Shown: positions 1-64,000 of the stretch, in pieces | How positions within the stretch are numbered: the first letter of the stretch is position 1 | How the letters are laid out: each line of letters begins with the position of its first letter | NCBI RefSeq assembly: GCF_024521635.1 | Contig: NW_026250416.1 | Location: 124,001-188,000 of the forward strand | Direction: 5' to 3' | Length of the DNA: 64,000 bases | Source of the DNA: Tricharina praecox | Lineage: Eukaryota | Position numbers and translations under genes: made by a program | Notes under the pieces: model-generated | Seen by the model: the letters and a program-made list of their open reading frames with translations, nothing else | Database searches by the model: none | Told to the model about the DNA's origin: nothing

Positions 1-13
1 GAGTATCCCGTAC

Positions 14-193
14 CATAGACTTCCCGAAGGATATCTTCAGGTCGGATCCATGCTTGAGCACCTCCTCCAAAACTAAGCCGTCGGCGAATGCGATCCGCAT
101 CGCCTGCAAGCCGTGAACGGCCGCCTTTCCGGTGCCCGAAGCCGGTATAGCGCCTAGAACGAGCCCGGATGACGGAACTTGTAGACCGGCCAT
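14..193 (-). CDS. First coding exon of a gene running off the window's left edge; possibly an ELL-like RNA polymerase II elongation factor
   Basis: ATG at 193 opens MAGLQVPSSGLVLGAIPASGTGKAAVHGLQAMRIAFADGLVLEEVLKHGSDLKISFGKSM (60 codons), followed by a GTACGG donor at 13. About 740 nt upstream lack ATG on this strand. The family call is from memory of fungal ELL-like N-termini only. Confidence 0.5.
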
Positions 194-2453
194 CACACTT
201 CGAGCGTTGTTGTAGCAAAAATTTCGAATCGCGTGGAACGTTCGTAAGGCGGCGGCAACGAGGGCGGTGGCGGCAACGACTGCGGCGGGTTGCGGCGGTA
301 GTGCTAACAGAAGTGGTGGTAGAAGCAGGTGAGGTCGAGACCGAGATCGATATCACTGGAGGGAGGGGGAGGGTGTGTCGCCTTTCGGGAGTATCCGCAC
401 TCCTCCGCGAGAACCCGCAACCAACAGAGGAGTTGACACGATGGTGGCCAGGGTTTCCGGGTCGGCGATGGGGTGAATACAGGAGATGTTTTTGGGAGTG
501 GTTGAAACTGGTATGTACGGGGAGGGTGAAGGCACTTGGAGGGTGGAGGTTGTGAGGTTGTAGGTTGAGCGAGAGAAACGGGTAGCTTGGAAGGGCGCGG
601 TGGAGTAGGTAGATGTTTAATTCCGATAAAGTTACGAGACGGTCTTTTGAAAAGCAACTGCAAAGTTCAAGTTTAGAGTGGGAGCACAAGCTTCCAAGAA
701 AGAAGCAAGGGAAAGAATGCAGGCAAGAAGGAAGGAAGGGGTAAATGGGCGGAGAGCGGGCAAGCGAATGAGAGAGAGTGTGTGTGGAGGGACGGAGGAG
801 GTGAGGAGGTGAATGGGATAAGATGGTAGCGGATGGGAGGCGGAGGAGCAAGGTTTTGGGGGGTGGGAGGAGGAGAGAGAGCAATGGATGGGATGTGTGG
901 AGGAGGGAACAAAAGACGGCGAGACGGCGAGCACATACCCAGCAACGAAGCCGCTGCCGCCCAGCACCAGCACCCGGCAACAAAACACTTCCCAACAACA
1001 CCCACCAGCAGCACCTACTTACTCAGCTACCTACCACCACCACCACCACCACCACCTCCTCCTCCTCCTCCACCACACCCTCTTGCACACCGCCTCATCC
1101 ATCGCGCAGGCACACACTACATCCTTACATTCCCTTCCGTTTCCCCCGGTCCCCGGGTCCCCACTCCCCTCGTTCCGCAAGCGGAACTGAGCAACGCACA
1201 TCAGGCACTCTTCCCTTCTATGTGCAGAGCACAAGTTGCGTATCCTACGCACCGTACTGGCTTGTTCTACACAGAGAACTCCACTTGCGCTCCACCTAAG
1301 GAAGTACCTAAGTAGGCGTGTTCTCCACCCCACAGGTTCAGATATTCAGCTACTGTTGATGCTTGGGGTGGCGGACACGTAAAACCAGCCCACTTCTTGA
1401 GCGTTCACGGTACATATGACCTGCCTAGTAAACCCTCGACGACTTGACAACCAATCAACACCACCACAACGATTAAATAAGACAAAAGAGCTCTACGGCC
1501 GGTAAGGTAAATAGGATATGAAACGACATGGAGCGCGGTTACTCACACGGGGTGTGGTTAAGACATAATTACGGGCAAAAGTAGAGCTTTTTTTCTTCTT
1601 CTTTTTGGGTAGAGCCGACCAACGGTGACCCATCACGCTAATTTTATAGGGTAATGCCAAGACCTGAGTGATGTAGCGTGACGGAGCCAAGTCCGCGGCG
1701 AGACTTCCTCCAGCTCTCTTCCTTGGCCAGGCCTTCCACCTTTCCACATCTCTAGAGCTCTCAAGGCTAGGAATGAGTCGTCGATGCCCAGAGTGGGGGA
1801 CATGCGTCATCACTCGGCTCCATTCGCGCGATCCAAGCAAACGCGTTATGCGCGGACCCCATCCCCCCGCACCAGCTCGGTTGATCGTGAGGCGGAATGC
1901 AAAAGCACCTCTGGAAGCTACCTTATTTTCCGGCATCGACAACCATTTTATGGGGACGTCAATGTGATCTTGATCTGTGCAGACTTTGCGTGTATACGTA
2001 GAGTAGACGTCCCACACTCTAACTTTACATTTCCCAATCCTACCGTACCTATCGTACATCGTACATACCGTACACACATACGCCTGTCGTCGTATGTACG
2101 CAACTATTCCAGACGCACACACACGCCACGCATCGTCCAGGATATCATCGGTAGGCAGGCAGGTAGAGTAGGTCTGGTACTCTATTCTTCCACACACCTT
2201 CATGTACTAGTACTACTGTAGGTACGGTATATGTAGGTCCGGTCAATCACTCAGCCAGCATCAGGTGATCAACGTCGTCGAGTCCTCAGAGTCCCCCGTT
2301 CTCCTCGGATCAAGTTCATCCTGTCCCAATTCATTCCCTCACACGCCAAGTCAAGCCTCAACCGGTGGTGGTCGAGGGACGGCGCCAAGTCAGAGTTGAC
2401 GGAATGCCAATCCGCGGAACGCTGTTGCTTGCGCGTACCAACTCGGTGGAGTG

Positions 2454-2507
2454 GGTGGTGGTGGTGGTGGTGGTGGTGGTGGTGGTGGTGGTGGTGGTGG
2501 TGGTGGT
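2454..2507. repeat. (GGT)18 microsatellite
   Basis: Perfect trinucleotide run read directly from the sequence. Confidence 0.95.
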
Positions 2508-5085
2508 ATGAATGTACCTGCTTACTTCCAGTCTTCCACGCCATTCCAAACAGCAGACCTGTTTCCGCAGAGTACCTACGGTAAGTAGCTGGACGACTGC
2601 ACTCTATCCATAGTAGACTCGAGTCTACCTACTCTAGTTACATACGGCGGACGATGTGGCTGCCTCCTCTTGGTGGGAACGTAAATTGCTCAAGGGCGCA
2701 GAGCTGGAGCGCAGAGAGCAAAGAAAGCAAAGCGAAGCACAAATGATAACAGCATACATATCATCACACACATATCACACATACATACCGTACATACACG
2801 CAACAACCACTCCAAAAAACACATGGCCTCGAACAAACGTCTTTTCTCTCTCTCTCTCTCTTCTCGGCTCCTCGACTGCATGCTGCACGCGCGAAATGCG
2901 GTTTAGTGGCTGAATGCGGATATGCGCGTAGCTCGATGAGGTTGGATGGCTTTGCTGGCGGATGGATGGACGGATGGGTGGAGGGTGGGTGGTGGAAGGG
3001 TGGAAGGGTGGGTGGTGGATGGGGCCATGGGTGGATGGGGCCATGGCCATGGATGGAAGGGCTTTTTCGGCGAGTTCCCGTCTGCACGACAAAGTCACAT
3101 CTCCATGCACCCATCCGGCTCGATGCTGAAGCAAGCACCCTCTTTTTCTCTCTGTCTCTTTCTCGAGTCGCACCCACACCCCGAAGGGCGTCGTACCTAC
3201 ATGTTCGTATATAGTACCCAATGTACTCGTACTCCTGTCGGCCGGCACTCGTCTCTTCTGGAGCATCCAAGTAAGTTACATACCGGAGTTTCCTCTCACT
3301 TCCGAATCTCCCCTTGAGAGTAAGAAACATGCGGTCGCTCGCCGTCCGTTTCGTACCCATTTGTGCACTATGCTACACACTTCCTACCCAGATGTAGACA
3401 CAGCAGATGCCCTCTTCGTTTCCTCGGGTTTGCTTGCCTGCTTTTAGCCTATCTTTCGTGCATGCGAACCCCGCAGCCCACCACCAGTACCACCACCACC
3501 ACCACCACCATTATCGCCTACGAACGACGGCGCAATAATGCCCCCCACCCCCACACTAGGAGCCGGTGTTTGGCGATGGATCGTGGGATGCAATCGAGAG
3601 TGGATGAAACAGTTTCGTGGACTAGTACGGTAAACTCGACAAACTTCCTCTCGCGGTCCACGGATGCAAGAGGAACAGAAATAGACGCCGATACGGCACA
3701 GACGAGGATGCGCCGCAAGATATAGGTATCGGCGCCTATGTATAGTACCTAGGACAACGCGGTGGCTTCCGTCGTTTGATGCAAGATGTTATCACTCATG
3801 TGAAGAGTATGTCCGTCCCCATTGGCTCTGGATGCAGTGCTATACACGGCCGCCTTCAAAGATCTTCCGCTTCTTCCCGAAAGCTGCGAAGATGCGAAAC
3901 AGCAGACAGACACTTCTCTTCTCCGGGCGCTCTCGGAGCTCGGAGCTCGGTCTGTTGTTCTCAAACGACCTCTCCGTAGGTAGTCCCTGCCGCCGCCGTA
4001 TACCTATACCCAGTAGATTGCATGATCTCGGACACCGTTCATGGTCTGTTTCGATCGGACTTGGCCAGAAACGAATCACGATGTCTTATCCGCAACCCCG
4101 CCAATTTCAAACAAGTTTCCGAAATAGAAGATAAACGTGGAGCATTTAGGTGTGGAAGTCGTCACTGACACTGACGGACGGCCGGGATTGCGTGCGTTGC
4201 GTGCGGGAAATGGAACCATCCCTCATGTATGTACCGACGCCTGTTCCCTATCCCGCCAAGAGTCGGTGCTCTGGCTACTGTCATAGAACTGTCTCAATGC
4301 CGAGCCCGCTGGATGTGTCTCAGTATCCGTCGACCCAGGTACCAACACCAGGCTTCTTCAAACTCCTTCAAACTCCGCCAAAGAAGACGTATGTAAAGCC
4401 CATTGTTGTGCAACCCTTTAAGTGGTTCCAGATGACATTGATAGGTACATACGAAGGACCATGAGTTCGCTTTGTTCCAGCGTGCCTTCCTTTGATAGAC
4501 GCGATGGACATCGATCAGACATTCAAGGATCGAGCCGATCTTTATATCGGGCAGGTGTCTGGCGTTTCAGCCTTCAGCCTTCGGCCTTCGGGGCCTGAAG
4601 GAAGAGTGAGCAGGCGTGTCTATGCTATGTATAATGTAACCGCAAACGAGGACGGTGTTATTCTTACATACCTTTTCGCGCTTGATCATTCATCCAGCTA
4701 CCGACCTCCTATGACCTAGAGTAGCTGTTCGGTTTACCGTGCCTTGTGTATCGTGTACACTACATAGTCGTAGTTAATCCCATTCGAGTGAGGTCTATCC
4801 GAACCCTCTCTGCCAGGCTTGGCGGGACTCTGCGCGTCTGACCATATTTCCGAGTCGAGATGACGGCGGACCATGGCGTGTCTGCGGGCTAGGGATCAGG
4901 CCTGTGGTCGCTGGTGGATGCCAAGGGGCCGCGGTTGCCCCGCACGTGATGGCAACGTTAGTGGACAACGCTAGGTGAGCTTCACGTCACCCGAACAACG
5001 CGCCGGACTGTCACGGCTCTACATACTATACACGCCCGCCACTCACGAATCATCACCACACCGTAATCTGTCTACTTCAGCCACG

Positions 5086-8000
5086 ATGTTTGCTGCCCCC
5101 CATACAGTAACAGAATGGGAACGATGCTAATAGATCGAACAGGTGTAAGTTCGCTTTTGGGCCGGTATGGGACGCAATAGCAATAGGTAGCTGATAGTTA
5201 CGGACGATTGCAGCGCGCATCGACAAGCTCGCCATCCTTGGGTATATATTAGACCATCCGGACGGCGATGAAATATCTGCTGAAAACCACTCCCTATGTA
5301 GTGTCCGGTCCTTCGACAACACGCGCACGGAGAGCATCCAGTTCCACACGCCGTTGACACTAATCGTGGGCTACAACGGGTCTGGGAAGACAACGATCAT
5401 CGAATGCCTCAAGTACGCGACGACGGGGGACCTTCCGCCGAACAGCAAGGGCGGCGCGTTCATCCACGACCCGAAGATGTGCGGCGAGAAGGAAGTGCTC
5501 GCACAGGTCAAGCTGTCGTTCAAGTCCATCAACGGCGCGAAGATGGTGTGTACGCGCTCGCTGCAGCTGACGGTTAAAAAGACCACAAGACAGCAGAAGA
5601 CGCTGGAGGGGCAGTTGCTGGTGGTGAGAAACGGCGAGCGATCGACTATTTCGTCGAGATGTGCCGAGCTCGATATGGTCATGCCGCAGTATCTAGGCGT
5701 GTCTAAGGCCGTGCTGGACTATGTCATCTTTTGCCATCAGGACGAGAGTCTGTGGCCGCTGAGCGAACCTGCGGCGCTGAAGAAGCGCTTCGATGAGATA
5801 TTCGAGGCGCTGAAATATACCAAGGCGATCGACAATATCAAGGTGTTGCGCAAAAAGCAGAACGAGGAGCTAGGCAAGCTCAGGATTCTGCTGGAGCAGT
5901 ATCGTACTGACAAAGATCGAGCGGAAAAGGTGTTTTTTTCATTTTTTACAACCGCTGAGTGTTGATTGGACTGTTCTGACGAGGCTATGTGCAGGCCAAA
6001 CGTCGATCGGACGAACTCCACGAAGAGATCGAAACGATGCGGGTAAGGGTCACGAATCTGAGTACCGAGCTGCAATCGATCGCACAAGAGCAAAAGACAC
6101 TATTCGAGACAGCTCGAGGCTTCGAGCACACGCTTGCCACGCTAGAAATGAAGCGGCAGGAAGCAGTTTCCAAGCAGTCGCACCTCCAAGAGCTGTCGCA
6201 GCACATGGACTTTCTGGAGGACTCTGACGAGAAGCTACACGAAATGCACGACGACTACGAGCGGAGATTGAGATCGTACGAACAGCACGTGCAGAACAAG
6301 AAGGCTGCGTACAACCAGTTGAAGGTCAAGCTGGAGCAGGTTAGAACACAGTTAGGAAATAAGCTTACCGAGGAGGGCCGCATCCAGGCCCAGAGGAAGC
6401 AGTACGAGGGCCAGCTGAGAGAGCGCGAGGACCTGGTCAGAGAGATCAGTGTCAAGCACGATATGAAAGGCTTCAGTGGAGAATTGGACGATGAGCAGAT
6501 TCAGGAGTTCATGGCTAAGATCACTCGCATGTCGCGAGATCAGGGCTTGGTTTTGGAGAGGATCAAGCGCGAAAACGAGAGTAGCATATCGTGGGCCCAA
6601 AACGACCTCAATGGTCTGGTGAATAAGAGAAGTTCGCTGCGGCAGAAGAAGGAATACGCACAATCGGAGATCAAGAACCTGGACAGGAAGGTCGCTGAAT
6701 ACAAACGGAATCTGGATTCCTTGAATGTGGACTCTGGACAGGAGGCGATGGCCAAGGATGATCTCAGCAAGAGGGAAATCCGTCTTGAGGAAGCCAGAGC
6801 CAAAGCTCAGGTGGCCGACAACGACGGCTCACTTCAAGTCGAGAACGCTAAACTACGGAAACTGGAAGAGGATGAAGGTTCTGTAACGGAGGAACTCTTC
6901 CAGGGATCGAAGAACGCAGAGCTCAGAGCCCAGTTGGCTATTCTCAAGCAGAACCTGGAGACCAGACAAAAGGTCTATGCTTCGTTGTAAGTGTAAACAC
7001 ATCATTGGTAGTCTGAGGAACTAGACTGATATAGCTAGAATCGCTGCGAAAAAGGACAAGATCGATAGTGTCGTTGGCAAGCGGTGGTCCGAATCAACAG
7101 TCGAGAAAGATCTACAAGCAGTTCTAGAGTCAGTGAATAATCTTTACCCCCATTATGAGCTCGCCGACTCACGTCTGGCAGTCAACGTGAGGAAGAACAG
7201 CAAGAAGCCATACGGCAACGTGAGATCGTGAATCAACAGGTTTCCCAAATCGACACAAAGCTCGGCATTGCAAAGGATTCGTTGAAGCGGAAGCAAGATG
7301 AGGCTTCTAGTAAATCATTGTGGATATCTCTTGATAGGACGGATTGCTGATGCGCTGCCACAGAATGCGAAGCGACGGTTGTGCAATCCTGGGAACTAGA
7401 AGACGGCACTACGAACAATGTAAACGACTATCCAGATGCCTTGAAAGATCTCGAGGCGCAGCGAGCGTCAGTACTCCTCATTTCCCCAAGTGACATCAAC
7501 TAAACTTCTTCAGGGCCTTCAAACAAGGAGAATTCATGCTCAATTATCTCAACTCCGCGGTAGCAGTGGCAGAGAGGAAGAACGCATGCGTTCTCTGCAG
7601 ACGTGGCTTCAAAGATGAGGACGAGAAATCTTCTCGGCTCACTGAGGTACCTAATCACCCGCTATTTCACGCTCCCGTTCAATTCACTTATGCCCGTTCG
7701 CAATATAGTTCAGGAAGCAGATCGAAAAGGTATTGAAAAATGCTGATGAGGAGGTTATCCGGGGATATGAAGAGGATATCGAAATCCTTCGCGAGGCGGG
7801 GCCAAGCTACGACTCGTACGTGCGACTCACGTCGATTGAGATTCCGGCGCTGGAGACAGAGATCAAACAGTACCAGAAGGCAAAGGAAAAGCTTCTCGAG
7901 CAGTACACCAAGGTGAGAACAATTCTTCCCCGAGCGATGCCATCAAACTGACATTTGTTCCGCAGCTCGACAAAATCGTCGATGACAAGTCCAATGCTAG

Positions 8001-9810
8001 TTCCGAAGTTCAGTCCCTGAGAGCTCCGGTGGCCGAGTTGGCCAGGTACAAACGAGAGATCGATGGCACGGAGGAAGAAATCAACAGCATGACGTTTTCC
8101 ATGACGGACATGGGCGGAACCCGTACGATCGAAGAGCTGCAAGAAGACAGCAAGCGGCTCAAGGAGAAAATCACTCGTGTCAAGAACCTTATTAGGAGTA
8201 TGGAACAGGACCGAGAGAACCGGCGGCAAAGCATCATTGGCTTGGAGCGCCAGGTCAACGATGCGCGCAAGAGACTGAACGACATCACCCTGCAGCTCGT
8301 TGATGTGCGCCAGCTCACCGAACGGATCGAAGAGTGTTCTGTGGCCAGAAGTCGACAGAATGCCGTGATCGACGAGGTTGATCGCGAACTGGAGAATCTT
8401 GCGCCCGATATCCTAGCCGCGGAGGCGCGACTGAAGGAAATCAGCCGCGAGTGCTCTGAGAAGGAGACGAAGCAGCAGCGAGATGCTGCCAAGCTTTCCC
8501 AGAGCGACATGAATCTGAAGAGCATCCAGCGAGGAATCTCCAATTACATCAACGAGGGAGGGCTGCATAGCCTGGAGGAATGCAGAGGACAGGTGCAACG
8601 TCTGAGAGCGGATGTCGAGCAGCTGGGTAACGATGTCACGGAGGCTAGCGATCTGGTGGCGAAACTCGAGAAGGAGGCCGTGACCACGCAAACTACCCAG
8701 CGCACCATCATCGAGAATCTACGGTACCGCAAGAACAAGGTCGAGCTCAAGAAGATCAAGCAGGAGATCAAGGAGCTGGAAGCCCAGCGTGCCGATGAGC
8801 AGAGAGAGCGCTTCGAGAAAAATGCGGAAATCCTTGCTAATAAGCACTCGAGGCTTTCCAGCGAGGTTCGTAACTTCCACCCCCATTCCATTCCATTACA
8901 CGGTTGACGGTGGTGCAGAGATCCGCACTCGTGGGAGAAATGAGGTCCAAGGATAAGCAGCTAGAGCAGCTCGTGGCGGACTACGCGACGGATTACGCAG
9001 ATGCCAAAGACAAGTACAAAGAGACTCTGGCCAAGGTACACACCACGACCAGCGCCACCAACGATCTGGGCAAGTATGGTGCTGCTCTGGACAAGTAGGT
9101 TTACAATACTTCCGACTTGAGCAAGACACTTTCGGCTGACCATACCCACCCAAGGGCCGTCATGAAGTACCACAGTCTGAAGATGGAGGAGATCAATCGC
9201 ATCATCGAGGAGCTGTGGAAATCGACATATCGGGGAACGGATGTCGACACCATCCTTATCAGATCCGACAACGAAACTGGAAAGGGAAATCGCTCCTACA
9301 ATTACCGTGTAAGTTGTCTAAAATATGCCCAGGCCACTTGGACCGGATCGACTGACTGGTTGGTTGGTTAGGTTTGCATGGTCAAGCAGGATGCCGAAAT
9401 GGACATGCGTGGGCGATGCAGTGCTGGACAGAAGGTTCTTGCCAGTATCATCATCCGTCTAGCACTGGCCGAGTGTTTCGGTATCAACTGCGGTGTGAGT
9501 ACTACCTGCTGCTGTCGATGAGAAGAGTTTTCAATTGCTGATTGATGCCTATCTATAACAGCTGATTGCGTTGGATGAGCCTACAACCAATCTGGACCAA
9601 GACAACATCCGATCTCTGGCACGGAGTTTGCACGAGATCATCAGGACGAGACAGTCGCAGGCCAACTTCCAGCTCATCGTCATCACCCACGACGAGGAGT
9701 TCCTCAAGGAGATGAACTGTCAGGACTACTGCGACAACTACTACCGCATCTCCAGGAATGACAGGCAAAAGTCGATCATTGGGATGCAGTCTATTGCGGA
9801 GGTGATCTAG
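5086..9810 (+). CDS. RAD50: DNA repair protein Rad50 (MRN complex ATPase), multi-exon
   Basis: N-terminus [17 protein letters not shown], Walker [11 protein letters not shown]-loop FCHQDES, long coiled coils, zinc hook CVLC (~7590), signature CSAGQKV, Walker B/D-loop [10 protein letters not shown]-loop ITHDEEF. GT-AG introns join all ORF pieces in frame; stop TAG at 9808-9810. Confidence 0.97.
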
Positions 9811-9888
9811 GCCAGGGGGTGATTACATGTTCGGGTATCTTGTACACTAGCTAGATGAAGAATATGGTGTATGTTGCGAAATGACCCT

Positions 9889-10504
9889 TCAGTCTTCCTC
9901 GTACGCCTCGTCGTCGCCAACGTACGGCAGGAAGCGGAAGTCCACAAAACTAGCCACCCCGCCCTCCTGCTCGATCATGAACTGCATACTGAGCACGCCG
10001 TGCCCATCTCCTCTGATACTAACCTTCGACGCAATAGCCATCGCCCTCGCCGCATTCTTGATCAGCGCAAACTTGTACCTGTCCACACACATCTCAGCAA
10101 ACTCCCCTTCCCACTTCCCACCACCCACCACCAACCACCAGCCACCATCAGCACTTACGTATTCAGCACCTCCTTATCGCACCTATAGCTCTGCAGCAGG
10201 GCCTTATCATTCAAGAACTCGACCTCGGTACTTCCCATAGCTCCAGCGGCACTGAGACTCAGCCCGCTGCGCTGCGGGCTCGCAGCAAGCGTTAGCCGCT
10301 CCGGCATCGACCCCTCTAGCTCCTGGATCGCGTCCTGAAGCCAGCTCGCTTTCATTATCACCTTGAGCGCGAGCGAGGATAAAGATAGCGGTATGTCCGC
10401 GATCTCCTCCGCCGGGTATGTCGATAGCGTGCATGTCGTTATGGTGCCGTTTTCTTCCAGCCTTTTCCATAAATCCAGCCGTCAGTCGGGGCCGGGCGGG
10501 GCGT

Positions 10505-10535
<31 letters not shown>

Positions 10536-11141
10536 GGGGCAAAGGGGGACGCACATCAAAGCGAGCGGAAACCCAACCCCACGGTACGAGATCCTGCAGG
10601 TCCCCGAGATCCTAAGCACCTGCTGATCGAACGCGGAGCTGTGCGGCGCCGCGGCGCCGGCAGAGTGCCACTTCTCGCGCTCGCGCTCGGCGCCAAAGAT
10701 CTGTAGGCACTCTAGCAGCGAGGCGAACGAGATGCCGAAGCTTACTGTGCTCGTGCTGCTGCTGGTGGTGGAGGTGGTGGTTTCGCTGGGCGGCGGCGTG
10801 AAGGTGTAGCTGCTGAAGAGGTGGCGGTCGACGAGGATGTGCCCTGGGTGGTGGGTGTTAGGGAGGGCGAAGGGGGGGCAGAGGAGAGGGGGCAGGTCCA
10901 GACCTTGCATTACACGGCTGTCTTCAACGGTTACTTTGATCCCTTCCGCGAGAAGCTCCATCTGTGCTCGCGGTTGGAAGCCGCAGCATTTTAGCAGGTT
11001 GAAGAGTTGGCGGGCGGAAGTGGTTGTTGCGCTGAAGATTGGCGATATGGAGGGGGTTGCTGGTGTAGCTTGGGTGGGGATTGCTTGTGTGGGTTGAGTA
11101 CGTTGAGTACGTTGGGTACGTTGGGTGGGTTGGGTGGACAT
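9889..11141 (-). CDS. RAD1: Rad1/Rec1/Rad17(Sc) family 9-1-1 checkpoint clamp subunit, 4 exons
   Basis: Motifs IFSATTTSARQLFNLLKC, GIKVTVEDSRVMQGH, SLLECLQIFG, KVIMKASWLQDAIQEL, ARAMAIASKVSIRGDGHGVLSMQFMIE and FVDFRFLP. Introns at 10844-10903, ~10461-10554 and ~10079-10158. Confidence 0.93.
10505..10534. repeat. G30 homopolymer inside RAD1 intron 2
   Basis: 30 consecutive G on the + strand (poly-C in the RAD1 pre-mRNA). Confidence 0.9.
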
Positions 11142-11358
11142 TGTTGCGGTGGGACATTGCGGTGGTAGTTTGTACAGCTTGGGTTGGGAACTGGGAAGAC
11201 GCGTATGGGATGGATGACGTGGTATCAATTCAATCTCCCTCTTTCCACCCAACGACACAGTACGATAAGACACAAACGACCAACGAAACGAAACAAATAC
11301 GAGATGAAGCAACCGGTTACTCCATTATCCCTCTGTCTTCCACTTCTCCACAGCTTGT

Positions 11359-11776
11359 CTATACGTATACGCCGACCGCACAAATCAGAAACACTGCACC
11401 GAAGCTATGTCTCGGTCAGCGGATGTCCGGTGGTAGTAGTAGTAGCAACCGGCAGTGGGGTTCATACGCGAACGATAGCGACGCCGGAATGGCAAGTAGC
11501 GGAGCGATAGCGATGGATTTGTCTGCGAACGAGGGTTAGAGGTAGTCTCTGTAAATAGTGGTGATATTTCAGACATACTCAGCGAGAAGAAGCCGGTAAG
11601 ACAAATTCCTACAATTCCATAGCGTCGTCATCAGCATAAATCCCCGACTTGAGAAGCTCCGGCTGGTAATGCGAACCAAGAGCCATGAGTATGAAAGCGG
11701 CGGGGAACTGCTGGCTCTTCGAGACCAGCGGCTCAAAGGGGATGAGGTTGTCCCAGTCGTAATCCATGTTTGCCAT
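11359..11776 (-). CDS. OST5: Oligosaccharyltransferase subunit Ost5/TMEM258, 76 aa, 4 exons, absent from the ORF track
   Basis: Manual splice gives MANMDYDWDNLIPFEPLVSKSQQFPAAFILMALGICLTGFFSLNKSIAIAPLLAIPASLSFAFGAVFLICAVGVYV*. It has two hydrophobic helices and the family-typical C-terminal GVYV. All three introns are GT-AG with CTRAY branch points. Confidence 0.88.
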
Positions 11777-12132
11777 TGTTGTGTTGCGTGGGTTGTGGGG
11801 TTGTGTTTGTCGAGGGCTGGTTTGGGTTGTGAACTTGAATGGAGAGCTCTCGTGTCTTCAGGACACGGAACAACTTTCGGTTAGGTTGGGCCAGCCGCGA
11901 GCTAAGGCTTGGTGCGGGCTTGGCAGGAACGCGCTCTATGGTACATTAGTAGTGAGCACGCGAAGCCTACACTGGAACCTGGAATCGAAGCATCGGGTTG
12001 ACCCCTCAACCTCCGCGACAACGACAGGTTCGATCATTCAACGACATTTGAGTGAGACACCATATACGGGCGCATTTAATACCTCTATCTAGCCGCATTC
12101 CCTACACGTCGCATTCCTGCGGCGCAATCATC

Positions 12133-13704
<1,572 letters not shown>

Positions 13705-15573
13705 TCGTGATCGTGATCAGGGTTCCCTAGATGATGTACTCTATGTAGCCCCCCATAGTGCTCTACTTTAGATCATTTAGATCAAGTGAAGGATCGGTCT
13801 GTTTTCTTTGGAGGTCATTTTTTTACAGCGTGTAGGCAGCGTGGTGGCGTGGTGGCGTTCATAGGTTCACTCTTTACAATTGTTTGTTGGGTCTCTGTCT
13901 CCTGGTCCGGGGGGCAAGTTTAATGTTTGTCTGTCATTCCTTCTCTCGTTCCACCGTGTGGATGGATGGATGAATGCACTCCGTTCACGGCGGTGGTAGG
14001 TGCCTACCGACCTGAGCAGCGGGGGAGGGGGGATTATTGCCTATCACTGATAGGTACTTCTTACTCGACTCTTCGTTCGTTCGTTGGATTACCTAGGCTA
14101 TGAGGGAATTGTCGAGTGATCACGATTAGAAGCACATTCAAGCCATGAAGAATGAAGAAAGCGCGCGGTACTGTGCCGGTATCTACAATCCAAATGCTTC
14201 AGGGTCCCACATATTCTATCGGAAAGTTCTTATCGCCTCACGTCGGGCCGTCGAGCAGCAAAGCAAAGCGGGTTAGTAAGCAGATACCGGTACGATGTCA
14301 TAGGTATGCCGGCCGCTGGCGGGAGCTCGAGCTGAGTGGAGGGGCATCGCATCCGGATCCGCGGCAGCTCGTTACTCTACATAGCCAACCACTAGCATGT
14401 ACGAGTAGAGTACGGTAGCTCCGCCGTGCTAACTGGAGCAACTAGAGGATATGCTATGCTAGATACTCTAGCCCCGGTCTGCGCTGTGATCATGATCTGA
14501 CGGACGGTTATTTATCGATATCGACATCGACCGCCCACCCGCCCGCCGTCCGCCGTCGTGCGTGCGTATGCAAGGGGATCTTGGCTGGATCTGGGAGGAG
14601 TGCAAGTGGGTGGGAGGGAGGGAGCGAGGGAGGGAGGGGAGAGGCGTCATGGCGTGCGGGGATGCTACATGCTGTTACTCATTTTCTGCTCTGTCCGCTC
14701 TGCGGCGTTTGCTGTTAGGGCTGTCTAACTAGGGGCGGACGACAAACCCGGGGCGTGGTGTATGTAGTTATAAGCCATTCACGTCGCTTCCACGTGAGAC
14801 AGCCACCGCCGGAGAAACATTGTCCTTCGGCAAAACGAGTAACAGTCGGGAGAGAGTGAGCACTGGGGGATGTGGGAAGTTCCTCCCTGCGTTTCGATTC
14901 GGGGGCAATCTATTTGACCACATCAGAGCTGTCTCTCTGTCTGCCTGCCTGCCTGTTCGTCCGTCACCCACACACACACATATGGGGAAATGGGGAAATG
15001 AAGGAGATTGTTATTTGTGATAGCTGGGGGCTGGGAGGTACGATAACGATTGAACGGAGTGGAGTGGGGTGAGGAAAAGGAAGAGAATCGAGAAGAAGAC
15101 GAAGAAGAATGCTCGAATGGCATCTAGAGCAGATCTGAGCCCCTGTCAGTCCATGCCCCCCCGCAGTCATGCCGACTCCGGAGTTATCCATACCTCTTCC
15201 TACTAGTAGGCTCCGTCGAGTGTCTAGTGATAATGGTCCTGGTGGATTCTCGTTCTTCTTTGCTCCAAGTGGGCAAAACACGACTGGACCTCAACTGACC
15301 TGACTGATTGTAGTACCTTACACAAGCAGCCACCACCACCACCACCACCACACTCGAGTCTCTCCCTCGTCACCTCCCGCGACTACTACCACCACCTATC
15401 TCACCCCACCACCCCGCCCTCCCCCCCACTCCCCCTCTCAACCACACCCGCAACCACATACGTCGGCTCGACGAGATATCTTCATCGGTCCGCCTGTCCA
15501 TGCCGGTGGCGCGTCATAACTTCGTCTTCCATCGGTTCGAATTCAGAGAAGCAGCAGCAACGATAACGATATA

Positions 15574-17262
15574 ATGAACACGGCCGACTCTTCCGCCCCG
15601 GCCTCGCAGGGCTATACCCGCACGGCCCAGCAACAGCAGCAGCAGCAAGGACTTTCGGGAATGCCGCTAGGGAATGGCGCCCGCGGCCTTTCCATGTCGT
15701 TTTCGGCCGCCGCCGCCGCCGCGAACCAGCAACAGCAACAGCAACAGCAACATCAACAGCAGGACCAACAGCAGAACGGCAGCGACTCGACAATGATGGA
15801 CCAACCTCTCATGATCTCGATGGGGATGGCTGCGGCCGCCGCTGCCGCTGCTGCGGCGGCGACGGAAAACGGCGGCATGGGTTCCCTCGACCCCCAGTTG
15901 TCGTCCGTTGGCGATCAGTTCGCCGCGCTCGCCACGACGTCACCACTCACCGCCATGCCGAACGAGTTCGGAGGCCTTGGTGGCGGAAGTACTTTGACGG
16001 AATTCACGAAGAGGCGGAATTGGTCGCAGCGCATACTCGAGGAGCTGCAGGACTTCCTGCATGTGCTCACACCCACCGGGAAAGTGGTCTACGCCTCACC
16101 GTCGAGTAGAGCCTTGACCGGGTTTGGCGTCGAGGAGCTGATCGGAAAGTTCATTACGGACTTCATCCATGAAGACGACTCGGCACTGTATGTCTTTTCT
16201 CTTTTTTTTTCACTCCGGAGTTGTGAGGCTTATGCGTGTTACTATTGTAGATTTGTGCGGGATTTCAACGAATCGATAGCTACCGGGCGTCCCCTCCGAT
16301 TGTTCTATCGGTTCCGGAAAAGCGATGATACCTATGCGATATTTGAAGCCCACGGCCACCCACACATTGCTGATGCGCCGCAAATCGACCCGTCGTCGCT
16401 GCAGTCGATATGCAAGGGTTTCTTCATGATGGCGCGCCCGTATCCCACGCGGAACGCGGCGCTGTTGGATTCCTTCCTGGAACACAAGATTGAGAACGAG
16501 AGATTGATGAAGAGAATCGTGGAATTGCGCCAGGAAGAATACGAGGACCAGCAGCAACAGCGGCAGCGACAGCAGAATTCCTTAAGGAGTGACGGCATGA
16601 CCAGTACGAGTGTCGGCTCGTCTTTCGGCGGCGAGACGCCACTCTCCATGTCACAGGGCCAGACCCCATCACAATCAGGCGTGGGTGCGGATTCGATGCC
16701 GCCTCCCGCCAAACCCGTGAGCGCGCTGACTCGGCAGAACTTGGATCGAATGGAGGCCTCCAATTCCATCCACATCGAGGGCATCCGAGACAAGATGGCA
16801 CGAATCGACGGCCCCTCCCATATGGATACTATTGAGATCCTGACCGGGCTTCGGTATCGGGAAGGTGAACGCTCCAAGGGCATCAGTACTGGTGACACAT
16901 CACCGGCCTTGATTCGCGGAGACGTTGGTGTTCCCATCCCCGTCGACAAGGAGAACCGCCAGAGCTCGGACAAGAAAAAGAAACAGAAGATTGCGGACGA
17001 GTACGTGTGTACGGATTGTGGCACGCTGGACAGTCCGGAATGGCGCAAGGGTCCCAAGGGTCCCAAAACCCTGTGCAATGCTTGTGGTTTGCGATGGGCA
17101 AAGTATGTTCTTCTACCACGAATTACCTCCCATAATGTGGAGGGCCTCGACTGATATGTCTATAGGAAAGAGAAAAAGCGGAATTCCGTCACGGTTCCAT
17201 CTTCCTCCGGAAGCGTCATGCCCGGTGGCGGTGGTATGGGCGGAGGTGGCAGTGCGGCTTGA
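15574..17262 (+). CDS. wc-2: White collar-2 / LreB: PAS domain plus GATA zinc-finger transcription factor
   Basis: STLTEFTKRRNWSQRILEELQDFLHVL PAS start, ARPYPTRNAALLDSFLEHKIENERL, GATA finger CTDCGTLDSPEWRKGPKGPKTLCNACGLRWAK. Introns at 16188-16250 and 17103-17165; stop TGA at 17260-17262. Confidence 0.94.
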
Positions 17263-18271
17263 ACATATTCCCAACGGATAATGGTTGACTTTTCTTTTTC
17301 TTTTTCTTTCTTTCTCCCCATTACCCATCATCCATTAGCCATATAGTTGTGATCCGTGTATTTTCTTTTGCTACGTTGTTCATTCATTGGCGTTCAGATT
17401 TTTTTCCCCCAGGCTTTCGTGCGGGGTTCGGTCGGGGCGAGGGCGAGAGGGGGGGTTTTATATTTTCTTTTGCAGATTGAAGAATTTCATGTGTACATAT
17501 CATACATACTTTTTCACCCCGAGAAACAGGTGGGTATGACTACCTATCACTTTGCAGATACGGCACCTATCTAGTTGAAGGGCGTTTCGTAGCGCTGGGC
17601 TGGGCTGGTATTCTGGCTGCTGCTGCGTGTTCTGCTGTGTTGTGTTGTGCTGTACTGTGCGTTTGATGGAATGGGCAAAAGAAAGGAAACGGACGGGTCG
17701 TGGTCATGCTGATCTCGAGCTGGCCGGTCTGGACTGGACTGCACTGGAGTCTGGAATCCGGTGATGTAACTGGCCGGGGGTGGTGTGGATGAGTGAGTGT
17801 CTGTGATTCGGCCAGGCCTTGCCCTGCGACGGGACACAACGCGAGGGGATTCGGTCGGCACTTCTGTTGCGGTACGCCAGGGTGCATGGGAAACAGGGTG
17901 CGGGGGAAACACTGCCGTTCTAGAGCTGAATCGCTGCTAACCCTGAGACATTCGCACTCGACGCGGACTCGAGGTGAAATGGACGTGGAGGGAAGTTGGA
18001 GAGGTAGATATGTGCTGTGCTGTGACATCACAGCCCGGGCCCCGCGATGACTACTTTTCTGTCCTACGGTAGTTAGCGGTAACTATCATCCACTAGCCAA
18101 GCCGATTCCATACCACAGCTGTAGCTACTCTAACTACTGCTATTCACCTTTGCTATTCACCATTGCGGTTACCTACCATTGCGGCTATCATTGCCATTGC
18201 CATTGCCATCCCACCACACATCCTATTGTCTCTCTGATACTCTCGAGCTCCACGACACGCACACGATACCT

Positions 18272-20295
<2,024 letters not shown>

Positions 20296-21163
20296 AGTAG
20301 GTACTTAAGCAAGTGCTTTATGTATGTAGATACCTAGAATTATTTACGGTTTGATGCGAGTGTGGGGACATGCTGCGGCACGTGAGGGTTGGTGATGCGG
20401 CTCTGTAGTTATGTAGTCACGTCCCGTCAAGCAAGTCCCGCCCCGCCACGGCAGTACTCCTTACACACCACCGAAGCGAAATGCCGATTAACGATTGACG
20501 ACCGTACATCGCGATCGTAGTTACATACATACATACACACCGACGCGAAGCGAGCCCATGGCTTGATCTCGCTACCGCCTAAAGTACATGAGTAGCGACG
20601 ACAGAAATGGCACCTGCACCACGATATATGTAGGTGGACGTAGGGAAATTTGAAGCAAGGGGGGGAGGGAGGGGCGGGGGGGGCAATTCATCTCGCTGTT
20701 GCCTGTCGGTACCAAGTATGATAGAGTAGCCAGATTCCGGCTTGCAATACGGGGGGAGGGGGTCGATCCGTCGCATCAAGGGAGCGGTGAAGCACCCCGG
20801 AACGCGCCCAGGAGCGCCTGGAGGAGTGTCCGGCGGACTGCCCGGAGGAACCGGTGCTTCGGTGCGTGTACATCCATACACCCATACATATAGACATAAG
20901 TGCGGACATATAGATTCATACATGCATACCCAAAGACTGAAGTCTGGAAGCGCTCGCCTATCCGTACCCCTACCTACAAATAAGAGTATCTACTCTACTT
21001 GGTCGGTACCAGTCGGTACATACCTATAGGCGCCCTCATCACGACACCCGGCGGTAGTGAAATTGCGAGCATACATAACCACCTATGCATCATGTCCGGC
21101 GCTCCGAGTGTCCGGAATTGGCACTTCTGCTACCTTTGCTGCTGCCGCCCCCGACGAGTCTAA

Positions 21164-21596
21164 GGGCCCGTTTGGATGGCCTCAGTTTTCAGTTCCAGTT
21201 TTAGAGCGAAATTCAGTTCCCCGACGAGACACCGAATTCTGTCCAGTTTCAGTTTCCGGAAAACTGTGAGGTGAACAGAGTGTTTGGCAGTTCTCAGATT
21301 ACTCAGCCATAAGTATGAATAATAGGCTTCACCAGAACTCTAATAGTGGACACATTGTGGCCCCGCTTTTTTCTCTTCCCCGTAAAGGGAGTCCATGGTT
21401 GAAGTTAAAATGCGATACTGAGTGGCGGCAAAGAAATGACCTCTCGAAGTCAGTACCAGTTTCGTCGCTGGAGCCCCACAGTTTCGGTTTTTTTTAAAAA
21501 GTTTTTGTGCCATCCAAACGGGGTCTCAGTTCCATTTGCTCAGTTTCTCGAAAAACTGACAGTTTTCGCTAAAACTGAGGCCATCCAAACGGGCCC
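21164..21596. mobile_element. 433-bp PIF/Harbinger (Tourist-like) MITE
   Basis: Perfect 26-bp terminal inverted repeats GGGCCCGTTTGGATGGCCTCAGTTTT / AAAACTGAGGCCATCCAAACGGGCCC, flanked by TAA on both sides (21161-21163, 21597-21599). No transposase-like coding sequence. Confidence 0.92.
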
Positions 21597-23265
21597 TAAT
21601 ATGTACCGGCAATAGAGTATCGTATTTACCTATGTATTGTACATACGGGAGAGAGAGAGATCACCGGGGGAGAGAAAGAGATCTTCAGTTTATTTCGCGT
21701 GCAGCCTATCTACTATTAGTAGACTGTGGCGAACCGTCGCACTCCTTTCCTGCCCACTTGTGGCCGGCCGGGGGTTGAGACCCCGCTACCGGCCAGTACG
21801 ATGTGGCGCCGCTGCCTACCAAACAAATGCAGGTACGGGATTGAAGAAGCACCAGGCCAAGTGTGTTTCCGCTGACTCTTGAGTGATAAGCCGTGATCGA
21901 TACTGCCGATGTCTCACCTGAGACCTCAATCTTAACTCCTTCGTCGCCTGAAGATCCAAGAAAACAGAAAAAAGCCATCACCTCTTCTTTCCTCTTCTTT
22001 CCAAGATTTTTACACAGGAGGCACCCCCTATCACACATACAATCACAGAACCGGAACTCGGCACTCAAAAGATGAAAGATCGATACCGGTATGATACCAT
22101 CTTGATTATCACCCGTAGCCCCATAGCTCCATAGCCCCAAAGCCCCATATCCACAGTAGGTAGCCACAGTACTTCTTGTTATACTAGCACCGTACCTGCT
22201 ACAGCATCCACAGCATCCACTATGTCTTGCAAGTTGCAACCCACGGACCCAAGCCCAAGTCCAATCCCAATCCTAAGTCCAACAACACAGCCCCTCCGCC
22301 CCCCTCCCCCCTCCCATCCCCTCCCCCCTCCACCACCCCACTTCATATTTCATAAGCGAAAGGAAAAATCAAATCAAACTCCGAGGACCCATTTGCCCCA
22401 ATCCCAAACCCCAAAGCCCCAGTCCAGTTCCAGTGCCTTTGAAAGGAGAAACAAAACAAACAAAAGGAGAAACGAAAAACGAAAAACGAAACAAAAAGAT
22501 GAAGAAAAAAAAAGAAGACGCTGCAAAAACCCCCCCAACTGAAACCCTTTCTCCCCTTTCCCACCTTCCCACTTCCCACTTCCCCTTTTTTTTTCTTCTC
22601 CCTTAGAACACAGCACCAAAAAGTTGAATATCATACATTTGAATCGAATCGTAAAGAAGAAGAGAAGTAGAAGAGAAGTAGAAGTAGAAGAGAAGTGCAG
22701 TAGAAGCCATGGTGGGATTATATAAAGTGGGAGGGGAGGGAGAAAAAACAAAACACTTGGAAACAAAATCAACACCCGCTCAACAACCCAAAAGTTAAAG
22801 TTTAAAAGGAAAAGGAAAAGGAAAAGGAAAGCAAAAAGCGACGGCCATAACCTAGCCCCCCATCGAGAACGAATAGAGAAAGGGGGAAAAGAGGGAAAAG
22901 AAGCAGAATAGAGAAGAAAAAAACGCCCCGTGATAATGACGAGAGAACAAAAAACATCCCACGCAACCCAAACCTGCAAGTGTGTACAGCCAAATCCCCA
23001 AAAAGTGAAACAAAGAGAAAGAGCAATGAATGGAAGACGCTACGTTAGGAAAAACAAAAAGTAGAATATCCAAGTGGTGGTAGTGGTCTGTCGGACCGGC
23101 CTTCTTCCGTTGAGGGATGAAATCTAGGAGTGACAAGACCGAGCAAGAAAAAATGAACAAATGAGCTTTTTCAAGAAGAGAAGAGCGGTGGATATAGAGA
23201 GAAGAACGAGTAAGTAGAGGTGGTCTCGAGATTAAAGAAAGTAAAATGCCCTCTTCGGTGGGGTA

Positions 23266-26200
23266 TCATCGGTGCACGACGCTGCCGCCAGACAGCTTTG
23301 TACCACATAATGGCTCGCTACGTGCTTTGGGCCGCCTCCCGCTTCGCCATGATCTCGGCCGTGGTCCGGGAGGTGTCACCATGGTGTGTCTTCTCGATAT
23401 CTTGGGTTCCGGCCTGAAGCTTGCTTTCGGTGATTTTATGTCGGTGCCCGCGCGGTTCAGCGTGGCAGTTGCCCCAGCCCTCGATATCATGTAGCGGTCT
23501 TCGAGTGCCGCATAAATGCTGAGCTCCTCTCCTTCCTGGACTGAATTCGGTGGCGTGGTGGGTTTCACGATCGAAAAGTATCCCTCTTCTCTGGACCAAG
23601 GCTCGGGATATCCCGCCGCATCGAGCTCGGCCGGCGTAGCCTCGGTGATGGTCTCATCGGTTGACCTCCACTTGCCGTCGAGCAAGGGCATTATGCCGCG
23701 CCTCCTGGTAGGCGATGACCCTCCGGAAGTGTTTTCCTTCTTGGTGCTGGAATTGAACGAAAACCTGCTACTCAAGCTCGAACTCCGTTTGGTAGGGCTA
23801 GACGGTGCGGTGACGAAAGAGCTCGACTTTGACCTGGTAAAAGACAAAGTTGAGGAGCGCTTGACAGTCGGCTCGTCGTAATCGCAATCCTCCTCCCATG
23901 TAGTATCCGATGTATCGGAATCGATGGACAGTGTCGGCCTCTTCGAGCTTGAAAGCAAGCTGAGCATCGACAGCCGCCGCATGAGCAGGGCACCGCTGGG
24001 TTCCTTCCGTGGCTTTGTCCGTGTTGCGTTGAAAGGGATAAGATCTTTGGTCCACACCTCAGCAAGTCTAGCCTCCGCCCGATTCCTTTCGGTGCGCTTC
24101 AGGTTGACGGTCGGAACAAGCCCATTGAAGTTGAGAGTGCTGTAGGTTCGCCTGACGTTGGTGGAGCCATGTGGATCATCGGCGAAGAGAAAGTTATTAA
24201 TCACCACGTATTGGCCGTCAGACTCCAGAGACGAAGAAACCCCGCCGCGCAAAAGAGATTGATGACGAGCCAAAGTGCCAGGTCGTCCGAAAACGTCACC
24301 GACCGGCTTAATATCGGACGAGATGCACGAACAGAAATCCATATTGGTCGAGCTGTATTCCTGGTAGTCCTTGCTCTCCGCCATGATGCGGTCCTGGATC
24401 TGGTTGCGCCATACGAATTCCTCGTCATCGGAGCATGCTGACAGCAAGACTTCGTAGATTCGGTGGTCCGCCTCAAAGACCACTTTCCACGTATGAGGTG
24501 CGCCAGGGCTGTACAAACCTGGTTTACGTGGTTAGCGCTGATTAGCCTCTCGTGAATTATAGAAAAGCACTCACCCTTGCCATGACTAGGCTCCTCGATG
24601 CGCGCGATAGCCAAAGTTACCGCAAATTTGACCTTGTAATGATCGTGCTTCGATACCGAGGCCAAGATGAGGTAGGACTTGAAGAGCAAACAAGCCATGT
24701 ACTCGGTATGAGGCTGGCTCTCCCGGTTGTTGCTCTGCCATGTGACGTGCAGAGCTCCGCACAGGATGACATGACCCAATAAACGAACCGGGAGTGACTG
24801 TGTTGATGCCCCACCGTCAGCTTTTGCTCATACAGATGTGCCCAAAAACACGTACCTTCTGTTGGAAATCAAGCCTGTCTTGCAGCAGCCAAGTCTTCTC
24901 TATCCGCTCACGGATCCTGGGCGCATCGCTGTTGGCCACGTTGACCTGGTGAACGGCCTCATCCAACCGATGTCGCACCCTCTCCAATAACCGATTCGTG
25001 TCCGGGCAGTCAATCGCCGGTGTGTTCTTCTCGATGTCGCGGAAGAGCAACGGATATTTGCATAATCTCTGGATTGGCTACGATACGGTCCAGTCAGTCA
25101 ACAGGCGCTTTACCGCGGGGGGTGATTCGCGCACCTTGAACAGCAGATCGTAGAGCTCCATCGCCCGCTTCCCGTAGTCGCCGCGATTGTCCCACGAATT
25201 CGATGCTCCAATAAGCGCCTCGGTTCCCTTTCCGTGCAATGTATCCGAAGGTTTCACTGTGCGTTTCGGCGCCCTTATCACTTCCTGGTACTTCGCCGAG
25301 TATTCCTCATAAACGAAAAACGCCATGATCTGCGTCGGGGTTAATTGAGCTGTACCGACAATCAATCGCTGATATGGCAGTGAGCCTTACGGTTGTATCA
25401 AAAATCCTAGCCACCTCGGCCGCCGCTGCTGGATCCGACAGAATCGGGTAGTTCGCCAGGTCCGCAACGTTTTGGTGGACACTATGGTCCTGGATCGTCT
25501 GCGTCGTACACGGCAAGGCGCGTGAGATATCCGCAAGCAGCCTCCCGTGGAGCTCGAGCATCTCCGTAACGTTACGTGCCATTGCCTGCCGAACGTCCGA
25601 GGAAATCCAAACACAATCCCTGAGTATCGGGAGATATTTCTGCCACAATATCAGCTCCGAGCGAAATCGATAACCTCGGTTTCCAAACTCACATCTTTCA
25701 GCGACTTCAGATCACGAATGTAGTACTCTTCCGTAGAGATCAATTCCTCCAATGCGTGCTTCCTATCGAGCATCCGATTTATCGTATCCGCATCCAATCC
25801 GGTCACGCTGGTCCTCCGACAGCTCGCCGTCTGGCCAGAGATGGGGAAAGACGCCAGTGTGGCAGATGCAGTCCTGACTCCAGACACGAACGCCGAAGAT
25901 CTCTCTCCCGTTCCGCAGGATTCCAGCGAATGTCGCACGCTGCTGGGACGAGTGAAGACCATATCCGGAAACGGCTGCGGCGGAGATTTGCGGAACATCG
26001 TCTTCATCCATCTGTGGAAAATATATGGATTCTTCTGCTCCCCATTGGCCTCTTTCACAACTATCGCGGGGGCCTGCATGTATTCAGCCGTCACGAACGA
26101 CGCGTTCGAATCCAGAGCAGTGGAATCGAAGGATTCAACGCTGTTGCATCGAGTTTTCTCCTTCCCTTCCTCTTCATCCTGCCCCACCTCCTCCACTACC

Positions 26201-26574
26201 ACCACCTCCTCTTCCTCCTCCTCCTCCTCGAAATCCGGTAGCGCAGCATCGTCGTCGTCGTTTGATTGGCTGGTCGACTCGACTATCTGTGGAGCTGTAG
26301 CTCTCGCAGGTTCGGGGAGGACGGCATCCTGGTTCGGTGTGTGAACGATCCTGGCCGAGCTGTTCTTGCCGCCGCCGCCGCTTCGTTGCGGGATCGATGA
26401 CAGGTCCTGCGCCGAATCTCGCAGGGAGAGTGCGCCGCCGAAGAACGAGCTGGCATCGCTCGGGATCGACGATCGCGACCTATCGAGATATGGGATTCCG
26501 TAAAAAGTTTTTTCTTTCGCGAAAAGGGAGTAGTTGTCGGTACATGACGAGACTTTGTGTGTTAACAGAGCCAT
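23266..26574 (-). CDS. Rho guanine nucleotide exchange factor (DH and PH domains), 6 exons; start codon uncertain
   Basis: RKHALEELISTEEYYIRDLKSL (DH CR1), LLFKPIQRLCKYPLLFRDIEKNTP (DH CR3), LGHVILCGALHVTWQ...YMACLLFKSYLILA (PH), and a Ser-rich tail. GT-AG introns join the ORF pieces in frame. Confidence 0.9.
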
Positions 26575-28331
26575 GGGCGTTATATAGCCGCCGGGATCAG
26601 TTGACACGTCGAATCTAAAGTGTACCTGTACAAAGTGGTCCACGATCTCTGGGGGTGCTGACTTCGTGACAGAGCTAGGTGACGAGGGTGTATTGCTGCG
26701 TGTTGGAATCAACGGATTGATATAAAAGTTGACTGACGCGTGCGTGCGTGTGTTTGGTGTGCGGATCTTTTTTTCCCTCTTTATCCACGCTCTCTCTCGA
26801 TTTCTTTATTTCTTGCTTTCTTTCTTTCTTCCTCTTCTTTTCTTCCTGATCCTGTCGTTATTCTTCTCTCCACCCAAGCTTCTCTCCTTGTGTGTCCCTC
26901 ACACACACTCTCTCGTCCTCTTTCGATGTCGGTATCAATAAACCCAATCCCCCACAACAGCCACGCGGAAGCCGAAGACCGAGAGGCAAATGGAAAAGCA
27001 ACCTAATTGCTGTCCTGCGAGCTAAAAACGAACGAACGAACGAAGAGTGACCGGAATGTGTTCCCAAAATGATGATGCGATCGAATTGACCACTATGCGA
27101 GGGTCCGACGAACCATATCGCTGGACAGGAGGAGGTGGAGGGTGTAGTGGGGGTGTAACGTGGAGGAAGACGAGGCAGCGCCGGGATGCTGCTGTTGCTT
27201 CGCTGGTAGTGATGGTGGTAAGTGGTGGTAGTGATGGTAGTGATGGTGATGAGGGAGGAGGAAAGTGCTGGCTGATTATTTTTTTCGAAACGAACGACGA
27301 ATTGCGCAGGTATTCAAGAGAGAAGGGAGGAATGTGTGTGTGAGTGTGAGTGTGCGAGAGAGGGCTGGCACCGGAGGAGGAAAATGGATATGGAGGAACG
27401 GCCAGCGAGCTTATGGGTACCCAGGTACAACAACCAAGTATGTATGCGAACAGGAACCGCGGTAGGGGGTGGGCGGTGGGCGGTGGTGGGCGAGAAAACG
27501 CAGAGGAAAAGCAAATAGGCTCGCAGTAGTATGGCAGCTACCACGACGATTTGCTACTGACGGAGAGGGAATGTCGAAGTAGCGGGTACACGAGTCCAAG
27601 ATCTGAGATCAGGAAGAAGGAGCGGAAAAAAGCAGCGAAGAGCGATGGCTGCTGCAGCAGAAGGAGAGAGTTCGAGTAAGTACGAATTGCTAATTCTTGG
27701 GGAAATACGGCCGCAGATCGAGATAACAACAAAAACACAACAACCAGCAGGAGCAGCACCACCATCAACAGCCCACCACCACCACCGCTTGCTAGTCGTC
27801 GGGGCATTCTTAGCACCATCTACTCTGAGTGCTCTAGTCCAGGTAGACTAGTAGTTAGCGACGGCTGGCTGGGGGGGGGGGGGGGTGGAGATTCTCTGGC
27901 GCTGGGCGGACAGCCAGCCAACAGCTGGAGGAGCTGTGAGCTGCTGGGTGCTGGGTGCTTGCTTGCTGTTTGTGGGTTGTCTGTGTCTCAGAGGTGGGGG
28001 GGGAGTGGCTCGGTGGGTGAAGAGTCGCCAGAGACGTTGGGTTTACTTCTTCGAGAGCGAAACACAGCGACTACTCGGACGGGGCGAGGCCCGGAACGTG
28101 CAAGACCAGGCACTCCACCCAATTGAGGTCGGCGCGAGTGGCGTCGATCATTTCCCGCCCGTTCGAGAGCATTGCACGTTGCCATGAAAAAGAAAAAGAA
28201 ACAGCCCCCCCATCAGGAGAGGATGGAGCGAGATGCAGGCTTGCTTGGTTCCATCCACCCATGACGACTGGACTGACGCACTGATGCGCTGCGTGCGCTG
28301 CGTGCACTGCAAGGACAAGGAGCCGGCAGTG

Positions 28332-28588
28332 AGATAGACAGACAGACGGACAGACGGACAGACAGACAGACAGACGGACAGACAGACAGACAGACAGGCT
28401 GACTGACAGAGACAGAGAGAGAGACTGACATATACAAACAGACAGACAGACAGACAGACGGAGACACACGGAAGCTGACGGAGACACACGGAGGCTGACG
28501 GAGACACACGGAGACACACGGAGACTGACAGAGACTGACAGACACACGGAGACACCCAGAGACACCCAGAGACACCCAGAGACACCCA
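28332..28588. repeat. Compound microsatellite/minisatellite: (GACA)n grading into GGAGACACAC and GAGACACCCA 10-mers
   Basis: Read directly from the sequence. Confidence 0.9.
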
Positions 28589-30479
28589 GGCTCGAACCCT
28601 TAACCTGCTGAAACCGAACCGACTGCGCTGATGAATGCCGGTCGATGCTGCTCGCTGCTCACCACATATCCACTGCCCGCTGCCCGCTGCTGCACGAGAA
28701 GAGCAAGAGGTCGGGACCGTGCTTCATGTCGCCGACCAGTCGCCAACGCCCGACGCAAGTCCCCAGGAAAGGAGCATTGCCCCGAGAGAAGAGGGCAGTC
28801 TATCGCCGCAAAAAGTATTCTCGTCTGCTTCGAGGAGAGCGGATAGAGAGGCAGCTGGAGGAGATCCGTCAGACGTTTCCAACCACTTCCCTATGCGTGT
28901 CGGATCGCGTACGTAGTGGGCGGCTGCCCGGCGCCCACGCTCGTCGAGTGGGCGGCCATGGATTCCACGCAGCACGCAGATTGGGTGCAGTGTGCTCTGT
29001 GCTCTGTGCACTGTGCACTGTGCACTGTGAACAGCGGTACATGATGGATAAGTACTATACTTTCCATCGCCGCAGTGCGTGCACAGCAGTACATGGTGGA
29101 TAAGTACTATACACTCCATCGCCACCGTGTGCTTGACATGCTTGGACGTATGGGTCGAGTATCTATACTGCAATTGACTAGTAACCAAGTATCATGTATC
29201 TCCATATTTACTCCACCTTCTCAAAGTGATGTTGCGGATCCACCTCCCATCTCCCACCTCTCACATCTCACCTCCCACATCTTTTGATTTTATTTCGTTT
29301 TTCGCTCTTTCGGTAGTTTCGAATAATAGGCAGAGTATTTCCCTCTCCCCCCCCGCCCTTCCCCCAGTCGATGCCAGCGCTGCTCTCCCTTTCCCTCTCG
29401 TTCTGTTTCTCGGTTCGTGGGTCCGTCGCCAAGGATAAGAGACACGATCCGGCCGCAGCGCAACTGATGGTTAGCACCGAGGAAGGCCCGAAAAGAGGCG
29501 TGCGGACGGAAGTGTTCGACCATGCTAGTTTAGAGTACTGAGTAGTGTGCTCTCTGCTCTGGAGTCTGGAGGCGTGCAGGTGCGATTGGAGAATCTGAAG
29601 TGAAGAAAAAAAGACACCCATCTTTTTTTTTCCGGCGTGCAGAGTTCATCCATCGTGACATCGAAAGCGCCATCGTTCGAATTCATCCTCCTCGAAATGA
29701 AGAAGAAGAAAAAAAGGAAGAGAAAAAAACTGTGGTGGTGGTGGTGGTGGTGGTGGCAGAGTCGACTAATTTCTGCATGCGTGGCTATGACGGAATGAAA
29801 GAGCCCACACGCCCGAGATGGAGAAACGGGAGGAGGAGCAAGCAACAGGCAACTTGCCTGCTTTCTCGCTTGCTTGCCGGCACTCTAATCTCATGGAATT
29901 TAGTTTGACTATCTTGGAGTGACGACGAGGCACGACCGGGGCGCGTGTTTATCCGACCAGGATTCTCCAAAGGACTTGGCCCCCATCTTATCTAATCGCA
30001 TCTGCCCAGCTCAGCTCTACTATCTCCGAGCGCGGGGCACCCCCGTCGTGAACGAGAGGAGAGACCCTGGATTTCCGAGGGGTCTTAGGCGTCGCGGCGC
30101 GATGGCTGCCCACCCCCCCCATATTGTCCGGATCGATTGGCACTTGAGACCGGCTTTACGCAGGACCATATATACTCAAGCATCGACCTCCAAACGCGTG
30201 TTCCTAGACAATTTGAATGCTCAAAACCTGGAGATTGCGATTGCTTGGAGAACAGACAGATACGTACCTAGGCCGACCACTGGCTAGCGGGCTGCACACA
30301 TCCCCCCGGGTCATCCGGGATCATCGATATCCCCCATCCCACGAACCTCAATCCTGCCACGATCGCCCCACCAACCCCGCCATCCCTCCACACACCCCTC
30401 ATCACCACAACCCCCTCAATTCAAACTCGACCAACCCTTCATCCCAACCCCCAATCCATCGAACGAGAACCAGCCAGTC

Positions 30480-31591
30480 ATGGAGGACATCCACTCTCCG
30501 TCCGTCGCGGGCAGCTCTTCCATCGCCGCCGCCGCCGTAGCCCCGTCGACGCGTAATGAGGAAGATCCCACGAAAGCTCTCTTCGAGCTGATGGCGGAGA
30601 AGGACCGCGTGGAAGAGGAGCTCAAAGCTCTCGGTGCAGTTCTCGATTCGGTCGGTAGAATCCTTCGTCCTCTTTTGTCTGCACGATGAAGTCGTTCGCA
30701 CGCACTCGCACTCCCTTTACTGACGAATCGTCCCTCCAGCACAAAGTCAACATGAAAACATCTCTAACCACCTTCGACGGCTATCCCCGCGACGACATCG
30801 ATATCCCCCAGAGTAATAAAAAAAAATACCTCCCGCCCTTCATCGGAAACACCCACCCCTCCACCTCCCCCCCTCGTTCGCTCGCCCGCCCGCCCTGCCC
30901 CGCCTGCCTGAGACCACCACGGCTGATGTGATGAAATGTCTCACCCGCATATAGTCCGGCACACCCGAACGCGCATCATCTGTCTCCGAAACGACTACAA
31001 GGACCTGATGAAGCGGATCGAACTCGGGCTTCACGCGCACCACGCGCGCCTCGCCGCCGCTGCTGCTTCGGAGGAAACCGCGGTCGCTGCTGCCACGTCC
31101 ACGCTCCCGACTACTACCTCCACTACCACCACCGTCCGTACCACTGCCGCCTCTACTGCCGAAATCCACACTCCGTTTGCAAAGATCAACAGTGTGGCCG
31201 AGGGCAGTCCTGCCGCCGAGGCGGGAATGCAGGCGGGCGACTACATCAAGAAGTTCGGCTGGGTCCACGCGCTGAACCACGAGAAACTCAAGAAGCTGAC
31301 GGAATGTGTTGCGGCGAACGATGGGGTATGTAACACCCCTCCCTCCCTACCCCCCTTTTTTCATCACTCTAGAAAAGAAACCTCTTTTTCTTCGAAACGA
31401 CATACACAAAAAGGGGGATATGTTAACAGTTTGGCGATGCGTGTGCTCTTTCGTGCCGTCTGGAACAGCATCCGATAGCAGTTCTTCTCTCGCGCAAGGA
31501 AGCCGGATCGCTTGTCGAGCGGACTGTATCCATTGTTCCCAGGGCCTGGGCGGGGAACGGAAAACTGGGCTGTCACATACTTCCCCTCTAA
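30480..31591 (+). CDS. NAS2: 26S proteasome assembly chaperone Nas2/PSMD9 (N-terminal domain plus PDZ), 4 exons
   Basis: LMAEKDRVEEEL, SLTTFDGYPRDDIDIPQIRHTRTRIICLRNDYK, PDZ PFAKINSVAEGSPAAEAG, C-terminus WAGNGKLGCHILPL* (TAA at 31589-31591). Confidence 0.94.
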
Positions 31592-32193
31592 AGGTAAAGG
31601 GGGATGAGGTGAGACTGCTTGCTGGTTGAGGCGCGACTGTTGGTTGAGGTGCAAGATGTGCTGCAGTCTGTCGTGTCGTGTCATGACGTGCTACTACTTT
31701 GGGTTTGGGTTTGGTCGTAATGCTTTCTTGACTTGACCTGACCATTCATTGCTGCTCTCTCCTGCTCTCTCCTACTCTCTCCTGCTCTCTCCACAGCGGA
31801 ATGTAACCTCGGATCATACTCGGATACGAATGAGAAATGAATCAATGCTGTTTCACTTTGCTGTATGCTTGCTTGCTTGCTTTGCTGGAGGAACGATAGC
31901 GGCAGTAAGAAAAATGAGAAGAAACCATTTCGTGCTGGCATTGTAAGCACATCGAAAGAAAGAAAGAAAGAAAGAAAGAAGAAAAGAAGAAAGAAGAAGC
32001 GCAATAAGTCAACCCCGAGAACACCCGTGAACAAACCCATACTAAAAGACATGACTATTTATCCTCCGATAGATATCAACATCGTCATCCACGAGGAGGA
32101 ATATCTACTCTCCGGAACCCACCATACACACACAACCGTCCCATCGCATCGCACCAGCGCCATTACACACCAAGCAAGTTACCAACAGTCTTT

Positions 32194-33503
32194 CTAAGAG
32201 CCATCGACCTTCATGACGACACGACAATTCTCCGCCTCCTTCTTGAGGAAGGTAAAGACCGAGTTCGCAATACGGTCGCGAGCATTCTTTTTCCCATAGA
32301 CGCCTTTAATTGGGCCGATGCGCACACCGCGCTTCGGCGGGGCCCGCCGCAGCACCGCCGTGATGTCGTAGAGCGCCGGCGTGTGCTCGTCGCACGCAAG
32401 AATGTACTCCGGCAGGGACAGCCCGAGCTGCGGACACACCAGCGCCACCGTCTCGTGGATCGTGGCTGCCAACGGGATCGTGATCGTTGACCCGGGCTCC
32501 AGCGGCGGCGCCTTGCCTACGAAATTTGCGCCCGCTACGATTGCGGCGGCAGGCGTCGTCGTGCTCCGCTCGTTGGGTGGAGTCTTCTTCGCATCACCAC
32601 CACCACCCCCAGAACCCCCCGCGCTACCCTTCTTAACCGCGGCAGCAGGCGCGATCTGGTTCTCGTCGATGAAGGTCATGGCGGCCTTGGCGGCGTGGAT
32701 GCGCGCCTTCTTCTTGCTGGAGTGGAATTTCGTCTTGCTGCCAAACACCTTTTCGCTGCCTACCGTCTGGATCCCGCTCACTTGGCACGAGAACACGAGC
32801 GGTGTGGACGCTGCTGACTGGTAGTATGTGTATAGCGGCGCGTTCGAGTTGGGGCCGATTTGACAGTAGCCTGGTGGTTTTTGAGGTGTTAGTGGGGGGA
32901 CGGGGGAGCGGGGGATGGGGGGGGGGGCGTACTTGCTAACATGCCGACCCAGTTAACGGACTCCCCCGGCTCAGTTTTGGGATTGCTTGACGACTCTGGG
33001 GGATTCGCCAACTGCAGGCGCTCCAATTCCTCGGGCATAGATTTGAGCCATTCTATCGCGACGCCGCAGGCGGCCTCCTTCGCCAGCCTCTTATTCGGGA
33101 AGCAGCCTCCAGGCGGACGCAGGGTCTTCAGCTTGACGCCGGCAGACTTGCACTCGACCGTGATCGCCGACGCGAACGCCGGCACGCCGGACTCTGGCGT
33201 CGCGTCCTCCTCCGCGAACGAGACGGTGAGGAGGTACGGCCGGTACTCGCGCGACTGCAAAAGCTCGTACAGGTCCTTGACGTGCTGCGTCGTGATCGAG
33301 GTCGAGTGCTGGATCGGCTCGAGGGAGGGCGCCGGCGCGGGCGTGTTCCCCCGGTTCGGCGTCAAAGGCGGCGTCGTGAATGTTGCTAGCTCAGCACAGA
33401 ACTCGTCGATCGTGAGGAAGTTCAGGTCGAGGTTCGTCTTGTCGAAGTCGAATTCGACCACCGGGATCTCGGATGGCGGCGACTCCATTGTCGTGCGCGA
33501 CAT
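32194..33503 (-). CDS. Uncharacterised 415-aa protein with three dsRNA-binding-motif-like domains
   Basis: One intron at 32871-32932 joins two ORFs in frame. Repeats: HVKDLYELLQSR...FPNKRLAKEAACGVAIEWL; NWVGMLASYCQ...HSSKKKARIHAAKAAMTFI; VALVCPQLGLSLPEY...YGKKNARDRIANSVFTFL. Each ends in a KxxAxxxA helix typical of dsRBDs. Confidence 0.75.
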
Positions 33504-34889
33504 CTTAGGGGTTGGCGGTGGTGCGAATGAGGTTACTCGAGCGGCGGGCGGGAGTGGAATAGGATATATAGATAGAGGGGTTGCTCTAGTTAGTACCTAA
33601 CTGCGCGCTAGCTAGTGGGGTTGCGGGGTCCTCCCGCTGTTAGTTATAGTCTGTGCCAAGACAGGCAGCTATCAACTCTCACTCACAAGAAACAAAGAGA
33701 AGGGCACAGAACATGAGTACGGCGTGGAGAATGTGTGTTGTGGCGCTCACATTCCCGAACTGGACGTAGGGCTCATCGCCGGTCGGGGACAGCATGCACC
33801 TCTTAGTACTCGAGGCCGGCTGCCTACAGGTAGTTGCAATTGCAGCTCTCTCTGCTCCCGAAGTCGTACGTCCGATACGGCGGCTGGAGCGAACGGGAAT
33901 GTAGGATACTTGCATAGATGAACCACCTCACCCTTCCAGATACTCCTCATGGTCAACAGTTTCCGCTTTGTGAGGGGTCCCCTCCCAAGAACGTCACTGC
34001 TATCACTCACCCTCTACATCCAAGGCCAACAGAATTGACGCTGCGTTCTCTGTGAGTTACACTTCCTTCCACGGGGAATGTCCGTACTGATCCTCTATTT
34101 ATATCCCAGCCTTTCTGCTCCGGCACCTGATATCACTCACCCTCCACCCTCCGCCCGCAGACTCAGTCCCTCAAACTTCACAGCTTCGGAATGAACAATC
34201 TAGGTAACCGGCGGCGATGAATCGTTCCGACCGATGCCTAGATACATGTCTACGTCTCGTTTCGTTCCCTTCCCCTCTCCGTCCGCGACCCTGTGGGAAT
34301 GTGAGTGATTGCATTAGAAAAAGACTCAGGGAAATAGGTAGTAGAGTTTGAAGAATGATGGTACCCCCCCGGTCAGAGACTGGCCGGATCACATTACGTA
34401 TCGTGCGTAGAAAACCACGATCTCCTATCGGGTACCTTATCCACCGTTTCAGCCGAGGCTGGGCTGGGCTGTGCTAGATTTCCGGGGGGAAAACGAGTGA
34501 TAGTTAGTACATGCTCAACAGTGCGATAATTCTCGCCATTTACTCTGGAGTCTGGCCTCATCCACTACCTATTCTCGTCGGCAAATCTGCATGGAACTTG
34601 GAAGCGGGGGGAGAGCTCGAATGCGATGTTTAGAAGCTAGAAGCTAGAATGTATAGGAATTCACCACGGCTCCAGTCTCCCGAGGAAGAAGGGAATGTAT
34701 CGTATCATACACCCGCCCGGCCACTAATCAACCTCCCAGCCTCCGGGGCCGTGATCCAACCAATATCGAACACCAGATTCATATGCTTCCACCACCACGA
34801 GCACGCTGCTTCAATCGGCGCTACATAACCACACAACCACACATCCGCTGAACCGCCGAATCCCCACGTGGCCGCCAAGAGCCGCACCT

Positions 34890-34951
34890 TATCCCGATTC
34901 CCGATCATATCCCGATTCCCGATCATATCCCGATTCCCGATCATATCCCGA
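34890..34951. repeat. 18-bp tandem repeat TATCCCGATTCCCGATCA, ~3.4 copies
   Basis: Three exact units plus a partial unit. Confidence 0.9.
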
Positions 34952-35514
34952 CCATACCGAGCGACCATACCGAGTGCCATCCTATGAGTAACCAGGTATT
35001 CTGCGCAGTGCGCACGTCGTTGAATTTTTTTTGTGGCTTCCCCCTTCTTGGTGTGGTGGATCTGTTGAGCTTGAGACTCCCACTCAACGACATGATACAT
35101 TCTAGGTAAGGTAGATATACATTGCCGGGGATTGTATTTGTATTTGTGGCTTTACCCTTGAGGCTTGCAGCGATCGTGGGGCTGTGGATACTGGATGGTC
35201 ATCGATGCAAGGAGTTACTATACTAAGTACCTGGTAGTAGGTAGGGCGTTGATGAATATGTACGGACCTACGGGTGCGTCGACGGTCGACTTGGAGGCTG
35301 GAGGCTGGCTGGAGACTGGCATGTAGACAGTGGGTTACATATGCTCCCCTACCTGGCCGCAAGTCCCGTGGCGGCGGCGGCGGCGGGCATGAGTCATGAG
35401 TGCGTGAAGCAATCCCAAAGACTAAAGCCGTTATTATACCTAGTCTCTTCAGGCCTGAGGATAGTTAACCAAGAAACGAACCTGACTCGCCGTCGGAACC
35501 CGTACATACCTTAA

Positions 35515-35814
35515 GAGCCTGTTCGGGTGCCAGCTGCATTTTGAATCTATCACACAAAATTGAGATACAGTTTGAAACCCTTAGTTTCCGGGCGATGGGT
35601 GACCGTTCGGCACACCACCCCAAGTTAACAATTTGAGAAACTGCATATTTTCAACTGAGCCACAATACACATAAAAAAGTGTGCCGTGCTATTGGGTATC
35701 TGGGTTGCCGAACGGGTCATTAGGGGAATTGAGATTTTGCAGCTGCAGCTTTGGTAACCTTCGACTCGTCAAAACCGCGAATTTTTAAAATGCAGCTGGC
35801 AACCGAACTAACTC
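35515..35814. mobile_element. 300-bp degenerate PIF/Harbinger-like MITE
   Basis: Left end GAGCCTGTTCGGGTGCCAGCTGCATTTT versus reverse-complemented right end GAGTTAGTTCGGTTGCCAGCTGCATTTT: 24/28 identical. Flanks are TAA and TGA. Internal inverted sub-repeats TGACCGTTCGGCAC and TTGCCGAACGGGTCA. Confidence 0.7.
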
Positions 35815-38800
35815 TGATTAGAATTTGGCGGCCTGGTTGTTCGGAATAGGGTTAAGATTGAGGATTTGGATCTGGAGGTCACCCAATTGTTGGGCTATGA
35901 ACTATGAGTATGAACTATGAATTACCTATGAACTAGAAGAGAATCATAGAGTGTATGGTTAATGATATGATCGTAGGGAATGATTCAGCGGGTTCAATTG
36001 GGGTTTGAGGAAGTAGTCGTCGAACATGGGCTGAATTGTATCGAAGGCTCGAGGGCCTTTTACTATACGTGATTTGGTGAGGTGGATGATGGAACTCAAG
36101 TTGCTGGCTCTCGCCGTGGGGGGTCTGTTCGGAAGAACAAGAAGAAGAACAAGAAGAAGATTATGGTTTTCCGCATTCGATCAGTGACCATGATAGGGTT
36201 GACAACGCAGTCGACAAGAACCGAGTGCTCGCCGGTGTACCACTGCCACTACTACCACACCACTCCTCCGTGAATCGTGAAGCAAACTCCATGGAATCAT
36301 GAATGGATGGATCATACCCGACCGGAGGCCGGAGGCTGGAGGTTGGAGGCTGGAGGTTGGAGGCTGGAGGCTGGAGGCTGGAGTTACCGTAGCATCCAGC
36401 ATCCAGCCAAACACGCCGGCGGGCTAGGTAACCGTAGGTCGTATGTTAAAGGAGCGGCTTCAGCCTTCGAGAATCGAGAGAAAGAAAGGGAGCATTGACT
36501 ATTTTGACTATTTTGATTCTTCAAGCGCGCTGAAAAAGCCTAAGCCCAGGTGCGCCGAGGCGTACCGGCTTTCCACCCTGAGCTCAGCAACTCAGCAGCT
36601 CAGCTCAGCTCAACTCAACATCCATCCGAAACTTGTTCATGCGTCGGACGTATAGGTACCTTATAGGTGGGTATCTTAGGCTCAAGCTCAGGCTCAGGCT
36701 CAGGCTCAAGGCTACATACGTTGACTCTACTTTGCGTCGTGCTGGCTTCGTGCTGGCTCCTCGTCCGGCACGGAGGGTTTTGTTCGGATAAGTAGGACTC
36801 TGAGATAACTACTCTACAGAGGGCTCTCGGCTCATAAGTTGTGGCCATTGGTCAAAGGCCACATCGCCGCCGGCATGACAGAGTGCGAGGAATACGGTGC
36901 GGAGATGCTACACTTCGTGCTTGTGCTTGTGCTTGTGCTTGTGCTTGTGCTCAATCGCGAGCTCGAGCTTGAGGTGAGGAGGATGGGTGAAGGGTAGGAA
37001 GGAAGGAAGAAAGGAAGGAGCTTGGCTATGTGGCTTTCGACGACGTCGACGGATGGGAACTTGGGAAGAAAGCAGTTTTTCAAGATCACGGGGGAACTGC
37101 AGATGCGTGTGCCTATATAATAAAGCACCAACAGTAGATGGGGGGATGCAGTCGTTGCAGTTGTTGCGATTGTCGTTGTAGAGCCATCGGCAACCGTTGA
37201 GTAAAGCAGAGTAGACTACCGTAGAATAGAGTGCAGTGCGCGATGTCCAGGAAATATCTATATCCAATATAAACCCAGAGCCGCGTCTCGCACATACCTC
37301 ATACCTCATACCTCATACATCATACATCATGTATAAATACCCGAAGAGCTCGAAGATCATCACCTCGCACATCACCTCTAGGCTCTCGCCCATCGTTTCG
37401 CACAATTCGCACTCTCTCCATTGTCGGATTGTCCAATGCTGGATGCCTGCCTATAGAGTAGTACATATACCCGAGGTTTGATGTATCATACCTATGGAAG
37501 ATACCCGAGCCCACTCACATCCACCCACATTCATCCGTACATACCGGTACATGCCTACTACCGTACGTGCTCTACATACCGTAGCAAACGCAATCGGACC
37601 CGAAAAGGAACTCCGACGAATAGTGTCGTGAACCTCCCCCATTACATACACCTACCGGTACAGTATGTAGAACAGTGGAGTAGAGCACCCACTGAGACAT
37701 TCTGACGCGGACGCTGATCGGGAAGCTACTCTACTCCAACTAGCTGGATGTCGCGCGTGGAACCTCCCCTCCCCGCCGCCAGCCAGCCAGCTGCTGGTTC
37801 ATCAGATCAGATCAACAAACGTGTCTTTCGCAGTGTAGGTGTAGGTATACGGGAAGTGGGTATACATATAGGTGGGAAGTAAGTTAGGTATAGGAGGCAT
37901 GTAAGGTATGTCAGTACTTGCTTAGCCAGCCGTGGACCGTCTGGAATGTGTAGAATGGAGTTCCATGCAGATGGGACTTTTCTTTTTTCCCTTTCCTTTC
38001 CTTTTCCCTTTCCTTTCCTTTTCCCTTTCCTTTCCTTTTCCCTTTTTTCTTCTTTCCTTTTCCTACTTTTTTTCTTTCCTTTCCTTTTTCCTTTTTTCTT
38101 CTTTCCTTTTCCTACTTTTTTCTTTCCTTTCCTGTGAGGGGGAAGGGAGAGGAAGGGAAGGGAAGAACAGAAGGGGGGAAGAAGAGAAGGGAAGGGATTG
38201 GAAGGAAGGGTGGAAGGGAAGTGGGCTTCTGGAAACCACCAACGATACCTATCATGACGCCCGCCCTCCCTCCCCCGCCGCGACGTGCTCCCGTGACTGT
38301 CTTTCAACTGTGGTATCGAATGTACTCTAGACCGGGAGGGGGATGGTGTATGTATGAACTTATGTATGTCGAGGCAGGTAGATGTTAGACGCCGGTAGAT
38401 ACTTGAGTGTTGCTCGCGCTCACGCTTGCGACATAGGAAATTCCCGACATCCGAGAGCGTTAGAGCAGCTACATGTACCGTATGTAGTAGCACAACACAG
38501 GCAGCGACGACGACGATGTCATCCACAGGAAAGCATGGAGGAGCATGGAGGAGGAGCATGAGGCATGCCGTCAGCGACTCAGCGGCCTGCGGCCACGGCC
38601 CATCCGTGAGTCCTTTTTTTTTGATAGTCTACATACATCATACAGCTGACTAGGCCGGATGGGAGTGTTGTTGGGTAGTAGGTTGCGCCAGGGTACGTGC
38701 AGCAGCAGCAACTCGCGGTTTTGCCGGAGAGAGCTGAGGATACGGTGGTGGTGGATGTGGTGGATGTGGTGGATGTGGTGGATGTGGTCCTACACACATG

Positions 38801-40365
38801 CATATCATACATATCATACATATCATACATACATGCACTTTACGGGTACCTGTCTGACTGTATGTATGCAGCTGCCTATGCCGCCTGCTTGCGGAGCAGA
38901 GTGGAGCACTCAATTGGTCGTGCGAAGGCCGCCGCCGTCTTCCGCGCGGGCGGGCGGGAGGGCGGCCATTCGCAAGACACCCGTTGGGACAAAGGATGAT
39001 TGGTGGCCACATGAGGATTCTTACACGAGAAGAGGCGGTACTCTCGTGGTACCTGACGAAGAAGAACAAGTCTTATTTTTTCTTTTTCTTTCTCTCTTCA
39101 AAAGCACTCTACTGCAGCCCGGATCGGAGTCTCGGACCAATCATCTGGCCGGGGACGAGAAGCCCTTTTTGCATTTGAGGGCTGGGCTGTGCAGGTCAGT
39201 CAGCAAGCACCAGCGCAAGCACAAGCATAAAACGGATTACAGACAGCGGACGGCAGGGCAACCTCGTTCCGTCCAGCCATGAATCATGATGGCTTGGAGG
39301 CAGAGGCGAAGAGGGAGAAGACGAAGGGCAGCCAGACCTCTCAGCCGGAAGAGGGAATGCCCCAGGCCACCACCCCCTCACAACCACCACCACCATCGAT
39401 GATTGGGTGTGCGTTTCGCACCCGTTGCATCCAGAACAGACTTCAACAGTCACAGAAGACAAGACAAAGAGCGAGACGGCAGCTTCCGCTTGGCCAGCTG
39501 GTGTTCCGGGGCCAGTGGAGCGAGCTTTTCAATCTTTAAATCATTCTGCCGGCAATTTTATTATTATTTTAGGCTTCTTCTTCTTCTTCTCCTTCCTTTT
39601 ATTATTCTTATTCTTCTTCTTCTGCCCCGATGGCTCAGAATTCAGTGGCTCACCCAGCCAGTTGACCACAATTCCGGTGTTATTCCGACACCACTAGTAA
39701 CCACAGAAACGCCGAGGATCCATATGTAGGAAGAAGGAAGCCACCAGGCCACCTTCTGTTCTTCTCCTTGCTTCGCGGATTACACATGTGCTCGGCTTTT
39801 CCGCCTGTTGCGTTCAGTGTTGCGCACGAGCTGTGCTAAGGCATGTACTTCTTAGTTTTTTTTCCTCGGACCAAACGGGGCGCGGCGCGGGTGAACGCCC
39901 GGCCATGCGGGAGAATGGCTTTGTATGTGTGTACCAGTATGGTACATAGGCTACACACATACCGACATACATACAAGAGTCCACGCCTGTATGTGTGTAG
40001 GCGTGTATGTAGTTCGCCCGGCAGCAAAACATGGGCGGAGGATTTTTTGCGTCTTCCTGGTTCCGAAGCGGGGCGGGCTGGCTGGCTCGTGCCTGCGAAG
40101 ATCAGACCGTTGACGTTTAGGCCATTGTCCGTCCGCTCAGTCGTTCCCTCGTTCTGTCACTTCTGCCCTGTACTATCGACGACGGATCGATTGCGTAGAG
40201 TACTTAGGTATCCGCAAGGGTGGATTGGATTAGATAGCCGCCACGCTAGATCGGAGTGGAAGGGACTGGGACTGGGGGCCTGGGGGGAGGACAGAAGCCG
40301 AGAAGTGTGGATTGTTCTGGCTCTTGGGGAGAGGTGAAGGCTGAAGCAGGGTGGGAGGGATTTTA

Positions 40366-40427
40366 ATTCAAAAGTCCTTTTATTCAAAAGTCCTTTTATT
40401 CAAAAGTCCTTTTATTCAAAAGTCTTT
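40366..40427. repeat. 16-bp tandem repeat ATTCAAAAGTCCTTTT, ~3.8 copies
   Basis: Exact units start at 40366, 40382 and 40398; a partial unit starts at 40414. Confidence 0.92.
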
Positions 40428-41391
40428 CTATTTTTTATTTTTATTTTTTTTTAGTTTGTTTGTTTGCCTACCTTCCTGCTTGCCTGTCTGCTACCTGCCT
40501 TGCCTGTTTGTTTGTGTGCGCGCGTGCTATTTGGGGACCAATTGAGAACGAACTGTCGGCCAGTACCGTGCCCGGCTGTAGGTGCTACCTACACAGCTCT
40601 CGTAGATACCCTCAGAGTTGGCATTCTTCGTTGCCGTGAAGCCAGAGCATGAACGAAGGGATGGACCCAGCTGGCATGCTTGCACGCTCCGTTCAGGCAC
40701 GAAGACGATGGCGAACAAAATGTAGAAGAAGAAGAGGAAGCGGTAGCACACACAGAACAGATGCAACTCTGTACTCTACTTAACTTTTGACGGTGGTTCA
40801 TCGAAACTCTCGGCCTCTCTTCCTCTTCTTCTTCTTCCTCTTCTTCCTCTTCTCTCCTTCTTCCTCTTCCTCTTCTCCATCTCTTCATCTCGCTTCCTCC
40901 TTCCGCTTCCTTCTGCTTTTCTGCTTCCTTTCTGCTTCCCTTCTGCTTCCCTTCTGCTTCTTCTTCGTCGTCAAGAATCCCGTCCTTCCCTCGCCGCCTC
41001 GCTCCCCCCCCTTGTGCGGATACTGTGTTCTGTTTTACCGGTTGCGGCGTTGCTTTCTCGGTGCTTGTGCTCTCGTCTTCGTCGTTCCTCGTCGGTTTCC
41101 TTGCGCAATTTCCATTCGGCAATCACCATCACCCGTTGCTGCTGCTGCTTAGTACTACTTACTGCTCTTGCATTGCTCTCGCGGGCCTTCTTTCGGTTTC
41201 GGTGTCGATTCGGGTTTCACGCTTGCACAGTTGCCTCGTCTCACGTCGTCATCGCCCAAGTCAATTCTTCCCAACAACCCCCAGCCCAAGCCACCTTTTC
41301 TCCCACAACTCCACAACTCTTCCATCAACCCAACTCTTCCAAGCCAAAAAAAACTTCCCAATCTTCGGGAATTCTTCCTCCATCTCAACAG

Positions 41392-42242
41392 GTACGCTAC
41401 TCTATTTCGCTATCTCACTTACTCACCTCACATCACCTCACCTCAAACTTTCGCACTAAGAAGCACCCAACTGTAATCCTCCTTCCACACACTAGCCTTC
41501 TGCCCACTACCCAAATAACCATCTCACTACCAGCTCTATCCACCGCCACATCCACTACCCTTTCCCTGTCGCTTCTGCTTCCTCATCCCTCCCCCCCTCC
41601 ACACACTCACTCTCTCTCTCTTTCTCACTCCTCGTCCTCCTCTCCAATCCGGTCTGCTTCTATTCGCCTGCTTTTTCTGTACTCTTTCAATCTCCCCCAC
41701 CTCCCCCGAACGACGACGACAACATTTGCTGTTCGGTTGATCTCCCCTCCCCCCCACCCTCCCCACCATTCACTGCGTGCTTTTCCCATACTATACCCCT
41801 CTGACGTCGCCGCTCCCCTCCCCCCCGTCTGTGTTCTCTCTTGCTCTTCGGCTCGTCCATTGAATCTCCCCCACACCCCCCCCACTCTTTGCTGACTCGT
41901 TCGCTCGTTTCGCCGCTACAGTTCTTCGTCTCTCATTGTGTCCGACGGTTTGACTATCTGTTGACACGGCTCCTTACATCACTTTGATACCGGTTTCCGA
42001 ACCCCTTCAAGCAAATCGGTTTTCGAGTTTCTACCCGCCCGTTTCGATCTGGACATAGCGCTTTCGTCGCACGGAAAAAAGTTTCGCTTTTCGCATCTTT
42101 CTCTTTGCCGGCGCATTGGTTGTTTTTCAGGTATGCTCACTATCCATTGCTCATTCTACGTTCTCCATTCCCTGTCTCGCGTTGTGTCATTCATTCAATT
42201 TCCCGGTGCATCTGATTTTTAACATTTTGGTTGAACTTTTAG
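41392..42242 (+). other. Two probable 5'-UTR introns of NAM8 (41392-41921 and 42131-42242)
   Basis: CAG|GTACGC ... GCTGAC ... CAG and CAG|GTATGC ... TAG within an otherwise ATG-free, pyrimidine-rich leader. Confidence 0.55.
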
Positions 42243-42425
42243 CATCGGCCTAGCGTCATCTTTTTCGGTCTGATCTAGTCTCACTTTCTTCCTTCTCGAA
42301 AAATTTTCTGTTAGAGGGAAACATCCGCACACAACCCCACCAACCCAACCACCAAAATCCTCCAATCGACGGCGTCACGGTCACCAAACACGAACATCAA
42401 TACCGACAAGCCTAAAATCCCAATC

Positions 42426-44235
42426 ATGTCTTTCCAGCAGTACAATGAATTCCAGCAGCAGGGAGGATCTGCTTCCCCGACCGGTGGCAACGCACCTGCA
42501 GGTCAGGTTGTCCCTCAGCCAGGACAGCCCAGCGCCTCCCCGGCACCCTACAACGGTGCCCCTCCTTCCGGCAACGGCAGCGCGGGCGACGGCAGCAAGA
42601 CCACCCTCTGGTATGTTACTCCTTTCGTTGGCTTTTGCGGTGATGGGTATCCATACTCGTCCGGGTGCTGATGTCATTGTGTGTTTTAGGATGGGTGAAC
42701 TCGAGCCGTGGATCGATGAGAACTTCGTTCGCAATGTCTGGTTCCAGCTCGGCGAGAATGTCAATGTCAAGATGATTCGTGACAAGTTCTCTGGGTACGC
42801 TGTCGTCAGCTCCTTTTCATCTGGGAGTCCGGAGTCACATGCTAATTGATCGGATCTAGCAACGCTGGCTACTGCTTCGTCGAGTTCCAGACCCCTGCGG
42901 CTGCTGCCAAGGCTCTGAACCTTAACGGCACTCAGATCCCAAACAGTTCCCGTCCCTTCAAGTTGAACTGGGCCTCCGGAGGAGGACTCACTGACAGGCG
43001 GTCAGTAACTCCGCCCGACTCACTTTCTTACTATGTGACAATGGAAACCAACTAATGCTATAGGGAATCCAGTGATGACCGTGGTCCCGAGTTCTCCATC
43101 TTCGTTGGTGACCTTGGCCCCGAGGTTAACGAATACGTCCTCGTGTCGCTCTTCCAGTCGAGGTTCCCTTCGTGCAAGTCCGCCAAGATCATGACCGACC
43201 CCGTTAGTGGAATGTCTCGTGGGTACGGTTTCGTTCGCTTCTCGGACGAGCAGGACCAGCACCGCGCCTTGACCGAGATGCAGGGTGTCTACTGTGGCAA
43301 TCGTCCCATGCGCATCTCCACCGCCACACCTAAGAGTCGTACCGGTGCGTCCGCCGCTATGCCGGGAGGTGCTGCCGGACCGATGGGCATGTACACCATG
43401 GGTGCTCCCCCGATGGGCTACTACGGTGCTCCCCAGCCCATGAACCAGTTCACCGACCCCAACAACACCACCGTCTTCGTCGGAGGATTGTCCGGTTACG
43501 TCACCGAGGACGAGCTCCGTTCATTCTTCCAGGGCTTTGGAGAAATCACCTACGTCAAGATTCCTCCCGGAAAGGGCTGTGGTTTCGTTCAGTTCGTGCA
43601 GAGGCACGCCGCCGAGATGGCGATCAACCAGATGCAGGGCTATCCTATCGGTAACTCTAGGGTTAGGTTGTCGTGGGGACGCAGTCAAAACAACTCGGGT
43701 CCGGCTGGCACTCCCTACCGCCCGGCTCCCCCTCCTCCCGTGTTCCCGTCGATGGCCATGCCGCCGCAGCACCATTACCAGAGCTTTGCGCCTCTAAAGT
43801 AGTTTGCCTTTCTTTTTCTTCCTGTTTTTGATTTTTTTCTTTCTCTTTTTCTGTGATTTTTTTCTTTCAAATTCTATGTACCTATTTTACGATGGCTTCA
43901 CGTTGGTTGTGCCGCAATGGGTTTTTTCCTCCTACATATATCACCCGCCTCCATCTATTTCCTTGGATGATAAACGATTCAAATGCGGTCCAGAGCTTTT
44001 GCTGATCCATAGTCGCTTGCTTTCGTGTAGTCCTCATGCTTCTCACATGCACCCGCCGCCTCAGCCTGGCCAGATGCCTCCTCCTGGACCTCCCGGTGCT
44101 CTTCAGGGCCCGAATGATCCGACTGAGCCAATGGACATGCAGAGGATGAACAACATGTACATGCAAGCCAGAGATGGCCAGATGGATCGCCTCGAGGCCG
44201 ACGGCCGTGCGTACCACTCGGTTTACGCGGCCTAG
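42426..44235 (+). CDS. NAM8: Three-RRM RNA-binding protein of the Nam8/Ngr1 (TIA-1/RBP45-related) family; short isoform stops at 43802, long isoform at 44235
   Basis: KTTLWMGELEPWIDEN, NAGYCFVEF, FKLNWASG, FSIFVGDLGPEV, SRGYGFVRF, DPNNTTVFVGGL, GKGCGFVQF, RVRLSWGRS. An optional terminal intron 43799-44030 adds ...DPTEPMDMQRMNNMYMQARDGQMDRLEADGRAYHSVYAA. Confidence 0.9.
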
Positions 44236-46469
44236 ACCACCAGTCCCTTCCCGTTTCGTTTCCCTTTGATTTTTCTCTTCTTTCCCTTTCCCCTTTTCCT
44301 CCAAGACAGAAATGACATACAACGAGCCCGAGGATCATACATTCATAATCTTTAGGAAAACATGGCGTCTCCCTTATTGTCCAAGCTACTTCGAAAGGTG
44401 TTTGAGGGTTGATTGATTCGAGTCGGCGTTAAGCAACAAAAAGAACTTCCTTTTGCGATTTTTTTCCGCGTTGGTTTTGTGCCTCTGGGATTTGTTTTCG
44501 TCGGGGTTTGATTTGCTCAATGGGTTTCTGCTGTTTGTTTCTCGATTTCTTTTTCGTTTTTTGTTTTCCCTTCTGTTCTTTCCTTTGAAGTCCTCAGATC
44601 CTTCGTTCGGTCATTTGTTGCACCTTCATGTCTTTCGTCTCTCAAGTGGTCTGTCTGTCTTGTCTTGTCTCCTGTTTTTCATGGGGTTTCTGGGGCTTGC
44701 TTTGCTTTTTGCACTTGGGGGGGCTGTTACTGCTTCTTCGGATAGGCTTCTTGTGGTGTCGTTTTTCCTTTCTCGTTACTGAAACTTTGCTGTGTCTTTC
44801 TTTTTCATCGATCTCGGGCGAAATGTGTTGTTTCATCTTCATCTCTTCGTATCTCGTAGCGTATCTCTTTTCCTCTCTCTCCCAACATCGGTGTATCTGG
44901 TGTATCTTCTCGTACGGTATCTTCACATTTTTTGCAGGTGTTGTGTTGTCTTGTCCCCCTCTTTTCGGTGCGCTCTCTCTTGTCTGCGGGAGGTTTATCT
45001 TCCTTCCTGGGATCGGTGAGCAACTGTACTATGGGGCTCTATGGGAAGATGTAAAGTATTCTAGCAATTTCACGGGTTATATCATACTTCCTACCTTGGT
45101 GTACCGGTATCCGTAAATGTAGAGGGCAGTAGAGGGCTGCCAGCGGTGAAGATGTTTCCAGCTATCTATCTACAACCTATGCATACAGTCCACCACGGCG
45201 GCGACGACGACGACGATGACGGAGTCCGACTTGTCCAGCCCTTTACGTCCACTTTACGTCCACTGATCCCCCTCAAGCTGGAGCCTGGAGGTGATGGTCC
45301 ACCGAAGCTGCAGTTCATCATCATCATCATCCAGGAACCTTTATGCCCCACCAAACTGTAGTTCATCATCCAGGAGCCGCTACATCCCCCCATCCCATCC
45401 GCGCTCGAGTGGGGATCACAAACGACCGAACCTACCGAACCCACCGAAACGGACCGACTGACCGATGGATGGATGGAAGGAATAGTCGGTGGATAGGATG
45501 TATGGATGTATGGGTGTATGGATAGATAGATGGATTAAATGGTCAGTGGAATGGATGGATAGAATATTCGGTGGAATGGGCGGTGGAAGGATAGATGGAA
45601 TGGACGGTGGAATGTCAAGATTGTGACTGGTGCCTGGTGACTGGTTATTCACCCTCCTCCCTCTTCCCTCCGTCGTTGAGGTTCGCCGTACTGTATCGAC
45701 ACCACATCCGCTTTGCAAGCGGTCCAGTTACGTTAAGGCTCTGGGGGTGGTGTCCATCGATCCAGCTATATATCCAGCTATCCAAAAGTTGTGTTCATGT
45801 CTCGTTGCCATCGCCATCTGGGGGCGAAACAAGTCACAGTTGTATTCAACGAATCAAATCACGACAAGCCAGCGGCCAGTCAGCCAGTCAACCAGTATGA
45901 TACAAGTCAGTCAAGATATCTATTCGAGTCCAAGGGGCCGGGGAAAGGTTGAATTTCCCCTCCACCTTCAACAGGTCTATCACCACCGCTCTTTTGCGCA
46001 AACTATATACACTCCACTCCACACTCCATGCCAAAGAAAAACAAGAAACAAGTGATACAAAACAAAAAAATGACGATGATATATAAACAAAAACGGAAAA
46101 CGCAACGCACGCAACGGACCGAACCACAGACAAACAGACAGGAAAGAGATGAGAAGAAAGGTGAAGAAAAAAAGGAAGAAACGGAAGAAAAAAAGGAAGA
46201 TCCCACTATACGCCAAACAAAGTGTCAATCGATCGATCGATCCGGCGGGGTCTCTGTCTCTAGCAACAGAAACACAGACAGACAGACAGAAAGAAAGATG
46301 TAAACCAGAGAAAAAAAACCCAGACTAAAACCGCCGCAATGCAATGCCAATCATCAACGCCTCCCAACTTCATCCTCATCCTCATCCCCATCCTCCCTCC
46401 CTCGTAATAACCTACATCCACCCATCCACCCTTTCCCCTTCCCCCGCCCTTACCCGCGTCCAAGAAATC

Positions 46470-49209
46470 CTACAAATCCTCCTCCTCCTTCTCCCTGGCC
46501 TCCTCCATCTTCCCGCCATCAGGCCGCATCAAACTCGTGAGCTTCCCAAACTCGCTGACGATCTCGTTGCCGAGGGCTCCCAGCTCGTGCTCGGCGAACT
46601 CCTTCGCCTGCTCGAACCGGCTCCCGTCCAGGTCGTTCTTCATGCCAGCGTAGAACCGCTTTGCGGAGCCCTTTTCTTGCTGCGCGCGGATGTTTTCTTG
46701 ATCGGACGGTGGGAGTTTGTCTTCCTCCTCGTCCTGCTCCTTCTCTGCCTTCTCCACCTTCTCCTTCTTATCCTCTTTCTCCTCCTCGACTTCGGGTTCT
46801 GGTTGGGGTGTGTGCGGTGGTTGTTGTTGGGGTTGTTGAGGTTGTTGTTGGGGCTGGAGTTCAGGCTGGTGCTGGGACTGCTCGAGGAGAATACTGTCTG
46901 CGAGTTGACTCTGCGACTCATCGTACTCCTCGTCCTCCTCGTCCTCGTCGTCTTCGTCCTCATCGTCGCCCTCTTCGTCCTCAAGTTCCTCGCCGTCCTC
47001 GATGTACGAATCACCCATGTACCCAGCGTCCTCATCGTCGTCGTCGTCCTCATCATCGTCATGGTCGCGCCCCTCATCGTCAGAATCACTGAAGTCTTCC
47101 GGATCCATGATTCCCTCGCGCCAGAAGTTGAAGTCCGTGTACTCCTCCTCGACCACCTTGTGTACGGGCGGAAAGAAGTGGTCGACGAGATCCCGCATGT
47201 TGACGTACGAGCTCTTGTACTTGGTCAGACAGAGGAGGTCCAGCACCACCTCGGCATTGCTGTTGATCGTGAAGATCCGAGTGCTGGGGATGTTGACGCT
47301 GCGGTATGACAGCGCATCCGTGAGACGGTTTCCGAAGCCCGCGTAGAACGGCGTGTGCCCAGGGCCAAATAGATTAAAAATGTCCCGTAGACACGCCATC
47401 TTGAACACCTCCGGCTTGCGGAGATAAACTTCTCGCCGTAACGCATGAAAGGTTCGGTCCGGAGACATGATCACGGGCCCCTTAGGGAGCTTGAAGCTGT
47501 CTTGGACAATGCCGTTGAGATAGTTTCTTGTTGTGTCCGCTTGCCCGACGGAGCGAGAGGTGAGGTAGAGGAGGTTGTAGCCGTTGGCGGCGATGTCGGT
47601 GTAGAGCTTCGCGACGCCTAGGTGCGTCCAGTCCCGTCCAACCATGGTGAAGATGTGCCCGAGGGCGTCGGACTTGGTGATCGTTCCGTCAATGTCGGAG
47701 ATGACGATGGGGACGTCATGCCGCCATAGGTACATGTAGGCAGTACAGGTGGCGCGGTTGACGCTGAAGGAAATCTCATTGCTGCCAGGCTTGAGGTCCA
47801 AGCTCTTGAGCTGGTCCGAGGTCAGGCGCAATGTCTTTGCGTAGCTCCTGGAGTCGATTCCGGATTCGCGGCCGCCCGGGGGAGGTGACGAGGGCGGGGT
47901 TGAAGCCGGAGTCGAGGTAGCCCGCACGGCGCGTTTGTCCTCGCCCGAGGAATACCCACTCTTTGCGTCATCCGAGGAGTAGCCTCCATCCGAGACCGCG
48001 GTCTCAATGGCGTGAAGGAATCCTTCCTGCCGTCCGGCCTTCTGCTTTGCCTCTTCGCTGGAATAGATCCAAAGATTCCCGTCTCTATCAGCGCCGATCA
48101 AGGAGCCGAAATCGTAATCACCGTCGAGTTCCTCGGCGAGGATTCTCCGAGCCAGCTTCTCAGCTTCAAGGGTATCCTCCTGGTCCAACTTGTAGCCGTG
48201 CATGTCAAGCATCAGGTCACCCTGATTTGTGATGTGCGTCTGGATGTTCGAGATCGACAGCTTGCGCGATAACGCCATGGCGCGCTCGACAGCCGCCGCA
48301 CGTTCCAGTGGTGGTGGAGAGCGTGTTCTCACCGGGCCGTTCATATCGCCGGCAGTAGTGTAGCGACGCCCATTGCTGCTGCTGACAGTGAGCACCTCGT
48401 CGGATTGACTCCGCTCCATCGCCAACGACGTCCCCGACCAGTCACCACTCGCCGGGCGCATAAGATCTGACGGTGCATTTGCGAGGGGTGCCGTGCTGCC
48501 TGTCACACCATGAGACTCTGTCGCATCGACAGTGATCAGGATATTATTACCGAAATCCGACTGTGCCCTCAGATCCGATTGCGCGCGATTCGGGCGCACT
48601 GTCGGTTTCGCTGTTCCGCTGAAATCCGCTATGTCGAGGAAATCTGGTTCTTGCAATGACGTAGCGTCGGGTACAGAAGGTTCCGAGCGCGGACTCGATG
48701 CTGGTGATACTAATGGCGACGTCTGCAAATCTCTAGGCACAATCCCCGAAGTTTCAAAGACGAAGAAAGCCTCTCCGGCTTCGCCGAGCTTCATCGAGTA
48801 ATCCGTTCTTGCACCGTTGACTTTGAACTCCACCTATCGGAGGCCAAGTGAGTCAGAGATGCGCCTGCGATGAGATGGACGGATGCCACGGTAGCGCGTA
48901 TAACGGACCTTCTTTTCGTAGGGTCGCAGGAGCGAGAACTTTCCGAACCGGACGTGAAAAGGAGAACATGCCAGGTCGCCTGCGGTTCTCACTGTCAGGA
49001 AATGTAGCCGTGATGTGCGCGGAGGGGAAATGGCAAACCATTATCCTGTTCCACGACTATCACGTCAATGGCACCGCTCAATGTTGCTGGGCTGTACGGA
49101 GAAGATGTCAGTCGCCGCCGTCGCGAAAGTAGTCCAGTCCGGAGCGCGCCTACTTTATTGAATTCCATGTTTTTGACACAGAACCACTGAGAGACCGGAC
49201 ATACTGCAT
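46470..49209 (-). CDS. PAH1: Phosphatidate phosphatase Pah1/Ned1/lipin
   Basis: N-LIP region MQYVRSLSGSVSKTWNSINPATLSGAIDVIVVEQ...CSPFHVRFGKFSLLRP, HAD motif VISDIDGTITKSD, FYAGFGNRLTD, and a long acidic C-terminal tail. Confidence 0.96.
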
Positions 49210-50932
49210 CGTGGCGGGGCTATGAGGCGGGGTGCGATGAAGTGCAACGAGGTGCCGTGGGAGGGGAGAGGGTGGGTATCAAGCTGGGAGGATGTATGGG
49301 ATCCCGGAACTGACGGCGGGTGCGAAACAACGACGACGACGAAACGGAAATAAGGGAATCACGAGGTGGCTCCGACGCGGACTATGTACTTCTGGGTTCA
49401 ACGACGGATGCTGAAAATGCGGGGGCGAGAGGTCTTTCGAGGGGCGGAAAGTGTTGGGGTTGTCGCGTGGATGGAGAGTGTGGGAGCACAGCGGGAAGGG
49501 ATCCCTGACGCGGTGAACTTGAGCAACTTGTTGGGACGATGAGTGGGGACGACGCGGAGCTTTCTTTTTGGGAGGGGCGATGGGCGATGAACATGCGGCA
49601 GCGGCGGAGAAAGGGCGAAGAGAAAGAATAGGGCCGGCTTGGAAGGGGATGGTTGTCAGGTTTGTGTTTATCGAGCAAAGTAACTATCCAAGTACACCCG
49701 TTGCCTTGTTTCTGCCCTATTGAAGGTCGAGGAGACGAATATCCCGACAGAATGGCCGCGGAGTGAGCTGGTGATGCTCCGATTCGCTCACGGGGAAGAA
49801 GTAAGGGTGATAAAGGCAAGACGGAGAGTACGAGGAAGATGAAGAGGAGGGAGAAGAGGGAGAAGTCTGAATAGCGAGAGAAGAGGGAGAGAAGGGGGAG
49901 AAGGAGTTCGAGAGCAAGAGGAGCGGGCGGGCGCACAGTCTCCACTATCGGTCGGTTGGTCTGTGGGTCTGTGTCCCCGCGGTCGGTCAGTCAGTCAGCC
50001 AGTCAGTCAGTGATCGGTCCTGGCTCCTGTCCAGTCTGACATGCGTATGCCCAGGTGCTGGCTGCTGCTTCTGTCGCGTCCTTCCTCGGCCTCCATCATG
50101 ATCATATGCATCATCATCATCATCATCATCATCATTATAATCGCCGCAGGAACTTGTTTCGCGGAGTCTTCCGAAGAAGAAGCACCGAAGGAATCTTCGG
50201 TAGCTCGTGACCGACCAAACAAGCTCGTGCTTTTCCGATGCACCGACCTTACCCCCAGTCTGGCTAGGCGGCCCGGCCCACAGTCGCCGTGCAGCACGAT
50301 GCTTCCTTAAACGCAGCACTCAACACCCGGTCTTCTATGTGTGTATCTACTCCATAATTCAACCCTCCACCGTTCGGTCTCCTTCGATTACCCAGGTATG
50401 CGATAAGTACCGGTACACAACTGCGGCAGGCGTGACCCGACGTTTGGAGGTTCCACCGGAGTACAATTGGCTACCGTGGCGATCTCCGCTCTCAAGAGAG
50501 GTCATCGGACAAGAGAACGAGGGGGGAAATGCCGGGATTGAACGTCCCATGGGACTCTGTGACGGGTATATATCTACATGATCTCAATCGATGGCCCTGG
50601 TTCGTTCGCAGAGAAGTTCCGGGGAAAGAGACCACGAGGCCAACTACCTCACTAACCCATACTAGGGTAGCATAGAACGTCAGCTCGGCCGTGGAGTATA
50701 ATCAAATTCACGGCTTGCTATGGCCGTTTCAGTACTCGTATGTGCTACTATATATATATATGATATCCCCAGGACCAGAGGAATCCGCCCTCGTTTCCAT
50801 GGCCGCAGAACCCGGCGGCAAGCCCTAAACTTCCGTCGCTCACCGTCGAATTGTCATCGCCCTGCGGTTGAAACACCGCCGCCGGACCTGAGTCACCAAC
50901 TCAGCAAATGCCCGGTGAAAGATCTAGCAGGA

Positions 50933-50974
50933 GAAGAAGAAGAAGAAGAAGAAGAAGAAGAAGAAGAAGAAGAA
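50933..50974. repeat. (GAA)14 microsatellite
   Basis: Perfect trinucleotide run read directly from the sequence. Confidence 0.95.
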
Positions 50975-52514
50975 GGTGCATGCATGTGTTATCATGTGGG
51001 ATAGGATCATTGTGATGAGATGAAAGGTGGCCTCGAACCAGTCGTACGGGCTCGTACGTGGCCGCACGTATTCTCCCAACATTGGTACATGTCTGCCTAC
51101 TTAAGCCGCCCAATACACCCAAGCTTCAACAACAACAACAACAAACCTCAGCGCAGGGGCTGAGGCCTTGGGATTGGGCTAATTGTTGCCTCTGTTGGGA
51201 CGGAATGGAATGGAATGAGACGTCGTCTCCGACGAGGACACTGTTCTCCGTGCGAGGCCGAGCGGTTGAGCACCAAGTCTTTCTACAGACGCGCCCGTTT
51301 CCATTCTACGCTTCCGTACTCGCAAAGTGCTGAGTGCAAAGTGCAAACACCCAACGATCACGCGAGCCTACCTCACTTCACAGGCCAACGGCGCCGTGGT
51401 GCTGCTGCTGTGTTCCTGCGTTTGTTCCTGCGCAACGCAAAAAGAAGAGGGGGATGGGGTGAATGGGGTGCATGCACAGGCACAGGCACAGGGATCCAGA
51501 TTCAAGGTGAAATGGGCGGGAGATGTGCACAGGGATTTGTTACCTGAGGGCTTGCTTTGCTTTCACACGGGGTTTCTGGATGCTGCGTGGTCACTCCTCT
51601 ATGTATTCAGGATTCATGAAGAGGTTGCGCGGGTGTGTGATACGGAGCATGTATGTAGGTGGATCGGACGGTTATGCCAGATATACTACAGACTACAGTG
51701 GTAATCGGACCATAGCCATGTCCAGGGACAGATTCATCTGATCCGTTCAACTCCCAGTGGCCAGACATGCAAAAAGCAAGCCATCAGGAAAGACTCCATA
51801 TCATACCAAGTGACTGTGATTTCCCAGGCCCAAACTCCGCCGTATGCACAGGCAGCAATGAATGCACAGACCATCACTCGTGAATTCTCCATTTCCCCAG
51901 CGAAGTCCTGACCGCATTCCACAGCAAAGGCTCGCAGCCTTCGCGACCAATCGGAGGTGGAAAAGTGTCCAGCCTTAACTACCGCTGACCCAACCCTGAT
52001 GCCAGCGGGGAGAAGGCCACGGTTTGTTGAGGAATTCGCACGGCCAATGCTATGTACCTATCATACATAAGCCGAAAGATCGGTTGAGTCTCTGTTGCAG
52101 CATTATTCTTCTGCCTCAATCAATCTTTGTAACCACCCCTCCGATCCCCAGCGCGCATATGTAATCCACACACGGTCCTGCAGCAGCTCCGTTCGGGAGT
52201 GGCTTTTTTTTCTTTCCTTTCGCTTTTGCATGACCTGTAACAAACCAACCAACCAGGGTCCAATAATGCTCGGGTAACACCATATGTTCCTTGGCACTGG
52301 GCTGGCTGGCACTGGACTGGCTGGCTCCACCCTTCTGTTCGCCAGTCGGTTCGTCGGTCGGTCATCTCCACTACTCCACACGTCGTCTCGCCAAAAAAAA
52401 AAATCCTCTTCCATCTACAAACCTTCATCGACGCCCCGCAACCCGGCCATCGATAGCAAGCAAGCAAGTACGCAAGCAAGCAAGCAAGAGAGAAGGAAAG
52501 AGAGACAGAGAGCG

Positions 52515-55500
52515 ATGGTAGTCGTCGTTGTAGCTACCATCTGCGCCCTGGCGTGGTGAGTGAGCGACTGAATGGCTGGCTAGGAAGAAGAAGGGGGGAG
52601 AGAGAGGAGGGGAGGGCTGATTGAGAGCAGGATGTGCTACCGCGTCTCGTCACTTCTGAACATCCCCATCCCGACGCTGGTGAAGGTCCTAGGATTGGAT
52701 TTGCCCGCGCCCCCGAGGGTCTCGCTGCATGGCGTGTCCGCCGATACCATCACGCTGCACTGGTCGCTGCCGGAGAAGGCGGGGTCAGTGGCGAAGCACA
52801 TCATCCAGATCAACGGGATAAATGGTACGCGCCTTACCCGCGTCAGGGACGAGGACCATTGCTGATGGACATATCCTACATAGTCGGCGAGAGCGAGAAA
52901 CGCGGCGAAACCAGCGTGACAGTGACGGGGCTCAATCCGGACCAACGCTACAACGTGCGGGTGATCGCCGCGAACGCGCAGAACTTCCAGGCGCCGGGAC
53001 AGCTGATCCGGCTGCGGACGTGTGCGAAGTCGCGGGGTGCCGCGGCAAGTGACAGTGGCGGGACGCACAGGGGCGATTCCTCCGATGATGCGCCTTCCGT
53101 GCATTCCGTGCTGGACGTTCCGCCGCCCCCGTCGCCGTCGCCCCTGGGTACAGTGCACAATATGCACGCGCAGAATCATTCGAGGAGGAGTGTGAGGGAA
53201 CGGCGCGGGTCCCCCGCCACGTTGGAGCAGAGCAATGCGCACAGTGTCAATGCGCCGGTGGCCCAGGATGATCAACACACGGTCGCGTCGTTGACGAGGG
53301 ATCTGGATGCGGTGCGGAGAGAGATTCAAGAGACGGAAGCGCAGCTGCTTCATACCGAGGAGGAGTATAAATCTGCAGAGGCTATCCTGCGTTCCGAGCT
53401 CGATACGTTGAAGAATAAGAAGAACGAGGAAGATGCTGGCAGGCAGAGGATTCGGGCGGAGACAAAATCGCTGGAGGAGGCCAGGAGGGCAGCGGAGGCG
53501 ACGAGGACCCGCACGGAGAAAGCGCTGAAAGCGAAGGAATATGAAATCAAGAAGATGCAGGATGACATGGCTCGGTGGGAAGAGGAAAAGATAGCCACGT
53601 TGGAGAAGGTGGAGGCGATCTCGACCGCTGCACGGGAATCCAAGGAGAATGCGGAATCAACGGGAAAGGAATTGGCCAATGATATTCGAGAAACTCAACG
53701 GCAGATTTCTGAGATGGAGGAAGAGATCAGGTCTCTGGTGGCGACCATGAAGAGTTTGGAGACTCAGAAGGAACAACTCAAAGTCGAGGAGGACGAAGAG
53801 GCCCAAAGAGACAGGGAGGAGCATGAAAAAGACAGGCTCTGGGCGGACCGGCAGAGACATCTGGAGATGCGATATGTAGCGGTTTACAGTGCTTTTCAAG
53901 CGGTCAGTGACGCTTGTTTTATCTCCCTTCTCGCCACTTTCCACTGATGGTGTATGCTTGTAGGCCGAGATAGAATTCATCAGATCTCGTGAAGTTTTGA
54001 TGAATCTTCAAGAGCGCAGAGAGAGTGGTTCCGGGGCAGATTCGATACAGAAGAAGCCCAAGCAGCGCCGTAATCGCAACCGTAAACCACGTGCTCAGGC
54101 GGGCTCTTCATCTTCCAATGCTTATCCCATACACGAATCCGGCATGCAAGAGGGGACCCATTTTAACATGCAATTCCAGCAGATCAGTCCCACCTTCTCG
54201 AATAGCATTCCGTCGAGCCCGTTCTTTAATATTGCCAACGGTACAGTTACCGGTCCTGCTGAGATGCCCGGTTCGGAAGCTGGTCCGATCATGGATCCGT
54301 ACATGGACGCAGATTCGGACGGTTACCTCGGTGGTACCCCAATGAGCCCCACGGCAAACTCTCTGCTTCCATCCAACCTTTTTTCCTTTGAAGATGCTCC
54401 TCCAAGTCTCAGAGATTCACCGATTGAGGATGATAACGAAACCCGCCGCCTGCGTTTCGACAAGGGCTTTGTGGTCCCGCAGTCGCCAATGACTTCAACA
54501 TCGGTTTCGACGTCGCCGAGGAGTAGCTTCAATCACATCCCTTTGTTTTCGAACCTCCCCCCTGGAGCCAGGGACTCGCATCATCACCGTGAATCCTCGG
54601 ACAGGGACACGTCCTTATCCCGAAGCGGCAGCAACCGCCTCAGTATGGTTGGCGATGGTGAGAGTGCCGCGCCGAAATCCAATTCCCGGCGCTTTGTCAA
54701 CCTCTTCTCGAATTCGTTCAATCGGCAGCGCGGCAAGACTGTCGGGTTTGATGGTGGACCCCCCATGTTGGGGCAGATACAGCCGGCTGAAACGCATTCT
54801 TTCCCCAAGAACGATCCACCTGGCTTGGATCCTATCGGCACGCGTCGCCGCAGCGGGTCTCACGGGTCGTGGGCGAATAGCCTCGACTTTCTCAACGGAC
54901 GAACGAAGGCCACGGCCCTTGGACGAACGAATTCTGACCACTCCCGTCGCTCAGCTACGTTCAACCAGTTCAATCCATCGTTCGATCCCATAGATCCGAA
55001 CCGACTGTTTGATCGGCCTGCATCTCCGCGCCCGTCGTCCATCGCATCATTCGACAACCCCCTCCCAGCACCCTCATCCGATGCATCCGCCGCATTCGGC
55101 TGGCCTTCAGCCGATTTCATCAATCATTCCCATGGCAGCAGACTCATGGGCGGCAACTACTGGGCAGATTTTCACACTGGCCGTGTATCGTCATCCCGGC
55201 CGGTATCTCGGCCCATCACCCCCAACGCCGCGAACGCCGCGAACGCCTCAACCTCGTCACTCTCGCTCTTCCCCAGCCAGTCGTACTTCGCCTCATCCAA
55301 CAACGGCCGTCCCGTCACCCCGCGCCTCAACCCTGCCGCACCCACCTTCCAGAGCCGCATGAACACGCCGGTCCGCCTCCCGGGCACGGACGACCGCGAC
55401 TCGATCAGCGTCAACACGGACATCTCGGGCGCATCCGGCGCCAGCCTTGAGCACGTGGCGACCAAGGAAAGCATCCTCTCGCGCTTCTCGTCGCTGAGCC

Positions 55501-55970
55501 GCAAGGGCAGCACGAGCAAGTTCAACATCTCGTGGGGCCGCGGGAAGAAGAAGGATGCGGTGGACGACGAGCTCGCCGAGGAAGTGGTCAGCGCCGCCTC
55601 CTCGTCAAAGGGCAGCCTGTGGACTGCCTGGAAGAAGGAGGGCGAGGATCACAGTGAAGATGATGAGGGCAAGGGACTGGGACAGGGACGGCTTACGCCC
55701 TTGGCTAAGGAGAGCTCGCCGTGGCTCAAGGGAAGCCAGAGTGGTTTCTTTGGGGCTATTGGGAGGAGCTCGAAGAAGGCCGAGTCGATCGCTGAGGATG
55801 AGAAGGAGAGGGATGGCGAGAAGGTGAAGGATAAGGACGAGGGCGAGAAAAAGGAGAAGGGACTGGGCATCTTTAGGAGGAAGGCCGAGAAGGAGAAGGA
55901 GAAGGATAAGGGCAAGGAGAAGGAGAAGGAGAAGGAGGGAGCTTCAGTTAAGGAGGCGGTTGTAGAATAG
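52515..55970 (+). CDS. Uncharacterised protein: N-terminal hydrophobic anchor, fibronectin type III domain, long coiled coil, low-complexity tail
   Basis: MVVVVVATICALAWMCYR, then FN3-like PAPPRVSLHGVSADTITLHWSLP...VTVTGLNPDQRYNVRVIAANAQ. An E/K/R-rich heptad region spans ~53290-53900. Three GT-AG introns join the ORFs in frame. Confidence 0.85.
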
Positions 55971-56256
55971 TGTAATTAGTTTGTTTCTGTATATACCTTT
56001 TCCCCATACGTTACGTGAAGATACCTAATCACCAATCCATGGAATTGAAGTCTTGTTTTTCGCTCGCCCGGTCTCAACCATACAATCACAGTATACCTAG
56101 TAGACAGTCCAGGAAGAATCAATAACTTTTATAGTCCCTTGAAAGAAACAGAAAAACCTAATAACGCCAGAGGTATGTGAGAGGTATGTACATTATTCCA
56201 CTCCTCCCCCGCTCTTTCCCATCTCCCCTCGTTCCCATCTCCCCACCACCCCCCGC

Positions 56257-56881
56257 TCAAGCCAGCAAATCATAATCATCGACCTCATTCCGATACTTCA
56301 TGATATGGCCCCTGATCTTGCTTCCATCGACCCAGGTAACAAAGTCCTCCATATTCCTGGTGACGATATAGGCCGTATCGGTAACCACTTCCGGCCCCAC
56401 CCTGACATGTCCCTGCTCAACGAGCTTACTCGCCGCCTGCACCGTTTCCGCCATCCTCAACCTAGTCATCACGACCGGCAGTCTCCGCCTACACACCGCC
56501 GCCACAGTCACTTTATTCTCGACGTCGCTCATCTTGGTCTTCTGCGCGAGAATTCCCATGGCGTGCAGCTTCTCGAGGAGAAGGGCCTCGTGACGCTGCC
56601 GGAATGCGTCCGTGGGTGGCAGGAGGGCAAGACGGTGCGCGAGGTGCCGCACGGATCCGCATAACTTGTTGTATTTGTGGTACGTCTCCACAGAGCTGAT
56701 GTGGTACCGCCGCATTACGTCGTGCGAGCGGTGGCCCGAGTCGGATTTCCAGGTTAGGAAATCGACTTTGCGGAGGAGCCTAGAGCGGGTTAGAACTGCT
56801 GGGACTGCTGGGGACCGCTGGGGATGGGGGGATAGGGAAGACGACGCACTTCGACTCGTGGTGCTTGAGTTTGCGGACCAT
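56257..56881 (-). CDS. IMP3: U3 snoRNP / SSU processome protein Imp3 (S4 domain), 2 exons
   Basis: [56 protein letters not shown]. Intron at 56780-56849. Confidence 0.95.
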
Positions 56882-58342
56882 TGTGTTGTTTTGCTGTGGT
56901 GGTGGTGGGGTGGGTGGTGAGGTGCGGCGGTGGTGGGGTGCTGGTTGGTGAGGTGCACCAGGTGAGGTGAGGTTAAGTTTTTGAGCAGAGGCGCGGTGCT
57001 GGGATTATAGTAGAGTTGCTTGGCAGGGCGTTGGTTCCCCGTGCCGACAGTCGAGCGCTAGTACTAGGCAGTATATCGAGTCAACTACCAACATCAGACT
57101 CACGATATCCATGAAGTACAATACAGACATTCCATTCCATTCCATCCCAATCCCGCCGCCACATGATACATCAATTTAGGTATCGACCTAAGTGTCTAGG
57201 TAGCCATAGCTAGCCAGCCTATGTAGAGTAGAGTACAATACAATACAGTCCGTCCGCCCACCTTCGTCCGTCCGCCCACCTTCGTCCGTCCGCCCATCTT
57301 TCCGCAAAGCCACACAAAAACAAAGAAACAAAAAGTTCATCACCACGCCTTGAGCTGCCGTTCATTATCCCATCCAATCCGTCCAATCCGTCCAGTCCCA
57401 CCAGATCCAGTAAACTCAGACCGCCACCATAACAAAACAAAGCAATTGCTCACGCCCTACCAGTGGTAATAATGATACTTTAAAGAACAAGAAAAGAGAA
57501 AAGAAAGAGAAAAAGAGAGAAAAAAAGAAAAGGGAAAGCATTTTTCTACAAGCACACCCCACCTACCCACCATCCCCCCATATTCAATCCAATCGAAAGC
57601 TCAAGTCGGCCCATAAAAATAGAGAAAACAATGAAAAACCCCGCCAGAGCAAAAATAGAGCAAACCCCGCCAGAATTGGAAAAAAAATAGGACAGTCGTA
57701 AGAACATGAAGCGTAGAGTATCGAGGGGAAAAGGGAAAGGAAAGCAGAGTACAAGTGACAATACGAGAGAGAGCACAAAAAAACAAAGCAGACAGCAAAG
57801 ATTCCCAGAAGATGCACCTGCGCCCCTGTTGTAAGAAGACATAAACGAAAGAGAAAGAGAAAGAGAAAGAAAAAAAGAAAACCCCCCGCGCAAAAAAAAA
57901 AGGTGTGAGGGTCTTGCACTGCAGGTGTGACAAGACCTTACGGGGCAACAGAAAGATAACATCATGAAAGAAAAAAGAAATCAGATCAACAGAGCGCTGG
58001 ATGAACAGGCAACTGCAGATGTTGGGAATCAGAAGCAACAACCAGAAAGCAGACCAAATGACGGAAACCTTTATGCCCAAGAATAAACCGAAGAAAAAAG
58101 AAATCTCAAGTCCCGGGGCCCATCGTAAACAACCCCCCCCCCCGAGGTGGCCGGGTTGGTTGATACGAAACCCAAAGTTCGTGCTGCACACTTCACAACA
58201 GGAACTCGAGACGATCCAGAAGCAACCCAACAGTAATGGCAAATCATAGAACTTGCGCAAGCATATTCGACTCATGTATGTACTCGGATGGCAGTAGAGA
58301 GGCTACGATCCCCCAAAACACCCAGTTGATCCGTGGCCGTCT

Positions 58343-61188
58343 TCACAAGTCCATCTCGAAATCATCCTCCGCCAGTCGACGCATGCGTGGTGCCGGGCTG
58401 TGGTCATGCACCGAGTCGAACATATCTCTTGGACCCCAGAGACCTTCAAATATCGTCGCAGGTGACCGTCTCCTCTCGTCCACCCAACGAAGTTCCTCGG
58501 TTTGGAGCAGTTGCGTCGCAGTGGGCCTAGCCTCAGGATCCTGAGCAATCATGCACTTGACAAGAAGTTCCAATCCATTTTCTTCCATGAACCGGGGCGG
58601 CTGCGCCAGATGGCCAGGTTTAGGGTTGTGCAATAGGGTTCCCCTCCTTGGCCTGTTGCCCAAACGTCTGGGAGTGGGAGACTCAGGCCCCTGGTCAATC
58701 GAAGACGAGACATCCACGCTCGGTGCGAATTCTTCGACAAGCTCTGTTACGATCGGGTTGCCTTTGTCGTCGCGATGCACAAACTCTCCGGACGAACTGG
58801 TGCTCAGAATCGGGGCGACACTTATGTCACCCTTGCGCAAACTTTCCCACTCCGGGCCGTACGGCGGCAGTGCTTCGTTGCCCGCAATCTCAATCATACA
58901 GACGCCCAGAGAGAAGATGTCTCCCGGTTGACCCGGCTTCCGATCCAATACTTCCTGCGCAATGTACGCTCGGTCACCCTCTTTCTCAACATCGAACTCG
59001 GCAGGGCACCTCATTGCCATACCGAAATCTCCAATCTTCAAGGAACCCTCGGATGTGATGAAAACGTTGCCAGGCTTGAGATCAAGGTGCATGAAGCCCA
59101 TTTCGTGGATGTACTGGACGCCCTAAATTTCAAAATTAGCAGAAGAGACAATGCAGCGGATGCAGCCCAACGTACCATGCACAACTCCAAGAGCATCTTC
59201 CATACACGAAACTCGTCCAACCGACCTTTCTCACCGTGTTGTTCCAGAAACTTGTCCAAGCTGCCACCTTCACAGAACTCCGTCTGAATGCAAAGACGGC
59301 CACCCTCATCTATCCAGTGATTCTCGTAGCTCACCACATGCGCATGCCGGGCCAGTTCCTTCAATATCAGAACTTCCAGCATCCGTTCTCTCCGGTCTCT
59401 AGGACCCAGAAACTTGTTTTTAGCCCTTTTGACAGCATAGACCTGTGGTATCCGAGGCTCCCGCTCGACTGGAGATGAAGAGAAGCCGCTCTCGGAGGAT
59501 CGGCCAGGCGTAAACAGCCCGTGGGAGTGTCCATTCTTTTCGGTAACCCGATACACCTCCGAAAACTGCCCGGTTCCGATGTGCTTGACCTCAGCGAATC
59601 TGGAATGCAAACTCATTCCATCTTCGGTAAGCGTCATGTCAGGGAAAACTGGAGAGCTAGTTGTTCCCCATTTGAGGCTGGGATGATCTCGGGCTGGCGT
59701 CACTGGCAAAGGAGTCACCGAGCTGCGGTTGCTGGGTAGAGGATCGTATTTGTATACCTTTCCGGATATGGATAGGCTGCTCGGATCCGGAGGAATAATA
59801 TTGTCCCGCGGAGTTTTCGGACTGGCGAAACGAGGAGTGTTGGCGCGTGTTTTTGGTCCACTCGCTTGAACAGTATCAACCCAGCGCTCGCGGGCAAGGG
59901 CGGGGGTGCGGGATTTCTCACGAACGGGCGACGTGCGGGCCCGCTTGTTCACCGTGAACACGCTACCATCGTCGAAGTCATTCCATGTTTTCTTGGTCGG
60001 CGTTGGCGGGAGTTCGTAGTCACAGCTAGACTGAGTCGACGCGTCGAGGTCGTCACCGTCGGTACTTGTGAAGCTGTCCCTGCGGCCCAAAGCCTTGCCA
60101 CCGGAAGTACCGAACGGTGCCGGCGTGCGAGGACTACCCAAGTCGCCCATTGGGATCCGAGCGCCGATGCGCTTAGTCTGGAATGCTGATCCGGGAAAGG
60201 CCGTGGTTCGTTTACATGGCGTATCTGGCTGAGGGCCGTGTTCCTTGTCCGTGTCGAGCGGGCGGCCCCGTTTAGGAACAAAGCCGGTCGAATGGAATGC
60301 CATAATGTTTGGTTTCGCCGACTTATAGTTCTGCGGGGTCATCCAATCATTCAGCTGGTTGGCTCCGCCTCCAGCACCACCGAAAGCGGCCGATCTCGCC
60401 AACGGGTGGACATGGGGGTGAATCGATGCGTTGGGCAGCGGGGCAGTGCGCGTCGCGAACGGCGAGTCGCGATGCATGGGAGCGAGAAAGTTTTCAACCG
60501 ACGTGACGCGTCTCATCCTGGCCGTCGTGTCGGAGGCGGATGAGAAGTCGATCTGCTGTCGTGCCTGTGGTCGCGATCGCACGTAACTGGGCTTCTCCAA
60601 GACGTGACCCGTTGACTTTCTAAGACCGGCGGGGCGTTTCGGTGGTGATCGCGTGCCGAAGGACGGGGAGCCGAACACAGGAGGCTTCTGCTTGCTGAGA
60701 GAGGGGTAATACCCCATATGGGATGACCTTCGTTTTGCAACGGGAGAGCCACGGCTCGCGTCATCGTCTCCGCTCATCATTCCATCGCTTCTCTTTAAAG
60801 GACTGGTGCTTCCCGGTCGACCCAACATGGTGCTGTTGCTGGTGGTGTCGGGACAAAGGGCAGATGTGCGCCTTTGAGCTGTCTGATCCCGTGGGCTAGA
60901 GAGAGGGCTGCACGACCCCGATCGCAATGTCATACCACCTGAATTCATACTGTTATTTGATGTGAGCGACAAGGGAAGCTTTGCGGGGCTGTTCGAACCC
61001 GCGCGAGGTTTTGTAGGAGTGGTCCGTTTCGAAGCCGAGCGCGTTCTAATCGAGGAGGGTATCGTTAAGGCGAAGGCCGAGCAGGAAGTCGGAGAGTGGC
61101 GGAGGAGGTGTGTCGGAGAGGTTGTCGTTGATGGTGAGAAAAGCGATGTATCGCCGTGGTGGCGGTGCGGGGAGAAGGAGGAAACCAT
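58343..61188 (-). CDS. WEE1: Wee1/Swe1/AnkA CDK-inhibitory kinase, 2 exons
   Basis: SP/TP-rich N-terminus, TPQNYKSAKPNIMAFHSTG motif, IGTGQFSEVY, IQTEFCEGGSL, RLDEFRVWK, HLDLKPGNVFIT, KIGDFGMA, and the Wee1-specific EGDRAYIA. Confidence 0.95.
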
Positions 61189-61874
61189 TTGAAGTTGACG
61201 GTGGTGGTGGACTTACGGAGTGACGGTGGTTGGTCGAGGAGGTTGCGGCGGGTGTTGTGCGATGTCGCGCAAAAAACGGGCGTGGGTGTGTAGCTGTTGC
61301 AGGTGTGTGGGTGTAATGTGTGTGTAATGTGTTTAAGTGTGGAGTAGTCGGAGGGGAGGGGTCGTGAAGCCAGTCGGCAGGGTATGGTGGGTGAGTTTGC
61401 GGTGAAACAAAGCAAAGCGAGCGAGCAGTAGCTTTGGTGGCAAGTTAGGGTTGCTGGCTTCTCAAGTGCAAAGTGGTCGTCGAAGTGCGAAGTGCGCCTT
61501 GGAGCCTGCTGTCGAGGTGAAGAAGAAGTTTTGTTTCGTGTTGGAGACTTTTGGTACGAGAGGCAATCGATCGTGTGATCGGCGTGCTGCGTTGTTTGAT
61601 GTGCGTGTTGTGCCGCTCGATGGAAGGGTCCGATCTGAGGATGCGCGAGAGAAATAGAGTAGCGTGGGATGAATGCACCGAGTGATATCAGCGCTGTTAG
61701 ACGAGCGACTGTATTTACTGCTGTTGCTGCTGCGCCCGATAGATTCTCAGATACTTGAAGAAATGAATCACTCAACCGCCGACGGCTTCAAGATATGTAG
61801 AAGCAAACGAGTGACTAGGTAGGCCTGCCGAACCGCCGTTGTTCGTGGGAATGTTTGTAGATGCCTATTCGAGA

Positions 61875-62230
61875 TTGGGCGCGCAGACAACCAAGCGAAG
61901 CGCTGTACCGGCAAACAGGTCTGAAATGTCCGCACCGAGGTGAAGCCGCTGTCGTGACGCGGGCGCGCGTGTCGCCGCGCTCTACACTGCGGTCTCCGAT
62001 GGATTACTGCGCGCAATCCCCTCAGAAGAGCGCGTGGTGGAAGGGCAATGGCGGTCACGGTGCGTGCGAGCGAGCGGCTGATATGTGCGGGCGCGCGAGG
62101 ACAGGTTCGGGGCTTCCCCTAGCAAGGCTCGGGGTCCATCGAGCGGACGCGGAAGAAGTTGCGAAAGCGCTGATTCGAAGGATGTAACGCGACGAAGGCG
62201 GTGGGGGCACGGGCGCGGGCGCGCAACGAA
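61875..62230 (-). promoter_or_regulatory. CGCG-rich (MCB-like) cluster upstream of WEE1
   Basis: Many CGCG cores in ~350 bp (e.g. GACGCGGGCGCGCGTG, AGCGCGT, TAACGCGA). SWE1/mik1-type genes are G1/S SBF/MBF targets in yeasts. Confidence 0.4.
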
Positions 62231-64000
62231 GAGTAGGCGGACAGGCGGACAGGTCAGATGGTGCGATTCGAGATGCCGTACTGGACTGCTGCCAGCTCTA
62301 TCTAATCTAGGATGAGATGGGGAGGGCTCGGAGGCTCGGAGCAAGGGCTATTTGGTGTCAAGTATCCAGTGTCTTCGTCGCGACCGTGAATCCGTGGTTG
62401 CAATTGTGTATAGACGGAATTGGACTCGAGTGAAACCTGAACGGCAACCGATATGTAGAGCACAAAGGGAGGGAGGGGGCACCCGCAGCTGTGAAATCTG
62501 CAAACTGGGTTGCAGTGCAGCATTTTTAGTGCCCGATGGCAGTCGGCAAGGGTGGCGATTGGCGGTAACGATGGCGGGTGTCAAAATCAAAACAAACAAC
62601 TCGAAATCAAAACATTAGCACACACTAGCGAGCCACGATACCGACCGACCAACCAACCGTGGATTCACCACATCGCAATCCAAGTCTGGAATACCGACAC
62701 TGGCATCAACTTTGATTTCCAACACGCTGTGCGATCTATCGGTCTAGGTGCCTTCCGCCAGGGGATGAACGGTGTCCAATACGTTGCAACCCACAATTGA
62801 GAGCTAAGGAACATCAAGGAAACAAGTACAGACTCCCACGCATTCCGAGTATCCCACCTACCGACCTGACAACAGGCTCAAGGCAGTGGCCCACTCCATT
62901 GCCCTTCGTCTGGGCAATGATCTAAAGAGCGTAAGGGGGATCTCCATCACGCAAGTGAGGTGGAAGTACCTCAAAAAGCCCAAACAGCACCACAATACCG
63001 GACTACCTCCTCCCCCGGCTGAGGGCCATCCCATATGCAGTACAAATCTGTCTTGACTTGAGTTTTGTTTTACATAGTACCAGAGAAACACGGCACACTC
63101 CTGTTTTCACTCGGACATACAGAGGAGACCATCAAGTAGTTGAGTGATATAACATGTCCAACAGCTCGATGCAGGCTAAGGGTGGATAGACACTTGAGTC
63201 TCGAGTGCCTGCCTAGGCGTGCACATAAGCGAGTGAGCGGGGAGGTTGTTACATGTGCTTACACCGCATAAGGGTACCAGTCTCTGGTGCTGCTACTGTC
63301 CCGCATCCTGCTCTGCGGGGCTTCATCATGATATATGACTCGGAGGGGTTGAGAGCGCCGAGAAATCTGCATCATTTTGACGTTGCTTTTCTCCATCCCC
63401 GCGGAGCTGGTAGGAAAGGTTAGGTTGTGATCGCCATACATATGCGACAATAAATTGATAGTCTATCTCTCTATGACATTGCTTTTTGCTCGTCATTAGT
63501 TATCGGCTCCGAGAATAAATCTTCCGGTCTAAAGGTCAGATATATAGTAGTAACTATCGTATTCCTCTCTGTTTCGGGGGACAACTTTCACAAGTTTAGA
63601 TTTGACGCCGAATTACCATCTAAAAGCTGACTATGGAAGAGCGGGAATTCATAACTCAATAATAAGCACGCAGACACCTAACAAAGATCCATGATCAAAA
63701 GTTAGAAGTATCTATCCCCCCATAATACCTATTGATTGCCAGGCGGTGCTGAGAGATTGAATATCAATTCTGTGCTGACCATGTATCTGGTAATCACTGC
63801 TTTGTGCGCGCGCGTATTTCGCCAATGGCGAGCTAATATACGGTGGAATCAAAAAGAAATGGAGTGATGGATGTTGACTCTCGCTGACGGGCCTAACGAA
63901 GAAAAGTCCCGCCCGCCCGCGGTAGAGGGTAAGATGCCGAGGGGCGCATTGATGGCCGTACCGCAAATTCTTCGCCGACATGTGGACTTGCAGCAGGTAC

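What the first reader, a model, noticed from the sequence alone, without database searches (positions are those of the whole stretch)
5086..5241. RAD50 start codon appears to be built by splicing through a 2-nt microexon (AT | GT | CG...)
Seen in sequence: the exon encoding the conserved Rad50 N-terminus (5214-5241, CG CGC ATC GAC AAG = ..RIDK) needs ATG plus one base upstream. No ATG in the right phase precedes the GTAAGT donor at 5145. Instead the sequence reads gccacgAT|GTTTGC...GCTAAT...CAG|GT|GTAAGT...GCTGAT...CAG|CGCGCATC. Removing 5088-5142 and 5145-5213 gives ATG TCG CGC ATC GAC AAG CTC = MSRIDKL, with A at -3. The odd GTTTGC donor also occurs in my PAH1 model (intron 2 donor at 49038, - strand). 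Inference: making full-length Rad50 requires two splicing events around a 2-nt exon. Skipping the microexon gives ATCG and destroys the start codon, so this could act as an on/off switch. It resembles fungal stwintron or consecutive splicing.
Basis: partly seen in the sequence, partly recalled or inferred. Interest (0 to 1): 0.8.

Follow-up and report, generated by a model that had tools for sequence, protein, structure and literature searches.

The report
Two-base exon completes RAD50 start codon
In this cup fungus and many other filamentous ascomycetes, the start codon of the DNA-repair gene RAD50 is completed only when two ordinary introns are removed from around an exon just two bases long, which is probably why most public models of this protein begin wrongly.

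Summary
The sequence reads as described.

As one jump, the skipped stretch has non-canonical TT..AG ends. As two jumps, it is two complete GT..AG introns (5088-5142 and 5145-5213). Each has a CTRAY branch site and a CAG acceptor. They flank a 2-nt exon, GT (5143-5144).

Comparative evidence favours the two-intron reading. All 57 of 57 metagenome RAD50 loci with an intron here and enough upstream DNA share the architecture AT|GT..YAG|G(T/G)|GT..YAG|C. They fall into 29 groups whose introns are otherwise unalignable. They include relatives of Tuber, Penicillium, dermatophytes, Aureobasidium and Pleosporales. The chance expectation is about 1.5% per locus. Twenty other loci have no intron here, and none has only one of the two introns.

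The window is from Tricharina praecox. Its public protein already starts MSRIDKL, but only 17 of the 120 nearest public Rad50 models start canonically.

This is a new, deeply conserved member of the ultra-short-microexon class. The on/off-switch idea is untested, and the structure is not a stwintron.

The parts
5008..5087 (+). First exon: 5' UTR plus AT, the first two bases of the start codon
   Evidence: Transcript contigs begin at 5014 (X1) and 5008 (X2, where an adapter-like loose end precedes it). There is no ATG in 5008-5085. A lies at -3. Across related loci, A at -3 occurs in 25 of 29 groups and C at -4 in 22 of 29.
5088..5142 (+). Intron 1 (55 nt): donor GTTTGC, branch site CTAAT at 5127-5131, acceptor CAG
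   Evidence: Sequence. The region is absent from the mRNA contigs. The equivalent intron is 48-69 nt long, and a strict CTRAY lies 6-27 nt before its acceptor in 40 of 42 distinct related sequences. G at +5 occurs in 28 of 29 groups.
5143..5144 (+). 2-nt exon GT: the G completes ATG and the T is the first base of the Ser codon TCG
   Evidence: Only this reading gives GT..AG ends to everything that is removed. The position is conserved as GT in 27 of 29 sequence groups and as GG in 2 of 29.
5145..5213 (+). Intron 2 (69 nt): donor GTAAGT, branch site CTGAT at 5191-5195, acceptor CAG
   Evidence: Sequence. The region is absent from the mRNA contigs. The equivalent intron is 49-122 nt long, with a strict CTRAY in 36 of 42 distinct related sequences. 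Donor consensus is A+3 in 26 of 29 groups, G+5 in 26 of 29 and T+6 in 21 of 29.
5214..5241 (+). Exon encoding (S)RIDKLAILG; it begins with CG, the last two bases of codon 2
5242..5301 (+). Intron 3 (60 nt), GT..AG
   Evidence: Joint 5240/5241 to 5301/5302 in both contigs.
5302..5929 (+). Exon encoding VRSFDN...GSGKTT (Walker A) ... DRAEK
   Evidence: Its translation is 100% identical to P0001, a 1303-aa protein of Tricharina praecox carrying Rad50-type Pfam domains.
5930..5994 (+). Intron 4 (65 nt), GT..AG; the RAD50 coding sequence continues from 5995
   Evidence: Joint 5927/5929 to 5993/5995 in both contigs.

Best explanation
The RAD50 pre-mRNA carries two ordinary U2-type GT..AG introns, 5088-5142 and 5145-5213, separated by a 2-nt exon, GT at 5143-5144. 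Each intron has its own donor, CTRAY branch site and YAG acceptor, and each is of normal fungal size (55 and 69 nt).

A 2-nt exon cannot hold two spliceosomes at once. The introns are therefore most likely removed one after the other by intron definition, in an order not yet known. The process resembles recursive splicing at a juxtaposed acceptor and donor, except that two bases are kept.

The product is AT+GT+CG.., that is ATG TCG = Met-Ser, followed by RIDKLAILG. The G of the genomic ATG belongs to the donor of intron 1 and is discarded. The microexon supplies an identical G.

Splicing appears constitutive and obligatory. RNA that retains either intron yields ORFs of 14 or 17 codons. Skipping the microexon leaves no AUG upstream of the Walker A motif.

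The arrangement is old. It is shared by Pezizomycetes, Eurotiomycetes and Dothideomycetes, and some lineages have lost it by clean removal of both introns.

Shown: the mRNA junction, the signals and their conservation. Inferred: the two-step route, its order and its constitutive nature.
For: (1): two contigs of 5111 and 5076 nt, from two studies, lie on the window with 0 other letters. Both join 5089 to 5214, and both carry the two downstream GT..AG joints. They are therefore spliced RNA with the predicted ATGT|CGCGC junction.

(2): read as one jump, the ends are TT..AG. Read as two jumps, both introns are GT..AG, with CTAAT 12 nt and CTGAT 19 nt before their acceptors.

(3) Searches cover 80 metagenome loci that encode relatives of the next exon. 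Of these, 57 have AT|GT..YAG|G(T/G)|GT..YAG|C, 20 have a contiguous ATGTC.. with no intron, 2 are cut too short upstream, and 1 is a fragment. No locus has only one of the two introns, and none has lost the internal acceptor-2 nt-donor.

(4): the 42 distinct sequences fall into 29 groups. Between groups the skipped region is at chance-level identity (median 0.59, against 0.55 for shuffled partners). Positions that my search pattern did not require still follow the splice consensus. In the intron-2 donor, A+3 occurs in 26 of 29 groups, G+5 in 26 of 29 and T+6 in 21 of 29. In the intron-1 donor, G+5 occurs in 28 of 29. The chance of the internal site is 1.5% per locus.

(5) Under a single-intron reading, the 5' end of the intron would vary between lineages (TT, GA, AA, AC, AG, TA, GC, GG; donors listed). 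Under the two-intron reading it is always GT.

(6): three named anchors carry the architecture in DNA, and their public protein models have aberrant N-termini. They are L023 (Penicillium canescens, P0012), L057 (about Microsporum/Trichophyton, P0088) and L038 (about Tuber, P0002). This is what a structure that gene finders cannot model would produce.

(7): there is no ATG in the 5' UTR. The intron-retained ORFs are 14 and 17 codons long. In the skip isoform, the first in-frame AUG lies after the Walker A motif.
Against: No partially spliced molecule or lariat was seen. The runs are held only as contigs, which drop rare forms and cannot show the order of splicing.

The library type of X1 and X2 is a guess ('RNA?'). 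That they are RNA is inferred from the three clean joints.

The mRNA sequence alone is also compatible with a one-step removal of 5090-5213.

None of the 57 related loci has RNA evidence of its own. The architecture was found with a pattern (ATGT, AG-G[GT]-GT), so conservation at those exact positions is partly by construction. The count that matters is therefore 57 of 57 informative loci with no failures.

For the GG-microexon loci the model predicts Met-Ala. The nearest named relative (P0122, 74-78% identical) starts MST, which neither confirms nor refutes the prediction.
Confidence: 0.9

Rival explanations
1. One non-canonical intron: 5090-5213 (TT..AG) is removed in a single step. The exon would end ..ATGT, and the internal CAG-GT-GTAAGT would be irrelevant.
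For: The aligner places the contigs exactly this way (5089 to 5214, no slack), and the mRNA sequence alone cannot exclude it. In all loci, ATGT stands in front of the skipped stretch.
Against: TT..AG is not a known splice-site pair. The equivalent 5' dinucleotide would differ from lineage to lineage. This reading gives no reason for an internal branch site, YAG, 2 nt and a GTRAGT-like donor to be kept in 57 of 57 loci across 29 otherwise unalignable groups, when chance gives 1.5%. It also does not explain why the bases after AT follow a donor consensus (G+5 in 28 of 29 groups).
Confidence: 0.04
2. One reading: the microexon is a regulated on/off switch. Skipping it (AT joined to CG) or retaining an intron removes the start codon, so cells would tune Rad50 output through splicing.
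For: Every mis-spliced form is indeed non-productive. Intron retention gives ORFs of 14 and 17 codons. In the skip isoform the first AUG opens a 57-codon out-of-frame ORF, and the next in-frame AUG lies past the Walker A motif. The arrangement has been kept over long evolutionary time. A regulated microexon is on record in Trichoderma Xlr2 (PMC11121469; abstract and passages read).
Against: Only the fully spliced form is seen in both runs, although contigs hide minor forms. Twenty related loci, among them close relatives of Alternaria and Lomentospora, manage without any intron here, so the structure is dispensable. Long persistence is also expected for a neutral structure that can be lost only by precise removal of both introns.
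Confidence: 0.1
3. Stwintron proper: an internal intron interrupts a splice signal of an external intron, which becomes functional only after the first excision.
For: There are two abutting U2 introns that must be removed consecutively, in a fungal group where stwintrons are documented (PMC5587772, passages read; abstracts in the listing).
Against: The donor GTAAGT at 5145, the branch site and the acceptor of the downstream intron are all intact in the genome. The two bases between the introns are retained in the mRNA. By the definition quoted, arrangements in which no splice element is interrupted are not stwintrons.
Confidence: 0.02
4. Artefact: the joined contigs come from a processed DNA copy or a mis-assembly, not from RAD50 mRNA.
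For: The library type of X1 and X2 is not on record ('RNA? may be DNA').
Against: Two runs from two studies give the same three joints with 0 mismatches. Two of the joints are canonical GT..AG. The contigs have mRNA length (about 5.1 kb) and start within 6 nt of each other. The public protein of this species has the same N-terminus.
Confidence: 0.02

Closest known systems
1-nt exons of plant APC11 and VPS55 (PMC4674806, abstract and passages read; PMC8831610, passages read)
   Same: An exon too short for exon definition lies between two canonical introns. It is conserved over long times and missing from genome annotations, which gives wrong N-terminal peptides. Some lineages have intronless copies. 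The authors propose intron definition plus one-after-another (recursive-like) removal.
   Different: Here the exon is 2 nt, not 1. The setting is fungi and RAD50. The exon supplies the last base of the start codon itself. Because the discarded donor begins with the same two bases, the mRNA can be aligned without the microexon, at the price of a non-canonical intron.
1-nt exon (AG|G|GT) of CYP621A in Fusarium (PMC12940212; abstract and Discussion read)
   Same: This is a fungal ultra-short exon inferred from phase incompatibility. It is conserved among orthologues, confirmed by public transcript data and missed by annotation pipelines.
   Different: That case is confined to one genus and one P450 subfamily, and the exon lies inside the coding region. 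The RAD50 exon is found in at least three classes of Pezizomycotina and builds the start codon. That paper calls its case the first for a fungal gene.
Recursive splicing at ratchet points or RS-exons (named in PMC4674806 and PMC5587772, passages; otherwise recalled)
   Same: A 3' splice site stands directly against a 5' splice site. Splicing to the acceptor regenerates a donor that is used in a second round.
   Different: Classic ratchet points keep zero bases and subdivide very long animal introns. Here two bases are kept, and both introns are short (55 and 69 nt).
Stwintrons of Pezizomycotina (PMC5587772; abstracts of PMC9024468 and PMC12403724 in the listing)
   Same: Two U2 introns in direct contact are removed consecutively by intron definition, in the same fungal subphylum.
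   Different: In a stwintron, a splice signal is interrupted and nothing between the introns survives. Here all signals are intact and 2 nt survive.
Xlr2 microexon switch in Trichoderma virens (PMC11121469; abstract and passages read)
   Same: A microexon in a filamentous ascomycete whose inclusion decides which protein is made.
   Different: That exon is alternatively included and shown to be regulated. For RAD50 only the included form was seen, and regulation is untested.

Membership tests
Ultra-short microexon between canonical U2 introns | The mature mRNA can be explained with canonical splice sites only if the short exon is included | tested here: met
   A single jump has TT..AG ends. With GT at 5143-5144 as an exon, both introns are GT..AG.
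Ultra-short microexon between canonical U2 introns | Each flanking intron has its own donor, branch site and acceptor at workable distances | tested here: met
   The signals are GTTTGC/CTAAT/CAG and GTAAGT/CTGAT/CAG, in introns of 55 and 69 nt. In relatives, a strict CTRAY occurs in 40 of 42 (intron 1) and 36 of 42 (intron 2) distinct sequences.
Ultra-short microexon between canonical U2 introns | The microexon and its flanking splice sites are conserved in orthologues | tested here: met
   57 of 57 informative loci, in 29 sequence groups.
Ultra-short microexon between canonical U2 introns | Partly spliced intermediates or two lariats observed | not testable with these tools
Stwintron | An internal intron interrupts the donor, branch site or acceptor of an external intron | tested here: not met
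   All six signals are intact in the genomic sequence. Definition as quoted in PMC5587772.
Stwintron | Nothing between the two introns remains in the mRNA | tested here: not met
   The two bases are needed for ATG and for the first base of codon 2.
Zero-length recursive splice site | Acceptor and donor directly abut (YAG|GT..) and no base is retained | tested here: not met
   Two bases lie between CAG and GTAAGT, and they are retained.
Rad50 (the gene that hosts the feature) | N-terminal Rad50/SbcC-type ATPase with Walker A, and full-length homology to Rad50 | tested here: met
   The exon at 5303-5929 is 100% identical to P0001 (1303 aa; Pfam PF13476, PF13558, PF02463, PF13304). It is 80-93% identical to proteins that their sources name DNA repair protein RAD50.
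Regulated (alternative) microexon | Both the inclusion and the skipping form exist, and their ratio changes with condition | not testable with these tools
   Contigs show only the included form and cannot show minor isoforms.

The most novel reading that the evidence does not exclude
The 2-nt exon is an ancient feature dating to the common ancestor of Pezizomycotina, and it has been kept for a purpose. Two obligatory, ordered splicing reactions rebuild the RAD50 start codon, so translation of this dosage-sensitive repair ATPase is gated by splicing competence or by a regulated choice at the microexon, for example during meiosis or after DNA damage. It would be the shortest known exon that carries part of a start codon, and a natural model for how spliceosomes handle an exon shorter than their own footprint.
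Probability: 0.1. Interest if true: 0.8.

Novelty: new member of a known kind. Interest (0 to 1): 0.66.

Why it matters
First, it extends the short list of exons of 1-2 nt. These are plant APC11 and VPS55 and Fusarium CYP621A. The new case lies in a core DNA-repair gene and is shared by at least three classes of filamentous ascomycetes. It is a good natural system for studying how intron definition and consecutive splicing cope with an exon smaller than the spliceosome's footprint.

Second, the start codon itself is assembled by splicing, and the discarded donor mimics the retained bases. RNA-to-genome aligners therefore report a bogus TT..AG intron, and gene finders miss the start.

Third, there is a practical consequence. 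Only 17 of the 120 nearest public Rad50 models, and 119 of 302 overall, begin with the canonical Met plus 9 residues before G[IV]RSF. Many lack the first strand of the ATPase or carry junk extensions. This matters for anyone who aligns, models or expresses fungal Rad50.

My literature searches found nothing in print on this case. The searched library does not hold most subscription journals.

Tried and rejected
- No RNA holder was listed on record for the stretch. X1 and X2 are 'RNA?' by guess. The metatranscriptome runs X3 and X4 laid nothing.
- No whole genome is held for this window. A genome-wide census of GTTTGC donors or of other microexons was therefore not possible.
- The search of earlier findings returned nothing by place, by words or by sequence.
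- I tested the GG-microexon prediction (Met-Ala) through homologues of L050. The locus's own model, P0121, starts far inside the protein. The nearest named relative starts MST and the others MSK, so the test was uninformative.
- I tried to place the most divergent locus, L052, taxonomically. Its best named hits are only about 54% identical (Leotiomycetes-like), so it remains unplaced. Nothing shows that the structure exists outside Pezizomycotina.
- A first clustering of the introns at 65% identity lumped unrelated sequences, because chance identity reaches 0.65. I redid it at 72%.
- My first peptide pattern missed L069 and L070. Read by eye, both carry the architecture.
- I looked for alternative single-intron gene models in the window. 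A donor GTAACA at 5107 joined to the acceptor at 5197 would give an in-frame 13-residue extension. The contigs do not support it, and its only branch-like site lies 3 nt from the AG.
- Supplementary files of the papers were not consulted.
Full report
**What is in the window.**
- ATG lies at 5086-5088, with A at -3.
- The G and the following T of that ATG region begin a donor-like GTTTGC at 5088.
- CTAAT lies at 5127-5131, and a CAG ends at 5142.
- GT lies at 5143-5144, and GTAAGT at 5145-5150.
- CTGAT lies at 5191-5195, and a CAG ends at 5213.
- The exon CGCGCATCGACAAG.. follows at 5214-5241. It encodes (S)RIDKLAILG and needs one extra base in front of it.
- The frame holding RIDKL is closed upstream by TAG at 5195-5197.
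- The contiguous ATG at 5086 opens only a 14-codon ORF.

**The gene and the organism.** The next exon (5303-5929) is 100% identical to P0001. This is a 1303-residue protein that NCBI lists for Tricharina praecox, and it carries Rad50-type ATPase domains. It is 80-93% identical to proteins that their sources name DNA repair protein RAD50. P0001 begins [17 protein letters not shown]. I could not see how that model draws its exons.

**Transcript evidence.**
- One search for sequencing runs found two holders from two studies.
- Laid on 4700-6200, each run gives one long contig: 5111 nt in X1 and 5076 nt in X2. Both match with 0 other letters and 0 gaps.
- Both contigs join 5089 to 5214, 5241 to 5302 and 5929 to 5995.
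- The last two joints have GT..AG ends, so the contigs derive from spliced RNA, although the library type is only guessed.
Read as a single jump it has TT..AG ends with no slack.
- The contigs start at 5014 and 5008, and no ATG lies in 5008-5085. The reconstituted ATG is therefore the first AUG of the mRNA.
- Contigs cannot show minor isoforms, intermediates or the order of events.

**One odd intron or two normal ones.** The mRNA alone cannot decide, because the two bases after AT in the genome (GT, the start of the first donor) are the same as the proposed microexon (GT). Read as two introns, everything is canonical. The introns are 55 and 69 nt long, both GT..AG, with branch sites 12 and 19 nt before their acceptors. 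Read as one intron, nothing is canonical.

**Comparative test.**
- A scan of metagenome contigs with the next exon's protein returned 80 loci.
- With a pattern requiring ATGT, an internal AG-GT-GT and an AG before the C that starts the (K/R)IDKL exon, 52 of the 81 sequences examined (80 loci plus the window) fitted. Twenty had a contiguous ATGTC.. with no intron. Six had an intron but no AGGTGT, and three were not resolved.
- Of the six, four (L050, L051, L053, L052) have AG-GG-GT at the same place. The other two (L029, L044) have only 34 and 51 nt of upstream sequence.
- Of the three unresolved, L069 and L070 carry the architecture when read by eye, and L065 is a fragment.
- In total, 57 of 57 loci with an intron here and enough upstream DNA have AT|GT..YAG|G(T/G)|GT..YAG|C. 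None has only one of the two introns, and none has lost the internal site.

**Independence and chance.**
- With the window included, the 56 sequences scored (L069 and L070 were read separately) give 42 distinct sequences in 29 groups at 72% identity or more over the skipped region.
- Between groups the identity is at chance level: median 0.59, against 0.55 for shuffled partners.
- An internal AG-G(T/G)-GT leaving at least 40 nt on either side arises in 1.5% of shuffles per locus, at most 6%.
- Positions that the pattern did not require still follow the splice consensus. In the second donor, A+3 occurs in 26 of 29 groups, G+5 in 26 of 29 and T+6 in 21 of 29. In the first donor, G+5 occurs in 28 of 29. 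At -3 of the internal acceptor, C occurs in 19 of 29.
- A strict CTRAY lies 6-27 nt before the internal acceptor in 40 of 42 distinct sequences, and 10-23 nt before the second acceptor in 36 of 42.
- Intron 1 is 48-69 nt long and intron 2 is 49-122 nt long.
- Under a one-intron reading, the 5' dinucleotide of the intron would change from lineage to lineage. Under the two-intron reading it is always GT.
- The start-codon context is also conserved: A at -3 in 25 of 29 groups and C at -4 in 22 of 29.

**The GG variant.**
- In two groups the microexon is GG (2 of 29 groups). This predicts Met-Ala instead of Met-Ser.
- L049 (GT, predicted MSTIDRMMI) and L050 (GG, predicted MATIDRMMI) are relatives that share the best named hit, P0122.
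- I tried to test the prediction through homologues. The locus's own public model starts far inside the protein, and the nearest named relative starts MST. The test was therefore uninformative.

**Who has it.** Best hits among named proteins place loci with the architecture next to these taxa:

| Locus or loci | Nearest named taxon | Identity |
|---|---|---|
| L001-L004 | Tricharina | 83-97%, depending on the stretch |
| L005, L016-L019, L038 | Tuber | 80-99% |
| L023 | Penicillium canescens | 100% over 325 residues |
| L006, L007 | other Penicillium species | 93-95% |
| L057 | dermatophytes | 94-100% |
| L061, L062 | Aureobasidium pullulans | 98% |
| L047, L049, L050 | Pleosporales | 74-88% |

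The structure therefore occurs in Pezizomycetes, Eurotiomycetes and Dothideomycetes, so on the standard fungal tree (recalled) it goes back to an early ancestor of Pezizomycotina. Loci without any intron here include near-relatives of Alternaria (L037, L040; 99%) and Lomentospora (L068; 93%). The 26 Hypocreales models all begin canonically, which suggests (but does not show) that they too are intronless. Both states occur within Pleosporales, so the structure has been lost more than once. In loci such as L010 and L011 the neighbouring intron is also gone.

**Consequence for annotation.** Of the 120 public Rad50 models nearest to the window's protein, 17 begin with Met plus nine residues before G[IV]RSF. 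The rest carry unrelated extensions fused to (K)IDKL, or start at or after VRSFDN. Over all 302 models fetched, 119 are canonical, 74 have the ILG exon with another N-terminus, and 109 lack it. This sample is biased by how it was fetched. For three named anchors (P0012, P0088, P0002), the matching DNA locus shows the two-intron structure while the public protein has an aberrant start.

**Mechanism, and what is inferred.**
- Shown: the mRNA junction, the complete double set of splice signals, and their conservation.
- Inferred: the two introns are removed one after the other by intron definition. The reason is that a donor two bases from an acceptor cannot be occupied at the same time as that acceptor is used. 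The same argument is made for the plant 1-nt exon (PMC4674806, passage).
- Either order gives the same product.
- Every wrong outcome is non-productive. Retaining intron 1 or intron 2 gives ORFs of 14 or 17 codons. Skipping the microexon leaves an out-of-frame 57-codon ORF first, and the next in-frame AUG lies beyond the Walker A motif.
- This makes a switch conceivable, but there is no evidence of regulation, and 20 loci do without the structure.

**Comparison with what is known.**
- Exons of 1 nt are documented in plant APC11 and VPS55 (PMC4674806; PMC8831610).
- Since 2026 a 1-nt exon is also documented in Fusarium CYP621A, which its authors call the first fungal case (PMC12940212).
- The RAD50 case is not a stwintron by the definition quoted in PMC5587772, because no splice element is interrupted and two bases are retained.
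- It works like recursive splicing with a 2-nt remnant.
- Searches for rad50 with stwintron, for 2-nt-exon phrases, for micro-exon with Pezizomycotina, for interrupted start codons, and for sldI with rad50 returned nothing relevant. The library lacks most subscription journals, and supplements were not seen.

**Verdict.** The feature is a new, deeply conserved member of the ultra-short-microexon class, and it has the unusual property of supplying part of the start codon. Confidence in the two-intron, 2-nt-exon reading is 0.9. The regulatory switch rates about 0.1.

Noticed in passing
GTTTGC begins at 49038 on the minus strand and is followed by CTGAC and a CAG about 60 nt downstream, as in a short intron. 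Whether it is spliced was not tested. The close relatives L001-L004 also use GTTTGT at the RAD50 first donor, so a GTTTG-type donor seems tolerated in this lineage.
   Followed up: partly
L050, L051, L053 (about 2847-2848) and L052: A natural variant of the microexon is GG instead of GT. It predicts Met-Ala rather than Met-Ser at the Rad50 N-terminus. L049, a relative of L050, has GT.
   Followed up: partly
L010, L011, L012, L020-L022, L024-L026, L030, L034-L037, L040, L042, L045, L046, L054, L068: Twenty loci have a contiguous ATGTC.. start with neither of the two introns. In those I read (L010-L012, L020-L022, L024-L026, L030, L034-L037, L040, L042, L045, L046, L054 and L068), the next intron (ILG|VRSF) is absent too. 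Conversely, L013, L031, L055 and L056 keep the twin introns but lack the ILG|VRSF intron. This pattern fits repeated loss of 5' introns together.
   Followed up: partly
public Rad50 proteins P0001-P0302: Most public Pezizomycotina Rad50 models have wrong N-termini: 103 of 120 and 183 of 302 over. Several start only after the Walker A motif.
   Followed up: yes
window 10480-10560: Both strands give ORFs with a run of about 11-13 prolines or glycines (a GGN/CCN repeat) in the gene next to RAD50. Not examined.
   Followed up: no
window 4700-4799: Run X1 holds a separate 129-nt contig at low depth (5) that ends at 4799, upstream of the RAD50 transcript start. It may be the end of a neighbouring transcript or stray DNA.
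   Followed up: no
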